NCBI GenBank assembly: GCA_017616555.1
Contig: JAFZXZ010000016.1
Span: 24,642-88,641, forward strand
Origin: a bacterium
GTDB lineage: Bacteria > Auribacterota > UBA3054
DNA length: 64,000 nucleotides
Direction: 5' to 3'
Shown: positions 1 to 64,000 of the stretch, piece after piece
How positions within the stretch are numbered: position 1 is the first letter of the stretch
How the letters are laid out: every line of letters begins with the position of its first letter
Position numbers and translations under genes: made by a program
Notes under the pieces: generated by a model
Told to the model about the DNA's origin: nothing
The model's database searches: none
The model's input: only the letters and a program-made list of their open reading frames with translations

Positions 1-61
1 ACCACAATGTCAAGTCCCAAACTAGACAAAGCCCCGAACGCCCTCCCCCTGCCATCATATC

Positions 62-89
62 TTGCTTATATTTCAGATTATGCTACAAT
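62..89 (+). promoter_or_regulatory. sigma70-type promoter for abrB-like/kamA-like genes
   Basis: TTGCTT (62-67), 16 nt spacer, TGc-TACAAT (extended -10, hexamer 84-89). Confidence 0.55.
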
Positions 90-134
90 AAGTTGGAAAG
101 TAAGAAATTCCAACTAACGCTACAGGAGCTTAAA

Positions 135-398
135 ATGTTGACGGAATTCAGACAAAAATCTCAGATAACGATTCCAAAGGACATCGTAAATAAAATAGGC
201 CTTTCCGAGGGCGACAAGATAGATATATCCGAAAAGAATGGTGTGATCTACATAATCCCGGTAAGCGTCTATCCCAAAAGTTATGTCGAGGAACTGAAAA
301 AAGAAGTTTATGGGATCAGAGAAAAAATCGCCTCCGGCAAACAACCGGTTTTTGACGATCTCGACGCCCTCTTCGAAAAATTAGATAAACGTAAATAA
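135..398 (+). CDS. AbrB/MazE/SpoVT-family DNA-binding protein (antitoxin-like)
   Basis: SQITIPKDIVNKIGLSEGDKIDI...GVIYIIP swapped-hairpin motif; start moved to ATG 135, which follows AGGAG (track start is TTG 93). Confidence 0.75.
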   Translation: MLTEFRQKSQITIPKDIVNKIGLSEGDKIDISEKNGVIYIIPVSVYPKSYVEELKKEVYGIREKIASGKQPVFDDLDALFEKLDKRK

Positions 399-400
399 TT

Positions 401-1414
401 ATGAAAATAAATTCCTGGCAGCAACAGCTGAATAATAGATTAACGACGGTAAAGGATATCTTCGAATTTAGAGGCTGGCCTTATTCGGAAGATGAGATTG
501 TTAAGTCATCATCTCTCCCAATGTTCACCACTCCGTATTATGCTTCGCTGATTGAAAAGGCGGATTTCAGCGATCCAATTTTCGCCATGACCGTCCCCTC
601 TCCCGAGGAAGCGAAAAGCGAGCAAAATTCCTGCGATCCTCTGGAAGAAGAAAAATACATGCCGGTCCCCGGGCTCATCCGCCGCTATCCCGATCGGGCC
701 GTTTATACCGCGACGCTTAACTGCGCTTCCCGCTGCCGTCACTGCACCAGAAGGTGGCAGATCATAAAGAGCGTCTGCTCAGATTGGCGCGAGACTCTTC
801 CAGCGGTCTTGGAATATTTGAAAAAAGAACCGAAGGTCGAGGAGATCATCATTTCCGGAGGCGATCCTCTCACTCTTCCCGATGACGAGATAATCGAGAT
901 CATTTCTTCTCTTAAAAAGCAGGGCGTTAAAATATTGCGCCTCGGCACCAGAATGCCCGTCACCTGCCCCATGCGCATTACCGATGATCTCTGCCAAAAA
1001 ATGAAGGCCTTCTCACCTATCTGGATACAAACACATTTCAATCATCCCAGAGAAGTGACGGAAGAAGCCAAGGAAGCCTTAAGCAAATTAGCCGACAACG
1101 GCTTCCCCATCAACAATCAGACAGTTCTTCTGAAAGGCGTCAACGACAATACGGAAACATTGGAAAAACTTTTCCGCCTGCTCGTCATTAACCGCGTCCG
1201 GCCCTATTATCTTTTCCAGTGCGACAAGATCCCAGGCACGGAGCATTTCTGGACGCCCCTTGAGACAGGATTGAAGATAATTAAGGAACTGCGCGAACGC
1301 TTAAGCGGCATCGCCATCCCGACCTTCATCGTGGACCGCCCCGCCCTGGACGGCAAAGTCCCCCTTTCCTACGCCACGTCAAAAGAAAACGAGATCGTAT
1401 TTTCGGAGATATAA
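401..1414 (+). CDS. KamA/EpmB-family radical SAM aminomutase
   Basis: RYPDRA, CASRCRHC (CxxxCxxC), SGGDPL, LRLGTR, THFNHPRE, NQTVLLKGVND, GKVP (PLP lysine); 337 aa, EpmB-like length. Confidence 0.85.
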   Translation: MKINSWQQQLNNRLTTVKDIFEFRGWPYSEDEIVKSSSLPMFTTPYYASLIEKADFSDPIFAMTVPSPEEAKSEQNSCDPLEEEKYMPVPGLIRRYPDRAVYTATLNCASRCRHCTRRWQIIKSVCSDWRETLPAVLEYLKKEPKVEEIIISGGDPLTLPDDEIIEIISSLKKQGVKILRLGTRMPVTCPMRITDDLCQKMKAFSPIWIQTHFNHPREVTEEAKEALSKLADNGFPINNQTVLLKGVNDNTETLEKLFRLLVINRVRPYYLFQCDKIPGTEHFWTPLETGLKIIKELRERLSGIAIPTFIVDRPALDGKVPLSYATSKENEIVFSEI

Positions 1415-1415
1415 C

Positions 1416-1731
1416 ATGAAAAACCTTGCTTTTGCTCTTCTTTTTTTGATTTCCAGCCTAAGCCTTCTGGCCGATCCCGGCGTCATTCGCCTAAGGGACA
1501 ATACCATCGATCCCAATGATCCCGCGATCCAAAGTACTGCCGAACCCAAGTGCTATCCCACCGCTTCCGGGAAATACCAGTACATAGTGCAGCGTAAAAG
1601 GGTATAATATCATGGAAGGTCCGCAGCGCTTCGCCATCGCTATAAGCGGCGTGGACGAAGCGGTGCCGGAACCGGCCTTCACTTTTGCAATTATATTTTT
1701 AGCCCTGCTTATTGGCAGAAAAACGAGATAA
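1416..1731 (+). pseudogene. internally deleted paralog of the downstream S8 peptidase (N-terminal ~59 codons joined out of frame to the PEP-CTERM tail)
   Basis: 1416-1593 encodes ...LADPGVIRL...IDP...SGKYQYIVQ, matching the N-terminus of 1736-3853; 1594-1731 in the +1 frame encodes VKGYNIMEGPQRFAIAISGVDEAVPEPAFTFAIIFLALLIGRKTR*, matching its C-terminus. Confidence 0.85.
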
Positions 1732-1735
1732 AAAC

Positions 1736-3853
1736 ATGAAAAAACTCATTGCCATTATTCTCTTCAGTTCTCTGAGCCTTACTCTTCTGGCCGATCCCGG
1801 CCTTATAAGGCTCTCAAGCGCCACCATCGATCCCGCTTCCCCGAAAGTTGCGAACGCGGAAACATTCGCTTCCTCACCAACATCTTCCGGGAAGTATCAG
1901 TTCATCGTGCAGCCGGAAAAGAATTTCAGCGCCGCGGAACTGAAAGAGATAAAAGAACTGGGGCTTACTAAGATCGGCACCATTCCGCCGAACGCGTACA
2001 TTTTCCTGGCCTCCAAAGAACAGATAAAAGAACTGAGCGAGATCTTCCCTCTTTTGTATTGCTCCGAATACAAACCGGAATACAAAATTTCCTTAACCGC
2101 CCAAAAGAAGACAGCAGAGGCGCCCGCTTCGGAAAAAGTTTTGATTGGTCTTGCGACAGCTGATAGTTATGACGCGGTTGCGCAATTCCTGAAAGAGAAA
2201 AACGTGGCGGATTACAAGCTGCTTCATAAAGAACCGCCTGTCGTCGAGGCGGCAATACCTTTGTCCCTGGTTTCTTCCCTCGCCGCCAAAAGCGAAGTCT
2301 TGAGCGTCGAAACAAAACCTGTGAAAAAGTTTATGAACGACGTCGCCAGAGGCGACAATCTCATGAACGTTGACCGCGCCAACAATTCCGGCTACACCGG
2401 GAAAGGCGTGATGGTCATAGTAACGGACACCGGCCTTGACAGCGGAGACACCGCCAACATACACGACGACTTCCAGGACAAAAACGTGATCGGCGTCGTG
2501 GGCGAATTGAACACCACGAGGACTGACTGGAGAGATCTTAACGGTCACGGCACCCACGTGGCTGGCTCCGCAACAGGAACGGGCGCTCACTACGGCGGCG
2601 AATACGCCGGAACAGCCAGGGAAGCGGATCTCTATTTCATCTGCCTGGGCGACGCCTCCTCTTCTATTGCGGATCTCTCGGACAACGACATCGCGAACGC
2701 TTACGAAGCCGGCGGAAGAGTCATGAACAACAGCTGGGGCTCCAGCTTCTACAGTTTCAAGGGAGAATACACCAGCACGGCTCAATACTATGACGCGCTG
2801 TCTATACAATATCCCGATCTACTCTTATTGTTCGCCGCCGGGAACGAGAACGAAAGGATAGACCTTGAGGATAACTTTTCCCTTGGCTGCGAAGCGGTCG
2901 CCAAAAACTCCATGACGGTGGGCGCCTCGGAAAGTTACCGTCCGGAATACCCCTATACTTACGGCATGCTCTGGGAATTGCCGATCGACAATCCCTATTA
3001 TAACGACAAGGCCGCCTATCCGAACAACGAAACTCAGCAGGGCATGGCCTACTTCTCCAGCCGCGGACCAGCCAAGGACGGCAGGGCGAAACCAGACATC
3101 GTGGCGCCCGGCACCTGGATCTACTCCGCGGAATCGCTATACGACGATGACAACGACGGCGAAAGAAAATCCTATTACACTTTTATGTTCGGGACCTCCA
3201 TGGCCACGCCCCTGACTTCCGGCGCGGCGGCCTGCGCCCTGCAATACCTCAAAGAAAATACTGACATCGCCTCCCCCTCCTGCGCGCTTGTCAAAGCGCT
3301 GCTCATCAACGGCGCCAGGACTATGGGCAAAGGTCAGTTCGACAGCTGCACCGAGATCCCGGAAGTCGTCCCCAACTGGGTGAACGGCTTCGGGCATGTC
3401 AATCTTAACGAAAGCTTGGATCCCTCATGCGGCAAACTCTTCGCTACGGAGGGAACGATAGCGGAGACCGGCCAATCAGTCTCCTATTTCTTCACCAAGG
3501 AAAGCGAAGGACCTGTTTCCGCAACACTCTGCTGGAGCGACTATCCCGGAACTGTTGGCGCTGCCCTTGCCCTGGTCAACGACCTTGACATCGTCGTGAG
3601 CGACGGAGAAACCGATTATTACTCCGGCGGCAAAACAGGACACAACGACTTTAAGAATAACTGTGAGCGCTGTCAGGTGAACGATTTTCCCGCCGGCAGC
3701 CGCATAGAAGTAAAAGTTACCGGCTACAACGTTATGGAAGGGCCTCAGAACTTCGCGCTCTGCGTCTCCGGCATAAACGATGTCGTCCCCGAACCGGCCT
3801 TTGCTTTTGCAGCCCTTGTGATAGCTCTGCTTTTCGCAAGAAAAACCAGATGA
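1736..3853 (+). CDS. secreted S8 (subtilisin-like) serine peptidase with PEP-CTERM sorting signal
   Basis: signal peptide; catalytic motifs VTDTGLD, HGTHVAG, GTSMATP; FAAGNE oxyanion motif; C-terminal VPEP + hydrophobic helix + RKTR; start set at ATG 1736. Confidence 0.9.
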   Translation: MKKLIAIILFSSLSLTLLADPGLIRLSSATIDPASPKVANAETFASSPTSSGKYQFIVQPEKNFSAAELKEIKELGLTKIGTIPPNAYIFLASKEQIKELSEIFPLLYCSEYKPEYKISLTAQKKTAEAPASEKVLIGLATADSYDAVAQFLKEKNVADYKLLHKEPPVVEAAIPLSLVSSLAAKSEVLSVETKPVKKFMNDVARGDNLMNVDRANNSGYTGKGVMVIVTDTGLDSGDTANIHDDFQDKNVIGVVGELNTTRTDWRDLNGHGTHVAGSATGTGAHYGGEYAGTAREADLYFICLGDASSSIADLSDNDIANAYEAGGRVMNNSWGSSFYSFKGEYTSTAQYYDALSIQYPDLLLLFAAGNENERIDLEDNFSLGCEAVAKNSMTVGASESYRPEYPYTYGMLWELPIDNPYYNDKAAYPNNETQQGMAYFSSRGPAKDGRAKPDIVAPGTWIYSAESLYDDDNDGERKSYYTFMFGTSMATPLTSGAAACALQYLKENTDIASPSCALVKALLINGARTMGKGQFDSCTEIPEVVPNWVNGFGHVNLNESLDPSCGKLFATEGTIAETGQSVSYFFTKESEGPVSATLCWSDYPGTVGAALALVNDLDIVVSDGETDYYSGGKTGHNDFKNNCERCQVNDFPAGSRIEVKVTGYNVMEGPQNFALCVSGINDVVPEPAFAFAALVIALLFARKTR

Positions 3854-6094
<2,241 letters not shown>

Positions 6095-6100
6095 GATCTC

Positions 6101-6847
6101 TTATATTACAAAAAAACGCGCCGCGTTTTTGTCGGTAAAATTTTCCACTTCCTTTAGCGTAAGCCCGGTCGCCTGCGAGTAAGATTCGGCGACTTCCATC
6201 ACCTGCGCCGGCCTGACAAATGGCGGCCTGACTTTAGCGGTGCCGATGTAAGGGCTGTCGGTCTCAAGCATGACTCTGTCCCTGGGAACATAGCGGGCCA
6301 GGTCGAGGACTTTTTTGGCGTTCGCCCTCGTTAGAGTGCCTGAGAAACTGACGTGGGCGCCGAGGTCCAAAAAAGGCTTGACCTGCTCCCTTGAGCAGGA
6401 GCAGGAATGAAGGACGAATGGGACGCCGAATTCCTTCAAAGGCTCCAGAAGGTCGCAATAGGCCTTGCGGCAGTGGATGACTAGTGGTTTATCGTGTTTT
6501 GCGGCAAAGGCCGCTTCCCGCTCAAGCCAGGCCGTTTGCAGGGGCTTCTGGCTGTCGTCGGGAACGTAATCCAGACCAACTTCGCCTATGGCAAGGCATT
6601 TAGGATGTTTTACGAGCGTTTCCCGAAGCTCGGGATCGTCCCCTTCCGCAACAAAGAGCGGATGGACTCCGACGGCGAAATAAACGGCAGGGTATTTTTC
6701 CGCGATGTCTTTGGCTCTCAGCCAAAAATTTTTGCTGTAAGCAGGGATAAGGAAACGCTTGACGCCGGCGGTTTGAGCCTCTTTTATCACCTTGTCCAGA
6801 TCGCCGTAGATCACTTCGTCGGTAAGATGGGCGTGGACGTCAAACAT
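6101..6847 (-). CDS. TatD-family hydrolase
   Basis: DVHAH, GVHP, AIGEVGLD, IHCR, LETDSPY. Confidence 0.92.
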   Translation of the reverse strand: MFDVHAHLTDEVIYGDLDKVIKEAQTAGVKRFLIPAYSKNFWLRAKDIAEKYPAVYFAVGVHPLFVAEGDDPELRETLVKHPKCLAIGEVGLDYVPDDSQKPLQTAWLEREAAFAAKHDKPLVIHCRKAYCDLLEPLKEFGVPFVLHSCSCSREQVKPFLDLGAHVSFSGTLTRANAKKVLDLARYVPRDRVMLETDSPYIGTAKVRPPFVRPAQVMEVAESYSQATGLTLKEVENFTDKNAARFFVI

Positions 6848-7775
6848 AGAAAAATTCCTTCCCGTCCTGAGTGCGGGAATGGATACTTCCTTTTTGCAGA
6901 AGGGTTTTGAGGAGCGCTTCAGTTTCAGATTCAGGATATCCTTTGGCTTCCACCAGGTCTTCCAAGGACATTATCCTGTGGCTCAAAGTCTCCAAGAGCT
7001 CTTCCTCGTTGACTTCCCTTTTTTCCTTGAGCGGCGCGGAGTGATAGGAAGCGATGACTTCCGCTTTGGGAATGAAGTAGCGCGACCACTTTTCCATTTC
7101 TTCTTTGGGGATCGGATTAACATCCTTTTCGGCGGGCGGCCTCACGGCGGTGTTGAGCTGGACGCAGTTCACTTTCAGGGAGCGCGACAAAAGGGAAAGC
7201 GCGGTCACCTGGTCCTCGTTGTCGTTGATGCCGGGAACGAGGAAGATTTCCAGATCGACTCTCCCCTTTCCGCGGTAAGCTTCGCAGAAAGCTTTGAGCC
7301 CGTCCAAGTAATCGGCGAAAGGAAGGTCTGGCGCCGGGCGATTCAACCTTTTGAAGGTCTTTTCGTCTGCGGCGTCAAGGCTCGGCATAACAACGTCAGA
7401 AATAAGCGCGGCTTCCCTGACTTCCGGAATATAGAAAAGCGTGGCGTTAGTGATAAGGCAGACCGGAAGACCGGTTATTTCTTTGGCTCCTTCGATTATC
7501 GTTTTCAGCGACTTGTAGAGCGTCGGCTCGCCGGAGCCGGCCAGGGTAACGATGTCGGCTTCCCCGCCTCTGTCTTTCCAGTTTTTCAGTTCGCCCAAGA
7601 CTTCTTCCGGAGGGAAATAATCTTTCCTTTCCAGCGTCTTCACGGTGGTACGGCCGCACTCGCAGTAAACACAGTCCAGCGTGCAGGTCTTGAACGGGAT
7701 GAGGTCTATGCCCAGGGAACGCCCCAGCCTTCTGGAGGCCACGGGGCCGAAGATATGTTTATACTTGTTTGTCAT
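6840..7775 (-). CDS. radical SAM protein (COG0731-like Fe-S oxidoreductase)
   Basis: FGPVASRRLGRSLGIDL, CTLDCVYC, GSGEPTL, PSLDA. Confidence 0.85.
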   Translation of the reverse strand: MTNKYKHIFGPVASRRLGRSLGIDLIPFKTCTLDCVYCECGRTTVKTLERKDYFPPEEVLGELKNWKDRGGEADIVTLAGSGEPTLYKSLKTIIEGAKEITGLPVCLITNATLFYIPEVREAALISDVVMPSLDAADEKTFKRLNRPAPDLPFADYLDGLKAFCEAYRGKGRVDLEIFLVPGINDNEDQVTALSLLSRSLKVNCVQLNTAVRPPAEKDVNPIPKEEMEKWSRYFIPKAEVIASYHSAPLKEKREVNEEELLETLSHRIMSLEDLVEAKGYPESETEALLKTLLQKGSIHSRTQDGKEFFYV

Positions 7776-8562
7776 TAAGGTATTTCATGACCTGCGTAAC
7801 GTCGTTCCAGACTTTCCTTCTCACTTCCACGGTGTATTCCCTGAGGACGTAGGAAGGGTGATAGGTCGGCATAACGGGGATGGCCATGCCGTCTATACTC
7901 AAAGTATGGAAAGTGCCGCGCAAAGCGTTGATGCCAGACTTGGTGTTCAAAAGATAGCGCGAGGCGAAAGCGCCGAGCGCTATTATGACTTGAGGCCGCA
8001 CTATCCTGATCTGGCAGGCCAGCATGGGCGTGCAATTGTCTATTTCCACGGGCTGGGGATCGCGGTTCATGGGCGGACGGCACTTCAGAACGTTGGCGAT
8101 GTAAACGCTCTTTCTCGGGATCTTCATGCCTTTTTCTATAATGTCCGTCAGAAGTTCGCCGGCCCTGCCCACGAAAGGTTCGCCCTGAAGATCTTCGTCT
8201 TCCCCGGGCGCTTCGCCGATGAACATGATCTTAGCTTCGGGGTCCCCGCTGCCGAAGACCAGGTTGCTCCTGGTCTTGCAAAGGGCGCATTGCCTGCAGC
8301 CGAGAGCGTATTCCCTGAGGCGTTTTAGCTCTTCCGCCTTGCTTCCTGAACCGATCTTGAATGGTTCCCTGAACTTGCTGAGAGGTTCGCTCTCGACTTT
8401 ACTGTCCGGTTTTTTGGCGGCGGCGGTTTTCTTGGCGAGGTAAGCCTTGACGTCCCCCGGGTCGGGAGGAAGAGTTTCGGGCGCGACGGAATCCCAGTTG
8501 CCAAGGGTCATCTCCTGCTTGAGATAATCCTTTATTAGCGGAATGAGCGAACTGTTACTCAT
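7759..8562 (-). CDS. uracil-DNA glycosylase, family 4 (Fe-S)
   Basis: CRQCALC, GEAPG, PFVGRAG, NVLKCRPP, TYHPSY. Confidence 0.93.
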   Translation of the reverse strand: MSNSSLIPLIKDYLKQEMTLGNWDSVAPETLPPDPGDVKAYLAKKTAAAKKPDSKVESEPLSKFREPFKIGSGSKAEELKRLREYALGCRQCALCKTRSNLVFGSGDPEAKIMFIGEAPGEDEDLQGEPFVGRAGELLTDIIEKGMKIPRKSVYIANVLKCRPPMNRDPQPVEIDNCTPMLACQIRIVRPQVIIALGAFASRYLLNTKSGINALRGTFHTLSIDGMAIPVMPTYHPSYVLREYTVEVRRKVWNDVTQVMKYLNDKQV

Positions 8563-9721
8563 CTTTTTTCTGCTCTTCCATGTCGCCGCGGCGTCTTACG
8601 CCCCAAAGCCTGGTGACATCCAGGACGCCGAATTTTTTGAAGCCCAGGAGAATGACGATCGTCAGCACGACAAGAATTATCCCGGCGTACTGGTTGCTCC
8701 TAAGTGAGAGCGCCAACGCGGCCAGGCCAAGAAGCAGGCAGAAGCCGTAAAGAACCAGAACGGTCTCGGGGTGCGTCAAACCGCTGTACATGATCTTGTG
8801 ATGGATATGCTGGGCGTCGGACTGGAAGGGGTTCTCCCTTCTGACCGTGCGTCTAAGGAAAGCCAGCGTCGTGTCGAGGATGGGAAGGCCTAAAGCAATG
8901 ATGGGAACAAGAAGCGCTACGCTAGTCGCGCTGATCTGCGAGCTTCTTATGGCCATGCAGGCGACCAAAAAGCCCAAAAAGAGAGCTCCCCCGTCTCCCA
9001 AAAATATCTTGGCGGGATAGAAATTGTAGCGCAGAAATCCCAAGACGGCGCCCAAAACGATGGCGCAAATGACGCTCGGGAAAATGAAGAGCGTGAACTG
9101 TTCCGGCCTGGAGTGCGCCAGCATCCTGGAATTGACGAAAATGACCGCCGCCACGATAAAGATTATGCCTCCGCACAGTCCGTCCAGACCGTCGCTAAGG
9201 TTGATGGCGTTGGTGATGCCGACCAGCCATATCAAAGTGAAGGCGATGGCCATCCAGGGATAGAAATCGAGTGTCGGGCCGAAGGGGTTCGTGATCTTAG
9301 CGATGACGATGCCGTTTCCTATGACGAGGCAGCTCGCCACGATCTGGAAAACGAATTTCGTCGCCCAGCTGAGCTGCAATAGGTCGTCAACCACGCCGAG
9401 CACGGCCATGATAAGAAGGCCGCCGAAAATGGCCAGCGTCTGCGGCTGCATGAACTCCTTGGCTACCGTGGGGTTCAAAAAAGCCGCCAGGACGGCCGTA
9501 ATGGCGAAAGCCGCAACAAGCGCCGCTCCTCCCAAACGGGGGATCTGACGGCCGCCGTGGCGCCCGCCAACAGGCCCGAAGAGCTTTTTCTTCAGGGCGA
9601 AGGCCAAGACCAACTTTGTGAAGAGCAAAGTCAGAAGCAGAGCGACAACGAACAGCGCTATGAAGAGCGCCGGCTTTACTTCGCCCTGGGGAGTTGAAAA
9701 CAATTCGTAGATCTTGCTCAT
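8555..9721 (-). CDS. undecaprenyl-phosphate alpha-GlcNAc-1-phosphate transferase (WecA/TagO, MraY family)
   Basis: IPRLGG, GVVDD, NAINLSDGLDGL, IFLGDGG, DAQHIHH; multiple TM helices; start at 9721 gives an ATGA overlap with the upstream gene. Confidence 0.88.
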   Translation of the reverse strand: MSKIYELFSTPQGEVKPALFIALFVVALLLTLLFTKLVLAFALKKKLFGPVGGRHGGRQIPRLGGAALVAAFAITAVLAAFLNPTVAKEFMQPQTLAIFGGLLIMAVLGVVDDLLQLSWATKFVFQIVASCLVIGNGIVIAKITNPFGPTLDFYPWMAIAFTLIWLVGITNAINLSDGLDGLCGGIIFIVAAVIFVNSRMLAHSRPEQFTLFIFPSVICAIVLGAVLGFLRYNFYPAKIFLGDGGALFLGFLVACMAIRSSQISATSVALLVPIIALGLPILDTTLAFLRRTVRRENPFQSDAQHIHHKIMYSGLTHPETVLVLYGFCLLLGLAALALSLRSNQYAGIILVVLTIVILLGFKKFGVLDVTRLWGVRRRGDMEEQKKDE

Positions 9722-10143
9722 TTGTTGGCTGTGAGCGACTTCACGCACTCGCTGGTGTAGGCTTTGGAGACCGCCATGGTATCCTTCATGATCGCGTCCT
9801 GGGCTCTGAGCCAGGCGTTGCCGGGCTCGCTGTGATAGAAATCAAGCAAAGCCTGGATAGTCTCCTTGCTAAGATGACGTTCGTAAACAGGGATCACGCG
9901 CCGCATGAGTTCGTCGGTCTTTATGGCCTTCCTTAGACTGGGCCTTATTTCCTCCGGCATGGCAGCCACTATAGAATTGATGGAAAAATCCAGCGTGGAA
10001 TACATGTCGGTCGCGATCATCAGCTTTGTGACCAGGTCACGTTTCTCCTTGGCTTCCAAATTGACGAAGCCGACGTTCTGGGCTATGAGAAGCGAGGCTC
10101 CTCCCAGGATAAAGAAAACGATCGCAAAAAGCACGCGGCGCAT
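9718..10143 (-). CDS. exported DUF2059-like protein
   Basis: signal peptide; VYERHLSKETIQALLDFYHSEPG pattern. Confidence 0.7.
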   Translation of the reverse strand: MRRVLFAIVFFILGGASLLIAQNVGFVNLEAKEKRDLVTKLMIATDMYSTLDFSINSIVAAMPEEIRPSLRKAIKTDELMRRVIPVYERHLSKETIQALLDFYHSEPGNAWLRAQDAIMKDTMAVSKAYTSECVKSLTANK

Positions 10144-10160
10144 AGCTACCCCCAAATTGA

Positions 10161-11456
10161 TTATTGTTCCGTAACTTCAGCTTTGGAAACGACGAACTTC
10201 AGGGTCTTCTCCTGAAGGATGCCGCCTCTCAATTCGTCGAGTTTGCCGGACTGCTCGAACATTCTGAAGACCCACTGCACGGGACGGCCGAACATTCTGG
10301 CGTATTCCTGCAGACGGGGCATGATGTCGTCGGCGGTCAAAAGGATCTTCTCCTTGTCGGCGATGTAGCTGACGATGAATTCGGCAGCCACGTCAACCTT
10401 GGCGCGCTCTTCGCACTGCGGCTTAAGATTCTCGGCTTCCTTCTGAAGTTCCTCTTCCTTCATTCCGCCTCTCATTTTGTTTTCCAGCTCGCGGCGCAGA
10501 ATGTTGTTGGTCTGAGCCTGGACAAAATAAGGCGGCAGCGGAATGGGATTATTCTTGACAAGCTGTTCCCTGGCCAGTTCGCAGAGGCGGTTCTGCTCGA
10601 TCTCGGCCTTGTTCTGGGTGAAGGCTTCCTTGACCTTGACTTTGAGTTCGTCCACGGTCTTGATATTGGGATCGATCTTGGCGGCCAATTCGTCGTTCAC
10701 TTCCGGGACCGCGCGTTCCCTGATGCTTTCAAGGGTGACGGTGAAAGTGAGTTTCTGGTCGCGGTATTCCTTCATGAAGAATTCGGCGCCGGAATTAAGT
10801 TCGAAGGTCTTGGTCTCGCCTTTCTTCATGCCGGCGATCTCGGCGCAGAAGCCGGGGGCCGGGGTGTTGCGGTCCTGAGCCACTTCGACCCAGGCGGAGT
10901 CTCTCTTGAAGACTTCCTTCTCGCCCAAAGTCGCTTTGTAAGTGCAGACTGACCAGTCGCCGAACTTGGCCGGGCGGTCGGTCTTAACTTCTTCGTAGGT
11001 GGCGAAACGTTCGGCAGCCAAAGCGATCTCTTTAGCGACTTCCTCGTCGGTCACTTCCGTCTTGCGGCCTTTCAGCTTCAAGCCAGTGTAGTTGATGTTC
11101 TCGACCTTGGGGGCGACTTCGAATTCCACTTCGAAGGCAAAATCGCCCTCGGCGGGATAGACCGGCTTGTCCTTCACGCTCATTTCCGTGACCACATGCA
11201 GACGGTACTGCTTGACAAGGGATTTGACGACTTTGTTGATCATGTCGTCCATCGCTTCCTGTTCGAAATATTCCTTGAACTTGGCCTCGACCATTGAGCG
11301 GGGGGCTTTGCCGCGGCGGAAACCGGGCAGTTCGATCATTTTGCTGTTCTTTACTAGCGAGCTCTCGTAAGCGGCTTTAAGTTCTTCCTGGCCGACCGTG
11401 GCTTTCACGACCACTTCGCAGGGAGTTTTCGTTGTTATTTCAGCTTTGATTGCCAT
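10161..11456 (-). CDS. tig: trigger factor
   Basis: PGFRRGKAP ribosome-binding signature, FKBP-like middle domain, 431 aa. Confidence 0.93.
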   Translation of the reverse strand: MAIKAEITTKTPCEVVVKATVGQEELKAAYESSLVKNSKMIELPGFRRGKAPRSMVEAKFKEYFEQEAMDDMINKVVKSLVKQYRLHVVTEMSVKDKPVYPAEGDFAFEVEFEVAPKVENINYTGLKLKGRKTEVTDEEVAKEIALAAERFATYEEVKTDRPAKFGDWSVCTYKATLGEKEVFKRDSAWVEVAQDRNTPAPGFCAEIAGMKKGETKTFELNSGAEFFMKEYRDQKLTFTVTLESIRERAVPEVNDELAAKIDPNIKTVDELKVKVKEAFTQNKAEIEQNRLCELAREQLVKNNPIPLPPYFVQAQTNNILRRELENKMRGGMKEEELQKEAENLKPQCEERAKVDVAAEFIVSYIADKEKILLTADDIMPRLQEYARMFGRPVQWVFRMFEQSGKLDELRGGILQEKTLKFVVSKAEVTEQ

Positions 11457-11489
11457 AATTTTAATCTGATTGTTGCGGTTATATTTAGT

Positions 11490-14018
11490 TTATTCTTTTT
11501 CCGTTTCGTTTTCCTCGGGGAGGAGTTCGCCCTGGGTCGGGCCGGACTCTTCCTCGCCCTCTTCCTCAGCTTCCTCCAAGCCGGTCGTGAAGACTCGGGC
11601 GGCGGCGACCAAAGAATCGCCTTCATCAAGTCTCGCGGCCAGGACGCCCTGGGTGTTGCGGCCGATCTCGCGGAACTCGCCGGCTCTAGTCCTGATCAGC
11701 TGCCCGCCCTGCGTCACCATGACGATCTCGGTGGTCGCGTCAACCGTGAAGGCGGAGACCACCTTGCCGTTCCTGTCGGTCGTCTTGATAGCGATCAAGC
11801 CCTTGCCGGCGCGGCGCTGGATATGGTATTCGTGGAAGGTCGTGCGCTTGCCATAACCCTGCTCCGTAAGGACCAGAACGCTGGTGTTCTCGTCGCTTAC
11901 CACTTCCATTCCGATGACGTAGTCGTTGTTCTCGAGCTTGATGCCTCTGACGCCCTTGGTGTTGCGGCCGAGGTCTCTGGCGTCCTGCTCGCTGAAGCGG
12001 ATGGACATGCCGTTTCTGGTGAAGAGGATGACGTCGTCCTGGCCGCCTGTCATCTTGGCGGTGCAGATGGTGTCGTCGTCTTCGAGGTTGATGGCGATAA
12101 GTCCGCTCTTGCGCATATTGCGGAATTCGTTGAGTTTCGTCTTCTTGACGAGGCCCTTTCTGGTGCAGAGGATGATGCTCTGGGTATCGTTGAAGCCCGT
12201 CACGCGCAGGATAGCGGAGATCTTTTCTCCGCTCTCAACCTGCAGCAGGTTGACGATCGCTTTGCCGCGGGAATCTCTTGGCATCTGCGGGATCTCATAA
12301 GCCTTGAGCCAGTAAACTTTGCCGGCCGAAGTGAAGAAGAAGAGGTAATCGTGCGTGGAGGCCGTGAAGACCTGCTCCACGAAATCCTCTTCCTTCGTGC
12401 CGACGCCCCTGATGCCGGAGCCGCCTCTGTGCTGGCTCCTGAAGGCGGAGACCGGGCAGCGTTTGATATATCCGCTGTGCGTCACGGTGATAACGGTAGT
12501 CTCGTTGGCGATCAGATCTTCCATCTTGAGATCGTCCGCGGAGCCCGCCAGCGCGGTGCGGCGTTCGTCGCTGTAGCGCTTCTTGAGGTCTTCCAGTTCG
12601 TCTATGATGAGGCCTATTAGAACTTTCTCGTCGGACAGTACGCTCTTTAAGAAAGCGATCTCTTTTTCAAGCTCTTTCAGTTCGTCTTCCAGCTTTCCGC
12701 GTTCCAGACCGGTCAGCTGATAGAGTCGCATGTCTAAGATGGCGACAGCCTGGGGCTCGGTGAAGCCAAGCTTGTTGATCAGGCCGACTCTCGCTTCTTC
12801 CCTGTCTTTGCTGCCTCTGATCAAAGCGACGACCTTGTCGATCATGTCGAGGGCTTTTAGGAAGCCTTCCACGACGTGCGCGCGCTTTTCGGCTTTGGCC
12901 AGGTCGAAGGCGGATCTTCTCGTCACCACTTCTTTCCTGTGGTTGACGAAGCTGTGCAGGCACTGCTTCAGGCCGACCGTCCTGGGCTGGCCGTCTTCGA
13001 TGGCGATCAATATGGCGCCGAAGGTCATCTGCAGCTGCGTGTGCTTGTAGAGCTGGTTCAGAACCACGTCGGGTATTTCGCCGCGCTTCAGTTCCACCAC
13101 GATACGGATGCCTTCCTTGCTGGATTCGTCCCTAAGGTCGGAGATGCCGGTGATCTTCTTGTCGTTGACCAGTTCGGCGATCGAAGTCACGAGGTTCGCT
13201 TTGTTGACGGTGTAGGGTATCTCGGTGATGACGATGTTGTCTTTGCCCATCTTCCCGGGCTCGACGCCCGCCGCGCCCCTGATCTTCAGTCTGCCGCGGC
13301 CCGTTTTGTACATGTTGATTATTTCGCTGTTGCCGCAGATGATGCCGCCGGTCGGGAAATCCGGTCCGGGCAGGACGGTCATAAGTTCCTGCAGAGAGAC
13401 TTCCGGATTCTTGATGAACATGATAAGCGCGTCGCAAAGTTCGCCCAGGTTGTGGGGCGGAACGTTGGTCGCCATACCGACCGCGATGCCGCTCGTGCCG
13501 TTCAAAAGAAGCTGCGGGACTTTCGTCGGCAAAACCGTCGGTTCGGGCACAGTCTCGTCGAAGTTCGGCATGAAATCGACGGTGTCCTTGTCAATGTCCG
13601 CCAGCATTTCTTCCGCCAGGGCCGTCATGCGGCACTCGGTGTAGCGGTAGGCCGCGGCGGAGTCGCCGTCGATACTGCCGAAGTTGCCTTGTCCGTCCAC
13701 CAGAGGATATCTCATGCTCCAGGGCTGCGCCATACGCACTAATGTATCGTAAACAGCCGAGTCGCCGTGGGGGTGATACTTCTTCAAGACTTCGCCGACC
13801 ACGCCGGCGCACTTGGAGTATTTGCGGTTATGCAGTAAACCTTCCCGGAACATGGCGTAAAGGACGCGGCGGTGCACCGGTTTCAAACCGTCCCTGACTT
13901 CCGGCAGGGCGCGGCTGATGATCACGCTCATGGCGTAATCGATGAAGGATTTTTTCATCTCGGCCGATACGGATACCGGCTGGACTTTCTCAGTGCTTGT
14001 ATAAAGATTCTGATCCAT
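11490..14018 (-). CDS. gyrA: DNA gyrase subunit A
   Basis: YAMSVIISRALP, RDGLKPVHRR, HPHGDS, AAYRYTE, GyrA-box QHRGGSG, beta-pinwheel repeats, acidic tail. Confidence 0.98.
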   Translation of the reverse strand: MDQNLYTSTEKVQPVSVSAEMKKSFIDYAMSVIISRALPEVRDGLKPVHRRVLYAMFREGLLHNRKYSKCAGVVGEVLKKYHPHGDSAVYDTLVRMAQPWSMRYPLVDGQGNFGSIDGDSAAAYRYTECRMTALAEEMLADIDKDTVDFMPNFDETVPEPTVLPTKVPQLLLNGTSGIAVGMATNVPPHNLGELCDALIMFIKNPEVSLQELMTVLPGPDFPTGGIICGNSEIINMYKTGRGRLKIRGAAGVEPGKMGKDNIVITEIPYTVNKANLVTSIAELVNDKKITGISDLRDESSKEGIRIVVELKRGEIPDVVLNQLYKHTQLQMTFGAILIAIEDGQPRTVGLKQCLHSFVNHRKEVVTRRSAFDLAKAEKRAHVVEGFLKALDMIDKVVALIRGSKDREEARVGLINKLGFTEPQAVAILDMRLYQLTGLERGKLEDELKELEKEIAFLKSVLSDEKVLIGLIIDELEDLKKRYSDERRTALAGSADDLKMEDLIANETTVITVTHSGYIKRCPVSAFRSQHRGGSGIRGVGTKEEDFVEQVFTASTHDYLFFFTSAGKVYWLKAYEIPQMPRDSRGKAIVNLLQVESGEKISAILRVTGFNDTQSIILCTRKGLVKKTKLNEFRNMRKSGLIAINLEDDDTICTAKMTGGQDDVILFTRNGMSIRFSEQDARDLGRNTKGVRGIKLENNDYVIGMEVVSDENTSVLVLTEQGYGKRTTFHEYHIQRRAGKGLIAIKTTDRNGKVVSAFTVDATTEIVMVTQGGQLIRTRAGEFREIGRNTQGVLAARLDEGDSLVAAARVFTTGLEEAEEEGEEESGPTQGELLPEENETEKE

Positions 14019-14033
14019 AATTTATCGATCCTA

Positions 14034-16529
<2,496 letters not shown>

Positions 16530-16556
16530 TTATTAGTTAATTATTTATATAAAGAT

Positions 16557-16585
16557 ATTCTATCAAATGAGCCGAAAAATGTCAA
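16557..16585 (-). promoter_or_regulatory. sigma70 promoter of gyrB-gyrA-tig operon
   Basis: minus strand TTGACA, 17 nt, TAGAAT. Confidence 0.75.
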
Positions 16586-16608
16586 AACGGCCCCCTCCAA
16601 AAAAGGCC

Positions 16609-16648
16609 GACCGCCTTTTAAAGCCCTCCAAGGCCCCAAAAGGCGGTC
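16609..16648 (-). terminator. possible terminator hairpin downstream of the large hypothetical gene
   Basis: 11-bp inverted repeat GACCGCCTTTT/AAAAGGCGGTC with 18-nt loop; T6 run 4 nt further on the minus strand. Confidence 0.35.
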
Positions 16649-16779
16649 TTACCCATCAAGCACGGCTCCCCCTACGAGTGAAGAGCCGCTAAACCACACC
16701 AATTTGTTTTATAAAGTATTAAATTGCAATATGTTCTATTTTAGATCCCATCTTTTCCTATCGGGAAAATCCATTACAG

Positions 16780-19700
16780 CTACTTGAGGGAAGTTATTTT
16801 GTCCGCAATGTCTTTTCTGCCTTTCTTTACGCACCACTCGCAGAAATAATTTAAATATCCTATATAAGCCTTTTTATCTAAGATTCCGCTCTTTTCGATA
16901 AGCGTCATCATATCGTCAGCGCAAGACACCGGGCTGTCATCGTTTAACTTTCTTGTTAAGAATGGTATGTCTCCCATCATAGGACAGCCTTCCTTGGCAA
17001 TGAAGGAAAGCAACTCGGCAAACTCCAGGGAATCTTCCGTAAGGCAGGCCTCTTCAATGGCAAATGGCACACTCTTCTCCTTCTCCCAACCTCCTTTAAC
17101 GAAAGCCTTGAACCAATTGGTCTCGGAGATCTGGCCCAGCCGGCGCAAAGTCAGCATATCCTGCTTGGGCAAGGTCGCCAGATAAGGCTGGACGACTTCC
17201 ATGGCAATTGTCTTATCGCGGTCGTAATTTTTGAACCATACATTATTAAGGTTATGTAACCTCAAAGTTCTTTCACAATTATCCTCCAATTGCGTCTTAA
17301 CCCAATTTTTCCTAATCTCATCTCTATCCGGTAAAGACTTTAAATCTACAGAATCGTCTCTTGGATTATAAGTTAACCAGCCAAAGATCTCATAGAAATC
17401 ATCAATGTCTTCAGTGATATGATATATCTTCTCCGGCGGATAATTCTTTTTTAAGAAATCAACAACTTCAGGTTTTTTATTCTGGTCGATAAGAATTATG
17501 CAATATTGTTTCAGCAAAGCCAAAGCGTCCGGATGCTCAGCGAGCGCTTCGGAGGCATATTTCAGAAAAGCTTCCTCTTGTTTATACTCTTTGCAAAAGA
17601 GCGCTCTTTCATAAACATCCCATGTAAATCGGCTTGGCGAAACGAAGGATGGCTGCCAACGCTCGGGAGCTCGTTCGGAACCGTAAACAGATTTTTCGCA
17701 ATCATTGGTCTCGTAACGTTTCTGAATTGAATAATCAAGAGTTTTACTCGCTCTTTCGGCAACCTTTGAAAGCGCGTTGGTTTGACTAAGGAAAACCAGC
17801 GCATCCGCTATCTGGTAGAAGGTTATGGAATCAAGAATTTCATAAGCGGCGCTGCTGGAAGAATGAAAAGACGCCGAATAATTTTGCTGAAAACACTTTT
17901 CGTTAACGGGGGCGTTTATCAGAGCATCTAAGAATTCTTGGAAAGTAAAATGTCCCTCTTTTTCGCAATTTTCCAAAAGTCTTGACTTAAGTTCTTCTTT
18001 TATAACGCCGGTATTGTCTTTTAAATTCTCCATTGGAAACTTTGCAAAATCCAGCCAATTGGCTACGGCTTCTGGCAATTTATCCGTGAACAGCAGCCTT
18101 TTCCAAAGCGGCAACCATTCGCTTTGGGAGTGCCTGAAGTAATAGGTCTGCTTTTTTGTCGACACTGGAGAATATTCAATTTCCTTCTCTATTTTTTCTT
18201 CAAGCGCCTTTTTAGGATCGTAATAGGTGATTTTATCTTTCCGTTCTGTGTTTTTCAGGATAGAATCAACTTCACTTGCAACTTCAGGAACGTTCTTTGA
18301 AAGGCACCATTTCTTAAACCGTTCAGCATAATAAGGAAAATCAGGATTGCTCTTTATATCGCTTCCCTGTATCATGTCGAGAATAATCTTGGCGCAAGAT
18401 GAGGGGTAATTATCCCTAAGGCTGACAATAATGCATGATATCCCCACTTGGTCTTTCTCGGGAGATAAGATCCTCAAACAGTTTGTAAACTCCTCCGGAT
18501 CGTCGGTAAGAGTGGCTAGATAAAGTGCGCAGAAAATATTGTCTTCTTTTTTCAGCTTTTTCCTTAGGTAACACTTGAAATCATCCTGATCAGATATCTC
18601 GGAAAGCCTTCTGACAATCGATAAAGAAGGCTTTTCAACGTTTTCAAGCATCGGCTTAACCAACTTTTTTTTGATTTCATCATAAGAAAGATACGTCAGA
18701 GAGGAATGCGATGGGCTTTGGCCTTCCCAAAACCATCCGGCACTTCGGCAGAACTCATGAGGATTGTGATAGAGCTGCCATTGAAGCACCTTAAAAAGAG
18801 GAGACGGCTCTTCCCTGGTGCTTATAGTATCATTCAATGAAACGCGCAATCCTGCATATTCAGGGTAAGCTTCCGTGAAAGTGCATATCTTATCAACATT
18901 AAAATGCTTATTTAAAAACTCTATGGCTTTTTCCCTATTACTAAGGCGCTCACAATAAAATTTCGTGAGAAAAAAACAATTGCTTTGAGTATCGGCAAAA
19001 CTTTCAAGCTCTTTAAAAAAACTGTCCTTAATGCCGCAGCGTTCAGCGAACATAAACAATTCCCACCATTTGCCGATAATATCATTCTTAATTAACTTAT
19101 AATAGCCTTCGAAACTAAAAGTAGTTATATCTCCCAAAGATTGTTCGCCTAATGTGCTGCCGCAAAATTCTCTATAATCTCCTTTTTTCAGTTCCTCCAA
19201 CTTGTCCAGCAAAATCTTTTCACCACCGTTTTTCAGGCTAAGAATTTTCAGTACATCGCTTACGCTTTTAAAATTATAAGAATATCTTGTAGCTGTTTTT
19301 TTCTGTTCATTCTTTGAAAAGTACATATAAGCATAGCACGCCGGATAACAGCAGTTCCCATCCGTACGCATCTTTAAAAGCGCATCGGAAAAATCATCCA
19401 GCGTGAAGTGGCCTGGTTCTTCGCAGAGTTTTTTAAATTCAGTCGCAATGTTCAAAAAATGAGAATCGTCCGGCCAAGTAGGATTGTCGACTTGACACAG
19501 GAAAAAGAGCGGCACTTTCGCAAAGTTGAGCCAGTTGGTGACGGACTCCGCCAGCGTTCCGTTTAAAATGATTTCCTTCCAAATCGGCAGCCACTCTTCC
19601 TTGGGTGAGGTTCTGTGATATTCCCAGGAAGCCTGAAGGGAATCCTTAATTTCTTTTTCCGCAGCGTATTTTTCAATGTTCGCGGCTAGTTTTTGTTTGG

Positions 19701-19797
19701 GCGTAAGCGAAGCGTCATTTTCATCCGCAAAAGAAGAAACGCAAAGCGCAAAAACGATACTTGCAAAAACAAGCAAAAGATAGTTTGTCTTTTTCAT
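16780..19797 (-). CDS. large exported hypothetical protein made of two tandem ~480-aa homologous halves
   Basis: signal peptide MKKTNYLLLVFASIVFALCVSSFA; paired motifs WLPIWK/WLPLWK, NWLNFAK/NWLDFAK, GHFTLDDF/GHFTFQEF; visibly AT-richer than flanks; start set at 19797. Confidence 0.8.
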   Translation of the reverse strand: MKKTNYLLLVFASIVFALCVSSFADENDASLTPKQKLAANIEKYAAEKEIKDSLQASWEYHRTSPKEEWLPIWKEIILNGTLAESVTNWLNFAKVPLFFLCQVDNPTWPDDSHFLNIATEFKKLCEEPGHFTLDDFSDALLKMRTDGNCCYPACYAYMYFSKNEQKKTATRYSYNFKSVSDVLKILSLKNGGEKILLDKLEELKKGDYREFCGSTLGEQSLGDITTFSFEGYYKLIKNDIIGKWWELFMFAERCGIKDSFFKELESFADTQSNCFFLTKFYCERLSNREKAIEFLNKHFNVDKICTFTEAYPEYAGLRVSLNDTISTREEPSPLFKVLQWQLYHNPHEFCRSAGWFWEGQSPSHSSLTYLSYDEIKKKLVKPMLENVEKPSLSIVRRLSEISDQDDFKCYLRKKLKKEDNIFCALYLATLTDDPEEFTNCLRILSPEKDQVGISCIIVSLRDNYPSSCAKIILDMIQGSDIKSNPDFPYYAERFKKWCLSKNVPEVASEVDSILKNTERKDKITYYDPKKALEEKIEKEIEYSPVSTKKQTYYFRHSQSEWLPLWKRLLFTDKLPEAVANWLDFAKFPMENLKDNTGVIKEELKSRLLENCEKEGHFTFQEFLDALINAPVNEKCFQQNYSASFHSSSSAAYEILDSITFYQIADALVFLSQTNALSKVAERASKTLDYSIQKRYETNDCEKSVYGSERAPERWQPSFVSPSRFTWDVYERALFCKEYKQEEAFLKYASEALAEHPDALALLKQYCIILIDQNKKPEVVDFLKKNYPPEKIYHITEDIDDFYEIFGWLTYNPRDDSVDLKSLPDRDEIRKNWVKTQLEDNCERTLRLHNLNNVWFKNYDRDKTIAMEVVQPYLATLPKQDMLTLRRLGQISETNWFKAFVKGGWEKEKSVPFAIEEACLTEDSLEFAELLSFIAKEGCPMMGDIPFLTRKLNDDSPVSCADDMMTLIEKSGILDKKAYIGYLNYFCEWCVKKGRKDIADKITSLK

Positions 19798-19841
19798 GGT
19801 ACAACCTTCGGGCGATGGTTTACACGATTCTAAAACTGTGT

Positions 19842-19869
19842 ATACTATTTTACCATACTTTTGTGTCAA
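19842..19869 (-). promoter_or_regulatory. probable sigma70 promoter of the tandem-domain gene
   Basis: minus strand TTGACA (19864-19869), 16 nt, TAGTAT; -35 is fused to a T14 run. Confidence 0.5.
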
Positions 19870-20002
19870 AAAAAAAAAAAAGCAAGCGTAAGTTGCTTTC
19901 GTTAAACGAGTTGCTTCTTGCTTGCCATAACTGGCGCAACGTTTGATTTGACCTTACCAAAATGGAGAGGTGTCCATTTTGGTGGAGAAAAATGATCGCT
20001 TT

Positions 20003-20881
20003 TTATGAGCGGAAGGTGACGACGGAACCGGGGGCGACGTTGGATGTCACCCAGCTGTTGCCGCCTATCGTGGCGCCTTTGCCTATGGTGATGTCGCCGA
20101 GGATGGTGGCGTTGGCGTAGATGATGACGTCGTCCTCGATGGTGGGATGGCGTTTGGAGTTCCTGGCTTCCCTGGCGTTGGGTGGGAAAGATTTGGCGCC
20201 AAGTGTGACGCCCTGGTAAAGCTTGACGTTTCTGCCGATTATGGTGGTCTCACCGATGACTACGCCGGTGGCGTGGTCGATGAAGAAGCGCTCTCCTATT
20301 TTGGCGCCCGGGTGGATGTCAACGCCGGTCCTTCTGTGGCCGTATTCCGTCATGATCCTGGGGATAAGGGGAACGCCCATGGAATGGAGTTCGTGGGCCA
20401 GACGCTGGATGGCGATGGCCTGGAAGCCCGGATAGCAGAGGATCACTTCCTCCTTGGCGAAGCAGGCGGGGTCGCCGTCGTAGGCGGCCTCGATGTCGGT
20501 CTTGATGAGGGATCTGACTTTGGGGAGAGTGAGGAGGAAAGTTTCGGCAAGGGCGGCGGCTTTTTTTACGCAGCGGGCTTTGTCGCAGTCGGGGCGTTCG
20601 TCGCCCCGGCAGACGTAATTTATGCCTCTTAAAATTTGTTCGGTAAGTTTTTGCTTGACCTCCTCGAGGCGGCAGACCGTGACCGCCGCGAAGTTCGCTT
20701 TAGTCAGACGCTCCGAACCGAAAAAGCCGGGTAGGACGAGCGCTAAGAGCTCCTCCGTTAAGGAGGCGATGTCGTCGCTGCTCGGCAGATTCAGTCCGTC
20801 GATATGGTTGATGTTGCCGTCCTCTTTGTAGCTTTCGACTAAGTTGGAGGCGGCGTCGCTGACTAATTTGTGATCAGACAT
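20003..20881 (-). CDS. cysE: serine O-acetyltransferase
   Basis: AAYDGDPA, YPGFQAI, DIHPGAKIG, FIDHATGVVIGET, KRHPTI hexapeptide repeats. Confidence 0.9.
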   Translation of the reverse strand: MSDHKLVSDAASNLVESYKEDGNINHIDGLNLPSSDDIASLTEELLALVLPGFFGSERLTKANFAAVTVCRLEEVKQKLTEQILRGINYVCRGDERPDCDKARCVKKAAALAETFLLTLPKVRSLIKTDIEAAYDGDPACFAKEEVILCYPGFQAIAIQRLAHELHSMGVPLIPRIMTEYGHRRTGVDIHPGAKIGERFFIDHATGVVIGETTIIGRNVKLYQGVTLGAKSFPPNAREARNSKRHPTIEDDVIIYANATILGDITIGKGATIGGNSWVTSNVAPGSVVTFRS

Positions 20882-20888
20882 TTTGTTT

Positions 20889-21359
20889 TTAGTTCTCGAA
20901 TGCCGCTATCGTGTCGATAGCTTCCTGAGGAGTCTTGACCTGGGCCAATTTTTCTCTCACTTCGCTCTTTCCTAAGAGGCGGGAGATCCTAGCCATGGCG
21001 TGGAGATACTGGTTGTTGTCGCCGGAATCGGGGGCGATGATGAGGATCACCAGATTGACGGGCAGACCGTCAAGAGCGCCGTACTCGATGGGACGGGCGG
21101 GACGGGCCAACAGGACGGAGATCTCTTCGACCTGGCTGGATTTGGCGTGCGGGAAGCCGATGCCGCGACCGATACCGGTGTTGCCGAGGGCTTCGCGTTC
21201 CGTCACTTCCCTGGCCAGGGCTTCCGGATCAGCGATGTTGTTTACTTCCGAGAAGGTCTTGATGATCTTGGCCAGAAGGGCGTCTTTTTCCTTCTCCTTA
21301 ACGTCAAGAAGAATGTTTTTGGGAGTTAAGAGATTGGAGAGTTTCAGTTCGTTCATCAT
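20889..21359 (-). CDS. PTS EIIA (fructose/mannitol/Ntr-type, PtsN-like)
   Basis: RE...TGIGRGIGFPHAK phospho-His motif, YGALDGLPV. Confidence 0.88.
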   Translation of the reverse strand: MMNELKLSNLLTPKNILLDVKEKEKDALLAKIIKTFSEVNNIADPEALAREVTEREALGNTGIGRGIGFPHAKSSQVEEISVLLARPARPIEYGALDGLPVNLVILIIAPDSGDNNQYLHAMARISRLLGKSEVREKLAQVKTPQEAIDTIAAFEN

Positions 21360-21361
21360 AG

Positions 21362-21778
21362 TTACTTTACCACTAGTACCGCACAAGGTGCGTGTTCGAT
21401 TAGTTGCTGAGCCAGACTCGCCTGTCCTAGACCGGGAGTGTGGCCGATTATAATTAGGTCAACGCCGTACTCGGAGGCCAGTCTCGGCAGGACTTCTTCC
21501 GGATACCCGGACTCCTGGAGAATGACGATCGACGCTCCGGCGCTTTTGGCTATTTCTTCGGCGTCATACAAGTAACACCAGCCGTTTTCCTCCAACTCGA
21601 CTTCGGCTTCCGCAAGGCTAATTTCGCCGCTGCGGGTAAGCTGGATGACCGTCTGGCGGTTCACGACGTTCACCGCTATGATGGTCGTTTCCGGGCCGGA
21701 GTAATCGACGGCCACATCAAGAGCGGCGCGTGATTCTTTGCTGGCGTCAACGTAGAGCAGGATGTTTTTCGGTTTCAC
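21362..21778 (-). CDS. universal stress protein
   Basis: NILLYVDAS, GYPEEVL, DLIIIG, APCAVLVVK. Confidence 0.85.
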   Translation of the reverse strand: MKPKNILLYVDASKESRAALDVAVDYSGPETTIIAVNVVNRQTVIQLTRSGEISLAEAEVELEENGWCYLYDAEEIAKSAGASIVILQESGYPEEVLPRLASEYGVDLIIIGHTPGLGQASLAQQLIEHAPCAVLVVK

Positions 21779-21785
21779 TGTTCAC

Positions 21786-22403
21786 CTACTTTTGCAAATT
21801 CATTTTTACTTTCTTGCGCTGGAAGAAGCTTTGCCGTTCCCCTTCCTCAAGAGATTCCGAAATGAATTTGATGGTATCCCCCGCGTTGGGGATGGTGATG
21901 TTTTCAAGGGCGTTCACACGGCGCTGAGTCTTCTGGACTTCCTTGGCGAGACGCGAAAGGGTAAGCGCGGCTTTCGCGTACTCTAAGAGCAGCGGAACGA
22001 CGGAGGAGAAGCTTTTGACGGCGGAGTCGAAACTTTCGGAAGTGCCGAGAAGGCCGAGTTCCGCTGATTCAGGCGCTTTTTCCAATTCGAGTTCCGGGAG
22101 CATGACGCCCATGACCGTATGTTCGCGCATATTTACTTCCAGGGGTTCCCTGAAAGCGAAGTTGGCTCGCTCAATTTCTTCGGAGCCCATTTCGACATAA
22201 GCGTCGTAAAGGTCCCCGTAAGCTTTTTGCAGCGCTTCGTTGAGCCTCCTTTGCAAATGGGAGATCCCGTGGATGACTTGCATCATCTCCATAATGAGGA
22301 CTTCCCTTTTGCGGTCCAAGAGCTCATAGCCGTCTTTGGCGAATTTCAGTTCGCTTTGCAGCTTGAAGAGATTGGATTTAGTAGGAGGCATCTTGAGGAT
22401 CAT
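21786..22403 (-). CDS. ntpD: V/A-type ATP synthase subunit D
   Basis: PTKSNL, LLDRKREVL, KTQRRVNALE. Confidence 0.93.
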   Translation of the reverse strand: MILKMPPTKSNLFKLQSELKFAKDGYELLDRKREVLIMEMMQVIHGISHLQRRLNEALQKAYGDLYDAYVEMGSEEIERANFAFREPLEVNMREHTVMGVMLPELELEKAPESAELGLLGTSESFDSAVKSFSSVVPLLLEYAKAALTLSRLAKEVQKTQRRVNALENITIPNAGDTIKFISESLEEGERQSFFQRKKVKMNLQK

Positions 22404-22412
22404 AAAGACCTC

Positions 22413-22973
22413 TTACTTCTCCGCGGGCTTTTCAGCAGGTTTGGCTTCTTCTTTTTCAGCGGGCTTGGCTTCTTCTTTTTCAGCAGGCTTGGCCTCTTCC
22501 TTTTCAGCAGGCTTGGCTTCAGCTTTCTCAGCGGGCTTAGTTTCTTCCTTAGAGACTTCCTCGTCCTTAGATTCGGACTCGGTCTCCGCGGAGGCCGCGC
22601 TATCCTTGGCTTCCGTGGCGGGAGTTTCCGGTTCCGGATCCTCTTTCTTCATCGTGATCTCCAAGGGCTCCATGTCCTCTTCATCCTCGTACATCTCGGT
22701 GCCGAAGGATGCCTGGGACATGATGTAGCCGTCTTTTTCCGCCTTCACGGAATAGCGGTTACCGGGCACAAGATCGTCGCTCGTGATCTTGAATTGTCCC
22801 CTGGCGTCGGTCTTGCTCTTGATGCTTTCTTTGCCCCAGACGGAGACATCCACGCCCGCCATGGGCGTGCCGTTCTCATCGGTCACCGTGCCTTTCATGG
22901 TCCCGGCGAAAGCGCCGAAGGAGAGCAAGGAAAGGACGATCGCGACGGTAAAACTAGTTTTCATATTGTTCAT
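22413..22973 (-). CDS. exported protein with carboxypeptidase-regulatory-like beta-sandwich and acidic/KPAEKEEA repeat tail
   Basis: signal peptide ending AFA; GTVTDENGTPMAGVDV...TDARGQFKI pattern; low-complexity C-terminus. Confidence 0.75.
   Translation of the reverse strand: MNNMKTSFTVAIVLSLLSFGAFAGTMKGTVTDENGTPMAGVDVSVWGKESIKSKTDARGQFKITSDDLVPGNRYSVKAEKDGYIMSQASFGTEMYEDEEDMEPLEITMKKEDPEPETPATEAKDSAASAETESESKDEEVSKEETKPAEKAEAKPAEKEEAKPAEKEEAKPAEKEEAKPAEKPAEK
22432..22552. repeat. ~5 imperfect 24-bp tandem repeats encoding (K)PAEKEEA
   Basis: recurring tttcagc(a/g)gg(c/t)ttggc units every 24 nt. Confidence 0.85.
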
Positions 22974-22981
22974 TCCTGTTG

Positions 22982-24379
22982 TTATTTTTTGGGAAGATAT
23001 TTTTCTATTTCTTCGCGGGAAACGCGCGTAAGTTCTCTTTCTGGCAGGATGCTCATGAGTTCCCAGCCGATCCTAAGAGTGTCCCTGATGGAGCGGTCTT
23101 CGGAGAAGCTCTGACGGACGAAGGTGTTTTCGAATTCTTCGCCGAAGCGCATGTAAGCTTTGTCGGTGTCGGTCAGTTCCTCGGCGCCTATAATGGATGC
23201 CAAGCTCCTGACATACTCCACTCTGCTGTAGGCGGCGTAGAGCTGGCTTGACCAGTTCGGGTGATCCTTCCTGGTGTAGCCTTCGCCGATGCCGTCCTTC
23301 ATGATTCGGGAAAGACTCGGGAGAACGTTGATAGGCGGATAAATGCCCTTGGCGTGCAATTCCCTTGAGACTACGATCTGGCCTTCCGTGATGTAGCCGG
23401 TGAGGTCGGGCACCGGGTGCGTGATGTCGTCGTTCGGCATCGTAAGAATAGGCAGCTGCGTAATGGAGCCCTTGCTGCCGGAGACGCGGCCGGTGCGCTC
23501 GTAAAGGCTCGCAAGGTCGGAGTAGAGGTAGCCGGGGTATCCTTTGCGGCTAGGCACCTCGCCTCGGGCGATAGCGACTTCACGCAGCGATTCGCAGTAA
23601 TTCGTCATGTCGGTCAATACGACCAGAACGTGGTGGCCGCAGTCGAAAGCCAGATGCTCCGCCAGTGTCAGCGCGATCCTCGGCGTAACGATGCGCTCTT
23701 CGGGAGGGTCGTTGGCAAGGTTCAAGAACATCGCCGTGTTCATGATGGCGCCGGAGCTTTCAAACTCTTTTCTAAAATACTGCGCGACGTCGTACTTGAC
23801 GCCCATGGCGGCGAAGATTATGGAGAATTTGTCGCTTAAGGGATTGCCTTCCCCGTCCACGATCTTGGCCTGGCGGACGATCTGGGCCGCCAGCTCGTTG
23901 TGCGGCAGACCGTTGCCGGAGAAGATGGGAAGCTTCTGCCCGCGGATCAGAGTGTTCATGCCGTCGATAGACGAAATACCTGTCTGGATGAACTCTCTGG
24001 GATAGACGCGGGAAACGGGATTGACAGGCTCGCCGTCGATGGAGCGCGTCACGCCGCCGAAAGGTTCGCCGCCGCCGTCGATGGGACGGCCCAGGCCGTC
24101 AAAGACGCGTCCGAGCATCTCCTCGCTGACACGCGCAGTGAGAGAGTGACCCTTGAAGCAGACTTTCGTCCTGCTTGGAGAAAGGCCGCCCGTCCCTTCA
24201 TAGACCTGTATAAGCGTAAGATCGGAGCTGACGTCGAGGACCTTGCCGTGACGGTTCGTTCCGTCAGGCCCAGTTATCTCGACGACTTCGCCGTATCCGG
24301 CGCCCACCACTCCGCCGATTCCGAGGATAGGCCCGGAGAGGCGCGATACTCCCGTATATTCTCTTGTCAGATCGTTCAT
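22982..24379 (-). CDS. ntpB: V/A-type ATP synthase subunit B
   Basis: [50 protein letters not shown]. Confidence 0.95.
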
Positions 24380-24402
24380 TTATGATCCTTAAATTTCGTA
24401 TA

Positions 24403-24486
24403 TGGTGCGAAAGGCGGGACTCGAACCCGCACGTCATCAACACCAGAACCTAAATCTGGCGCGTCTACCAATTCCGCCACTCTCGC
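24403..24486 (-). tRNA. tRNA-Leu(UAG)
   Basis: 84-nt cloverleaf: GCGAGAG/CTTTCGC acceptor, CCAGA-TTTAGGT-TCTGG anticodon arm, long variable arm, GTTCGAG, encoded CCA. Confidence 0.97.
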
Positions 24487-24508
24487 ATTCTTTATTTCAG
24501 TATATTTC

Positions 24509-24537
24509 ATTGTAGTTTTTTCATGGTTTTTAGTCAA
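24509..24537 (-). promoter_or_regulatory. sigma70 promoter of tRNA-Leu (probably reads on into ntpB)
   Basis: TTGACT, 17 nt, TACAAT. Confidence 0.7.
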
Positions 24538-24583
24538 ATAGCAGATAGGCCGGACGCGACGGGAAGTCCGGCACATTTTTGCT

Positions 24584-24612
24584 TTGCAATTTTTCCAGCA
24601 TGGTGGTATAAT
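24584..24612 (+). promoter_or_regulatory. sigma70 promoter of the secretin operon
   Basis: TTGCAA, 17 nt, TGg-TATAAT. Confidence 0.7.
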
Positions 24613-24669
24613 GAAAAGATAATTAGATTAATATGCAGAACCATACTTAAAAAAAGCAGAGGTCAGCAA

Positions 24670-27210
24670 ATGTCAAACCATTCCGGCAAGATCTTTTTCG
24701 CAGCCGCCCTCCTGACGGCCTCCTTTGTCTGGGCCATTCCGCCCGGACAGCAGGTCCCTCCGTCGCCCAGGGCCGGCACGACCGTGCAATCAGGAACGAC
24801 CCAAGCCGCTCAGCAGCAGCAGAGGGCTCAGGACAACACTCCCCAGGGTTCGATCACCGTATCGGGCACCCTGGAGAACCAGTTGCGCGCGCTGGATCCA
24901 ACCAACACTGTGGACTATAGCGAAGGCAGCTTCGTGCTTAACTTCGAGGACGTCGATATCCGCTACGTCCTGCTGCTTTTGGCCCACATTACCGGGAAGA
25001 CCATCCTCCCCGAAAGGAGCATGGCTAAAGACACCATTACGATAATCGACCCGAGGCCTTTGACAAAGAGCGAAGCCAAGAGCCTTATCTTCACGACATT
25101 GCGTTCCCGCGGTTTCACGGTCGTTGAAAACGATTATTTAATCAGAATCGCAACCGTGGCCGACGCGCCGGGCGAACCAATCAAAACGGTGCTGCCTTCC
25201 AAGGAAGAGCTTGACACCGAAGACATCATCAGAACTCAGATCGTTTACCCGAAATACGTGCCCGCCAAACAGTTGGCCGACACCATCAAGCCCTTGATGA
25301 GCAGACTGGGCGGAAGCTCCATAGTTGACGAGAACGCCAACATCTTAATGCTCTTCGACAACGGCGCCAACATCAAAAGGCTGCTTGAGATCATCGATCT
25401 TATCGATACGGAAAAAGCCGGCAGCGACATCGACATAAGGATCGTGCCGATGCAGTATGCTGATGAATACGAAATGGTCAGCAAACTTGAGCAGATCTTC
25501 AATTCGCCCGTGCTCTCAGACGAATCAGCCAGGCAGATGACTCTGCAGCGCAACGCCTCTTCGGGCACCGTCATCAATAGAGCAAACCCGCCCGCACAGC
25601 CGGCCGAAAACGCCAGCATGTCTTTGGGAAAATCTACGGCGAACGTTTCAAAAGCGACATTTATTCCCGACGACCGCCTGCACGCTGTAATAGTTATTTC
25701 CTCGCGCCAGAACTTCCCGATGATCCTGGCTTTGATACACGACCTTGACACGCCGAGCAAGAATTCCGACGAGATGTACCGCATCTATCCCTTGCAGCAC
25801 GCCAAGGCCGAGGAGATAAGCTCCACCTTGGTCGCTATGTTCGGTTCCGACTCCGTCTCAAGATCTACGTCTTCTTCCGGAAACACCTCGCAAAACCGCA
25901 ACATGTCCGGCACCCGCAACCAGACTGTCAACAGAACTTCGTCCTCGACCCGTTCAACCGGGACGAGGACGTCCAGCAGCGGCACGAGCTTCCTTTCCGG
26001 CAAAGTGAGCTTCCAGATCGACGAACCCAGCAACTCGTTGATCATCATGACTAGCCCGCAGTACCTGGACGCCGTTCTGGCCGTCGTCAAGAAACTTGAC
26101 CAGCGCACCCCCCAGGCTTACATTGAATCCATCATCGTGGAAGTGACCAGAGAGAAAGACTTCGACTTCGGTGTCGGCTGGCAAAAAGTTTTAGGAAAAG
26201 GCGAACACGTCAACCTTATCCAGGCCCTTGACACGACCATGTCCCCTGCCTTGGAATCCGGCAGGAAAGAGATCGTCCCCGCCTCCATGCAAGGCTTCAA
26301 CTACGCCTTCGGCAAATATGACAAAGCCGGAAACTTCGACCCGTACTTCACGCTGCAGACCGACGAGAAGATAAACGACATCAACATTCTTTCAACGCCG
26401 TCGATCATCGCCTCCAACAACAAGACGGCTTCGATCTCGGTCGGCCAACAGATCCCTATCGCGCGTTACAGCCGCAGCGGCAGCGACTCAAGTACGAGAG
26501 ACTACAGCTACGACTATATCGACGTCAACGTCATATTGGAAGTTACGCCCAGGATCAACCGCCACAGGGAAGTTTCCCTGGAAGTGCACGTGACCGTCAA
26601 GGAGAACGGCGGCGTGGCCTACGCCAGCGACCCGCATTCCCCGCCCATAATTCTTGACCGCGAAGCGCAGACCGAAGTCGTGGTCCAGGACAGCCACACG
26701 CTCGTTATAGGCGGCCTTATCAAGGACTCCACTCAGACGACTTTCTCAACCATCCCTGTGCTCTGCGACATTCCCCTAGTAAAATATCTCTTCCGTTCCG
26801 AAGTGAAGAGCCAGTCCAAGACCGAGCTTATGGTCTTCATCACCCCGACGGTCATTCTTGACTCCTCCGAAGAAGAAGTCCTGACCGAGGAAGTCAAGAC
26901 GAAGTTCCCGAACGCCATCCGTTTCATCAAGGATGAGACCAGAGAGAACTTGACGGACAAGATGAACTCCACCGACCGCCGCAAGACCATCATGGATGAT
27001 TGGAAAGTCTTTGAGGAACACTTCGACGACGCCGAGTACTATCTGACCGGCAAGAGCCCGAAGCAGAACGAGACTATCGAGATGTACAAGGAGTCCTATT
27101 CTCCGAAGACGTCCCCCACTTACGAGCCTCTCTTCGATTCCTCCGCCGCCAGAAGACAGAAAGCGGAAGAAGACTTCCTTGAAAAAGAACAGGAACTGCT
27201 CTCCGAATAA
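24670..27210 (+). CDS. gspD: type II secretion GspD-like secretin
   Basis: N0 LNFEDVDIR, N-domain repeats, PQAYIESIIVEV, STPSII..NN..ASISVGQQIP, LEVTPRIN, IGGLI, IPVLCDIPLVKYLF, ELMVFITP; start ATG 24670. Confidence 0.88.
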   Translation: MSNHSGKIFFAAALLTASFVWAIPPGQQVPPSPRAGTTVQSGTTQAAQQQQRAQDNTPQGSITVSGTLENQLRALDPTNTVDYSEGSFVLNFEDVDIRYVLLLLAHITGKTILPERSMAKDTITIIDPRPLTKSEAKSLIFTTLRSRGFTVVENDYLIRIATVADAPGEPIKTVLPSKEELDTEDIIRTQIVYPKYVPAKQLADTIKPLMSRLGGSSIVDENANILMLFDNGANIKRLLEIIDLIDTEKAGSDIDIRIVPMQYADEYEMVSKLEQIFNSPVLSDESARQMTLQRNASSGTVINRANPPAQPAENASMSLGKSTANVSKATFIPDDRLHAVIVISSRQNFPMILALIHDLDTPSKNSDEMYRIYPLQHAKAEEISSTLVAMFGSDSVSRSTSSSGNTSQNRNMSGTRNQTVNRTSSSTRSTGTRTSSSGTSFLSGKVSFQIDEPSNSLIIMTSPQYLDAVLAVVKKLDQRTPQAYIESIIVEVTREKDFDFGVGWQKVLGKGEHVNLIQALDTTMSPALESGRKEIVPASMQGFNYAFGKYDKAGNFDPYFTLQTDEKINDINILSTPSIIASNNKTASISVGQQIPIARYSRSGSDSSTRDYSYDYIDVNVILEVTPRINRHREVSLEVHVTVKENGGVAYASDPHSPPIILDREAQTEVVVQDSHTLVIGGLIKDSTQTTFSTIPVLCDIPLVKYLFRSEVKSQSKTELMVFITPTVILDSSEEEVLTEEVKTKFPNAIRFIKDETRENLTDKMNSTDRRKTIMDDWKVFEEHFDDAEYYLTGKSPKQNETIEMYKESYSPKTSPTYEPLFDSSAARRQKAEEDFLEKEQELLSE

Positions 27211-27230
27211 AAGTCCACTAGAGGTGACAT

Positions 27231-28244
27231 ATGCAAGATGTCTTTGATCCCGATAAGGCTCCCAAAAGCCAGGGTAAAAACGCTTTTGTCGTCAAAAACA
27301 TTCTGCCGTACTTGAATTCGGCTCTCATTCTCGTCATCCTCATCATCATCATTTTCAGCTTGAGGGACAAGAAAGAGCCTGTCCTGCAGACGCCGACGAG
27401 CGACGTACCGCTTACCGTGGCGGTCCAGTCGCTGAACGACCGAATGGAAGTCGTCGATAAATCGCTGGAAGCAGTGAGAGAAGAGATCCAGGGGCTGGCC
27501 CAGGATCAGTTCCAGGCTCAGGCTGCCAAAGAGACTGAAGTTGACGAAGCGCTGGGATCTGCTGATGAGAACAAAGTCATCACCCCGCAGATGGGCTCGA
27601 AACTTATCGCATCCTCGAAACCTGTTTCCCTTTCCAAGGATCAGCTTGATCAATTCGACGATCTGATCAACAACGATTCCGACTCGGGAGCCAATGTCGA
27701 ATCTTTCCTCGATTCCCTCGAAAACCCTGGAGAAAAGAGCGCATACCTGAAAGTTCTTCAGAAAAAGGGCGACAACTGGTTTTCTTCCGCCCTGCGTTCG
27801 CTGAAAAACGGAGATCATGACAAAGCCGACCAGCAGCTTGGCGTAGCGAAATATTTTTACAACATCATTACGGAAAAGGGCGAAAGCTCCCTTATGACCT
27901 CGCACGTGAACGCCAAGCTCTCCCAATATGACCTGGAAGTGCAGCGTCAGGAACTGCAGCAGCAGATCAGCGCCCAGAAGAGCGACATGGAAGAGCAGCT
28001 GGCGGCCGCCACCCAGAAGGCTCAGGAAGAGACAGAAAAAGTGCGAGCTGAGCTGGAAGCCAAAACCGCCCACAAAGAGACCGCGGAGGAAGCCGCGCAG
28101 CGCCTGGAAAAAAATCGCATGCGCAACGCTGGCATCAAGGAATACCAAGGGACGCACCCCAAGCACTATGAAACCGACTGGGATCCCGATCCCAGAGTCC
28201 GCGAACAGCGCGGCATAATTCAGGAAAACGAGCGCGGCGAATAA
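27231..28244 (+). CDS. hypothetical bitopic membrane protein with coiled coils
   Basis: one N-terminal TM helix (SALILVILIIIIFSL), Q/E/A-rich heptad regions; tight spacing with neighbours. Confidence 0.7.
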   Translation: MQDVFDPDKAPKSQGKNAFVVKNILPYLNSALILVILIIIIFSLRDKKEPVLQTPTSDVPLTVAVQSLNDRMEVVDKSLEAVREEIQGLAQDQFQAQAAKETEVDEALGSADENKVITPQMGSKLIASSKPVSLSKDQLDQFDDLINNDSDSGANVESFLDSLENPGEKSAYLKVLQKKGDNWFSSALRSLKNGDHDKADQQLGVAKYFYNIITEKGESSLMTSHVNAKLSQYDLEVQRQELQQQISAQKSDMEEQLAAATQKAQEETEKVRAELEAKTAHKETAEEAAQRLEKNRMRNAGIKEYQGTHPKHYETDWDPDPRVREQRGIIQENERGE

Positions 28245-28262
28245 GCCGCTAAGAAGAAAAAC

Positions 28263-29696
28263 GTGAGCAAAGATTATTATTCCAATCCTTTGGTCGGCCG
28301 TTACGCCGGCGAACAGATGTCGCATCTCTTCTCGATGCAGAAACGCCTGGAAGTTTGGCGCGCGCTTTGGATAGCCTTGGCCGACGAGGAACGCAAACTC
28401 GGCCTGCCCATCACGGAAAAGCAGGTAAAAGAACTTGAGAAATACGCCACCGACATCAACTTCGACGTCGCGGAAAAATACGAAAGGGAAGTGCGCCACG
28501 ACGTCATGGCCCATGTCAAAGCCTACGGCGACCAGGCCAAGAGCGCGGCCGGCATCATCCATCTCGGCGCCACCAGCTGCTACGTCACCGACAACGCCGA
28601 CCTCATCATCTACAGGGACGCGCTGAGACTCATCTCGGACCACTTGGTTGACGTCATGAAAGCGCTTTCCGCTTTCGCGAACAAATACCGCAAGATGCCG
28701 ACTCTGGGCTTCACGCACCTACAGCCCGCGCAGCTGACGACCGTCGGCAAGCGCGCCTCTTTGTGGCTCCAGGATCTGCAGCTAGACTTTGAAAACATCC
28801 AGTTCGCCATTAAACAGCTCAGATTCCGCGGCATCAAAGGAACGACAGGGACGCAGGCCAGCTTCATGGAGCTTTTCAAAGGCGACCAGAAGAAGATCAA
28901 AAAGCTCGACCACGCCCTGGCTAAGCGCTTCGGCTTCTCCTCCTCCTACCCGGTGGGCGGACAAACTTATCCCAGGAAAGTGGACGCCGACGTTCTGCAT
29001 CCCCTAGTCACACTGGCGCTGTCCGCCTGCAAGATGACGAACGACATCAGGTATCTCCAAAGCATCGGCGAGATAGAGGAACCGTTTGGCAAAAAGCAGA
29101 TCGGCTCTTCTGCCATGGCTTACAAGAGAAACCCCATGCGCTGCGAACGCACCGCTTCCCTGTCCAGGCTGATACTCTCTTTGGCGACAAGCCCTCAGCT
29201 CATCGCCTCCACGCAGTTTTTGGAAAGGACTCTTGACGATTCCGCCAACCGCCGCATCTCCATTCCCGAAGCCTTCCTGGCCGCCGACGCCGTTCTCGCC
29301 ATTTTGAAGAACGTTTGCTCAGGATTGGTCGTCTATCCCAAGGTTATCGCTAAAAGAGTGCATGACAATCTCCCCTTCATGGCGACGGAAGCCATCATCA
29401 TGGAAGCCGTAGCCCGCGGCAAGAGCCGCCAGGATGTCCACGAAGCTATCCGCTGCAACTCCATGGAAACGGTCAAGCAAGTCCGCTCCGGCGGCGTAAA
29501 CGACCTGATTAAGCGTTTGGGCAATGACCCGGCAATCGGAATATCGGAAAAAGAGATAAGGGCTATCCTGGACCCCCTGCGCTTCACAGGACGCGCCGCC
29601 GACCAGGTCAGCGATTACCTAAAGGAAGTCATCGGCCCCATGCTGCGCCGCTACCGCCGCTACTTCCCGGCGGAGGAAGCTCAAGTCAAATATTAA
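28263..29696 (+). CDS. purB: adenylosuccinate lyase
   Basis: RHDVMAH, HLGATSC, GFTHLQPAQ, signature GSSAMAYKRNP; GTG start. Confidence 0.95.
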   Translation: MSKDYYSNPLVGRYAGEQMSHLFSMQKRLEVWRALWIALADEERKLGLPITEKQVKELEKYATDINFDVAEKYEREVRHDVMAHVKAYGDQAKSAAGIIHLGATSCYVTDNADLIIYRDALRLISDHLVDVMKALSAFANKYRKMPTLGFTHLQPAQLTTVGKRASLWLQDLQLDFENIQFAIKQLRFRGIKGTTGTQASFMELFKGDQKKIKKLDHALAKRFGFSSSYPVGGQTYPRKVDADVLHPLVTLALSACKMTNDIRYLQSIGEIEEPFGKKQIGSSAMAYKRNPMRCERTASLSRLILSLATSPQLIASTQFLERTLDDSANRRISIPEAFLAADAVLAILKNVCSGLVVYPKVIAKRVHDNLPFMATEAIIMEAVARGKSRQDVHEAIRCNSMETVKQVRSGGVNDLIKRLGNDPAIGISEKEIRAILDPLRFTGRAADQVSDYLKEVIGPMLRRYRRYFPAEEAQVKY

Positions 29697-29697
29697 G

Positions 29698-30750
29698 GTG
29701 GCCCTGCGTTTTGAAAATATCCCGGATCTGACGAACGACCCTTTCGCGGACGCGTCTGAGCAGATAAAGGATATCGAGCCGCTCTGCTTCGATAAAGGCG
29801 AAGACAATACTTTCGTGGCCTGTTTCAGGCGCTATCTTTCGGCCTGCGGAGAAAACTACCCTTACTGGCTTTTGATGGCGGCATCAGGCGCCGCTTTCCG
29901 CCTTCAGATCCACTACGCCGGCTGGCGCCTCGTCTCCCTTGACGCCGCCTGCGGCCACAATCTTCTCCCCGACCTTTACGAAACCTTCGGGCACGAACTG
30001 ATGGAGCGCTGGATCTGCGCTTCCAGGGAACGCCACGAAGCCGTCAAGTTTGAGATCCTCGATCATTTGAAGGAAGGCCGGCCTGTCATCGGATTAGGCT
30101 TAGACGGCTACGCACGCTACGGGCTCGTCACCGGGATCCGGCCGGGCGGCATCCTCATCGCGCAGGATTATTCCCTTAGCTTTTATCCTCATCCCGTTTC
30201 CGAAGAGATGGTCTGGTGCTACTTCTTGTCGCAAAAGGACAAAAAGAAGAAAGCGCCGAAGGAAAAGGATCTTTTCATCAAAGGCTTCCGGAACGCTATA
30301 AAAATGTCGCAGTTAGAAAGAGTCCACGGCTATTACCTCGGGCAGACCGCCTACGACTACTGGTACGCCACGCTCGTAAATCCCCAGCACCATGACCCCA
30401 TGAGTCAAGACTGGCGCGCCCAGGAACGCAACGAGGGCAATTACCAGCTTTTGAAAGACCTCATGCACTCTCGGGCCCAGGCCGCCAGATTCTGCCGCGA
30501 AGCCGCCATAGCCTACCCGGAATGCGAAACTTTCGCCCTGGCCTGCGCCTCCTGTTACGACGGCATAGGAGAAGAGATTCGCCCCTTCTTCGAACGCCGC
30601 ATCGTCAGGCCGGCCTCGCACATCGGGATAGGCCGTCCCTGGACGCTAAGGGAACGCAGGCTGCAAGCCAAAGCCTTAAGAAGAATAGCCGACATAGAAA
30701 TGCGCCTGCTTCCGCTTCTGGAAGCGACGCTCAACACTCTGCAAGGATAA
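29698..30750 (+). CDS. hypothetical protein, possible BtrH-N/C39-like fold
   Basis: LMAASGAAF, GRPVIGLG..YGLVTG, GQTAYDYW resemble BtrH-N-like proteins; function not assignable. Confidence 0.5.
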   Translation: MALRFENIPDLTNDPFADASEQIKDIEPLCFDKGEDNTFVACFRRYLSACGENYPYWLLMAASGAAFRLQIHYAGWRLVSLDAACGHNLLPDLYETFGHELMERWICASRERHEAVKFEILDHLKEGRPVIGLGLDGYARYGLVTGIRPGGILIAQDYSLSFYPHPVSEEMVWCYFLSQKDKKKKAPKEKDLFIKGFRNAIKMSQLERVHGYYLGQTAYDYWYATLVNPQHHDPMSQDWRAQERNEGNYQLLKDLMHSRAQAARFCREAAIAYPECETFALACASCYDGIGEEIRPFFERRIVRPASHIGIGRPWTLRERRLQAKALRRIADIEMRLLPLLEATLNTLQG

Positions 30751-30751
30751 C

Positions 30752-31726
30752 ATGCAATATCAAACCGAACTTACGATCGCAAAAGAAGCTCTGCGCAAGG
30801 CTGCGCAGCTGACGAGCGCCGTTCAGAAAAAACTCCTGGAAAAAGACGTGCTTGAAAAGGAAGACCGCTCCCCTGTCACCGTAGCGGACTTCGGCTCCCA
30901 GGCGATCGTCAATTTTGTTCTCGCCAACAATTTTCCCAACGACTTCATGATCGCGGAGGAAGGTTCAGAAGAATTGCGGAAACCTGAGAATGAAAAACTT
31001 TTCCAGCATCTGCAATCTGAAGTCCAAAAGATCGTTCCCCTTTCCGGAGAAGCGATCCTCAAATCCATCGACCACGGCAGAAGCGCTGATCCAAAATCCC
31101 TCTCACGCTTCTGGACACTGGATCCAATAGACGGCACCAAGGGCTTTTTAAGAGGCGACCATTACGCCATCGCTCTGGCGCTCATTGAAGAAGGCAAAGT
31201 AAGAGCCGCGGCCCTGGCCTGCCCCAATATGACCGCCCCCAACGGCGAAAAGGGACTCCTCTGTTTAGCATCAGAAAATCAGAAGACCGTCTTCACGTCG
31301 CTCTTCAACGACAGCCCTAACGTTGAAGCAAAGGAAGCGCTAAACAAAAATTTCGCCGACGCCGTCATCTGCGAATCCGTGGAAAGCGGCCACACTTCTC
31401 ACTCCCGCGCCGAAAAGATCAGGGATGCCCTAGCTGTCAAAGCCGAACCATACAGGATCGACAGCCAGTGCAAATACGCCGCCGTAGCCTTAGGCATGGC
31501 CGACATCTACCTTAGGCTTCCGAAAAGCTTGGAATACAAGGAAAAGATCTGGGACCACGCCGCAGGTTTTCTCATCGTGGAAAGAGCGGGCGGAACGGTC
31601 ACAGATACTCTGGGCAGAAAAGTCGATTTCTCCACTCCTCCCTTACTGGAAAACGATCTTGGCATTGTCGCTTCGCGCTCCCTTGACCACTCAAAATTAA
31701 TAGAAGCGGTAAAAGCAAGCGAGTAA
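30752..31726 (+). CDS. 3'(2'),5'-bisphosphate nucleotidase, HAL2-like
   Basis: KEDRSPVTVADF, AEE, WTLDPIDGTKGF, ESVESGH, RIDSQCKY, KIWDHAAG. Confidence 0.88.
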   Translation: MQYQTELTIAKEALRKAAQLTSAVQKKLLEKDVLEKEDRSPVTVADFGSQAIVNFVLANNFPNDFMIAEEGSEELRKPENEKLFQHLQSEVQKIVPLSGEAILKSIDHGRSADPKSLSRFWTLDPIDGTKGFLRGDHYAIALALIEEGKVRAAALACPNMTAPNGEKGLLCLASENQKTVFTSLFNDSPNVEAKEALNKNFADAVICESVESGHTSHSRAEKIRDALAVKAEPYRIDSQCKYAAVALGMADIYLRLPKSLEYKEKIWDHAAGFLIVERAGGTVTDTLGRKVDFSTPPLLENDLGIVASRSLDHSKLIEAVKASE

Positions 31727-32322
31727 TGGAAACTTATCTTACCATCAAAGAAAGTCAAGAGGCGGAACTGACGGAACAGCGTTCCCGCTTCCTCTCCTAC
31801 ATCTCCCCTGCCAAAAGCAAGGAAGAAGTGGAATCTTTCCTTGATAGGATAAGAGCCATGCATCCCCAGGCCACGCACGTGTGCTGGGCCTACAATGTCG
31901 GCGCGCCGGACAACGCCAATTCCTATTACAGCGACGACGGCGAACCTTCCGGTACGGCCGGTCAGCCGATACTGCAGAGCATCAAAAAAGAAAAACTCGA
32001 CAATGTCGTCATAGCGGTCGTCAGATATTTCGGCGGCATAAAACTGGGCGTCAGAGGCCTCATAGACACTTACCGCGCCGCCGCGCAACTGGCTGTCGAA
32101 AAATGCCAGATCATGGAAGAGAAAGCCAAAACAGAACTCCCGTTCTCCTGTTCTTACCAAGCTTATAACACGCTCCTCTACAAAGTCGAGCAAATGGAAG
32201 GCGCGATCGTTTCCCCCTCATTTGGCGAAAATATAGAAGGCCTGATCGTCATCCCCCGCACCAGAAAGCAGGAATTGGAAAACATCATAAAAGATCTCAC
32301 CGGTTATGGCGTTCCTAAATAA
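31726..32322 (+). CDS. YigZ/IMPACT family protein
   Basis: SRFLSY, ATHVCWAY, DDGEPSGTAG, VVRYFGGIKLG. Confidence 0.93.
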   Translation: METYLTIKESQEAELTEQRSRFLSYISPAKSKEEVESFLDRIRAMHPQATHVCWAYNVGAPDNANSYYSDDGEPSGTAGQPILQSIKKEKLDNVVIAVVRYFGGIKLGVRGLIDTYRAAAQLAVEKCQIMEEKAKTELPFSCSYQAYNTLLYKVEQMEGAIVSPSFGENIEGLIVIPRTRKQELENIIKDLTGYGVPK

Positions 32323-33244
32323 GTTTTTCGGAAAATTCATGGGCGCGATAGTTCTTCTGGCCGCCGTTGTCGCGCTGATTTATCCCGCCTCTTTCCTTTG
32401 GGTCCGGACTAGTTGGATCAACTATCTTTTGATGATCATCATGTTCGGCATGGGCATGACGCTGAAGCCGGAAGCTTTCCTTTTCGTCTTCAAAAGGCCT
32501 CTTGATATTTTGACCGGAACGTTGGCGCAATTCATCATCATGCCGCTTTTGGCCTACGCCATCTCAAAAGGCTTTAAGCTCGAAGCCGGATTGATGGCCG
32601 GCATGATATTGGTCGGCGCCTGCCCGGGCGGCACCGCAAGCAATGTCATAACCTACCTTGCCAGGGGCGACGTCCCTTTGTCGGTCGCCATGACCAGCGT
32701 AAATACTCTCCTCGCCCCCTTCCTGACGCCTCTCATCACTTTTCTTCTCCTTAAGACTACCGTGCATGTTGACATGACGGCCATGTTCTTCACGATCATC
32801 AAGATCGTCATCGTTCCCATAGCGCTTGGCCTAATATTGAATAAACTCTTTGAAAAAGCCTGCGAGAAAGCCTCCCAGTTTCTTCCTCTGATTTCCATAA
32901 TCTGCATAACGCTTACCGTGGCGTCCGTCGTTTCCCACAGCGCCGAAGGGATCAGGCAAACGGGAGCGCTCATTTTGTTAGCCGTCATAGCCCACAATTT
33001 GCTCGGCTTGCTCATAGGCTATCTCCTTGGAATGCTCTTAAAAATGACGACGGCAAAGAAAAGAACGCTTGCCATCGAAGTCGGCATGCAGAATTCCGGG
33101 CTTGCCGTTTCGCTTGCCAAAACATCCTTCCCCGACCTTGCCATGGCCACCGTTCCGGGAGCGATCTTTTCCGTTTGGCACAACATATCCGGAGCGTTTT
33201 TGGCAAGCGTTTTCCGAAGGTCTGGAAGCGAGGAAGACTCTTGA
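32306..33244 (+). CDS. bile acid:sodium symporter family transporter
   Basis: MFGMGMTL, CPGGTASN, IEVGMQNSGL, VWHNISG. Confidence 0.92.
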   Translation: MAFLNKFFGKFMGAIVLLAAVVALIYPASFLWVRTSWINYLLMIIMFGMGMTLKPEAFLFVFKRPLDILTGTLAQFIIMPLLAYAISKGFKLEAGLMAGMILVGACPGGTASNVITYLARGDVPLSVAMTSVNTLLAPFLTPLITFLLLKTTVHVDMTAMFFTIIKIVIVPIALGLILNKLFEKACEKASQFLPLISIICITLTVASVVSHSAEGIRQTGALILLAVIAHNLLGLLIGYLLGMLLKMTTAKKRTLAIEVGMQNSGLAVSLAKTSFPDLAMATVPGAIFSVWHNISGAFLASVFRRSGSEEDS

Positions 33245-33270
33245 ATTTCAAGTAGTTCATAGGGTATAAT
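33241..33270 (+). promoter_or_regulatory. promoter of fabF (short or no leader)
   Basis: TTGAAT, 18 nt, TATAAT ending 8 nt before the ATG. Confidence 0.55.
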
Positions 33271-33278
33271 ATAAAGAT

Positions 33279-34532
33279 ATGAAAGATAGTGAAAGAATAG
33301 TAGTCACCGGCCTTGGCGCCGTCGCCCCCACAGGGTACGGAGTCGCCAATAACTGGGATAGCGTCATAAACGGCAGATCAGGCATCGGCCCCATCACGCT
33401 CTTCGATTCCACCGAAAACAAAGTCCACATCGCCGGCGAATGCCATTACGACCCGACGCCTGGCGGATTCAGCGAGAGAGACGCCGCCCGCTACGACCGT
33501 TCCGTCCTCCACGCCGTCAACGCCGGCATGGAAGCGGTCAGGGACAGCGGCATAGATTTCGCCGCAAGAGGCGACAACCACGACGTCTGCATAATAATGG
33601 GTTCCGGCATCGGCGGCATCGACAATATTCAGAAGACCTGCGGCGTCATGTTTGAAAAAGGCCCCGGCCGCGTCACGCCATTTTTGGTCCCTTCCGGCAC
33701 GGCTGACGTAGGCGCGCATACGATAGCCATGCGCTACGGCATCCACGGCTTCACCTGCGGCGTAGCCACCGCCTGCGCCTCCGGAAACGACGCCATCTCC
33801 ACCGCTTTCTTAAGATTAAGGGCCGGCTTCGAAAAAATCGCCATCTGCGGCGGTTCCGAAGCCCCCGTCTGCAAGCTTTCCATCGCGACCTTCGCCAATA
33901 TGAAAGCCCTATCAAGTTGGGATGGCGACGGCGATCCCACCAGGGTTAGCCGCCCCTTCGACCGCAACAGAAGCGGCTTCGTCATTTCCGAAGGCGCCGG
34001 CGTCATCGTTTTGGAAACTCTTGCGCACGCCAAAGCCAGAGGCGCCCGCATCTACTGCGAATTGGGCGGCGTCGGCCAATCCACGGACGCCTACCACGTC
34101 ACGGCTCCGGAGCCGAGCGGCTCCTTTGTTGCCATGGCTATGCGCCAGGCCATAGAAAGAGCTGAAATTGACCCCAACACCGTCGATTACATCAACGCCC
34201 ACGGCACAAGTACGCACCACAACGACGTGATGGAAACGAACGCCATCAAGACCGTCTTCGGCGGCCACGCCAGGGAGCTTTGCGTAAGTTCCACAAAGTC
34301 CATGACGGGACACTGCGTAGCCGGCTGCGGCGGATTGGAAGCCGTTTTCTGCGTCAAAGCCATCGAGACCGGCATCGTTCCCCCGACCATCAACTACGAA
34401 GAGCCCGATCCGGAATGCGACCTGGACTACGTGCCGAACAAAGCCCGGGAATTGAAGGTCCGCGCGGCTATGTCCGACACCTTCGGCTTCGGCGGTCACA
34501 ACGCCGTCCTCCTCTTCAAGCGCTTTGAGTAA
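33279..34532 (+). CDS. fabF: beta-ketoacyl-ACP synthase II
   Basis: TACASG (catalytic Cys), SRPFD, YINAHGTST, KSMTGH, FGFGGHN. Confidence 0.95.
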   Translation: MKDSERIVVTGLGAVAPTGYGVANNWDSVINGRSGIGPITLFDSTENKVHIAGECHYDPTPGGFSERDAARYDRSVLHAVNAGMEAVRDSGIDFAARGDNHDVCIIMGSGIGGIDNIQKTCGVMFEKGPGRVTPFLVPSGTADVGAHTIAMRYGIHGFTCGVATACASGNDAISTAFLRLRAGFEKIAICGGSEAPVCKLSIATFANMKALSSWDGDGDPTRVSRPFDRNRSGFVISEGAGVIVLETLAHAKARGARIYCELGGVGQSTDAYHVTAPEPSGSFVAMAMRQAIERAEIDPNTVDYINAHGTSTHHNDVMETNAIKTVFGGHARELCVSSTKSMTGHCVAGCGGLEAVFCVKAIETGIVPPTINYEEPDPECDLDYVPNKARELKVRAAMSDTFGFGGHNAVLLFKRFE

Positions 34533-36009
34533 TCCTCCCCTCGAAGTCTCAGCCGCCGTAATAGAAGATCGCGGCAGGATCCTTTTAGCCCTGAGAAAAG
34601 ACCAGAATGGCGATCCTATTGGCTGGGAATTCCCTGGCGGCAAAAGGAAAGCAGGCGAGACTTTCTCCGCTTGCGCCGTAAGGGAAATAAAAGAGGAATT
34701 AAATGCCGACATCATCCCCACCGGCATTGTTTACGACAAGACCACCAACATCAGATTGGTGGGCGTCAGCGCAAAACTCAAAGGCTCCGATCCCATCCCT
34801 TTGGAGCACGCAAAACTTGCCTGGGTGAAAAGGCAGAACCTCCTAAGCTACGATCTTCTCCCCAACGACGTTTTTCTTGCCAAAGCCCTGACAGAAAACA
34901 TCTCTCTTCCCAGGATCGCTCCTCCCCAAAAACTTGCCCTCTACATCCACGTCCCCTTCTGCCTCAGGAAATGCCGCTACTGCGCCTTTTACAGTCATCC
35001 CCCGAAAAACGATGAGATCGACCTCTACGTCAAATCTCTCATAGCCCAGATCAGATCGCTTCTTCCCCTCATGCCCTACCGGGAGCTCTCCAGCGTCTAT
35101 TTCGGCGGAGGAACGCCCTCGCTTCTCCCGGGCAATGCCCTTCTGAAAGTCTGTGAGGCCGTAAAAGAGGCCGTTCGCTGGACACCCGATATCGAATGTA
35201 CCCTCGAGGCGAACCCCGCCGCATTTAAAGAGCAGGACCTAAAATTCTGGCGGCAAGCCGGCATAAACCGCATAAGCCTTGGCGTCCAATCGCTCCAGGA
35301 CAACGAGCTCCAATACCTGGGCCGCCTGCACAATGCCAAGCAAGCCAAAGATGCCTACCTAACGCTTAGGAAAAACGGCTTCAAGAATATCTCCCTGGAC
35401 CTCATGTACGGCCTGCCGCATCAAACTATCTCCTCCTGGCAAAACACCGTAAAAGAACTGCTCTCCTGGCAGCCCGAGCACATCTCCTTCTACGCCCTCT
35501 CAGTTGAAAAAGGCACGCCTCTGCAAAAGGAAAATCCAATTCTCCCCAGCGACGCCATGACAATGAAAGAATACTGGCTGGCCAGAAAGCTTCTGAAAGA
35601 ACAAGGCTTTGAGATGTACGAGATCTCCAACGCCGCCAGACCGAGCTTTTATTCCCGCCACAACTCCGCTTACTGGGACACCGAAAAACACTACCTCGGT
35701 TTAGGCCCGGGCGCCCACAGCTACTGCCGCTTCCCCTATCAAAACACAGCAAAGCGCGCCCACATCGATCCCGCCTGGAAGTTGATCACCACCAAACCGC
35801 TCAACAGGATCCAAAAGCTCGGTGAAAGAATTTACCTCGGCCTTAGAAAAACCGAGGGCGTCAAACTGACGCCCCAAGATGAAGAAATCTTTCATCAGCA
35901 GATCGAAGACCTCGCAGAACGCAAACTCGTGACCTATAAAGGCCGCACTCTGAAACTCACCCGCCGCGGCATCGAACTCGCCAACCAAGCAATGGCAGAA
36001 TTTATTTGA
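34525..36009 (+). CDS. hemW: NUDIX (MutT-like) hydrolase fused to HemW-like radical SAM heme chaperone
   Basis: [26 protein letters not shown] Nudix box; [44 protein letters not shown]. Confidence 0.85.
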
Positions 36010-36556
36010 GCGCTTCGTAGCCTTCGTAATAATAGGAGCGCTCCAGGCCTTTGAAAATGATCTCTCGGTTTTCCGTTTCGGAGGTCAGGGCTTTTTCCAA
36101 AAGTGTTTTCAATTCCAAGTCGTTGACCGGACTTCTTTCCATGGCGGAAAGATACTGGTCTTTTTCTATAAGGCTCCAGTTTACGACCTTTCCAAGGCGT
36201 TTTTTCAAGATCATGTCGAGCCAGATACGCGTCGCCCTGCCGTTGCCCTCCATAAAGGGATGAGCAATGTTCATTTCAACGTATTTTTTCACTATAGCGT
36301 CGAAACTATCTTCGGGCATCTTTTCAATGACCGGGAGGATCTGGGGAAGATAGAGAGCGTTCGCAAAACGGAAATTGCCTTTCGAAATGTTTAGTTCCCT
36401 TATTTTGCCGGCGAAATCGTAAAGGCCTTGGAAAAGCGCGGAGTGAATAGCGCAAAGCCCGGCGACCGTCCCGACTTCGCAGCCGTAAACTTCGCCAGTC
36501 TCGAAAATCTTTCTAGCATTTTCTAGGCTAATTTCGTCTATTTCTCTCTGTGTCAT
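36002..36556 (-). CDS. Fic-family AMP transferase, class III (self-inhibited)
   Basis: [15 protein letters not shown] motif; C-terminal SYYYEG inhibitory motif. Confidence 0.92.
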
Positions 36557-36603
36557 AAAAGCCTCTTTCTAGGCTTATATTATACCATTTCTGCCTGATC
36601 TTT

Positions 36604-37404
36604 TCAGGCTTTGGCGCGAAGTTCGGAGATGATGGTCTTAATGAGGAATACCAGACCAGTAAGGAGGACGATGGTCGCTCCGGAAGGATAGTCAAACCTG
36701 AAGGAAATGAAGAGCCCTGCGGCGATAAGCGCGGCGCTGATAAGAGAGGAGCCGAGCATGACGACGTGGAGGCGGTTGGTGTGCCTTAACATCATGGTGG
36801 GCGGCAGCGCCATCAGGGCGATGACCATTATGAGGCCTACTACGCGCATGACGCAGATGACGGTCAGCGCGATAAGGGAAAGCAGAAGAAGATAGAAGAA
36901 ATTGGTCGGCAGTCCCCTTAGCGTCGCGTATTCCTCATCAAAGCAGACGATGCGGAGCGGCTTGTAGAAAAGCGCTGTGATTATGATTATGATCGCGTCG
37001 AGAACGACAACGTTCACAATGTCCAGAGGAGAGATGAGCAATATGTTGCCGAAAAGGTAACTCATCAGGTCGCTCTGATAGCCCGGGGAGAGCGCGGCAA
37101 GAAGAACGCCCAGCGCCATGCCGATAGACCAGAGCGCCGCGATGATGGGCTCTTCGTAGCGCTTGACTCTGCGGCTTACGATGCCTAAGATTAGGGCCGC
37201 CAATTGTCCGCTGATGAAAATGCCCCAGACGGGAGCGATGTTAAAAAAGAGCGCAACGCCGACGCCGCCTAAGACGGCGTGAGCGATTCCGCCCGTGATG
37301 AAGGTAAGCCTTCTGACGACCACCAGACTGCCGACAATGCCGCAGGCGACCGAGATGAGAAGACCGGCCAGGAGCGCTTTGAGAAGGAAGGGATCGCTAA
37401 ACAT
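36604..37404 (-). CDS. znuB: Zn/Mn ABC transporter permease
   Basis: GGIAHAVLGG, YLFGNILL, VMRVVGLIMVIALM; start set at 37404. Confidence 0.88.
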   Translation of the reverse strand: MFSDPFLLKALLAGLLISVACGIVGSLVVVRRLTFITGGIAHAVLGGVGVALFFNIAPVWGIFISGQLAALILGIVSRRVKRYEEPIIAALWSIGMALGVLLAALSPGYQSDLMSYLFGNILLISPLDIVNVVVLDAIIIIITALFYKPLRIVCFDEEYATLRGLPTNFFYLLLLSLIALTVICVMRVVGLIMVIALMALPPTMMLRHTNRLHVVMLGSSLISAALIAAGLFISFRFDYPSGATIVLLTGLVFLIKTIISELRAKA

Positions 37405-38156
37405 TATTCCTCCTCCCCGTGGCAGTGGTGGCAGTGGTTCACAAGATGAACGTGGCCGCCGTAAAGCGATTCTATGACTTCCGGAGTCAGCTTCGAGCCG
37501 TCGTGCTGATAGAGTTTTTCGTTCAGGCAAAGGATGGAGGTGACGCTGGAAGTGACGAAACCGATGTCGTGGGAAACGATGATTATCGTATGATCCTTGT
37601 TCAGTTCCTGGAAGAGGCCGTAAAGGCTGACGCCCACGGCGGGATCGACGTTGGCGGTCGGTTCGTCGAGGAGCAGTATCTCAGGGCTTGAGACAAGGGC
37701 TCTCGCAATAAGAGCGCGCTGCAGTTCGCCGCCGGACAATTCCCCTACCGCGCGTTTCTGGTAGCCGTCTAAGTAAACGCTTTTCAAGGCTTCGGAGATC
37801 CTTCCCCTGGCTTCTTTTTTGCTCATAGGCAAGAAGCCGCAGCGGTTCAGAAGGCCGGCCTCGATAAGGGCCGCCACGTTGATCGGGAACTGCCTGTCAA
37901 CGTTGAAATACTGGGGAACGTAGCCGATGCGCGATCTGGTTTCCTCCGGATCTTTGCCGAAAAGCGTGATCTTCCCCTTCTGCGGTTTCAGAAGGCCCAA
38001 GACAAGCTTAAGCAGCGTGGTCTTGCCGCCGCCGTTGGGGCCGACGATGCCGACATACTCTCCCCTCTTTATTGAGAAGGAAACGTCGTTCAGGACAAGG
38101 TGCGGTCCGTAGCCGAAGGTGACGCCCTTGAAAGTCATTATCGTGTCGCCGTTCAT
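37404..38156 (-). CDS. znuC: Zn/Mn ABC transporter ATPase
   Basis: GPNGGGKTT, IGYVPQ, LSGGELQR, LLDEPT, SHD; start set at 38156. Confidence 0.9.
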   Translation of the reverse strand: MNGDTIMTFKGVTFGYGPHLVLNDVSFSIKRGEYVGIVGPNGGGKTTLLKLVLGLLKPQKGKITLFGKDPEETRSRIGYVPQYFNVDRQFPINVAALIEAGLLNRCGFLPMSKKEARGRISEALKSVYLDGYQKRAVGELSGGELQRALIARALVSSPEILLLDEPTANVDPAVGVSLYGLFQELNKDHTIIIVSHDIGFVTSSVTSILCLNEKLYQHDGSKLTPEVIESLYGGHVHLVNHCHHCHGEEE

Positions 38157-39046
38157 TCTTCCCCTCGGATGTTTTTGGCGAGCGCCCTTAGTTCCTCGTA
38201 ATAATTGGTGGACAGGGCGTCCCTTTTGATGACCTTCAATCCTGCGCTTTTCGCGATATGCGTGGCGAGCCTTTCGTTCAAGCCCGGCTGGATGATCAGA
38301 CAATTGAGTTTTTCTTCGCCCGCTTTCCTGAGCGATTCGCTAAGACTCTTGGGAGTCGGTTCGGAGCCTTCTTTTTCCACGGCGATCTCGGTAAGGCCGT
38401 AGTCGTAGGCGAAGCAGGAATAGGCGGGATGGAAGGTCAGGAAAGTCTTGGGCCCGTTCTCAAAAGTTTCTTTAAGTTCCTGATCGAAAGCCGCGAGCTC
38501 TTTTTCAAGCTCAACTTTTCTATCTTCGATCTCTGCTTTTTTCTCGGGATAGAGCTCTTCGATCTTTTCCGCCATAAGTTTGACCATCTGCAGCATCAGT
38601 TTTGGCGAAAGCCAAATGTGGGGATCGTGATGGTGTCCGTGATGTTCCTCATGATCGTGATCATGATCTTCTTCATGGTCCTCTTCCTTGTAAACGGCGT
38701 GGAAAAGGTCGAGGACTTTGGGGCCCTTGCCATTGGTCCTTTTGACAAGCTCCTGCTCGAAAGGCAGTCCCGTCATAATGAAGAGCTTCGAACCGTAGTA
38801 GCCGGAGCCTTTCTTGGGGGAAGGCTCGTAGGAATGGGGATTGGCGCCGGAGGGCATGAAACTTTCGCATTTGACATCGGGGCCTGCCAGCCTTTGCGCG
38901 AAGGGCAGAAGGGGCGGAATGGAAACGTAAACGTCAACCTTGTCCTCCGCTTTGGGGGCGCAGGAGGCAATTAGAAGCGCCACAAGGCCCAGGAAGGCCG
39001 GTTTCGCCGCTTTCGCTAGTAAGTTTATGCCTGACGTTTTAAGCAT
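38153..39046 (-). CDS. znuA: Zn ABC transporter substrate-binding lipoprotein with His-rich loop
   Basis: lipobox LIASC, PHSYEP, HEEDHDHDHEEHHGHHHDPHIWLSP, FHPAY. Confidence 0.9.
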   Translation of the reverse strand: MLKTSGINLLAKAAKPAFLGLVALLIASCAPKAEDKVDVYVSIPPLLPFAQRLAGPDVKCESFMPSGANPHSYEPSPKKGSGYYGSKLFIMTGLPFEQELVKRTNGKGPKVLDLFHAVYKEEDHEEDHDHDHEEHHGHHHDPHIWLSPKLMLQMVKLMAEKIEELYPEKKAEIEDRKVELEKELAAFDQELKETFENGPKTFLTFHPAYSCFAYDYGLTEIAVEKEGSEPTPKSLSESLRKAGEEKLNCLIIQPGLNERLATHIAKSAGLKVIKRDALSTNYYEELRALAKNIRGEE

Positions 39047-39776
39047 CGGTTTTTAAAGCCGTGGTAATTTTTTCCAGATTCTTTCCCGCTTCCGCTTTCA
39101 GCTTCTCCAAGTCCCAGGTCAGTATCTCGTCCAAGCTTTTGGCTTCCTCTATTGTGAGGAAACCGCCTTTCGTTCTTCTCAGTTCGGTCAAGGTACCGCC
39201 GCAGCCTAGCTTCTGGCCGATGTCGTGGGCCAAGGTCCTGACATAGGTGCCTTTTGAACAGACGCAGGAGAGTTTCGCCTCACTGCCCTTCAGTTCCAAA
39301 AGTTCCAGCTCGTAGATCGTGACAGGACGTTTCTCTCTCTCTATTTCCTGTCCTTTCCTCGCTATGTCGTAAAGTTTTTTGCCCTTCACCTTGATGGCGG
39401 AGAACATAGGCGGAAGCTGCTCTATCTCTCCTTTGAATTCGGGAAGGACTTTTAGCAGCATTTCCTTTCCGAAGCCTTCCGGCAACGGGCTTTCCTTCAC
39501 CACTTCGCCAGTTATGTCCTGAGTGTTGGTCTCGATGCCGAAGCGGACCGTCATCTCGTATGTTTTTTTCGACGCCATCAGAGTATCGGAAAGCTTAGTA
39601 CTTTTTCCTAAGAGCACCGCCAATACTCCTGTCGCCATCGGATCCAAAGTTCCAGCGTGGCCGATCTTTTTTATTCTGAAAGCGCCTCTTAATTTGGCTA
39701 TGACGTCGTGGGAAGTCCAGTCCTTGGGTTTGTCAACTGGAAGGATCCCCTGCACATCGTTCTGTTCCCGGGCCAT
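39039..39776 (-). CDS. truB: tRNA pseudouridine(55) synthase
   Basis: DKPKDWTSHD, GHAGTLDPMATG, PPMFSAIK, CSKGTYVR; lacks PUA domain. Confidence 0.95.
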   Translation of the reverse strand: MAREQNDVQGILPVDKPKDWTSHDVIAKLRGAFRIKKIGHAGTLDPMATGVLAVLLGKSTKLSDTLMASKKTYEMTVRFGIETNTQDITGEVVKESPLPEGFGKEMLLKVLPEFKGEIEQLPPMFSAIKVKGKKLYDIARKGQEIEREKRPVTIYELELLELKGSEAKLSCVCSKGTYVRTLAHDIGQKLGCGGTLTELRRTKGGFLTIEEAKSLDEILTWDLEKLKAEAGKNLEKITTALKTDA

Positions 39777-40606
39777 TATTCCTCTTGGCTTTCCTGGTTC
39801 TCAGCTTTAGCTTTCGGAGGGAACAGGGCGCGGCGGGCGGCCTGCAGAAGCCCGTAGAAAAGGTAACCAAGGAAAAGGACGGGCAAGACCAGTCCCGGCC
39901 TGAAGATCAGCGCCACCAGAATGAAGACGATCAAAACCAGATAGATGAAAGGATGCCTCTGCCAGACGATCTGCTTGGCCGGAGCCGGGAAGCGAATGGT
40001 CGCGACCATCAGAAGGCCCAGTCCCACCGGAACGAAAGGCACGATATAATTCTGCAATATCTCGTGGAAGGAGTTCGTTCCTGGCTTGAGATAGCCGTGG
40101 GAGAGAAGCAAAAGATATGAGATCATCACGCCCGCGGCCTCAGGCGTCGGAATACCGGAGAAAGTTTTGCCCTCGTCTTCGATCTGCGCGTTGAAGCGCG
40201 CCAGGCGCAGAGCCGCGCAGCAGGTGTAAACCATACAGCAGGGCAGGACCAGTTTCCTTACGGGATCGGGAATGTCTTTCAGGACGAAAATGTACATGAG
40301 GACGGACGGCGCAACGCCGAACGTCACCAGGTCGGCAAGAGAGTCGAGCTCCATGCCGAAGCGGCTGCTGGTCTTCGTAAGCCTGGCGACGAAACCGTCG
40401 AAGACGTCGAAGATCATGCCGAAAAAGACGCACATGGCGGCCTGGGTAAGCCGCTTGTTGCTGAAATCATTGTTGGCGAAAGCGCCCAACGATATCATGA
40501 TGGCGTTGACGCCCATCACAAGGTTGCAGGCCGTGACAAAATTGGGAAGAATGTGGATCTTCTTCCGCATCTTGTCTTTCATTTTGTTTTTTAAATTTCC
40601 TCTCAT
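39776..40606 (-). CDS. pssA: CDP-diacylglycerol--serine O-phosphatidyltransferase
   Basis: PNFVT, DVFDGFVAR...SRFGMELDSLADLVTFG, LRLARFN; start may be a few codons later. Confidence 0.88.
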   Translation of the reverse strand: MRGNLKNKMKDKMRKKIHILPNFVTACNLVMGVNAIMISLGAFANNDFSNKRLTQAAMCVFFGMIFDVFDGFVARLTKTSSRFGMELDSLADLVTFGVAPSVLMYIFVLKDIPDPVRKLVLPCCMVYTCCAALRLARFNAQIEDEGKTFSGIPTPEAAGVMISYLLLLSHGYLKPGTNSFHEILQNYIVPFVPVGLGLLMVATIRFPAPAKQIVWQRHPFIYLVLIVFILVALIFRPGLVLPVLFLGYLFYGLLQAARRALFPPKAKAENQESQEE

Positions 40607-40613
40607 AATTCTA

Positions 40614-42140
40614 TTATTTTACCATAACGTTCTTGGGATTCCTAAACAGCAGCCCAATAAGAAAAACCAGAAAAGCCACAACAAAAAGCCCGAGGTCGCC
40701 GTATTTGGCGTAGATCGTCTCCCTGGGAGAATAAACACAAGCGCTGCAGATAAGTTCGCCGGGCACCATAACGCTCTTGCCGTCATTTGAAAGCAGGGCC
40801 TTTTCTCTGCCCGTTCTGTCAATGAGAACGGTTATGCCGGTGTTGCTTGAACGCAATAGTTCGCGCCGCGTTTCTATCGCCCGGAAACTAGAGAGAGCAG
40901 CGTGCTGGTAAGGTCCGGGAGAATCGAAGAACCAGCCGTCGTTGGTGATGTTGACCAGTATCTCTGCTCCCTCCTTCACGGCCTCCCTGGCGCTGTTTGG
41001 GAAAACGTCCTCGAAGCAGACGAGCGCGCCCAATTTTAGGGTCGAGCCTTTCTCGGTCTTAAGATTGAGCACGTGGGACAGTTCGCCGGGAGTGTAGCTG
41101 CTGGGAATGGGCGTCAAAAGCTTCAAAAAAGGAAGATAGCGTTCCAGCGGCACGTATTCGCCGAAAATGACAAGGTGCTTTTTGTAATAACGCTCTCTTG
41201 GCAGCATGGCGGAGTTGTCAAGCAGAGCCGCGGAGTTGAAAAACTGTATGTTCCCCTGCTTGTCCTTTTCCGCCCAGGTCAGGCCGCAGAGCAGAGGGAC
41301 TTTGACTTCCGTTCTGAATCTTCGGAGGACCTTAATGGCCGGATTGGCGTAGTCGTTGTAAATGCCCGGGACGCCGGTCTCGGGCCAGATGACGAGATCG
41401 CTTTCAGATGCCGCCTTCTCAGTCGCCTTGAGATAACTGTCCAGGGTGTCTTCGTCCTTGCTCTCGTCGTGCTTCAGTTCCGGAGGCAGATTCAGCTGGA
41501 TCATGGCAACGCGCAGAGATTCAATAGGAGTTTCGCTCCCCAATTCCCTTATCCTGTAAAAGCCGTAGCAAGCCGAAAGCGTCCAAAGCAAAAGGACGAC
41601 AGCCAAAGTAATGAAAGACTTAACGCGTCGATTGCAAGCGATACCCGCGATAGTTGCGGAAGTGAAGGCCAAGAGAAAGCTTATAAAATGCACGCCGAAG
41701 ATATCCGCCGTCTGGATCAAAAGCAGATTCCTGTGAAGCGTCATCCCGAGCAGCAGCCAGGGGAAGCCCGTGAAAATGAAAGAGATCGTCAGTTCATAAA
41801 AAAGGAAGAAAAGCGCCAGGGACAGAACCGGATAGAAGCCTTTCCTGACAAAATACATCGCCAACAAAACAAAGACGGCGAAAATGAGCGCCAGGAAAGC
41901 GGAGAGCGCCAGCATCCCGGCGCAGCTAACGTACCCCAGCCACCAGATGCTTGAGACATGCCAGATCAGTGCAAGAAGATAAGCGCTGAAAAAGACGCCC
42001 TTCCACGTTCCTTCTTTCCTGATAAGCAGAGCGCTGAAAAACGGCGCCAGGGCAATTGGCGCAAGGAAAGCAAATCCAAACTTCGGGAATGAGAGCGTCA
42101 GAAGGACAGCGCTTAATATCGAACCGAAAAGAAGGATCAC
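40614..42140 (-). CDS. lnt: apolipoprotein N-acyltransferase
   Basis: FTGFPW, IWPET, KKHLVIFGEY, VCFEDVF, NDGWF, RSSNTG. Confidence 0.93.
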   Translation of the reverse strand: MILLFGSILSAVLLTLSFPKFGFAFLAPIALAPFFSALLIRKEGTWKGVFFSAYLLALIWHVSSIWWLGYVSCAGMLALSAFLALIFAVFVLLAMYFVRKGFYPVLSLALFFLFYELTISFIFTGFPWLLLGMTLHRNLLLIQTADIFGVHFISFLLAFTSATIAGIACNRRVKSFITLAVVLLLWTLSACYGFYRIRELGSETPIESLRVAMIQLNLPPELKHDESKDEDTLDSYLKATEKAASESDLVIWPETGVPGIYNDYANPAIKVLRRFRTEVKVPLLCGLTWAEKDKQGNIQFFNSAALLDNSAMLPRERYYKKHLVIFGEYVPLERYLPFLKLLTPIPSSYTPGELSHVLNLKTEKGSTLKLGALVCFEDVFPNSAREAVKEGAEILVNITNDGWFFDSPGPYQHAALSSFRAIETRRELLRSSNTGITVLIDRTGREKALLSNDGKSVMVPGELICSACVYSPRETIYAKYGDLGLFVVAFLVFLIGLLFRNPKNVMVK

Positions 42141-42946
42141 GCCTGCTCCTCCCGCTTCGTTACGATCTCCTGCCTGGAGCTCCAGATAAGTATGAGAACG
42201 CCGGCGATCAACGTGAGTATGCTGTAAATTTGCCCCTTCGTAAGACCGCAGCAGCCGGCCAGGACGGAATCCTCCGCCCTGAAGGGTTCCGTGATGATCC
42301 TAAGTACTCCGTACGTCACGCCGAAGACGCCGCTCAAAAAGCCGTTCTTCCTCGGCTTCCTGGCAAATAGGAACATGACAGCAAAAAGCACGACTCCGTC
42401 CGTGAAAGCCTGGTAAAGCTGGACCGGGTGCCTGGGAAGATCGTCCACCTGCGGAAAGATGACAGCCCAGGGAACGTCCGTCACCTTGCCGTGCAATTCA
42501 CCGTTGATGAAATTGGCCACCCGGCCAAGTCCCAATCCTACGGTGCTGACCAAAGCGGTGTTGTCCAATAAATGCATGAAGGGAACCTTCATCTTCCTTG
42601 CGTAAAGCCAGAGACCCACAGCCGCGCCTACCATCCCGCCGTGGAAGCTCATGCCGCCTTCCCAGACTTTTATGATGTCCAATGGATGCGTCAAAAAATA
42701 CGGAGCGTTGTAAAGAAAGCAGTTCCCCAGCCTTCCGCCGATCAGTATTCCAAGGAAACCGTAGAAGGCCATGTCCTGGATATTCTCTTTTTTCGGCAGG
42801 ACGAAAAGGCCCTTCTCCTGCCTCTTTCCAAGCCACCAAACCGCGATGAAGAGCCCTAAAACATACATTACTCCGTACCAGCGGATATTGAGAGGGCCCA
42901 AATGCAGAAGCACAGGATCCAGATTATGCACCCAGTAAGAATTCAT
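42137..42946 (-). CDS. lgt: prolipoprotein diacylglyceryl transferase
   Basis: IRWYG, GGRLG, GGMSFHGG, GRVANFINGE, HPVQLY. Confidence 0.96.
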   Translation of the reverse strand: MNSYWVHNLDPVLLHLGPLNIRWYGVMYVLGLFIAVWWLGKRQEKGLFVLPKKENIQDMAFYGFLGILIGGRLGNCFLYNAPYFLTHPLDIIKVWEGGMSFHGGMVGAAVGLWLYARKMKVPFMHLLDNTALVSTVGLGLGRVANFINGELHGKVTDVPWAVIFPQVDDLPRHPVQLYQAFTDGVVLFAVMFLFARKPRKNGFLSGVFGVTYGVLRIITEPFRAEDSVLAGCCGLTKGQIYSILTLIAGVLILIWSSRQEIVTKREEQA

Positions 42947-44298
42947 TTGATGTCGTATTCCTCTATTTTGCGGTAAATCGTTTTAAGCCCGATGCCGAGC
43001 TCTTTGGCGGCGACGTCTTTCTTGCCGCCCGATCTTCTCAGCGCCGCCTCTATGGCCTGCTTTTCCATTTCCTTCAAAGATAGCGGAGCCGCCGCGGCTT
43101 CTTCTTCCTTAACGCTTATGCCGGCGCCCTGGCCGATCTCTTTGGGCAAGGCGGCAAGCTTGACTTCCTCCTTCTCCCCTGTCGTAATGGTCGCATACTC
43201 CACGGCGTTCTTCAACTGTCTGACGTTGCCGGGCCAGGAGTAATTGCGCATAGCCTGGAGCGCTTCCTTGGAGAATCCCAGGAATTCTTTGCCGAGGTTA
43301 GAGGACAGTTGGTCGAGAAAATATTTAGCCAGAAGCTCGATGTCGTCTTTGCGCTCTCTAAGAGGCGGCAGATTGATGGTGAAGACGCTTATCCTGTAGT
43401 AAAGATCCGAGCGGAAAAGACCGGAGGCGATCCTCTTCTCAATGTCGGCGTTGGTCGCGCAGATGATCCTGACGTCGGCTTTTATTGTCTTAGTTCCGCC
43501 GAGCCTCGTGAATTCGCCGTCCTGTAAAACTCTCAGGAGCTTGGCCTGCAGCTCGGGCTTCATCTCCGCGATCTCGTCAAGAAGGAGCGTTCCGTGGTCC
43601 GCCTGCTCGAATTTTCCAATCCTCTGCTTCTCAGCGCCCGTGAAAGCGCCCCTTTCGTGTCCGAAAAGTTCGCTCTCCAGTAAGTTTTCCGGAATGGCCG
43701 CGCAGTTCAGTTTAACAAAGGTCGCCTGGGATCTCCCGCTCAGGGACTGCACGGCGTTCGCCACCAGTTCCTTTCCCGTTCCCGATTCCCCTAAAATGCA
43801 GACCGTGGTGTCGGAAGCGGCGACCTGCTTGATCTTCGCAAAGACTTCCTTGATGGCGGGCGTGGCGCCTATGATGCCGCTCAGGGCCGTACGCTCAAGG
43901 CGGTCTTTCAGCTGCTCGTTCTCTTTCTGCAGCAGGGAGTGCTGCAAAGCTTTGTCAACGAGAGCGAAGAGCTTCACAAGGTCGATGGGCTTCTCTATGA
44001 AGTTGAAGGCGCCTTTTTCCATGGCGAGGACCGCGTACTCCACGTTTCCGTAAGCCGTCATCAAAATGATGGGCAGGTCTTTCGAGAGCTCCTCCACCAG
44101 CTGCATGCCGTCACATTTTGGCATCTTCCAGTCCGTCAGGAGCAGGTCGGGCTTTTTTGTTTTCGCCAGTTCTCTCGCCTCTTCCCCGTCAGCCGCTTCC
44201 AAGACTTTGTAACCCTTGTCGGAAAAAGCTTCCGCAAGCGTTTCCCTGGCGACCGCATCGTCTTCCGCAATAAGGATCAGAACATTCTTCTTAGTCAT
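42943..44298 (-). CDS. sigma54-dependent response regulator (NtrC/AtoC family)
   Basis: receiver (EDD, D..MP), GESGTGKE, ESELFGHERGAFTGA, WPGNVRQL, C-terminal HTH. Confidence 0.95.
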   Translation of the reverse strand: MTKKNVLILIAEDDAVARETLAEAFSDKGYKVLEAADGEEARELAKTKKPDLLLTDWKMPKCDGMQLVEELSKDLPIILMTAYGNVEYAVLAMEKGAFNFIEKPIDLVKLFALVDKALQHSLLQKENEQLKDRLERTALSGIIGATPAIKEVFAKIKQVAASDTTVCILGESGTGKELVANAVQSLSGRSQATFVKLNCAAIPENLLESELFGHERGAFTGAEKQRIGKFEQADHGTLLLDEIAEMKPELQAKLLRVLQDGEFTRLGGTKTIKADVRIICATNADIEKRIASGLFRSDLYYRISVFTINLPPLRERKDDIELLAKYFLDQLSSNLGKEFLGFSKEALQAMRNYSWPGNVRQLKNAVEYATITTGEKEEVKLAALPKEIGQGAGISVKEEEAAAAPLSLKEMEKQAIEAALRRSGGKKDVAAKELGIGLKTIYRKIEEYDIK

Positions 44299-45613
44299 TT
44301 TTGCCTTCCTTCAATGGGAAACTCAAAACGAAAAGGCAGCCTTTTTTTGTGTCTTTCAATTCCAATTTGCCGCCGTGCGAAAGCGCTGATTTTTTGGCGA
44401 CAGCCAAGCCTAATCCGGCGCCTTTTTCCTTGGTAGTGTAGAAGGCGTCGAAGATCTTTTCCTTTCTGTCTTCCGGGATCCCCGGGCCGTCGTCCTGCAC
44501 GCTGATCTCCACAGAGCCGCCTTTCGCGGCGCCCGTGAGAACGACCGTTCCCCCGCCCGCTTGGGAAACAGCCTGCACAGCGTTCCACATCAGGTTCGTC
44601 ACGGCGTGGCGCAGACTGCTCTCATCCGCTATTACGCTCTGGGGAGCATTTTCTGAAGAATAGCTCACCTTGACGTTTCCCTTCTCGCCCGCCTCCCTGA
44701 AGAACTGGCCGAGCTCGTTTATGAGGGAGCGCAGATTCACCTCTTTCGGAGAAAATTCGCCGCTCTTCGCATAACTCAGGAAAGTCGCCAGCATTTCTCC
44801 CGAGGAGCGCGCTTCCCGTTCGATCCTTTCAAGCTTCTTTATTTGGCTTTCCGACGCGCCGCTGTCATTCAGGCTTTCCTTTAACAGCTGCGCGTTCAGG
44901 TTTATCCCGTTCAAAGAATTTTTGACTTCATGCGCCAAACCTGCGCCTACGGTCGCCAATTGGTCCTGCCTTATGCTGTCCTCCTTTTTCCTCAATTCTT
45001 CCATGGCGCTTTTCCCGGACTGCAGAGTCTTGAAAAGGAAGAAGAGCAGAAGCAGAATGTCAACTATCATAAGGATCAGCAGAAGCTTCTTGGAAATCGT
45101 TCCGAAACGCAAAGGCCAGACGTGCTTCTTTTCTGGCTTCAGGCTGATGCTGAGGGCGCCCCAGATCTGGTTGTAATTGGCGAGCGGTTCCGTCAGCACT
45201 ATCCTTAAGTTGTCTCCGCTTCCTGTCAAGCGCTGGTAAGAGCCGCCGTGAAGGGCCCCTTTTAAGTTGAGCGTAAGGTTTGCCGTCTCGCCCACAAGAT
45301 TCTCATCGCTGTGCAAAAGAATGAGTCCGCTCATGGAAATGACTTCGACCAGATAGATCCCCTGCTTTTCAAGCACGGCGGAGTTCAGTTCCATCTCCTG
45401 CTGCAGGAGTCCCAATTCTCCCCTGGCGGTCATTTCATGCTGGCAGGCTTTAACCCAGGTCTGCGCGATGTTCCTGTAACTCAAAGCAATCTCCCTGGAC
45501 ACGCTGACAAGTAAAAAGCACGCCAGGACAAGTCCCAGCGCAAAGGAAGTCAGAAAAAGACCTCCCAAGTATGGCAAAAGATATGATCTCGTTTTTCCTG
45601 TTTCTTTTGGCAT
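44291..45613 (-). CDS. sensor histidine kinase
   Basis: two TM helices, LAHEVKNSL H-box, N-box, DDGPG, FYTTK..GAGLGL. Confidence 0.92.
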   Translation of the reverse strand: MPKETGKTRSYLLPYLGGLFLTSFALGLVLACFLLVSVSREIALSYRNIAQTWVKACQHEMTARGELGLLQQEMELNSAVLEKQGIYLVEVISMSGLILLHSDENLVGETANLTLNLKGALHGGSYQRLTGSGDNLRIVLTEPLANYNQIWGALSISLKPEKKHVWPLRFGTISKKLLLILMIVDILLLLFFLFKTLQSGKSAMEELRKKEDSIRQDQLATVGAGLAHEVKNSLNGINLNAQLLKESLNDSGASESQIKKLERIEREARSSGEMLATFLSYAKSGEFSPKEVNLRSLINELGQFFREAGEKGNVKVSYSSENAPQSVIADESSLRHAVTNLMWNAVQAVSQAGGGTVVLTGAAKGGSVEISVQDDGPGIPEDRKEKIFDAFYTTKEKGAGLGLAVAKKSALSHGGKLELKDTKKGCLFVLSFPLKEGKND

Positions 45614-45616
45614 AGC

Positions 45617-46261
45617 TTAGGGAATGACAAAAAAGAAAATGCTCAGATACTGGCAGACCGCCCCGGCCAGAACGAAAACATGCCAGACTGCGTGAAGGTA
45701 GGGCTTGTTGTCGAAAACGTAAAACAGCGCGCCAAAAGTATAGGCGACGCCGCCAGCCACAAGGAAAGCTATGCCGCCAGCCGGCAGCATCGCGAACATC
45801 GGCTTGGACGCAATTACGATTATCCAGCCCATAAGGATGTAGAGGATCGTGGAGAGAAGCGGCCAGCGGTTGATGAAAAAGATCTTCTGGATTATGCCCA
45901 GGATCGCCAATCCCCAGATCACGCCGAAAATAGACCAGCCCCAGCCCGGCGGCAGCACGGCCAGCGTAAAGGGCGTGTAGGTTCCCGCAATGACCAGATA
46001 GATGGCGCAGTGGTCGAAGACTCTCAGGATCTTTTTGGCTCTGCCGTCCGGAAGCGAGTGATAAACGGTCGACATGATGAACATAAGCCACAAGGTCGCA
46101 CCGTAAATGGAGCAGCTGACTATGTGCCGCGCCGTGCCGTGGCAGGAGGAAAAAACGACGAGAAGAACCAGGCCGGCAATAGCCAAAAGCGAGCCTACGG
46201 CATGGGTGGCGACGTTGGCTATAACTTCGCCTCTAGTCGGTTTCCTGTCCCCGTGGCTCAT
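45617..46261 (-). CDS. hemolysin III family (PAQR/YqfA) membrane protein
   Basis: STVYH, DHCAIYLVIAGTYTPF, HAVWHVFV. Confidence 0.92.
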   Translation of the reverse strand: MSHGDRKPTRGEVIANVATHAVGSLLAIAGLVLLVVFSSCHGTARHIVSCSIYGATLWLMFIMSTVYHSLPDGRAKKILRVFDHCAIYLVIAGTYTPFTLAVLPPGWGWSIFGVIWGLAILGIIQKIFFINRWPLLSTILYILMGWIIVIASKPMFAMLPAGGIAFLVAGGVAYTFGALFYVFDNKPYLHAVWHVFVLAGAVCQYLSIFFFVIP

Positions 46262-47610
46262 GCGTTTTCCCTGGGTTTAGCGTTTGCTTTCAGAAGTTTT
46301 TTTACTCCGTTGCCAAAAACCAAAGCCCTTGCCATGACAGCCGCGGCGAAAAGCAGAGCCACGACCAAAGCTCCGATATGGAAGAAACGCCAGGGCCATT
46401 TCGCCCATTCCGGCGTAGGTCCGCCGTAGCGCCTGAGGTCAAGGTAATAGCCCGGCCTTTTCAGCTGCCTTTCAAGGCGGTAGCACTTGTCTCCTTCATG
46501 CGCAACGAAAAGCGAACTGCCGTCCGTGAATGTCCAGGCGGCGAAATAGCAGCTGCCGGTGCTCGTCAGCATAGGCGGCCCTAAGTGCCTTGTCAGCTCC
46601 ATGAAGGAATCTTCACCCAGGGAAAGGCCGGATAAAGCGGAAAGCGCGCAATCTTCCCTATTGATGGAATACACTTCGCCTTTCGCCATCGGTTCCAAAA
46701 AGCAAAACGAAAGCGGGCAGTTCCCAAAGAGCGGCAGAGTATTTACGGGCGCATTCTCTTTCAGGATCACCCTTTGCCTGCCCTTGGAGAAGATCAAGTC
46801 ACTCCCGTTCTTCAGAAGTATTCCTCCGTTAACGGATTCCAGTACGACTTCGCAATTCTCAATAAGCTCGGATTCGGGAACGTCTATGGCAAGGTTGCCC
46901 GCCAAAGCGTCTGAGCTAATCAAAACCAAAAGCAGAACAAGAGCGCCCTTCACAAAGCGGTACATTGACCCTGTGTGCCACAGCCACAAAAGCGAACACA
47001 GGATCAAAGAGAAGATAATAGCGTAAGAGAGGGAAAGGATCTTGATATAGCGCCCCAAAAAGGAACTGCGCGCGCCTTTTTCCGAGGCTGTCAGGAAAAG
47101 CGAACCCGAAAACGAAGCGTCGCCTCTTATGCCTATCTCCCAATCGTATTTTTGATTCGGGAGAACGCCATTCTGACCCTCAGAAGTGAAAAACGGCCCC
47201 TTAGACATGTCGATCTTCTTTAGGTCTTCTTCATTGTCAAGAATAAAAGTGAAAGGCAGCCCCAGGGACGGCTCGTGAGGAAAAGCTTTGACTGGTCTGG
47301 CGTCCTCGAAAGTTATAAGCCTTTCCAAACAGAGCTCGCCGCTCTCGGGCTCCGTCACTCTCACCCACATCTCCCCGTTCTTGGGGATGCCGCCGGGAGC
47401 TAAGATCGCAAGCGTAAGATCCCAGGGAACGGGGAAAGAGGCCGTGACGTTCGTGGTGAATTCCTGATTGACCGAGAAATTGGCCAAAAAAACGCCGTCT
47501 TCCTGAATGCAGTTGACCACTCCCCCTTTGGGAGAGAAAGCGCCCAATATCGGGAAGTACAGGGAAAGGGACAGCGCGCCCCAGAGCAGTATGAATAGAA
47601 GTTTGTTCAT
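46258..47610 (-). CDS. hypothetical membrane protein with two extracytoplasmic domains and an internal signal-peptide-like segment
   Basis: N-terminal hydrophobic signal, central TM helix followed by MYRFVKGALVLLLVLISSDALA, C-terminal TM helix; ATGA overlap with next gene. Confidence 0.7.
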   Translation of the reverse strand: MNKLLFILLWGALSLSLYFPILGAFSPKGGVVNCIQEDGVFLANFSVNQEFTTNVTASFPVPWDLTLAILAPGGIPKNGEMWVRVTEPESGELCLERLITFEDARPVKAFPHEPSLGLPFTFILDNEEDLKKIDMSKGPFFTSEGQNGVLPNQKYDWEIGIRGDASFSGSLFLTASEKGARSSFLGRYIKILSLSYAIIFSLILCSLLWLWHTGSMYRFVKGALVLLLVLISSDALAGNLAIDVPESELIENCEVVLESVNGGILLKNGSDLIFSKGRQRVILKENAPVNTLPLFGNCPLSFCFLEPMAKGEVYSINREDCALSALSGLSLGEDSFMELTRHLGPPMLTSTGSCYFAAWTFTDGSSLFVAHEGDKCYRLERQLKRPGYYLDLRRYGGPTPEWAKWPWRFFHIGALVVALLFAAAVMARALVFGNGVKKLLKANAKPRENA

Positions 47611-47631
47611 ATATAAGATTATAACAAAAAT

Positions 47632-47658
47632 AAAAAAGCCCTCCGTATGGAGGGCTTT
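47632..47658 (-). terminator. rho-independent terminator after tRNA-Asp
   Basis: AAAGCCCTCC-loop-GGAGGGCTTT 10-bp stem followed by T run on minus strand. Confidence 0.85.
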
Positions 47659-47665
47659 AAAAAAG

Positions 47666-47742
47666 TGGCGCGAGAGACGAGACTTGAACTCGCAACCTCC
47701 GCCGTGACAGGGCGGCGCTCTAACCAGTTGAGCTACTCCCGC
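47666..47742 (-). tRNA. tRNA-Asp(GUC)
   Basis: 77-nt cloverleaf: GCGGGAG/CTCTCGC, CCGCC-CTGTCAC-GGCGG, GTTCAAG, encoded CCA. Confidence 0.97.
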
Positions 47743-47770
47743 GCGCTAAATTTTTAGTGCTATGGGAGAG

Positions 47771-47799
47771 ATTATATTCATTTGACTTTTAAAAGTCAA
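47771..47799 (-). promoter_or_regulatory. sigma70 promoter of tRNA-Asp, embedded in a palindrome
   Basis: TTGACT, 17 nt, TATAAT. Confidence 0.8.
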
Positions 47800-47832
47800 T
47801 ATCTCTCCCATTCACCAAGAACGCTTCAGGCC

Positions 47833-49614
47833 TTATTTTTCCTTGCGCTGCATGACAGCGTTCAGGTCGATGCCGGACGTGAAGGGTTCCTGCGGCGCGT
47901 TGCTGGGAACCGGTTCCTCAGCAGGAGCGCTTTCGGTCGTTTCAGGAGCGGCGGCTTCCGGAGCGGTCTCGCGTTCGTATTCTTTCAGGCTGACGGCGAT
48001 CTTGCGGTCAGTCGGGTCGATCCTGACGATCTTGCCGGTGACTTCCTGGCCGACCTGGACGACTTCTTTCACGTTCTGGACCTGGTTCTGGCTCAGCTCG
48101 GAAATGTGGATGAGGCCTTCGATGTCGTTGTCAAGCTGAATGAAGGCGCCGAAAGTCGTAAGGTTCGTGATCTTGCCGGTGACGGTGTCGCCTTCGCGGT
48201 AATGATCGTAGATGTGATCCCAGGGGTCTTCGGTAAGCTGCTTCAGACCAAGGGCGATCTTCCTGTCTTCCGTATTGATGTTCAGAACGACGGCTTCGAC
48301 CACTTCGCCCTTCTTCAGAACTTCGGAAGGATGATTGATCTTGCGGGTCCAGGACATATCGGAGACATGGATGAGGCCGTCGATGCCGTCTTCCAGTTCC
48401 ACAAAGGCGCCGTAAACGGTGAGGTTGCGCACCACGCCTTTGATCTTGCCGCCGATGGGATAACGCTCGTTGATGGTTTCCCAAGGATTGCTGTGCGTCT
48501 GACGGAGGCCGAGGGAGATCTTCTGATCGTCGGTGTCGATGGAGAGAACGGCCGCCTTGACGACGTCGCCCACCTGGACGAATTCAGAAGGATGATTGAC
48601 CTTGCGGGTCCAACTGAACTCGGAGATGTGGATGAGGCCTTCCAGGCCTTCTTCCAATTCCACGAAAGCGCCGTAAGGCAGCAGATTGACGACTTTGCCT
48701 TCCACGACGGTGCCGGCGGGATACTTCTTATCGACATCCAGCCAGGGGTTCGGGGTCATCTGCTTGATGCCGAGGGAAACGCGTTCCTTATCGTAATCGA
48801 TGCCGATGATCATAACGTCGATCTCTTTGCCGACTTCCAGGATCTCGGAGGGATGATTGATGCGGCCCCAGCGCATATCGGTGAGGTGCAAGAGACCGTC
48901 GATGCCGTCCAGATCGATGAAGGCGCCGAAATCGGTGATGTTCTTGACAACGCCCTTCTTGATGTCGCCGACCTTGATCTGATCAAGGAAGGAGCGGCGC
49001 TTCAAAGAGCGCTCTTCGTCAAGCAGCTCGCGGCGGGAGACCACCACGTTCTTGCGTTCGTGATTGACTTTGATGACTTTGACTTCGATCTCCTGACCGA
49101 TAAAGTCGTCGATATTCTTGGTGTTCTGGAGAGAAAGCTGGCTGGCTGGCAGGAAGGCTTCGATGCCGATGTCGACCATAAGGCCGCCTTTGACTTTCCT
49201 TCTGATGATACCTTTGACGGGCTTGCCGTCGTCGCAGGCCGCCAGAGTGGCGTCCCAGGAACGCTGACGGTCGGCTTCAGCCTTGGAGAGGCGGATGTTG
49301 CCGTGCTCGTCTTCCTTGCTGACTAAAAAGACGTCGACAGTGTCGCCAACGGCCAGATTCGGGGTATCGGCGAACTCTTCGCGGGGCAGAACGCCCTCGG
49401 ATTTATAACCGACATTGACGATAACGTGAGTCGGAGTGATGTTCACGACTCTGCCCTGGATGATGGTGTTTTCCGTGACGGAACGGAAAGTGCCGTCATA
49501 CATGGCGCGCATATCCTCGTCAGAGAATTTTTCGTAGTTGGAGGATTCCTTGATACCGTACTGCTCGAGATCGATCTTCAGGTCATCCATTTCTTCAAAA
49601 GAATTTTGATTCAT
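47833..49614 (-). CDS. rpsA: 30S ribosomal protein S1
   Basis: six S1 repeats (NVGYKSEG, FLPASQ, VKNITDFGAFIDL, GLIHISE, GLIHVSD). Confidence 0.97.
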   Translation of the reverse strand: MNQNSFEEMDDLKIDLEQYGIKESSNYEKFSDEDMRAMYDGTFRSVTENTIIQGRVVNITPTHVIVNVGYKSEGVLPREEFADTPNLAVGDTVDVFLVSKEDEHGNIRLSKAEADRQRSWDATLAACDDGKPVKGIIRRKVKGGLMVDIGIEAFLPASQLSLQNTKNIDDFIGQEIEVKVIKVNHERKNVVVSRRELLDEERSLKRRSFLDQIKVGDIKKGVVKNITDFGAFIDLDGIDGLLHLTDMRWGRINHPSEILEVGKEIDVMIIGIDYDKERVSLGIKQMTPNPWLDVDKKYPAGTVVEGKVVNLLPYGAFVELEEGLEGLIHISEFSWTRKVNHPSEFVQVGDVVKAAVLSIDTDDQKISLGLRQTHSNPWETINERYPIGGKIKGVVRNLTVYGAFVELEDGIDGLIHVSDMSWTRKINHPSEVLKKGEVVEAVVLNINTEDRKIALGLKQLTEDPWDHIYDHYREGDTVTGKITNLTTFGAFIQLDNDIEGLIHISELSQNQVQNVKEVVQVGQEVTGKIVRIDPTDRKIAVSLKEYERETAPEAAAPETTESAPAEEPVPSNAPQEPFTSGIDLNAVMQRKEK

Positions 49615-49736
49615 AGTTTTAGGTTGGGTTGATTGTTAAGTTAGTTCATGGACATAGTTCCACTGAATAGGTAGATGATTTTACCACAACACTTCCTAAA
49701 ACTCAAGAGCAAGGAAATTTGTCTGCCGAAGCCGGC

Positions 49737-51047
49737 TTATCTCTCAGCTCCCGCCCTTTTTCTCAGAGAGCCCAGGATAATGCCCAAAAAGGAAGCGGCC
49801 GCCAAAAGGAAAGGATAATAGATGCAGCCGACGAGGCCCAGTCCGCTGAATTCGGCCCCTGCGCTCCTGGCGATGCCGGTCGCCATAAGTATCTGCGCGC
49901 CGTAAGGTATTATCCCCTGCACAAAGCAGCCGGCGATATCGACGATGCCCGCCAATCTTACGGGATCGGCCTTGAATTTTCTGCCCAGCTGCCTGACGAC
50001 CGGGCCGGCTATGACGATGGCGACCGTATTGTTCGCCGTAAAGAGATTCACAAGCCCCGTGAGGAAAAAAGCGCCCAATTCGCAGCTTCTTTGTCCTTTG
50101 ACTTTCCTGGCGATAGCGTTTGTCAGCCACTCTATTCCGCCGGCCTCGGAAACCAGATTGAAAAGCCCGCCGGACAAAAGCGCGATAGTCAGCGTCTCGC
50201 TCATGCCAAGCGTCCCCTTTCCGGCCGTTTCCAAAGCTCCCCAGAAATCAAGCGGCCCGAAAACAACGCCCAGCAAAGCGGAAATGAACGTCCCCAAAAA
50301 GAGCACGACCACAACGTTTACGCCGACAAGCGCAAAAAGCAAGACCAAAACGTAAGGCAGTATCAGGATGAAGTCTTTTATTGAGACCGCAACGTTCGAA
50401 ACAGACTGCGCGCCGGACTGCGAAGACCCGGCGATGAGATAGATGAACAAAGTCACGAGCGCCGCCGGCACCGCCAGGGCAACGTTGGCGATGAATTTGT
50501 CCCTCATCCCGACGCCCTGCGTCCTGGTCGCCGCAATCGTCGTATCCGAGATCATGGAAAGGTTGTCGCCGAACATCGCGCTGGAAACGATCGAGCCGGC
50601 CAGCAAAGCCGGCGACAAGCCCAAAGGCTCGGAAAAAGCCATGGCGATCGGCGCCACCGCCGCGATCGTTCCGCAGCTCGTCCCCACCGCCAGAGAGATC
50701 AGAGATGAGACCAAAAACAGCCCGGCCACCATGAAGTTGTCGGGAATGATCCAGCGCGCTATAACGACAGCGGAATCGACCGCTCCGCTCGCCTTGGCCA
50801 CCGCCGCGAAAGCCCCAGCCAGAATAAAAATGAGGCACATCAGCATGATGTCCGGCTCTCCCATGCCCTTGGCCAGAGACTCTATCTTTTCCGAAAATTT
50901 CTTATCTCTTTGCAAAAAAAGCGCCGAGGCGATAGCCACCAGAAAAGCCACCGTCATGGGAACTCTGTAAAAATCCCTCGCTATGATGCCAAGCGTCACA
51001 TAAAAGACCGCGAAGACCGCGAAAGGAATAAGAGCGAAAGCGTTCAT
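49737..51047 (-). CDS. Na+/H+ antiporter NhaC-family transporter
   Basis: GTSCGTI, FGDNLSMISDTT, IPYGAQIL; ~12 TM helices. Confidence 0.85.
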   Translation of the reverse strand: MNAFALIPFAVFAVFYVTLGIIARDFYRVPMTVAFLVAIASALFLQRDKKFSEKIESLAKGMGEPDIMLMCLIFILAGAFAAVAKASGAVDSAVVIARWIIPDNFMVAGLFLVSSLISLAVGTSCGTIAAVAPIAMAFSEPLGLSPALLAGSIVSSAMFGDNLSMISDTTIAATRTQGVGMRDKFIANVALAVPAALVTLFIYLIAGSSQSGAQSVSNVAVSIKDFILILPYVLVLLFALVGVNVVVVLFLGTFISALLGVVFGPLDFWGALETAGKGTLGMSETLTIALLSGGLFNLVSEAGGIEWLTNAIARKVKGQRSCELGAFFLTGLVNLFTANNTVAIVIAGPVVRQLGRKFKADPVRLAGIVDIAGCFVQGIIPYGAQILMATGIARSAGAEFSGLGLVGCIYYPFLLAAASFLGIILGSLRKRAGAER

Positions 51048-53707
51048 CAGACTAAGTGTCTCCTAATGCCAATTAAAAATAAAACCAGCAAACCCAAAAG
51101 CCAGCAAGGCTCCGGAACATCGTTCTCGACCAATTCGAAAACATGCCAATCCAATCTCTCAAAAGCTTGAGCATAAGGTTTGAGCTTGTATTCTTCCGTC
51201 GAGACTCTCCTTTGCCCAATGCCGTCGAAAGTCAGCAAAAGTCCCAGCTTCGCCCCTTCAACACAGGGGAAGCAGTTGGTCGCGTCTTCATCAGGCCAGC
51301 AGGTATAGCCTCTGATACTTCCAAGATCGCAGGGAATCTTTATCTCCGCAATAAAACCGCCGTCGTCTGTCAAAACTTTCTTGACCTTTGCCCCAGTCGG
51401 CGACAAACCGCTCTTCCACTGCCCCATGCTCCTGGCGTCGTCCGAAGTGCTTATCAGCCTGTTGGCATACTGGTTGAAGATCTTGAAGCGGAAGGTGTCT
51501 CCGCCGAACCATGGTCCGCTCAAACCGGAACCGTCCAATTCTATGGTGATGCCGCAAAGCTTATCCGTCTTGAAAGCCAGATACAATCCGTCCTCGCGCC
51601 ATCCGGCGTAAGCCGTCACGTTGAAGTTCGTCACGTCTTTATTGCAGAGCGTTCCCTGCCCCCAGTAATTCCACTCTCCTTTTTCAATGACACCGTCGAA
51701 GTCAGGCTCCTCAAAAAGACTGGGGATCTTCTTATTGTAGCCTACGATCGGATACGGATCTTCGCCGTCCGCAAGGCCGTCGCCGTCCGTATCGGTATTG
51801 TTCGCGTCGCTGGGGAAATACAGCCCGGCGGTATATTCTTTAAGATCGCTCAGGCCATCGCCGTCGGTATCGCTTTCGGTAGGATCGGAATTCATTCTGA
51901 CTTCGTCGCCTGGCAATAAGAAATCGTCATCGCCTAAACCGTCATAATCGCTGTCGCGGTAAACATAACGCCCGTCCCACGGGCCCATCATGCCGAAATA
52001 ATTCGTGAATGGCCGCATGGCGTTGCCGCACCAGGAAAGGTCTTCCCCACCCGTGGCCCAGCCATAAATGGAATCATCCGGATGACTGCTGGCATATTCG
52101 TGATAACCGCTGTAAGAATACATCTGATCAACCGAGTGCATCATCTCATGCACCGTCACAAACGTCGTGCCGTCGCCGCCCCAGTTGCCCACCTGGGCGC
52201 ACATAACAGCACCCATGCCGGTGTAATAAGCGGATCCGCCGCCCCAGTTCCCGCCGCAGTGGCTCCAGCCGTTGCCGTAAGTGAAGACGAACATATCGTA
52301 CTCTTCATTCCAGATGCCCAAGGTCTTTCTGAGATCCCTGGCCATGATCCTGCCGCCCAGCTCCAATTCCCCGTATTCGTTGGTGTAGTTCCTGAAGAAA
52401 TCCGGTGCCGGCGGAATGATATTCCTGTAAACAGGATCGTATAAAAGCAAAAGCTGCGCATTGGAATTGCGGTAGTAGAATTCCTTGACCTGCGGATAAT
52501 AAATGTTGGTGTAATTGGCTGGCGGCGTATTGTTGCCCGCTCCCGTGTAGGCCGTCATCAGAATGTCCAGGCAGGGCACTTCGCCGTAAACGATAGGCAG
52601 ACTGTCCTGCGCGAAGAAACCCTTTACCGCAAAGACAGAATTCGTATCTTGGGAAGTCTTGGCGAACTCAAAAGTCAAAGAGCCAAGCCCGCCCTCCGAA
52701 ACGTAAACATCCGTAAAATTTTTATCCTCGCCGTTGCAGCCGAATTTCACCAATCTTCCGTTCTTCAAAAAACCGAAGGAAAAAACATTCTCTTCGACCA
52801 GTGCGGAAGTCGTCGCCAGAAGCTCATCATCTTTCATCAAGCTTCCCTCTTCCCCAATCTGAAGCTCTAGCAAAGTTTCCTCGCCAGAAAGGACTCGCAG
52901 ATTCCCCTGCGCTCCACCCGCCGATACGCTTCCGAATGTCAACTCCAGACCGCTGGAAAGAGAACTGCAATCGACATCAAAGCCTACCGCTTCACCGCCC
53001 ACAACGCAATCTGAATCGTCCCTTAAAACTACGCCATGTTTTTCAGCTTCTTCCCTGAACTTCACATTGTCAAGATAAAATCTCTCGAGACCGCTCTCAA
53101 CTTTAAAATCAAGATCTCCAGATTCCAAATCCGAAGCCAGCGCGAATCCCGCCAGCTCCACATCCTTATACGGCGTCTTGATTTTCAGCAGCCGATCATG
53201 AGTTAAAAGCAATTCCAGATGCTGCCACTTCCTGTGAAAGAGCGCCTGTACGCCCGGCAGTTCCCGCCAAGCGGGAGCATCGCCAAAATACGAACCGTAA
53301 ACTTCCAAAACAATCGCATTGGCGCCGACCTGCCTCAAACGCAGCAAAGGCGTGTCCCCTAAACTCACCACCGCGCTCTTCTCCGATAGGTCCTCAGACA
53401 AAGTCGCGTAAAAATCAAAAACGATCCTTTGTTCCTTATCAGCATCAAAAGCCACCGTGCGGGAAAGCGACGATTCCCCTGTCATCTCCACGGAGCGCTT
53501 GCCATATTTGAACCAGACCGCCACGTTTATGCTGTTCGTAGTATCGACGACCTGCGTCTCGCTGACCAGAACGCTATCCGTGGCGCTCCAGCCGTCCTGT
53601 CCGTTTAAAGCCCCGGGAGAAATATTCTCAAAATTGAAATACGCCGCCTCGCCGAAGGCGCCCAGCGCACTCAAAACCAGCAACAGAAAAAATAAGATCC
53701 TCTTCAT
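51047..53707 (-). CDS. multidomain exported PEP-CTERM protein with HExxH motif and Ca-binding DxDxDG repeats
   Basis: signal peptide; VHEMMH; DSDYDG, DTDGDGLSD, DTDGDGLADGED; PDFDGVIEKGEW (CBM9-like start); VPEP-TM-RRH. Confidence 0.8.
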   Translation of the reverse strand: MKRILFFLLLVLSALGAFGEAAYFNFENISPGALNGQDGWSATDSVLVSETQVVDTTNSINVAVWFKYGKRSVEMTGESSLSRTVAFDADKEQRIVFDFYATLSEDLSEKSAVVSLGDTPLLRLRQVGANAIVLEVYGSYFGDAPAWRELPGVQALFHRKWQHLELLLTHDRLLKIKTPYKDVELAGFALASDLESGDLDFKVESGLERFYLDNVKFREEAEKHGVVLRDDSDCVVGGEAVGFDVDCSSLSSGLELTFGSVSAGGAQGNLRVLSGEETLLELQIGEEGSLMKDDELLATTSALVEENVFSFGFLKNGRLVKFGCNGEDKNFTDVYVSEGGLGSLTFEFAKTSQDTNSVFAVKGFFAQDSLPIVYGEVPCLDILMTAYTGAGNNTPPANYTNIYYPQVKEFYYRNSNAQLLLLYDPVYRNIIPPAPDFFRNYTNEYGELELGGRIMARDLRKTLGIWNEEYDMFVFTYGNGWSHCGGNWGGGSAYYTGMGAVMCAQVGNWGGDGTTFVTVHEMMHSVDQMYSYSGYHEYASSHPDDSIYGWATGGEDLSWCGNAMRPFTNYFGMMGPWDGRYVYRDSDYDGLGDDDFLLPGDEVRMNSDPTESDTDGDGLSDLKEYTAGLYFPSDANNTDTDGDGLADGEDPYPIVGYNKKIPSLFEEPDFDGVIEKGEWNYWGQGTLCNKDVTNFNVTAYAGWREDGLYLAFKTDKLCGITIELDGSGLSGPWFGGDTFRFKIFNQYANRLISTSDDARSMGQWKSGLSPTGAKVKKVLTDDGGFIAEIKIPCDLGSIRGYTCWPDEDATNCFPCVEGAKLGLLLTFDGIGQRRVSTEEYKLKPYAQAFERLDWHVFELVENDVPEPCWLLGLLVLFLIGIRRHLV

Positions 53708-53756
53708 CGATCCCTCATTATCATTAGAAATTCTTCAATAACCAACATTCATTATA

Positions 53757-53787
53757 ACAAAAAAAGAGCGCCATTTAGGGCGCTCTT
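53757..53787 (-). terminator. rho-independent terminator after the FGE-domain gene
   Basis: AAGAGCGCC-CTAAAT-GGCGCTCTT followed by T run. Confidence 0.8.
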
Positions 53788-53810
53788 AATTGATTCGGAA
53801 ATGAACCAAA

Positions 53811-55517
53811 TCACTGTACCAGGAAGACTCGGAAGCCGTAGCCGCTGTAGTCGCCGAAGTTGGGCTTGCTGTATTCGCGGGTAGCCGAGCGGCAGTCGGC
53901 AGCGGGGCTGTAGCAGCCTCCGCCTCTAAGCGTGCGATAAGTTCCTGTTCTCGGGCCTTTGGGATCAGTAACTTCTTCTGACCCTAAATTAGCCTTATAC
54001 CAGTCGAGACACCATTCCCAGACGTTGCCGTGCATGTCGTAAAGGCCATAGTAATTGGGTTTGTATGTGCCCACAAAGTTATGCGCCTGATTTATCGTCC
54101 CTTCTTCGGGATTGCCGCCGCCGTCGTACCAATAGCGAGCCAATTCGTCCAAATCAAGATCCTTAGTCGTGCTGGTAAGATTATAGCCGCTGTTCAAGGC
54201 CGAATCTGTCATACCCCTGCAGGCGAACTCCCACTGCGCTTCGGTGGGAAGGTCAAAGATCAAACCGGTTTTTGTGCGGAGAATTCCGAAGAAAGAATCT
54301 TCGTCAACTCTATTGTTGGCGGGCCAGTTGGCGCCTTTTTCAGCGCCGCGAAGCATATTGTAAGATACTCTCTCCACCGGGCGAGTGACACCTTTGAACA
54401 GAGAAGGATTAGTGCCTGTCACCAGTTCGTACTGTTTCTGGGTGACTTCGAAAATACCGGCGTAGATAACTGGGGTCAACACTACTTGATGCCTGACTTC
54501 GTCGTCTTTTTTGCCCAGTTCTCCATCGCGGCTGCCAATCATAGAGCCCATAGGCTCGATCTTCTTTAAAACTAGTTTAGTTTTCTTGTGCTCCAGCGTC
54601 CAACCGCCTTCCGGCTCATTGTCGAGACTTGTGACCGGGAAACTAGCCGCTTCTGGTCCTCCTGAAAGATCGATCACAATATATTCGCCGCTGGGAGGGA
54701 GCGCCTGCTCGCTAGCTTCAACTTTGATAGCCAAATCATCGGTGACCGTATCATAGAAACTTTCATCCGGCGTCCATAAAGTTTCATGCCATCCTGTTCC
54801 GACAACAGGCCCCTCCGCTCCTTCTTTGCTTAAGGTTCCTCTTTCCGACAAATCAAAAAGATGCTCGCCAGAAAATCCGTCAAAATCAAAGCAGCCATAA
54901 ATCCTGATATTGAATGTAGGGTTAGCGTTATCGGAGGTAAGATAATAGTGAATAACCACGCTTCGATCAAAAGGCCAGTTCTGCCGACAATTGACCTGTT
55001 CGACCGCTCCTTCGGCCTCGGCACTGAAAAAACCTAACGTAGCGATCGTCAAAGCAGCGATCAGGCCTTTAATACGCTTGCGCAAGAAAATCGCGCCAAT
55101 TACAGCAATTGCGAACAGGCCCACGGGCTCCGGCAATATCGTAATCATACGACTATATTCCTTTGTTTCAAACTCCGTCTCTATCTTTTCTTTGAGCACA
55201 TATGTGTCATCGGTGGGAAAATCCTTGTATTTTTCATCAGTATAATCCCAGCAAAAAGCGCCTCCCCAATATCCAAAGGAAGAAGCGTAAAGTTGGGCCC
55301 ATATTTCCGGATTTTCCTGGTCTTCCACAGTTATTACAATAGACTTCGGTTGACCTTCCGCCAGGGAGCTGCTGTAGGTAATGGGAGCGTCCGGCCTCAA
55401 CAGGATCGGTTCATCCGTGATCTGACTCCCGTCAAAAGAAATTCCATAACACCAACCGTCGGCAAAAGCCGAAACGCAGAAAAGCGCCGCGATGCTGAGT
55501 AAAATTGCCTTTTTCAT
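53811..55517 (-). CDS. exported FGE-sulfatase (SUMF1/CLec-fold) domain protein with internal PEP-CTERM and second signal peptide
   Basis: FEVTQKQY, RPVERVSY, LPTEAQWEFACRG, GLYDMHGNVWEWCLD, LRGG, GFRV; LPEP-TM-RKR at residue ~129; start ATG 55517 after GGGAGA. Confidence 0.88.
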   Translation of the reverse strand: MKKAILLSIAALFCVSAFADGWCYGISFDGSQITDEPILLRPDAPITYSSSLAEGQPKSIVITVEDQENPEIWAQLYASSFGYWGGAFCWDYTDEKYKDFPTDDTYVLKEKIETEFETKEYSRMITILPEPVGLFAIAVIGAIFLRKRIKGLIAALTIATLGFFSAEAEGAVEQVNCRQNWPFDRSVVIHYYLTSDNANPTFNIRIYGCFDFDGFSGEHLFDLSERGTLSKEGAEGPVVGTGWHETLWTPDESFYDTVTDDLAIKVEASEQALPPSGEYIVIDLSGGPEAASFPVTSLDNEPEGGWTLEHKKTKLVLKKIEPMGSMIGSRDGELGKKDDEVRHQVVLTPVIYAGIFEVTQKQYELVTGTNPSLFKGVTRPVERVSYNMLRGAEKGANWPANNRVDEDSFFGILRTKTGLIFDLPTEAQWEFACRGMTDSALNSGYNLTSTTKDLDLDELARYWYDGGGNPEEGTINQAHNFVGTYKPNYYGLYDMHGNVWEWCLDWYKANLGSEEVTDPKGPRTGTYRTLRGGGCYSPAADCRSATREYSKPNFGDYSGYGFRVFLVQ

Positions 55518-55576
55518 TTTATATCTCCCAAAGTGGTACATTTGCTTTATTTTATCAAATTTTACTCAGAGAAAGA

Positions 55577-55702
55577 AGCATACACCCCTAAGCACGCTTG
55601 CATCGTGCGAACGCAGCATATACCCCTCGCTCACGGACTACGCTTGCATGGCCTTGATTCGCGTCCTCCGTGAGTTCGCTTAGGGGTACATGCTGCGTTC
55701 GC
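55577..55702. repeat. REP/MITE-like palindromic intergenic element
   Basis: 20/21 inverted repeat 55607-55627 vs 55682-55702, inner 8-bp IR 55630-55637 vs 55667-55674, partial third arm 55577-55593. Confidence 0.7.
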
Positions 55703-55715
55703 CTGTTTTGCTGAA

Positions 55716-56504
55716 CTAAAGCTCAGTTTCGCTTTGCGGAAGCTTGTGCCCGGAAATCAGCGCGGCCGCGAACTTCCACAAATACCAGGGATTGTACTTG
55801 AAATAGCGGACGAAGAGCCTTCTCGGCTCCATAAGTAAGCGGTAGAACCATTCCATGCCGATCTTCTGGAGGAAGGCGGGCGCCTGGGAGGTCTTGTCGG
55901 CGTAAAAAGCGAAGGCCGCGCCAACGGCCGCCATGATTGGAACGTTCAGTTTCGGAGCGATCTCGTCTATGAAGACCTCCTGCTTGGGGGCGCCAAGGCA
56001 AACCCAGACGATGTCGGCTTGGGAGTCGTTGATCTGGCTGATAAGTTCTGTTTGCTCTTCCTCAGTGAGAGGCCTGAAGGGCGGGATATATGTGCCGACC
56101 ACGTTAAGATTCGGGATCTCTTTTTTGGCTTTTTCTAAGAGAGCGTCAACGGTTTCCTGCGTGCTGCCGTAGAAGAAGTGTTTGATTTCTCCAGGGCGGT
56201 AGTTCAGGGCTTTTTCAAAGAAGGTCGGGCCGTAAACCCTATCCTCCATGGTGATCTTGCCAAGTTTTCTGATAGCCCAGACCAGGGGCATGCCGTCGGT
56301 GACAGAGAGCGCTTTTGGATGGTTGACAGCCTTTTTCAACTTCTCGTTCTCTAAGGTCATCATGACCACATGGACATTGCAGAAATTGTAGCGGTAGGGT
56401 TCGGCGGGCTTCTTTTCTATTATCTCGTCTGTGATCCTAAGAAGCTCGGCGTAGGTGGTGACGGTAAGCTCGGCGCCGAAAAGATTGGCTCTTTTTATTT
56501 TCAT
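55716..56504 (-). CDS. WecB/TagA/CpsF-family glycosyltransferase
   Basis: NVH, TDGMPLVW, RVYGP, FFYG, VCLGAPKQE, VGAAF, MEWFYRL..EPRRL. Confidence 0.93.
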   Translation of the reverse strand: MKIKRANLFGAELTVTTYAELLRITDEIIEKKPAEPYRYNFCNVHVVMMTLENEKLKKAVNHPKALSVTDGMPLVWAIRKLGKITMEDRVYGPTFFEKALNYRPGEIKHFFYGSTQETVDALLEKAKKEIPNLNVVGTYIPPFRPLTEEEQTELISQINDSQADIVWVCLGAPKQEVFIDEIAPKLNVPIMAAVGAAFAFYADKTSQAPAFLQKIGMEWFYRLLMEPRRLFVRYFKYNPWYLWKFAAALISGHKLPQSETEL

Positions 56505-57637
56505 ACTTTGAGCTTCTCCTCCATCAAAGCTACAGCCTGCCTGAAGCCCTCGGCCATCTTATCGTAGGTCCAGCCGGCGATCTTAGTTTTGGCGTTTTTG
56601 GAAAGCGTTTCCCTGAGTTCCTTATCTTCAATGAGTTTTTCGATGGCTTGGGCCAGTTTTATGGGATCTCTTTCCGGAACAATGAAGCCTGTCTTGCCGT
56701 CTTCCACCAGGCCGCCTGCGGCGGCGCCCACGGAATCCGAGGCGACGACCACGCAGCCCTGATTCATGCATTCGTTGACCACGAGGCCCCAGGGTTCCTT
56801 GAAGGTCGCGGTGGTCACAGAAGGAACGACAACGATATCGAACAGGCTGTAATAAAGGTAAAGTTCCTCGTTAGGAACATAATCGGCAAAATTGATCTTC
56901 AGATCGTTGGCTTTGGCGAAGTCCTCACACTTAGTTTTTTCCGGACCCTTGCCTATCATAAGCAATTGTGTGTTTTTGGGAAGCATGGTCAGCGCTTTCA
57001 AAAGATCATTTAGACCTTTGTCTTCCACGAAACGGCCCACGAAAAGAAGTTTGGGATCATTGTTGTTGATTGCGTACTTTTCCTTGATCGCCTTTATTTT
57101 TTCTTCTTCCGGTGCTTTCGCATAGAGTTCGTTGTCGGCGGTGTTCTGAGCGATGAAGATCTTGTCAGATCTCATGCCGCGGGAAACGAGGTAGGCTTTG
57201 ATGTGAGTGCCGTAAACGATAGCGAAATCGGCGTGGCGGTAGATGAAATCAGTAAGCGGCCTAGTAATAGTGTGGAAACTCGTTCTGGGATGGTACCAGA
57301 GGCCGGTCCAGATACCGAAGGGAATGCCCCTTGATCTGGCGATAATATAGCCGAGAAAAATGAAGGCGGCGCCGTTGAAGCCCTGTATGATTCCTTGCGT
57401 TTCTTTGGAGAAAAGCACTTTGATGTAGCGCCAGATTATGGTCAGCTTGTTGGCGCCGTCGTCGGCAAGATAGATGTTTTCCGCTTTTTTCTCGCCCTGA
57501 GCGTTGCTGGACTCCCAGTATTTTTCAGTGCCGGCGGAATAGAAGAGGATCTTTAGTTTCAGTTCGTCATTCAGGATCTTAAAGAGCTTGATCCTGTAGA
57601 AGGGGCAGAAGTTGGTGACGAGCAGGAAATTTTTCAT
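56501..57637 (-). CDS. GT4-family glycosyltransferase
   Basis: LLFVGRF...KG, VVPS...EPWGLVVNECM, GFIVP. Confidence 0.9.
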   Translation of the reverse strand: MKNFLLVTNFCPFYRIKLFKILNDELKLKILFYSAGTEKYWESSNAQGEKKAENIYLADDGANKLTIIWRYIKVLFSKETQGIIQGFNGAAFIFLGYIIARSRGIPFGIWTGLWYHPRTSFHTITRPLTDFIYRHADFAIVYGTHIKAYLVSRGMRSDKIFIAQNTADNELYAKAPEEEKIKAIKEKYAINNNDPKLLFVGRFVEDKGLNDLLKALTMLPKNTQLLMIGKGPEKTKCEDFAKANDLKINFADYVPNEELYLYYSLFDIVVVPSVTTATFKEPWGLVVNECMNQGCVVVASDSVGAAAGGLVEDGKTGFIVPERDPIKLAQAIEKLIEDKELRETLSKNAKTKIAGWTYDKMAEGFRQAVALMEEKLKV

Positions 57638-58842
57638 AGCTCGTCGTCCAGCATGCCGGGAAGCAGGAGAGGTTCCCCGCCGTTTCTTTTGGCGATGGCG
57701 TAATTGTAGATCTCGGTAAGGCGGGCCAGGTTCGCTTCCTTGGAAAATTCTTTTTCACCGTAAGCGGCGACTGTTTCGCGCATGGAGATTATCTCTTCTT
57801 TCTTGGCGTAAAGATCCTTGATGCGTTCTTTCAGTTCCTCGACGTTGCCGGGCGTGAAAAGCCAGCCTACGCCGGGAGGCAGAAGTGCGGGAAGACCGCC
57901 GATGCGGGAGGCCAGAACAGGCGTTCCCAATCTCAGGGAGTCGATGACGGTCACGGGACAGTTCTCATAGCATTCCGAAGGGAAGACTGTGACGAGCGCC
58001 CTGGCCATGTAGTAGTTGCAGACGTCGGGCGGCTGGTAGCCAAGGAAAGTCACGTTGGGATTGGGATGATCCTTCATATAGGCCGCCACTTCTTCGTCCA
58101 GGGGGCCGTTGCCGATCATCTTGGCGGGAACGTTTGATCCTTCCAAAGCTTTCAGCATCGTCATGATGCCTTTCTCCTGGGAGAAGCGTCCGACGAAGAG
58201 GAAATAGCCCTCGCACTTCGCTTCCGGATCGGGCGTAGCGTCGGAGCCGTTGGGCTTGGCGCAGACCGTGCCGAAACCGGCATGGCGGTATAGACGGGCG
58301 GAAAACTTGTTCAGGGTGATTATGCAGTCGATCTTCTTAAATGTGCCGAGAATGTAATGGAAGCGCAATATCGAGGCGTACCAAAGGGTGTACAGTTTGC
58401 TGTTCCTTAGGCAGCGGCGGGATATGCATCTCAGCATGCTCTGGTTGGGCTTCCTTTCGCAAGGCCTGCCGAAGCAGAAGAGCAAGCCGTTCGGACAGAA
58501 GAAACGGAAATTGTGAACGGTCTGCACGATCGGCACTTTTTTGACATGCAAAACAAGGTAGATGGTCGGACTGAGCAGCGGGAAAACGTTGTGGACCTGG
58601 GCGACGTCCGGTTTTTCCTTGTCGATTATGTCGCTCAGTTCGTGCGCCAGCTTCCAGTTGTAAAAACCCCCCAGGAAAGCGCAAAGCTTTTTCCAGGGTG
58701 AATAATCGGCGATGAGAGCGCTGTCTCTGAGGAAAGGAATGACCGTGTGCCCGGCCTGGCGGAGCATCTCAAGTTCCTTTTGGGCAACGGCGTCCTCGCC
58801 GCCTCTTTGGGAATAGAAATTATGACAGAATAAGATCTTCAA
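57634..58842 (-). CDS. GT4-family glycosyltransferase
   Basis: HNFY..RGGE, VHN, FVGRFSQEKG, PSECYENCP. Confidence 0.9.
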   Translation of the reverse strand: MKILFCHNFYSQRGGEDAVAQKELEMLRQAGHTVIPFLRDSALIADYSPWKKLCAFLGGFYNWKLAHELSDIIDKEKPDVAQVHNVFPLLSPTIYLVLHVKKVPIVQTVHNFRFFCPNGLLFCFGRPCERKPNQSMLRCISRRCLRNSKLYTLWYASILRFHYILGTFKKIDCIITLNKFSARLYRHAGFGTVCAKPNGSDATPDPEAKCEGYFLFVGRFSQEKGIMTMLKALEGSNVPAKMIGNGPLDEEVAAYMKDHPNPNVTFLGYQPPDVCNYYMARALVTVFPSECYENCPVTVIDSLRLGTPVLASRIGGLPALLPPGVGWLFTPGNVEELKERIKDLYAKKEEIISMRETVAAYGEKEFSKEANLARLTEIYNYAIAKRNGGEPLLLPGMLDDEL

Positions 58843-58845
58843 AGC

Positions 58846-59571
58846 TTAGAGCTCGTCGGTCATTTCCAGACCTTCAATGGATGCGGGCATATTTCCAATG
58901 TCCGGACTCATCTGCACGATTATGTCGCGTCTGGCCTGGACCAAGACTTTCTTCACGGCGTCGTTGAAAAGCTGCATGCAGTAGGCGTCGCCGGCTTCCA
59001 GATAGTTTTTGTCCTTGCCTTCTTTCACTGCCTCGAAATCCTGCATGGCGTGGCGAATGACGAAGGAGTCCTTGTATTCGTACTTGCGGGCCATCACGCG
59101 CTTCTCGGCCAGAGTGTCGATCATGTCGACTCTAACGGCCACCCTGACGGTGTAGCGCATTCTCTTCCAGAGATTGTCGTCGCTGACTGTCGATTCCGGG
59201 GTGCCCATGACGTAAGCGTGATAGATCTCGCCGGCAACCCTGACGCTGCGCTCGGTCCCGGGGACGTAATTGGCGGAATCGACAACGTCTAAGCCGGCAT
59301 TGGAAAGCTCAAGCTGCAGAAGCCTGGTTATAGACTCGCTCAAGGGTTCCTCGAGGACGCCGTCTTCGCTGTAGAAAGCGCCGTCCAAAGGATCGGCCGG
59401 GCCGACGCGCTCCTGGCTCGGCCTGCGGTCTACTAGGTCTCTTACGGTTACGGTGACCTTGTTCTTGATGTCAAGGTCGCCGGGAGGATCCATGGCGTAT
59501 GTCACCGCGTATTTGTCAGCGCAGGCGCAAAGAAAAAGAGACGCCAGTATTGCAAGGAAAAGTTTACTCAT
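58846..59571 (-). CDS. hypothetical lipoprotein
   Basis: lipobox FLCAC; overlaps metK stop, abuts GT gene. Confidence 0.7.
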
Positions 59572-60760
59572 ATTTTTTGGCCTGTTCTTTTAAGGTCTGC
59601 GCCATGTCGGTCTTCTCCCAGGTGTAGCCCTGGTTCTCTATGCCGAAATGACCGTACTTGGCGGTTTTGAGATAAATGGGACGCAGAAGATCAAGTTTCT
59701 TTATGATGGCGGAAGGCCTCAGGTCGAAATTGTCTTTGACAAGTTTTTCGATGGCTCTGTCGCTGATCTTGCCGGTGCCGAAAGTGTTGACGTTCAGGGA
59801 AAGCGGCTCGGCTTTGCCGATCGCGTAGGAGACCTGGACTTCGCACTGCCTGGCCAGTCCTGCTTTGACGATGTTCTTGGCGATGTAGCGCATCATGTAG
59901 GCGGCGCTGCGGTCAACTTTAGAGGGATCTTTTCCGGAGAAGGAGCCGCCGCCGTGGCGCCCCATGCCGCCGTAAGTGTCGACAATAGTCTTGCGGCCGG
60001 TCAATCCGGCGTCGCCGTGCGGGCCGCCGATGACGAAACGGCCGGTGGGGTTGATGTGGATTATGGTGTTTTTATCCAGCATCTTCTTCGGGATGACTTT
60101 CTCTATGACTTCTTTCTTCAGAGTTTTGACGATCTCAGCCTGTTTGACCTTCGGGCCGTGCTGCGTGGAGATAACGATCGTATGGACTCTTTGGGGACGG
60201 CCGTCCGCAGAATATTCGATAGTGACCTGAGATTTGCTGTCAGGCCTCAGCCAGGCTATTTTTCCTTTCTGTCTAAGCTCGGTAAGCTTGTTGATTATGG
60301 CCCTGGCGTAAAAGATTGGCATCGGCATGAGCTGAGGAGTTTCCGTAGTGGCGTAACCGAACATCATGCCCTGGTCGCCGGCTCCCTGGTCTTTGCTGAT
60401 ACCGTCGGCGCCGAAAACTCCCTTGTTGATGTCAGGGGACTGCCTGTTTATGCAGGACATAACGGCGCAGGACTTGGTGTCAAAGCAAAGCTCGGGATCG
60501 TTGTAGCCTATTTCCTCTATAGTTTCTCTGGCGATCTTCTGATAATCAAGCGCGGCTTTGGTGGAAATTTCACCAAAAATAACAACCAGCCCGGTGGCAG
60601 CCATAACTTCGCAGGCTACGCGGCTGGATCTGTCCTGACGAAGCGCTTCGTCCAATATGGCGTCGGAAATTTGGTCGCAGACTTTGTCCGGGTGTCCCAT
60701 TGAGACACATTCGGAAGTGAAAAGATAATTCCCTTCCCGGCTCTTTTGATCTTTGGCCAT
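59564..60760 (-). CDS. metK: S-adenosylmethionine synthetase
   Basis: [44 protein letters not shown]. Confidence 0.98.
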
Positions 60761-60829
60761 AAATAATAACTCCCTTTTTTAAAGATAAAAAACAAGACTT
60801 ATTTAATTATAGCCTTTTTTACCCTGAAT

Positions 60830-62206
60830 TTATCTTTCCGCCTGTCCGTCAACGAAACGGGCGTATTCCGGGTTGAAGATCATCTTTACGGTTCCCGTTG
60901 GTCCGTTGCGCTGTTTGGCTATAATTACTTCCGCCTCGTCGGTGGCGGCTTCCTTGTTGTAGTAGCTGGGACGGTAGAGCATCATTACCATGTCGGCGTC
61001 CTGCTCAATGGAACCGGATTCTCTCAAATGAGAAAGCTGCGGGCGGCTGCCCTTGTCCGTTCCCTGCTCCGCCTGGCGGTTCAGCTGGGAAAGAGCTATG
61101 ACGGGAATACTCAACTCGACGGCCAGGGATTTCAGCGAACGGGAAATATAGCTGATCTCCTGGACGCGGTTGTCTTTGAACTGCTTGTCGCTGCCGGCTG
61201 ACAAAAGCTGGATGTAATCGACAAAAACGGCGGCCAAGTTTGGAGCCTTGGCGCGGAGCAGCTGGCAGCGTGATTTGATGTCGAGAGGAGTAAGGCTAGG
61301 AGAAGAATCGATGAAGAGGTCGAGTTCTTTTAAAACGCCGGCGGCCCTGACCAGTTTGGTGTAGTCCTGTTCGGTCATGTCGCCTCTTCTCAGGTTCTGG
61401 CCCCTGACGCCGGCCCTGGAGGAAAGCAGCCTGGTCACCAGTTCGTTAGGGCCCATTTCCAGGGAGAAGAAAGCCACCGCCGCCTTGTTCCTTTCAGCGA
61501 TATGCTCGGCCATGTTGAGGGCCAGGGCGGTCTTGCCCATGGAGGGGCGGGCCGCCAGAATGATAAGCTCGCCTCCGTGGAAACCGCTTGTCATGTTGTT
61601 GATGTCGCGGAAGCCCGTATCCAGGCCGCTCACGGTGGCGCCGGCGCGGCGCGCCTTGGAAAGTTTTTCCAGTATTTCAATACTGGGCAGCATCAGGTCG
61701 CCGATAGGCGTAAAACCGCGGTTGTTGTCTTTTAAGAGGCCTATCATGCCCTGCTCCGCTTCGGAGATGATCTCCTTGGCGTTGCGTTCGCCGCCCTGAC
61801 ACTCGCTTATAGCCTTGCGGCAGGTGGTGATGAGAGTGCGCAGCAAGGCCTTGTCTTTTACGATCGCGGCGTAGTGCTCCACATTTTCCGTCGTGGGCAC
61901 CATTTCCACCAGCTCGGCCAGATAAGCCGCTCCGCCGGCGGAATTGTAGGCGGCGTTGCCTTCAAGCGCGGCGTGGACGATTATGACGTCCACGCCTTCT
62001 TCATGCTCGAATTTTTCTCTGATGACTGAAAAGATCTCCCGATGCGCAGGCTCGGTGAAAGACTCGCGCGTCACATACCCGAAGGCTTTGGCGCGGGCCT
62101 CTTCATCGACCAGCATGCAGCCCAGAAGACAGCGTTCCGCTTCCAGGTTCCTGGGCGGCTCGTAGTTCGCAAGGGCTTGCGAAGTTTCGCGTTCGGGAGC
62201 ATCCAT
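60830..62206 (-). CDS. dnaB: replicative DNA helicase
   Basis: AARPSMGKT, FFSLEM, DYIQL, LSQLNR, LRESGSIEQDAD, KQRNGPTG; no intein. Confidence 0.97.
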   Translation of the reverse strand: MDAPERETSQALANYEPPRNLEAERCLLGCMLVDEEARAKAFGYVTRESFTEPAHREIFSVIREKFEHEEGVDVIIVHAALEGNAAYNSAGGAAYLAELVEMVPTTENVEHYAAIVKDKALLRTLITTCRKAISECQGGERNAKEIISEAEQGMIGLLKDNNRGFTPIGDLMLPSIEILEKLSKARRAGATVSGLDTGFRDINNMTSGFHGGELIILAARPSMGKTALALNMAEHIAERNKAAVAFFSLEMGPNELVTRLLSSRAGVRGQNLRRGDMTEQDYTKLVRAAGVLKELDLFIDSSPSLTPLDIKSRCQLLRAKAPNLAAVFVDYIQLLSAGSDKQFKDNRVQEISYISRSLKSLAVELSIPVIALSQLNRQAEQGTDKGSRPQLSHLRESGSIEQDADMVMMLYRPSYYNKEAATDEAEVIIAKQRNGPTGTVKMIFNPEYARFVDGQAER

Positions 62207-62215
62207 AAAAGGATA

Positions 62216-62659
62216 TTATTCGCTGACGACCCAAACTTTGAGGGAAGCAGTGACTTCAGGATGAAGCTTGACTTCGACGTTGGTGAGGCCGAGCTGCTTG
62301 ATGGGGGTTTCAAGCTGGATCTTCTTGCTGTCCAAAACGACGTTCTGGGCTTCGAGTTCGTCGGCGATGTCTTTGGCGGTGACGGAGCCGAAGAGCTTCT
62401 CGTCTTCGCCGGCCTTGCGGGCCAGCTTGACGGTGATGTCTTCAAGACGCTTGGCCATTTCCTGGCAGGCTTCCAGCTCTTTGGCTTCCTCGATGCGGCG
62501 GCGGCGGACGATGGCTTCGATCTGATCCTTGGCGTCCTGCGTCGGCTTGTCAGCCAGATGCTTGGGTAAAAGGTAATTGCGGGCGTAGCCTTCAGTAACG
62601 TTCACGATGGTGCCGGCCTTGCCGAGCTTGGGGATATCTACACGTAAAATCAGTTCCAT
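62216..62659 (-). CDS. rplI: 50S ribosomal protein L9
   Basis: LGKAG..V.V.EGYARNYLLP, KLFGSV, IKQLG. Confidence 0.97.
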   Translation of the reverse strand: MELILRVDIPKLGKAGTIVNVTEGYARNYLLPKHLADKPTQDAKDQIEAIVRRRRIEEAKELEACQEMAKRLEDITVKLARKAGEDEKLFGSVTAKDIADELEAQNVVLDSKKIQLETPIKQLGLTNVEVKLHPEVTASLKVWVVSE

Positions 62660-62676
62660 AGATCCTTCCTTAATGA

Positions 62677-62916
62677 TTAGTCTTCATTGTGCACATCGCC
62701 CACGTAAGGCAATAGAGCCATAAAGCGGGCCAGTTTGACGGCTTTGGCCAGTTTGCGCTGGCACTTGGCGCAGTTGCCGCTGACGTAGCGGGGCACGATG
62801 CGGCCGTAGTCGGTCAGAAAAGGCTTCAAAGTTTCGACGTCTTTGTAGTCGATGGTCTTCTTTTCCTGGCAAAAACTGCAGGGCAGTTTTTCGATTTTTC
62901 TTCTTTTGACAGTCAT
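62677..62916 (-). CDS. rpsR: 30S ribosomal protein S18 (Zn-ribbon form)
   Basis: [30 protein letters not shown]. Confidence 0.96.
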
Positions 62917-62949
62917 GATTTTTGTCCGAGTATAGATTGTTAATTATTA

Positions 62950-63798
62950 TCAAAGGTCAAAGGCGCTTTGTCCTTTATTTTCTTCCACAGGCTCCGCCTC
63001 GAGTTCGTCGAGATTTGAAACCTCTTCCACTTTCGTGTTCTCAGCTTCCTTAGCGTTTACTTCGGGAACAGTCAGCTCTTCGCCTTCGCCCCGGGCTTCG
63101 TTTATGATTTCGGGAACGTTCAGAGCAGGCTCGACCTTATAGGATTCGTCGCCCGTGAATTCGTAGGCTAAGCTTGGATAGTTCTTGAGGTAGCCCCTGG
63201 AAGTCGTCTTCCAGTTGAAGGCGCGGGTCTCGCCGGGCCAGACGATTATGGTCTGCCCGTCGGTGTCCCACTCCGTCTTGTCGGTCGTCACGTTGCGGTT
63301 GTCAAGCGACGCAAGGATGCGGCTGTAATCGCGTTCGTTCATGACCTGACCGCTCGCTGCCACGATCTCTTCGGGGGAAGCAAAACCCCATTTGATGACG
63401 TAGCCGTTCTTCATGCTCATATTGACGTCTGAAGAGAACCAGGTCATGGGGTTGAGGCCGGACTGCTCGAACCACGAGAGAGGATTGGGTATCTCACCCT
63501 GCTCAACCATGATCAAGCTGCCGTTCTCCACTAAGAAATAGCGGCGGGCGTTGGACATTCTCGGAGTAAGCGGCGAAGACGGTTCTTTGTCTTCGGCCAA
63601 CTCTTTCAAAGTCTCGCAATAGGCTGCCCTTTTGGCGGGGTCGCTGCTGGGACTGCCGAACCCTTCGTAGCGCACGACAGCTTCCGCAGTGTCGCTGTCA
63701 ACGATAGCGACTCTCCAGTCTTCCGTCTCGTAGGGCGGAATGGAGGAGCAGGCGGAAAGCAGAAGCGCCAGAATGGTCAAGCAAAGGACGTTGCGCAT
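62950..63798 (-). CDS. hypothetical lipoprotein with acidic C-terminal tail
   Basis: lipobox LLSAC; no OB-fold SSB motifs recognised. Confidence 0.75.
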   Translation of the reverse strand: MRNVLCLTILALLLSACSSIPPYETEDWRVAIVDSDTAEAVVRYEGFGSPSSDPAKRAAYCETLKELAEDKEPSSPLTPRMSNARRYFLVENGSLIMVEQGEIPNPLSWFEQSGLNPMTWFSSDVNMSMKNGYVIKWGFASPEEIVAASGQVMNERDYSRILASLDNRNVTTDKTEWDTDGQTIIVWPGETRAFNWKTTSRGYLKNYPSLAYEFTGDESYKVEPALNVPEIINEARGEGEELTVPEVNAKEAENTKVEEVSNLDELEAEPVEENKGQSAFDL

Positions 63799-63805
63799 AG
63801 TTTTC

Positions 63806-64000
63806 TTATTTTTCAGTTACTTGAATCAGATAACGAAGAACATCCGCGTTCAAAACGCAGCGTCTCTTGAAATCGCTGACAGCCGCGGGCGGCATGGCGA
63901 AGTTGATCTGATAATAGAAGCCCTCGTTGCAGTGGGCAATGGGGTAGCACAGCACTTTCTGGCCGATCTCCTCGGTCTTCTCGATAGTGCCGCCAAAACG
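63806..64000 (-). CDS. rpsF: 30S ribosomal protein S6, 3' part (truncated by window edge; not in ORF track)
   Basis: hand translation RFGGTIEKTEEIGQKVLCYPIAHCNEGFYYQINFAMPPAAVSDFKRRCVLNADVLRYLIQVTEK* fits the S6 pattern (G...L.Y.I....EG.Y, VLRY); position upstream of rpsR-rplI. Confidence 0.88.
   Translation of the reverse strand, partial: RFGGTIEKTEEIGQKVLCYPIAHCNEGFYYQINFAMPPAAVSDFKRRCVLNADVLRYLIQVTEK

Follow-up and report, generated by a model that had tools for sequence, protein, structure and literature searches.

Organization of the fused gene

The window, the whole 64,000-nucleotide stretch of DNA analyzed here, carries on its reverse strand one open reading frame of 568 codons without interruption (53811..55517), which encodes two modules, A and B, in a single chain. 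The frame was read directly from the sequence, and, as the earlier note had reported, neither a stop codon nor a frameshift breaks it. We retain the start codon at 55517 that was proposed there because homologs also begin at MKK, although the earliest in-frame ATG lies at 55541. In order, the 568-aa protein comprises a signal peptide, an Ig-like domain, an LPEP sequence, a 14-residue helix, the basic cluster RKRIK, a signal-peptide-like helix with AEA, a beta-sandwich and an FGE-fold domain. The first signal peptide, the PEP motif, both helices, RKRIK, AEA and the FGE-sulfatase region all lie where they had been placed before. The features of the locus are as follows.

53811..55517, reverse strand: whole fused gene, 568 codons plus a stop codon at 53811-53813; start ATG at 55517-55515
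55524..55529, reverse strand: Shine-Dalgarno-like GGGAGA, 6 nt 5' of the start codon, read from the sequence
55461..55517, reverse strand: signal peptide 1, residues 1-19, MKKAILLSIAALFCVSAFA (AF2 helix 2-18; call inferred from the n/h/c pattern)
55137..55460, reverse strand: module A domain, residues 20-127, Ig-like beta-sandwich (AF2 strands 22-127, pLDDT about 85)
55068..55136, reverse strand: internal PEP-CTERM-type sorting signal, residues 128-150, consisting of L-PEP, the 14-residue helix VGLFAIAVIGAIFL and RKRIK (from homolog conservation and profile scores)
55014..55067, reverse strand: internal signal-peptide-like segment, residues 151-168, with h-region GLIAALTIATLGFF and c-region SAEA (from column conservation and the position of stand-alone B signal peptides)
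54693..55013, reverse strand: first domain of module B, residues 169 to about 275, beta-sandwich with a Q-x-W-P-F-x-R motif (from AF2 and split-gene comparison)
53814..54683, reverse strand: FGE-sulfatase / C-type-lectin-fold domain, residues 279-568 (PF03781 match at 335-564, E 1.3e-27)
53764..53787, reverse strand: hairpin resembling a strong intrinsic terminator (9 bp, 6 GC) with a T run after it, 24 nt past the stop codon

Domains of modules A and B

The module A domain matched no Pfam family, and structure comparison with the PDB returned generic Ig-like sandwiches only (best E 2.9e-3), with no specific fold among them. No Pfam or NCBIfam family matched the first domain of module B, whose Q-x-W-P-F-x-R motif reads WPWNGKVDI in the split forms described below. 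For the C-terminal domain, PDB fold matches include FGE structures, and the best match by fold and sequence together is the Treponema denticola variable protein TvpA (2y3c); the domain shares with both the FGE-type C-type-lectin fold.

Proteins of the family are annotated by NCBI only as 'formylglycine-generating enzyme family protein'. In an alignment with the T. curvata FGE, the first Cu-binding catalytic cysteine pairs with a serine and the second with C541, and the family consensus retains the CRSA cysteine only. A catalytic FGE enzyme is unlikely because the first catalytic cysteine is unmatched, which leaves the Cu-binding pair incomplete. The TvpA-like fold also made the gene a candidate DGR target, but, unlike the TvpA system, its genome (84% complete) contains neither a reverse transcriptase (no hit to PF00078) nor a template-like repeat matching the final 180 nt of the gene, and we rejected this candidate. 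The role of both products is likely to be surface or ligand binding rather than sulfatase maturation.

An internal PEP-CTERM-type signal adjoins a signal-peptide-like segment

The sequence spanning the hinge between the modules reads ...GLIAALTIATLGFFSAEAEGAVEQVNCR. The PEP motif occupies residues 129-131 (nt 55133-55125), the basic cluster RKRIK residues 146-150, and the second hinge helix, GLIAALTIATLGFFS, leads to AEA at residues 166-168 (nt 55022-55014). The hinge has a Pro-Glu-Pro followed by a hydrophobic helix close to the typical 13 residues and a basic cluster, in a protein with an N-terminal signal peptide and a genome with an exosortase; the usual placement of PEP-CTERM signals within about 10 residues of the C-terminus is missing, with 418 further residues after K150. 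The elements of a signal peptide are present at the same place, namely the basic RKRIK, an h-region in the 10-15 residue range and SAEA, whose −3 and −1 residues are small. We based this second call on the −3/−1 rule, the length of the h-region and positional homology: the segment begins at residue ~146 and not at the N-terminus of the precursor, and its equivalent in split homologs is N-terminal. Signal peptidase I is predicted to cut after A168. In the AF2 model, two confidently predicted beta-sandwiches flank helices at 132-144 and 150-161, and module B has its first strand from residue 172 onward, 4 residues past the predicted cut.

Pfam and NCBIfam scans of the whole 568-aa protein reported the FGE domain alone and no PEP-CTERM signal. 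In the profile check suggested in the earlier note, the PEP segment was matched when the hinge piece was isolated, but both scores were below cut-off (TIGR02595, 15.4 bits versus 16; PF07589, 13.8 versus 20.7). We also built a genome-specific PEP-CTERM HMM from the genome's 60 canonical C-terminal tails. Among 6,558 ORFs, it gave five significant internal matches, all of them fused paralogs (the 568-aa protein and four others), whose scores of 13.5-26.4 bits overlap the 16.6-37.7 bits of the canonical tails. Three of the paralogs score 22-26 bits; the protein at 53811..55517 is the lowest scorer at 13.5 bits, and it and one paralog at 15.2 bits fall under the canonical range. We judge that the hinge layout exceeds chance because the genome-specific HMM finds only these five internal matches and the PEP motif is near-invariant in 100 homologs.

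Besides about 60 PEP-CTERM proteins with the ordinary C-terminal signal, the genome encodes a single exosortase, which any such sorting was expected to need; it is a 686-aa ORF that matches PF09721 (1e-33) and the TIGR04178 signature (56 bits versus a cut-off of 23) and has an EpsI-like C-terminal domain. Within the class, 16 of 18 genomes have an exosortase. Compared with the described PEP-CTERM/exosortase system (EpsH, Xrt; PMC1569441; TIGR02595, PF07589), the PEP, 14-residue helix and Arg/Lys cluster of the fused protein match the 60 canonical tails, and the N-terminal signal peptide and single exosortase are likewise shared. What differs is the location, with 418 residues separating the signal from the C-terminus and a signal peptide and two more domains coming directly after it. 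Haft 2006 found fewer than 10 further residues after 87% of PEP-CTERM signals and dismissed signals at non-terminal positions as probably non-functional (PMC1569441); in the fused family, by contrast, the internal PEP is near-invariant (99-100 of 100 sequences). A full-text literature search returned no description of an internal PEP-CTERM signal followed by a signal peptide, in agreement with the earlier view that the architecture was undescribed; a further candidate paper mentions C-terminal motifs only.

The hinge is conserved in a family found in one genus

The same hinge recurs in the genome's four other paralogs, at 30-52% identity, and about 100 homolog clusters share the fused layout at 40-93% identity, with residues 1-340 fully covered. 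Across 100 aligned sequences, P129 and E130 are each present in 100 and P131 in 99, and the basic columns R146, K147, R148 and K150 are retained in 90, 84, 91 and 80, respectively. At the predicted cut site, where the −3 and −1 counts were taken from alignment columns of the same 100 sequences, A166 (−3) occurs in 80, A168 (−1) in 95 and D/E169 in 84. Of 97 sequences, 95 have a first hinge helix of 14 residues, the same length as in the genome's canonical PEP-CTERM tails. In a few family members the AxA is not clean, as in P0045/P0046, which read ...GTPPIKL. The earlier note had asked whether the succession of PEP, helix, basic cluster, helix and AxA is kept among homologs, and the PEP (99-100 of 100) and −1 alanine (95 of 100) counts answer that it is; they also dispose of the concern that the PEP motif itself might vary. 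In the fused family, strong purifying selection maintains both hinge signals.

The fused family was found in one genus only, in which all nine genomes searched carry it, and the most complete of these, a roughly 2 Mb genome, has roughly 13 fused copies. A scan for related loci with the single protein as query returned three rumen MAG loci only.

Modules A and B also occur as adjacent separate genes

Both halves exist as adjacent separate genes as well; in relatives, a 154-aa PEP-CTERM gene A is directly followed by a 416-429-aa gene B that has its own signal peptide, one example occupying L009 725-1189 and 1173-2462. Three A-B pairs are found in the same genome as the fused gene (C28, C2 and C17). 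These pairs have homologous domains in the same order and the same two signals, and A (154) plus B (about 416) amounts to about 570 aa versus 568 in the fused form; they differ in the stop and start codons between the halves, both of which are gone from the fused form. In the C2 pair the two genes share a frame, and gene A ends in a single TGA (...YRKLN*GIKVNNRSLFLLLL). Profile matches to the split homologs meet at the hinge, with gene A homology ending at ~150-151 and gene B homology starting at ~150, which supports the idea, put forward in the earlier note, that the two signals share one basic cluster.

Because the same halves occur as adjacent separate genes, we read the gene at 53811..55517 as a conserved pair of neighboring genes, A and B, joined seamlessly and in frame, with the fusion point exactly between the basic tail of A (RKR) and the signal peptide of B. 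Position 149 would fit a relic of the initiator ATG/Met of B because it is V/A/T/I/M in 93 of 100 sequences. The module B tree calls for a minimum of one change between the fused and split states; fused proteins of the C17 type cluster with the split clade (SH-aLRT 99), and one or two fusion events both fit. The suspicion that homologs might always be two separate genes is contradicted by the about 100 fused clusters and by the roughly 13 copies in one genome.

Proposed processing of the fused product

We propose, with a probability of about 0.6, that the A-B fusion product is cut by signal peptidase I and exosortase into two exported proteins at a fixed 1:1 ratio, and we infer this cutting because the hinge signals are conserved. 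Signal peptide 1 would carry module A over the inner membrane through Sec, and the PEP-CTERM helix would act as a stop-transfer segment, with RKRIK remaining cytoplasmic. The next helix would restart export, now of module B, and the two helices would form a membrane hairpin. Signal peptidase I would then cleave after A-E-A168 and free module B, starting at E169, into the periplasm, and the single exosortase would recognize the PEP signal and sort module A like the genome's roughly 60 ordinary PEP-CTERM proteins. For this step, exosortase would have to accept a signal that is internal or, once signal peptidase has cut, still prolonged by about 20 residues. Each translation product would thereby yield two exported products, 1:1.

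A polyprotein of comparable outcome is the Bradyrhizobium japonicum FbcH cytochrome b/c1 precursor, which is cut at an internal signal peptide to give two proteins 1:1. A single translation product, an internal Sec-type signal peptide and two mature proteins in a 1:1 ratio are common to FbcH and to our proposal, but the upstream part of FbcH is a polytopic membrane protein, whereas that of the fused protein would be exported and ends in the sorting signal of a second enzyme.

If only one of the two signals worked, processing would be partial, and either module B would be released with A left on a hairpin remnant, if exosortase cannot use an internal signal, or A would be removed with B left on an uncleaved signal-anchor. 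No exosortase is known to act on a non-terminal signal, such signals were suspected to be non-functional (Haft 2006; PMC1569441), and the PEP segment of the protein at 53811..55517 scores under curated cut-offs. A dead signal, however, would be expected to drift at 40% overall identity, and the columns of the two signals rank with the best conserved in the hinge (PEP 99-100 of 100, A168 95 of 100); moreover, the hydrophobic core of the second helix, at 13-16 residues, is short for a stable anchor. We give partial processing a modest chance. The two consecutive helices modeled by AF2 would also suit an unprocessed bitopic hairpin protein, in which they serve as a two-pass anchor that shows both domains in the periplasm and resemble signals for historical reasons only, and co-localization alone can preserve fusions. 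Anchoring needs no invariant P-E-P, helix fixed at 14 residues or 95% alanine at −1, and in split form the two halves are an ordinary PEP-CTERM protein and an ordinary signal-peptide protein; this arrangement seems to us rather improbable.

Separate synthesis of module B from an in-frame internal start, perhaps with an internal promoter, is a much poorer fit. The gene at 53811..55517 does have a TTG at L145, which would give M-RKRIKGLIAALTIATLGFFSAEA, but no Shine-Dalgarno sequence precedes it, and the codon before RKR is TTG, TTA, CTT, CTC or ATG among the five paralogs, with no conserved start, for which reason we rejected an internal translation start at L145. A sigma-70-like match (10/12) lies at 55171-55144, but the region holds 3 promoter-like matches versus 2.0 ± 1.5 expected by chance, and we rejected an internal promoter as well. 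Module A would, in any case, still be without a stop codon, and we regard two initiations as very improbable. The chance that the fusion is an artefact of assembly or sequencing, or that a stop codon was lost accidentally only very recently, appears negligible: split A-B pairs do exist, one of them in frame with a single TGA ending gene A, but the about 100 fused clusters are independent, come from many assemblies and reach down to 40% identity, none with stops, and one genome alone has five diverged fused paralogs. The fused clusters, together with the nine genomes of the genus, refute this explanation.

The same junction in unrelated proteins

The same type of junction occurs in the unrelated proteins P0118, P0120, P0121 and P0125 and in P0117, a 2500-aa protein with 10 signals and 9 internal junctions; NCBI assemblies contain P0117, P0118 and P0121 as ORFs that are intact under table 11. 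These multi-unit PEP-CTERM chains share with the fused protein a PEP motif, a helix, an Arg cluster, an h-region and a small-x-small site. They differ in their domains, which are LamG, F5/F8 type C and NHL-like, in having up to nine junctions and in units that are often tandem duplicates. There is roughly an even chance that the junction of PEP-CTERM signal and signal peptide, as a hairpin with a shared basic loop, is a general, reusable linker for cutting and re-export, which would turn one Sec precursor into a chain of two to ten exported exosortase-sorted proteins. If so, it would define a bacterial secretory polyprotein whose products are separated by a pair of different membrane enzymes, and exosortases would act on non-terminal signals.

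Implications

PEP-CTERM/exosortase sorting is widespread, its biochemistry is barely characterized and its substrates are defined by a strictly C-terminal signal. A conserved and amplified family with an internal signal challenges this C-terminal-only definition of the substrate. Current annotation overlooks these internal PEP signals, as whole-protein Pfam and NCBIfam scans report none. The fused proteins offer natural reporter substrates, in which a large folded downstream domain would make both cleavages trackable on gels. With about 13 fused copies in the roughly 2 Mb genome of a rumen bacterium, the fused family is likely to make up much of the surface repertoire of that cell. If the proposed processing is true, the family would represent a rare bacterial secretory polyprotein that fixes the 1:1 output of two surface or periplasmic partners.

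One frame joins a PEP-CTERM signal to a second signal peptide

One uninterrupted open frame spans 53811..55541 (reverse strand); we take the ATG at 55517 as the true start because homologs begin at MKK, and GGGAGA lies 6 bases upstream of it. Every part that the earlier note had claimed for the product, P0001, is in place and in that order, and the frame stays open throughout.

Features of the fused gene and P0001
MKKAILLSIAALFCVSAFA: N-terminal segment
Between MKKAILLSIAALFCVSAFA and L-PEP: domain of ~108 residues
55133-55125 (-): L-PEP, P129-E130-P131
Directly after PEP: first hydrophobic segment VGLFAIAVIGAIFL, then RKRIK
55022-55014 (-): AEA, A166-A168, closing the second hydrophobic segment, GLIAALTIATLGFFS-AEA
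Downstream of AEA: ~400 residues, including an FGE-sulfatase domain at residues 335-564 (Pfam, E 1.3e-27)
53787-53764 (-): intrinsic-terminator-like hairpin beyond the stop codon

The PEP-CTERM assignment of the earlier note fell short in the public models: a scan of whole P0001 reported no PEP-CTERM domain, and the isolated hinge scored close to, and below, the cut-off of TIGR02595 (15.4 bits versus 16) and below that of PF07589 (13.8 versus 20.7). The assembly (32 contigs, 1.66 Mb, 84% complete), whose nearest public records are metagenome-assembled genomes from goat, yak and sheep rumen, contains ~60 ORFs whose C-terminus consists of [VIL]PEP followed by a hydrophobic helix and then a cluster of R/K. 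Among 6,558 ORFs, an HMM trained solely on 60 of these canonical C-terminal tails gave significant internal matches in P0001 and four paralogs only, with scores of 13.5-26.4 bits that overlap those of the canonical tails (16.6-37.7 bits); the window copy scored lowest of the five.

The genome also encodes the exosortase that such sorting presupposes, as a single 686-residue ORF (L001 343-2403, reverse strand, on contig C27) matching PF09721 at 1e-33 and the exosortase/archaeosortase signature at 56 bits (cut-off 23). It consists of an 8-TM exosortase domain fused to an EpsI-like C-terminal domain and is nearest to XrtW, XrtD and XrtA, yet falls far under their cut-offs, and it may therefore represent an undescribed exosortase subtype of the class. 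Across the class, 16 of the 18 genomes analyzed encode an exosortase, each in an ORF of 640-780 residues.

The fused architecture is conserved across a genus

Four further ORFs of the same genome (one on contig C13, two on C2 and one on C17) are 30-52% identical to P0001 and have an identical part order, with hinges comprising [LV]PEP, 14 hydrophobic residues, (L/M)RKRxK, ~14 hydrophobic residues and AxA. Searching 5.8 billion proteins with residues 1-340 matched ~100 clusters at 40-93% identity, nearly all with 94-100% query coverage; most have lengths of 550-580 residues, and some contain extra FGE domains. NCBI labels the homologs only 'formylglycine-generating enzyme family protein'. The hinge is conserved across these homologs, as had been asked of it, and the hydrophobic positions lying between its conserved columns vary freely. 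The first hinge helix has 14 residues in 95/97 sequences.

Conservation of hinge columns in 100 aligned sequences
129: P, 100/100
130: E, 100/100
131: P, 99/100
146: R, 90/100
147: K, 84/100
148: R, 91/100
150: K, 80/100
166 (-3): A, 80/100
168 (-1): A, 95/100
169 (+1): D or E, 84/100

Across the 18 class genomes analyzed, the family occurs in all nine of the window's genus (6-28 matches per genome, with ~13 full fused copies in the most complete) and was not found in nine from five other genera. The fusion is an old one that has been both conserved and amplified. With this many independent fused sequences, assembly error is ruled out. Internal initiation was likewise rejected: the codon before RKR is TTG in the window copy but TTA, CTT, CTC or ATG in the paralogs, so a start codon is not conserved, and promoter-like matches in the region show no excess over chance.

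Split gene pairs locate the fusion point

The same genome carries three PEP-CTERM genes, each followed directly by a gene for a signal peptide, WPWNGKVDI domain and FGE domain.

Split pairs in the genome
C28: ATGA overlap, 4 nt
C17: 1-nt spacer
C2, reverse-strand coordinates 48240-50433 (forward ~67543-69735): in frame

The C2 pair reads ...YRKLN-TGA-GIKVNNRSLFLLLLSLAAATSVLA at its junction, and this TGA, which ends gene A, is its sole stop codon (...YRKLN*GIKVNNRSLFLLLL); loss of that one codon would recreate the fused architecture. Similar in-frame pairs, each with one TAA, occur in two other genomes of the genus. In related species, gene A (154 residues) ends ...TILPEPGMMLVALALGLCALVKRF-stop and gene B (416-429 residues), directly after it, starts MKKALYLSILTATLATMALA; A and B of the split form total ~570 residues versus 568 in the fused protein. 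The earlier note had allowed that homologs might always be two separate genes; instead, fused and split forms both exist.

Profile matches to split genes end at query residues 148-154 for A and begin at ~150 for B, which puts the fusion point where the basic tail of A meets the signal peptide of B. In 93/100 sequences, position 149 carries V, A, T, I or M, and codons for V, T, I and M equal ATG or lie one base change away; we infer that this position descends from the start codon of B. A phylogeny of module B, the C-terminal half, requires a minimum of one change between fused and split states, and C17-type fused proteins cluster with the split clade (SH-aLRT 99). The tree is therefore compatible with two histories: a single fusion with a later fission, or two fusion events.

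Module B is a putative binding domain

An AlphaFold2 model built from 43 sequences (mean pLDDT 82.6) comprises a beta-sandwich N domain (residues 22-127), two helices (132-144 and 150-161) of low confidence, as expected for membrane or signal segments, a second beta-sandwich (172-270) and an FGE-fold domain from residue 279; module B's first strand starts four residues past the predicted cut. Comparison of the N domain with the PDB returned generic Ig-like matches only. The C-terminal domain best matched the Treponema denticola variable protein TvpA (2y3c), a DGR target, followed by true FGEs, PvdO and PorK. In its alignment to Thermomonospora curvata FGE, the first catalytic Cys has no counterpart, and the CRSA Cys is the only Cys conserved family-wide. 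We therefore regard module B as a putative binding domain and consider a sulfatase-maturing role unlikely.

A DGR variable-region-like codon bias had been flagged in the 3'-terminal part of the FGE-fold domain (53832-53924, reverse strand). Searching the 84%-complete genome found neither a reverse transcriptase (RVT_1) nor a template-like repeat of the final 180 nt, whose sole other match lies at a paralog's 3' end (75% identity). Three more FGE-fold proteins, lacking module A and the hinge, are encoded on C17 (277996-280444, 149345-152417 and 152417-154946, forward strand); their conserved N-terminal domain is of another kind and is accompanied by repeat stalks, and in one of them the FGE domain occurs twice in tandem.

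Neighboring genes
51047-53707 (-): next downstream; 886-residue protein, one of the ~60, that ends in a canonical PEP-CTERM (VPEPCWLLGLLVLFLIGIRRHLV) and has an HEMMH zinc-protease-like motif and Asp-rich, thrombospondin-type-3-like repeats (DTDGDGLSD..., DTDGDGLADGEDP); no Pfam match, and in NCBIfam a weak match to CglD only
55716-58842 (-): directly upstream; a WecG/TagA/CpsF-family and two GT1-family glycosyltransferases

With these glycosyltransferases upstream, the fused gene and the protease-like gene lie on the margin of a polysaccharide-synthesis cluster, where PEP-CTERM proteins are often encoded.

Proposed processing of the fused protein

The fused protein contains both signals, PEP-CTERM and signal peptide; each is homologous to a working-type signal of the split genes, both are under purifying selection, and the genome encodes the cognate exosortase. 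We propose that Sec would export module A, the PEP-CTERM helix would act as a stop-transfer segment leaving RKRIK in the cytoplasm, and the second helix would restart export. Signal peptidase I would then cut after A168 and exosortase would process the PEP signal, yielding the two products at 1:1. Once signal peptidase has cut, the PEP signal would bear an ~18-20-residue tail that extends back to the periplasm. Long-tailed signals were 'very few' in the founding PEP-CTERM paper, which suggested a lack of function for them (PMC1569441). We give processing by both enzymes a probability of roughly 60%. Partial processing is an unlikely outcome by comparison, and a hairpin that stays unprocessed in the membrane is less likely still.

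A hinge-only profile (51 positions) run against 1.84 billion representative proteins gave 27 matches, which include family members and unrelated proteins with repeated junctions.

Unrelated proteins with the same type of junction
P0117 (L006 96-7598, forward strand; NCBI GCA_020427265.1): 2,500-residue ORF, ten PEP-CTERM signals, nine internal
P0118: three tandem units
P0120: four PEP-CTERM signals
P0121: two PEP-CTERM signals
P0125: six PEP-CTERM signals

P0117, the longest junction chain found here, consists of ten [domain - PEP-CTERM] units, with LamG and F5/F8-type-C among the domains; signal-peptide-like segments join nine of them, and an h-region and small-x-small site follow nearly all internal signals. 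NCBI assemblies contain P0117, P0118 and P0121 as intact ORFs under translation table 11. A full-text literature search found no description of a fused PEP-CTERM/signal-peptide architecture, in agreement with the earlier note; a further paper refers to PEP-CTERM motifs at the C-terminus alone. We class it as PEP-CTERM/exosortase sorting that is probably used from within the chain, the signal serving as a polyprotein junction.

Follow-up and report, generated by a model that had tools for sequence, protein, structure and literature searches.

TvpA of Treponema denticola has a cognate template repeat (TR) and reverse transcriptase (RT) and is diversified (PMC5758913). Remote targets are known in non-phage diversity-generating retroelements (DGRs), for example seven in Treponema (PMC5758913). 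DGR cassettes in Verrucomicrobiota (Kiritimatiellae, Lentisphaeria and other MAGs; loci L030, L073, L094, L096, L098, L103, L106 and L127) have targets of the same FGE subfamily as the gene studied here. An RT lies 0.5-1.2 kb downstream in these cassettes and a TR is present, and the mismatches between TR and variable region (VR) are mostly at adenines, exclusively so in the cleanest pairs. The same Pfam family and fold include the catalytic formylglycine-generating enzymes (FGEs), such as SUMF1 and those of T. curvata and S. coelicolor. In PvdO and PorK/GldK, the FGE fold serves as a structural or binding module of secreted or outer-membrane proteins.

The gene under study belongs to a set of about eight related paralogs, and its genome is small, Kiritimatiellae-like and from the ruminant gut. 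It was analysed within a 64,000-nucleotide stretch of DNA (the window; Table 1). Public gene calls place the start at M9, giving a protein of 568 aa, and an identical 568-aa protein is present in public collections. Against a cut-off of 23.3 bits, the PF03781 score places the protein in the FGE-sulfatase family. The AlphaFold model of residues 330-576 had a pLDDT of 93.7, and the top fold matches of the domain model were FGE, TvpA and PvdO, with TvpA as the top PDB match (2y3c, E 1.1e-17, TMq 0.74). By sequence, too, TvpA was the closest PDB entry (E 1.1e-18). In both TvpA and the window protein, the FGE-sulfatase domain carries its variable or binding segment, which runs from RGG to GFR, at the very C-terminal end; both proteins are secreted or surface-located, and both have many paralogs per genome. 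Unlike TvpA, the window gene is without RT, TR and Avd, and its segment is conserved across species and strains.

Table 1. Features of the window gene, its C-terminal tail and the region past its stop codon. Positions are those of the window.
Feature	Position	Strand	Details
FGE-sulfatase/CLec ORF	53811..55541	minus	576 aa; signal peptide, N-terminal region, C-terminal FGE-sulfatase/CLec-fold domain
FGE-sulfatase (CLec-fold) domain, residues 343-572	53826..54515	minus	PF03781, 97.5 bits
Anchor RGG, codons 539-541 (AGA GGC GGA)	53919..53927	minus	aligned to RGG of relatives' TR/VR pairs
Loop 1, G-C-Y-S-P-A-A-D, codons 542-549	53895..53918	minus	corresponds to S-W-N-N-N-A-N-N in relatives' TRs
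Anchor CRSATR, codons 550-555 (TGC CGC TCG GCT ACC CGC)	53877..53894	minus	
Loops 2 and 3, EYSK-P-NFGDYSGY, codons 556-568	53838..53876	minus	corresponds to NNNN-P-SN.NNNI in relatives' TRs
Anchor and C-terminus GFRVFLVQ, codons 569-576	53814..53837	minus	stop at 53811-53813
Intrinsic terminator hairpin	53764..53787	minus	9-bp stem, T run, 24 nt past stop

The motifs GG., C.R..R and GFR are shared with the catalytic FGEs. When the copper-binding Cys pair of T. curvata FGE was located through the HMMER alignment, the first Cys corresponded to Ser545 and only the second to a Cys (Cys550), and the local spacing differs. The window protein has no catalytic Cys pair (C-x4-C before R..R), and judged from the alignment, formylglycine-generating catalysis is unlikely. 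The NCBIfam equivalog scores, including those for PvdO and PorK/GldK, were weak and far below the cut-offs, and the C-terminal loops of PvdO and PorK/GldK are without the DGR-type layout and composition of the window gene. We infer that positions 53832..53924 encode the ligand-binding loops at the C-terminus of a protein that is secreted, non-catalytic and of the FGE-sulfatase/C-type-lectin fold.

Seventy-nine related loci were found at 36-98% identity, and in eight of them a DGR RT lies just downstream. At five of these eight, at least 88% of the TR-VR mismatches are at TR adenines (22/22 in L094, 19/19 in L096, 12/12 in L098, 15/16 in L103 and 15/17 in L106); the pairs at L127 (11/16) and L073 (21/40) are less clean. 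All 13 VR/TR mismatches in one same-phylum genome are from A. The VR extends from RGG to GFR in the cleaner pairs, and the TRs of 6-7 related loci encode RGGSWNNNA.NCRSANRNNNNP.N.NNNIGFR. The window gene is homologous to these regions, having the layout RGG..A..CRSA.R....P.......GFR in common with the verified VR/TR pairs, and its CLec/FGE-fold domain ends in a VR-like C-terminus with NNC codons at the AAC-templated positions. The domains of the Verrucomicrobiota DGR targets are 42-53% identical to that of the window gene and have the identical layout RGG-8-CRSA.R-4-P-7/8-GFR. Loops rich in Y/S/G/N/D and C-ending loop codons are likewise common to both, and one of the targets also terminates in a PEP-CTERM signal.

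The window gene differs from these targets in having neither RT nor TR. In loop 1, the Trp of the SW motif, which is TGG-templated in all true VRs, is replaced by Cys, and, unlike in the Verrucomicrobiota targets, Glu (GAA) and Lys (AAG) occupy two variable loop positions. Ordinary mutation is needed to account for the Cys, Glu and Lys, as well as for the indels among paralog tails, and this counts against a DGR-derived tail. In the domain tree, the DGR-adjacent members are scattered, which forces at least five changes. A 33-row clade, consisting of the genus paralogs and a few outside loci, contains no DGR-adjacent member, and the branch just below it, with weak support, is a DGR target. We infer descent of the window gene from a DGR-diversified ancestor.

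The initial annotation had described a DGR variable-region signature on the basis of codon usage, and its counts were confirmed by the codon table. Between codons 540 (GGC) and 570 (TTC), at window positions 53924..53832, 25 of 31 codons end in C, compared with 3 of the preceding 25 (codons 515-539), and the anchors RGG, CRSA.R and GFR were found as described. Third-position C amounts to 38.7% across the 1.66-Mb genome. The expectation from amino acids and genome codon usage is 18.0 C-ending codons in the tail (P(≥25) = 0.003) and, by the same model, 10.2 in the 25 codons upstream (P(≤3) = 6e-4). A count of 25/31 was reached by 401 of 834,836 codon windows, in about 70 ORFs, many of them rpoB, rpoC and ribosomal protein genes. 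The step from 3/25 to 25/31 is the most extreme among 451,065 windows of called genes, in either direction. Part of the excess is due to a composition rich in Tyr, Ser, Gly, Asp, Asn, Phe and Cys together with a genome-wide preference for C-ending codons; of the 25 such codons in the tail, about 18 are explained in this way. As the full cause, chance or pure codon bias was ruled out, because the step is the genome's most extreme and the excess is loop- and C-specific.

When the variable and scaffold classes were set post hoc, by alignment to the relatives' TRs after the data had been seen, all 16 C-capable codons at TR-adenine-homologous positions of the window gene ended in C, versus 8/14 scaffold codons; throughout loops 2 and 3, each codon for which a C ending is possible has one. 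For the tails in the RT-free genomes of the genus, a sample of only about eight independent paralog lineages, the C-ending fraction was 85% (210/246) at TR-adenine-homologous positions, 55% at scaffold positions and 41% upstream. True VRs gave 82, 59 and 44% for the variable, scaffold and upstream classes. At 4-fold sites, C was present at 83% and G at 6%; the excess is therefore C-specific and is no general GC3 effect, and biased gene conversion and a 3' mRNA-structure effect were rejected on the same figures for the loop sites and because the hairpin past the stop codon is an ordinary terminator. The residues K, E, Q, M and W, which are unreachable from AAC, occupied 6.5% of variable positions; their share was 19.5% upstream and 2% for true VRs. 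In this genome's outgroup FGE paralogs the effect was only mild (61% vs 52%; KEQMW 17%).

These figures bear on the possibility that the gene was never a DGR target, and that a conserved FGE/CLec core with binding loops took on an NNC look through composition and selection for preferred codons. Support for such an origin comes from the 18.0 C-ending codons already expected, from the enrichment of C-ending codons in EF-Tu, ribosomal protein and glycolytic genes (preferred codons, high expression), and from the finding that the genome's highest-C3 windows fall within conserved motifs of core genes. Outside the tail, too, C3 is somewhat higher at invariant residues of the gene than at variable ones (0.74 versus 0.55 of expectation), the 14 FGE paralog tails are C3-enriched when pooled (o/e 1.12 vs 0.87 upstream), with the outgroup paralogs mildly so, and RGG, R.A.R and GFR are family-wide FGE motifs, catalytic FGEs included. 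Between species, C-ending codons persist and the others drift: when G000 is compared with G008, 49% of the codons for the same amino acid differ upstream and only 12.5% in the tail. This persistence fits codon selection as well as incomplete decay. Templating or recombination was rejected as an explanation for the tail's low synonymous divergence, since the conserved codons are those ending in C and non-C codons drift at approximately the upstream rate; in other orthogroups, synonymous divergence in the tail is similar to that upstream. Against an origin without DGRs, the excess is found at the TR-adenine-homologous loops and not at the most conserved scaffold codons, is C-specific, and equals that of real VRs. 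Its odds ratio of about 8 versus the same amino acids upstream exceeds the enrichment shown by those highly expressed genes of the genome that are most C3-biased, and the close homologs are genuine DGR targets. On balance, a gene that was never a target is unlikely, though this account, the main rival, retains an appreciable chance of being correct.

The absence of an RT or TR from the window was already noted in the initial annotation, and it holds for the whole assembly. No PF00078 (RVT_1) match was obtained in the assembly, which is 84% complete, with control genomes positive. Searching the same genome by tblastn with a verified DGR RT (from the same-phylum genome) and with Avd gave a best E of 0.92, and no Avd-like match was found in it. 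DGR RTs were likewise absent from eight congeneric genomes, one of which is 2.2 Mb in 10 contigs and 92% complete and another 93% complete. A weak RVT_1 match in the congeneric genome G007 was rejected as a DGR RT, being a 628-aa UG39-class, defence-type RT.

A TR would be recognized as an AAC-rich copy of the tail span TGCCGCTCGGCT...GGCTTCCGAGTC. The blastn search of the tail against its own genome returned only the tail itself, and an adenine-tolerant scan of both strands scored 111/111 for self and 85/111 for the next best match, an A-rich coding sequence. With an IUPAC adenine-tolerant pattern, two ortholog VR copies and no TR were found in metagenome and viral contigs. Secondary blastn matches of 68-74% in the genus genomes were rejected as TRs, all of them being coding tails of paralogs or orthologs, and the same was true of the matches to the L059-type tail. 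As positive controls, TRs were recovered by the same methods in 7 loci. The hairpin past the stop codon, considered as a DGR cruciform, is an ordinary intrinsic terminator. Neither RT nor TR was found in the genome or its close relatives, and the NNC bias is present in the FGE homologs of these RT-free genomes; both are among the three outcomes that the initial annotation had named as refuting its reading.

Across seven species, 74% of tail columns are invariant, versus 43-61% elsewhere in the protein. Within the species cluster of the window (8 variants), 1/31 tail columns vary versus 40/534 elsewhere, and the tail is identical in 7 of the 8; it is nearly so across species at 59% protein identity. 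The few changes in the tail include substitutions of non-adenine type (TTC to GTG, GGC to GCC and ACC to ATG). The sister species cluster showed a mild excess of variable columns in the tail (7/31 versus 41/533, p = 0.011). No hypervariability between close strains at adenine-templated positions was found among the seven species and 19 strain variants.

The tail is probably a former variable region, now frozen, that a TvpA-like surface binding protein received from an ancestor with a DGR. The segment is the positional homolog of the VR that is rewritten by DGRs in related Verrucomicrobiota, and the AAC to NNC codon imprint would have been retained at the formerly templated positions. RT, Avd and template repeat would then have been lost in the genus, with the sequence fixed and kept by purifying selection from a time before the genus split into its species, and the segment would now act as an ordinary, invariant binding surface. 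With the retroelement absent and the sequence conserved genus-wide, the tail is most likely a relic that has become fixed rather than an active generator of diversity. Of the DGR signature proposed in the initial annotation, the anchor-for-anchor homology to real VRs and the C-ending codons at AAC-homologous positions stand. The proposal that the gene is, or recently was, a remote target diversified in trans does not agree with nine genomes that lack RT, Avd and TR or with the conservation of the segment, and the suggested coupling to a polyprotein export scheme found no support in the analysis.

A wider claim, that the roughly eight paralogous lectins of this DGR-free genus form a codon fossil of DGR loss, in which the C-ending codons are held or the decay of the imprint dates the loss, is quite unlikely. 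The C-ending codons might be held in place by selection acting on the loop codons, or by a mobile DGR, never binned, that re-templates the tails on rare occasions. A literature search for frozen or orphan VRs found nothing specific.

Tails might also be exchanged among alleles, paralogs and species by homologous recombination at the anchors, independently of any DGR, with the window tail under purifying selection. Tail-only replacement between near-identical flanks was seen in two other orthogroups (a G000 C2 paralog and L059; L062 and L063), and one paralog is almost identical in two species whose other genes differ at 40% of synonymous sites. However, a search for a donor of the swapped tails was negative, and the swapped tail type is itself an orthogroup in other species. 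The window tail has no mosaicism except in one strain variant with the TREYS haplotype of another species, and tail exchange alone does not explain the NNC imprint. Recombination as the main explanation is very unlikely.

An active DGR acting on the gene in trans, with RT, Avd and TR located either in the 16% of the genome that is unassembled or on some plasmid or phage dropped in binning, has in its favour that mobile elements are often lost in MAG binning, that remote targets have precedent in Treponema, that the sister cluster has its mild excess and that the imprint matches active VRs in strength, but it is extremely improbable given 9/9 genus genomes without a DGR RT, the failure of every TR search, the near-identity of the tail among strains with non-adenine-type changes among the few seen, a 240-kb contig that assembles straight across the tail, and the need for a separate TR for each paralog.

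A live hypermutation target and its fixed descendant look alike in raw sequence and were told apart here by analysis. In annotation, an FGE/CLec gene should not be called a DGR target for its VR-like NNC tail alone; RT, TR and variability are needed. The results suggest that, after the retroelement was lost, lectin heads that had once been diversified were retained as a repertoire of fixed binding proteins in a reduced Kiritimatiellae lineage of the ruminant gut, a testable case of DGR-generated variants becoming hard-wired paralogs. Comparing codons of loops, scaffold and upstream domain is a simple route to similar relics elsewhere, and if the fossil reading held generally, NNC fossils could serve to chart where DGRs once acted, and on which targets, in bacterial genomes that are now free of retroelements.

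The 3' ends of the FGE paralogs, whose comparison was proposed in the initial annotation, are unequal in length and differ in scaffold codons, and therefore have no single common template. One TR for the four GFRVFL paralogs is excluded by the same two features. The GFRVFLVQ motif is common to the window gene and three paralogs, with 8 of its 24 bases differing; because their synonymous codons differ, there is no common IMH-like DNA. In 7/7 ingroup paralogs the CRSA alanine is encoded by GCT; this was considered as a relic of a common TR and judged weak, since other species are mixed. The window lineage has shifted towards T-ending codons, which weakens the argument from GCT.

The gene under study, a minus-strand open reading frame of FGE-sulfatase/CLec type, lies in a genome assembly of 1.66 Mb (32 contigs, 84% complete; the window is G000:C30:24642-88641) whose closest relatives are ruminant-gut MAGs; homologs bear the names Kiritimatiellae, Lentisphaeria or Victivallales. 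Public gene calls start at Met9 and give a 568-aa protein. A structure model of residues 330-576, built from 42 homologs, reached a mean pLDDT of 93.7. Its best PDB fold match was TvpA, the Treponema denticola variable protein of a diversity-generating retroelement (DGR) (2y3c, E 1.1e-17, TMq 0.74); catalytic FGEs and PvdO ranked next, and TvpA was the top sequence match as well. In the HMMER alignment, Ser545 replaces the first copper-binding cysteine of catalytic FGE, and an enzymatic role is therefore unlikely.

Coordinates of the gene under study and of DGR and reverse transcriptase (RT) loci in relatives (VR, variable region; TR, template repeat)
Feature	Location	Strand	Remarks
FGE-sulfatase/CLec ORF, 576 aa	53811..55541	minus	finding at 3' end
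FGE-sulfatase domain	residues 343-572		Pfam, 97.5 bits
Hairpin, 9-bp stem and T run	3' of stop codon of the gene		ordinary terminator
DGR cassette	L030: VR 128-245; RT 748-1833; TR 1864-1981		adjoins FGE-domain gene
Further bona fide DGR cassettes, related Verrucomicrobiota MAGs	L073, L094, L096, L098, L103, L106, L127		adjoin FGE-domain genes
UG39-class RT, 628 aa	L130:2223-4109 (G007:C178)	minus	defence-associated; PADLOC E 1e-125

Codons 540-570 (53924..53832), the C-terminal segment from anchor RGG to anchor GFR termed here the tail, end in C in 25 of 31 cases, versus 3 of the 25 codons directly before. Given the amino acids, 18.0 C-ending codons were expected in the tail (P(>=25) = 0.003) and 10.2 upstream (P(<=3) = 6e-4). 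Stretches of 25/31 also occur in ~70 other ORFs of the genome, and the step from 3/25 to 25/31 was the most extreme among 451,065 windows genome-wide. Overall, 38.7% of codons end in C (TAC 65%, GGC 65%, TGC 89%), and genes for EF-Tu, ribosomal proteins and glycolytic enzymes are enriched for the favoured C-ending codons. The gene body is among the most C3-poor (C at third position) of the genome (observed/expected 0.69, z -7.8), a lineage-specific compositional shift; the ortholog in the congeneric genome G005 is likewise C3-poor, and those in G006-G008 are near expectation. The step is not chance, and well over half of it is due to composition and codon preference.

RT, TR, IMH, AAC codons and remote targets are the features by which DGR targets are defined (PMC5758913). 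The TRs of relatives encode RGGSWNNNA.NCRSANRNNNNP.N.NNNIGFR, an anchor layout identical to that of the window tail, RGGGCYSPAADCRSATREYSKPNFGDYSGYGFR. When tail codons aligned to adenine-containing template codons (loop) were separated from the rest (scaffold), C-capable codons ended in C in 16/16 loop versus 8/14 scaffold positions of the window gene. The step reported in the initial annotation was borne out and, with positions classified in this way, is sharper than stated there. Across the RT-free genus, C-ending codons made up 85% of the loop and 55% of the scaffold in the tails, and 41% of the domain upstream in those genes, a profile that could not be told apart from that of verified VRs (82%, 59% and 44%). 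Four-fold sites in loop codons were 83% C and 6% G, which rules out a general GC3 effect. The residues K, E, Q, M and W, unreachable from AAC by mutagenesis, accounted for 19.5% of positions upstream, for 6.5% of genus loop positions and for 2% of those in true VRs. In six FGE paralogs that the genome also encodes and that are more distant, the tail effect was only mild (C 61% vs 52%; KEQMW 17%). The CRSA alanine codon (53883-53885) is GCT in 7/7 ingroup paralogs of the genome, where GCT accounts for 19% of Ala codons, and is mixed in other genus species.

The search methods do detect DGRs where present. A same-phylum genome yielded a 118-nt VR/TR pair with mismatches at template adenines in 13/13 cases, and a DGR RT was found just downstream of the FGE gene in 8/79 related loci, 7 of these 8 giving TR/VR pairs; in five of the pairs nearly every mismatch falls on a template adenine. 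One target protein (genome G032) carries a PEP-CTERM-like sorting signal beyond its VR. DGR-adjacent members were dispersed over a domain tree computed without the tail, where well-supported branches force five or more changes. None of these members falls in the 33-row clade holding the genus paralogs; the branch directly beneath that clade is a DGR target, with weak support.

No DGR-class RT turned up in the window's own genome, where an RVT_1 profile search, positive in control genomes, gave no match and tblastn queries taken from a same-phylum genome (a verified DGR RT and the Avd-like protein encoded next to it) scored no better than E 0.9. Nor was a DGR RT found in any of eight congeneric genomes, one of them 2.2 Mb in 10 contigs. 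The single weak RT match in the genus, the sole RT across its nine genomes, was rejected as a DGR RT, being of the UG39 class. A non-coding template copy of the tail was likewise missing from own and genus genomes and from metagenome and viral contigs. In the own genome the tail DNA matched itself alone, and a scan tolerating adenine at any position, as a TR match would require, returned only the tail, with A-rich coding runs as runners-up. Weaker DNA matches in congeneric genomes all fell in sequence coding for the C-termini of FGE paralogs or orthologs, and the adenine-tolerant IUPAC pattern found two ortholog tail copies and 0 templates among metagenome and viral contigs.

The tail is not variable. 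Orthologs occur in six congeneric genomes (59-95% protein identity), with 74% invariant columns in the tail versus 43-61% in the remaining protein, and the C3-rich tail is present in 7/7 (20-25 of 31). Among 19 distinct full-length variants from public assemblies, forming two 90% clusters, variable columns numbered 1/31 in the tail versus 40/534 elsewhere in the own cluster, and 7/31 versus 41/533 in the sister cluster (p 0.011), where the variation consists of six discrete haplotypes. Some differences among these haplotypes are beyond adenine mutagenesis, for instance TTC to GTG or GGC to GCC. The initial annotation's DGR reading stands in part, in that the tail is a homolog of DGR-type VRs with their imprint; its main claim, that the tail is or lately was diversified in trans as a remote target, is not upheld, given the missing RT and TR and the conserved tail.

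On the most parsimonious reading, members of this FGE subfamily were DGR targets repeatedly; an ancestor of the small-genome genus would have carried a DGR and then lost it, leaving the paralog tails fixed, and the window gene's tail has probably been under purifying selection since. The imprint of C-ending codons has decayed in part, orthologs in two species being down to 20-21 of 31 and one paralog group at expectation. Between the most distant orthologs, 49% of same-amino-acid codons differ upstream versus 12.5% in the tail, where C-ending codons are kept and the few others drift. This retention is consistent with incomplete decay or with selection for C-ending loop codons, and in other orthogroups synonymous divergence of the tail is near the upstream level; selection alone, with no DGR ancestry, is therefore a rival of lower probability. 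It has some difficulty in accounting for loops that exceed the more conserved scaffold and for an effect equal to that of real VRs. A hidden DGR still acting on the tail is highly improbable, because 9/9 genomes lack one, the tail is invariant within the window's species, and every paralog would need its own template, since the 3' ends of the FGE paralogs differ in tail length and scaffold codons. The literature searched contained no account of VR relics that are fixed and lack a DGR. The family of the protein is a known one, and a fixed DGR-free state is an expected evolutionary outcome.

Elsewhere in the family, the FGE paralog at G000:C2:86205-86933 (L006) and L054 of G006 differ at 3% of synonymous sites, versus 40% for the window-gene orthologs of the two species, which suggests recent between-species transfer of that paralog. 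In two other orthogroups (G000 C2 paralog vs L059:6590-6724, and L062 vs L063) the tail alone is swapped between near-identical flanks. The swapped tails differ at third positions and by a 3-nt indel, so adenine mutagenesis of a single template is not a sufficient explanation, and a search for a donor copy was negative. In G003, G004 and G008 the L059-type tail forms an orthogroup of its own.

Residues ~136-177 of the window ORF (~55010-55135) hold a PEP-CTERM-like internal LPEP motif, hydrophobic helix and RKR; a second signal-peptide-like stretch comes next, and every one of these elements is kept in 19/19 strain variants. The gene immediately downstream (51047-53707, minus strand) encodes an 886-aa secreted protein in which thrombospondin-type-3-like Asp-rich repeats precede a C-terminal PEP-CTERM signal, VPEPCWLLGLLVLFLIGIRR.
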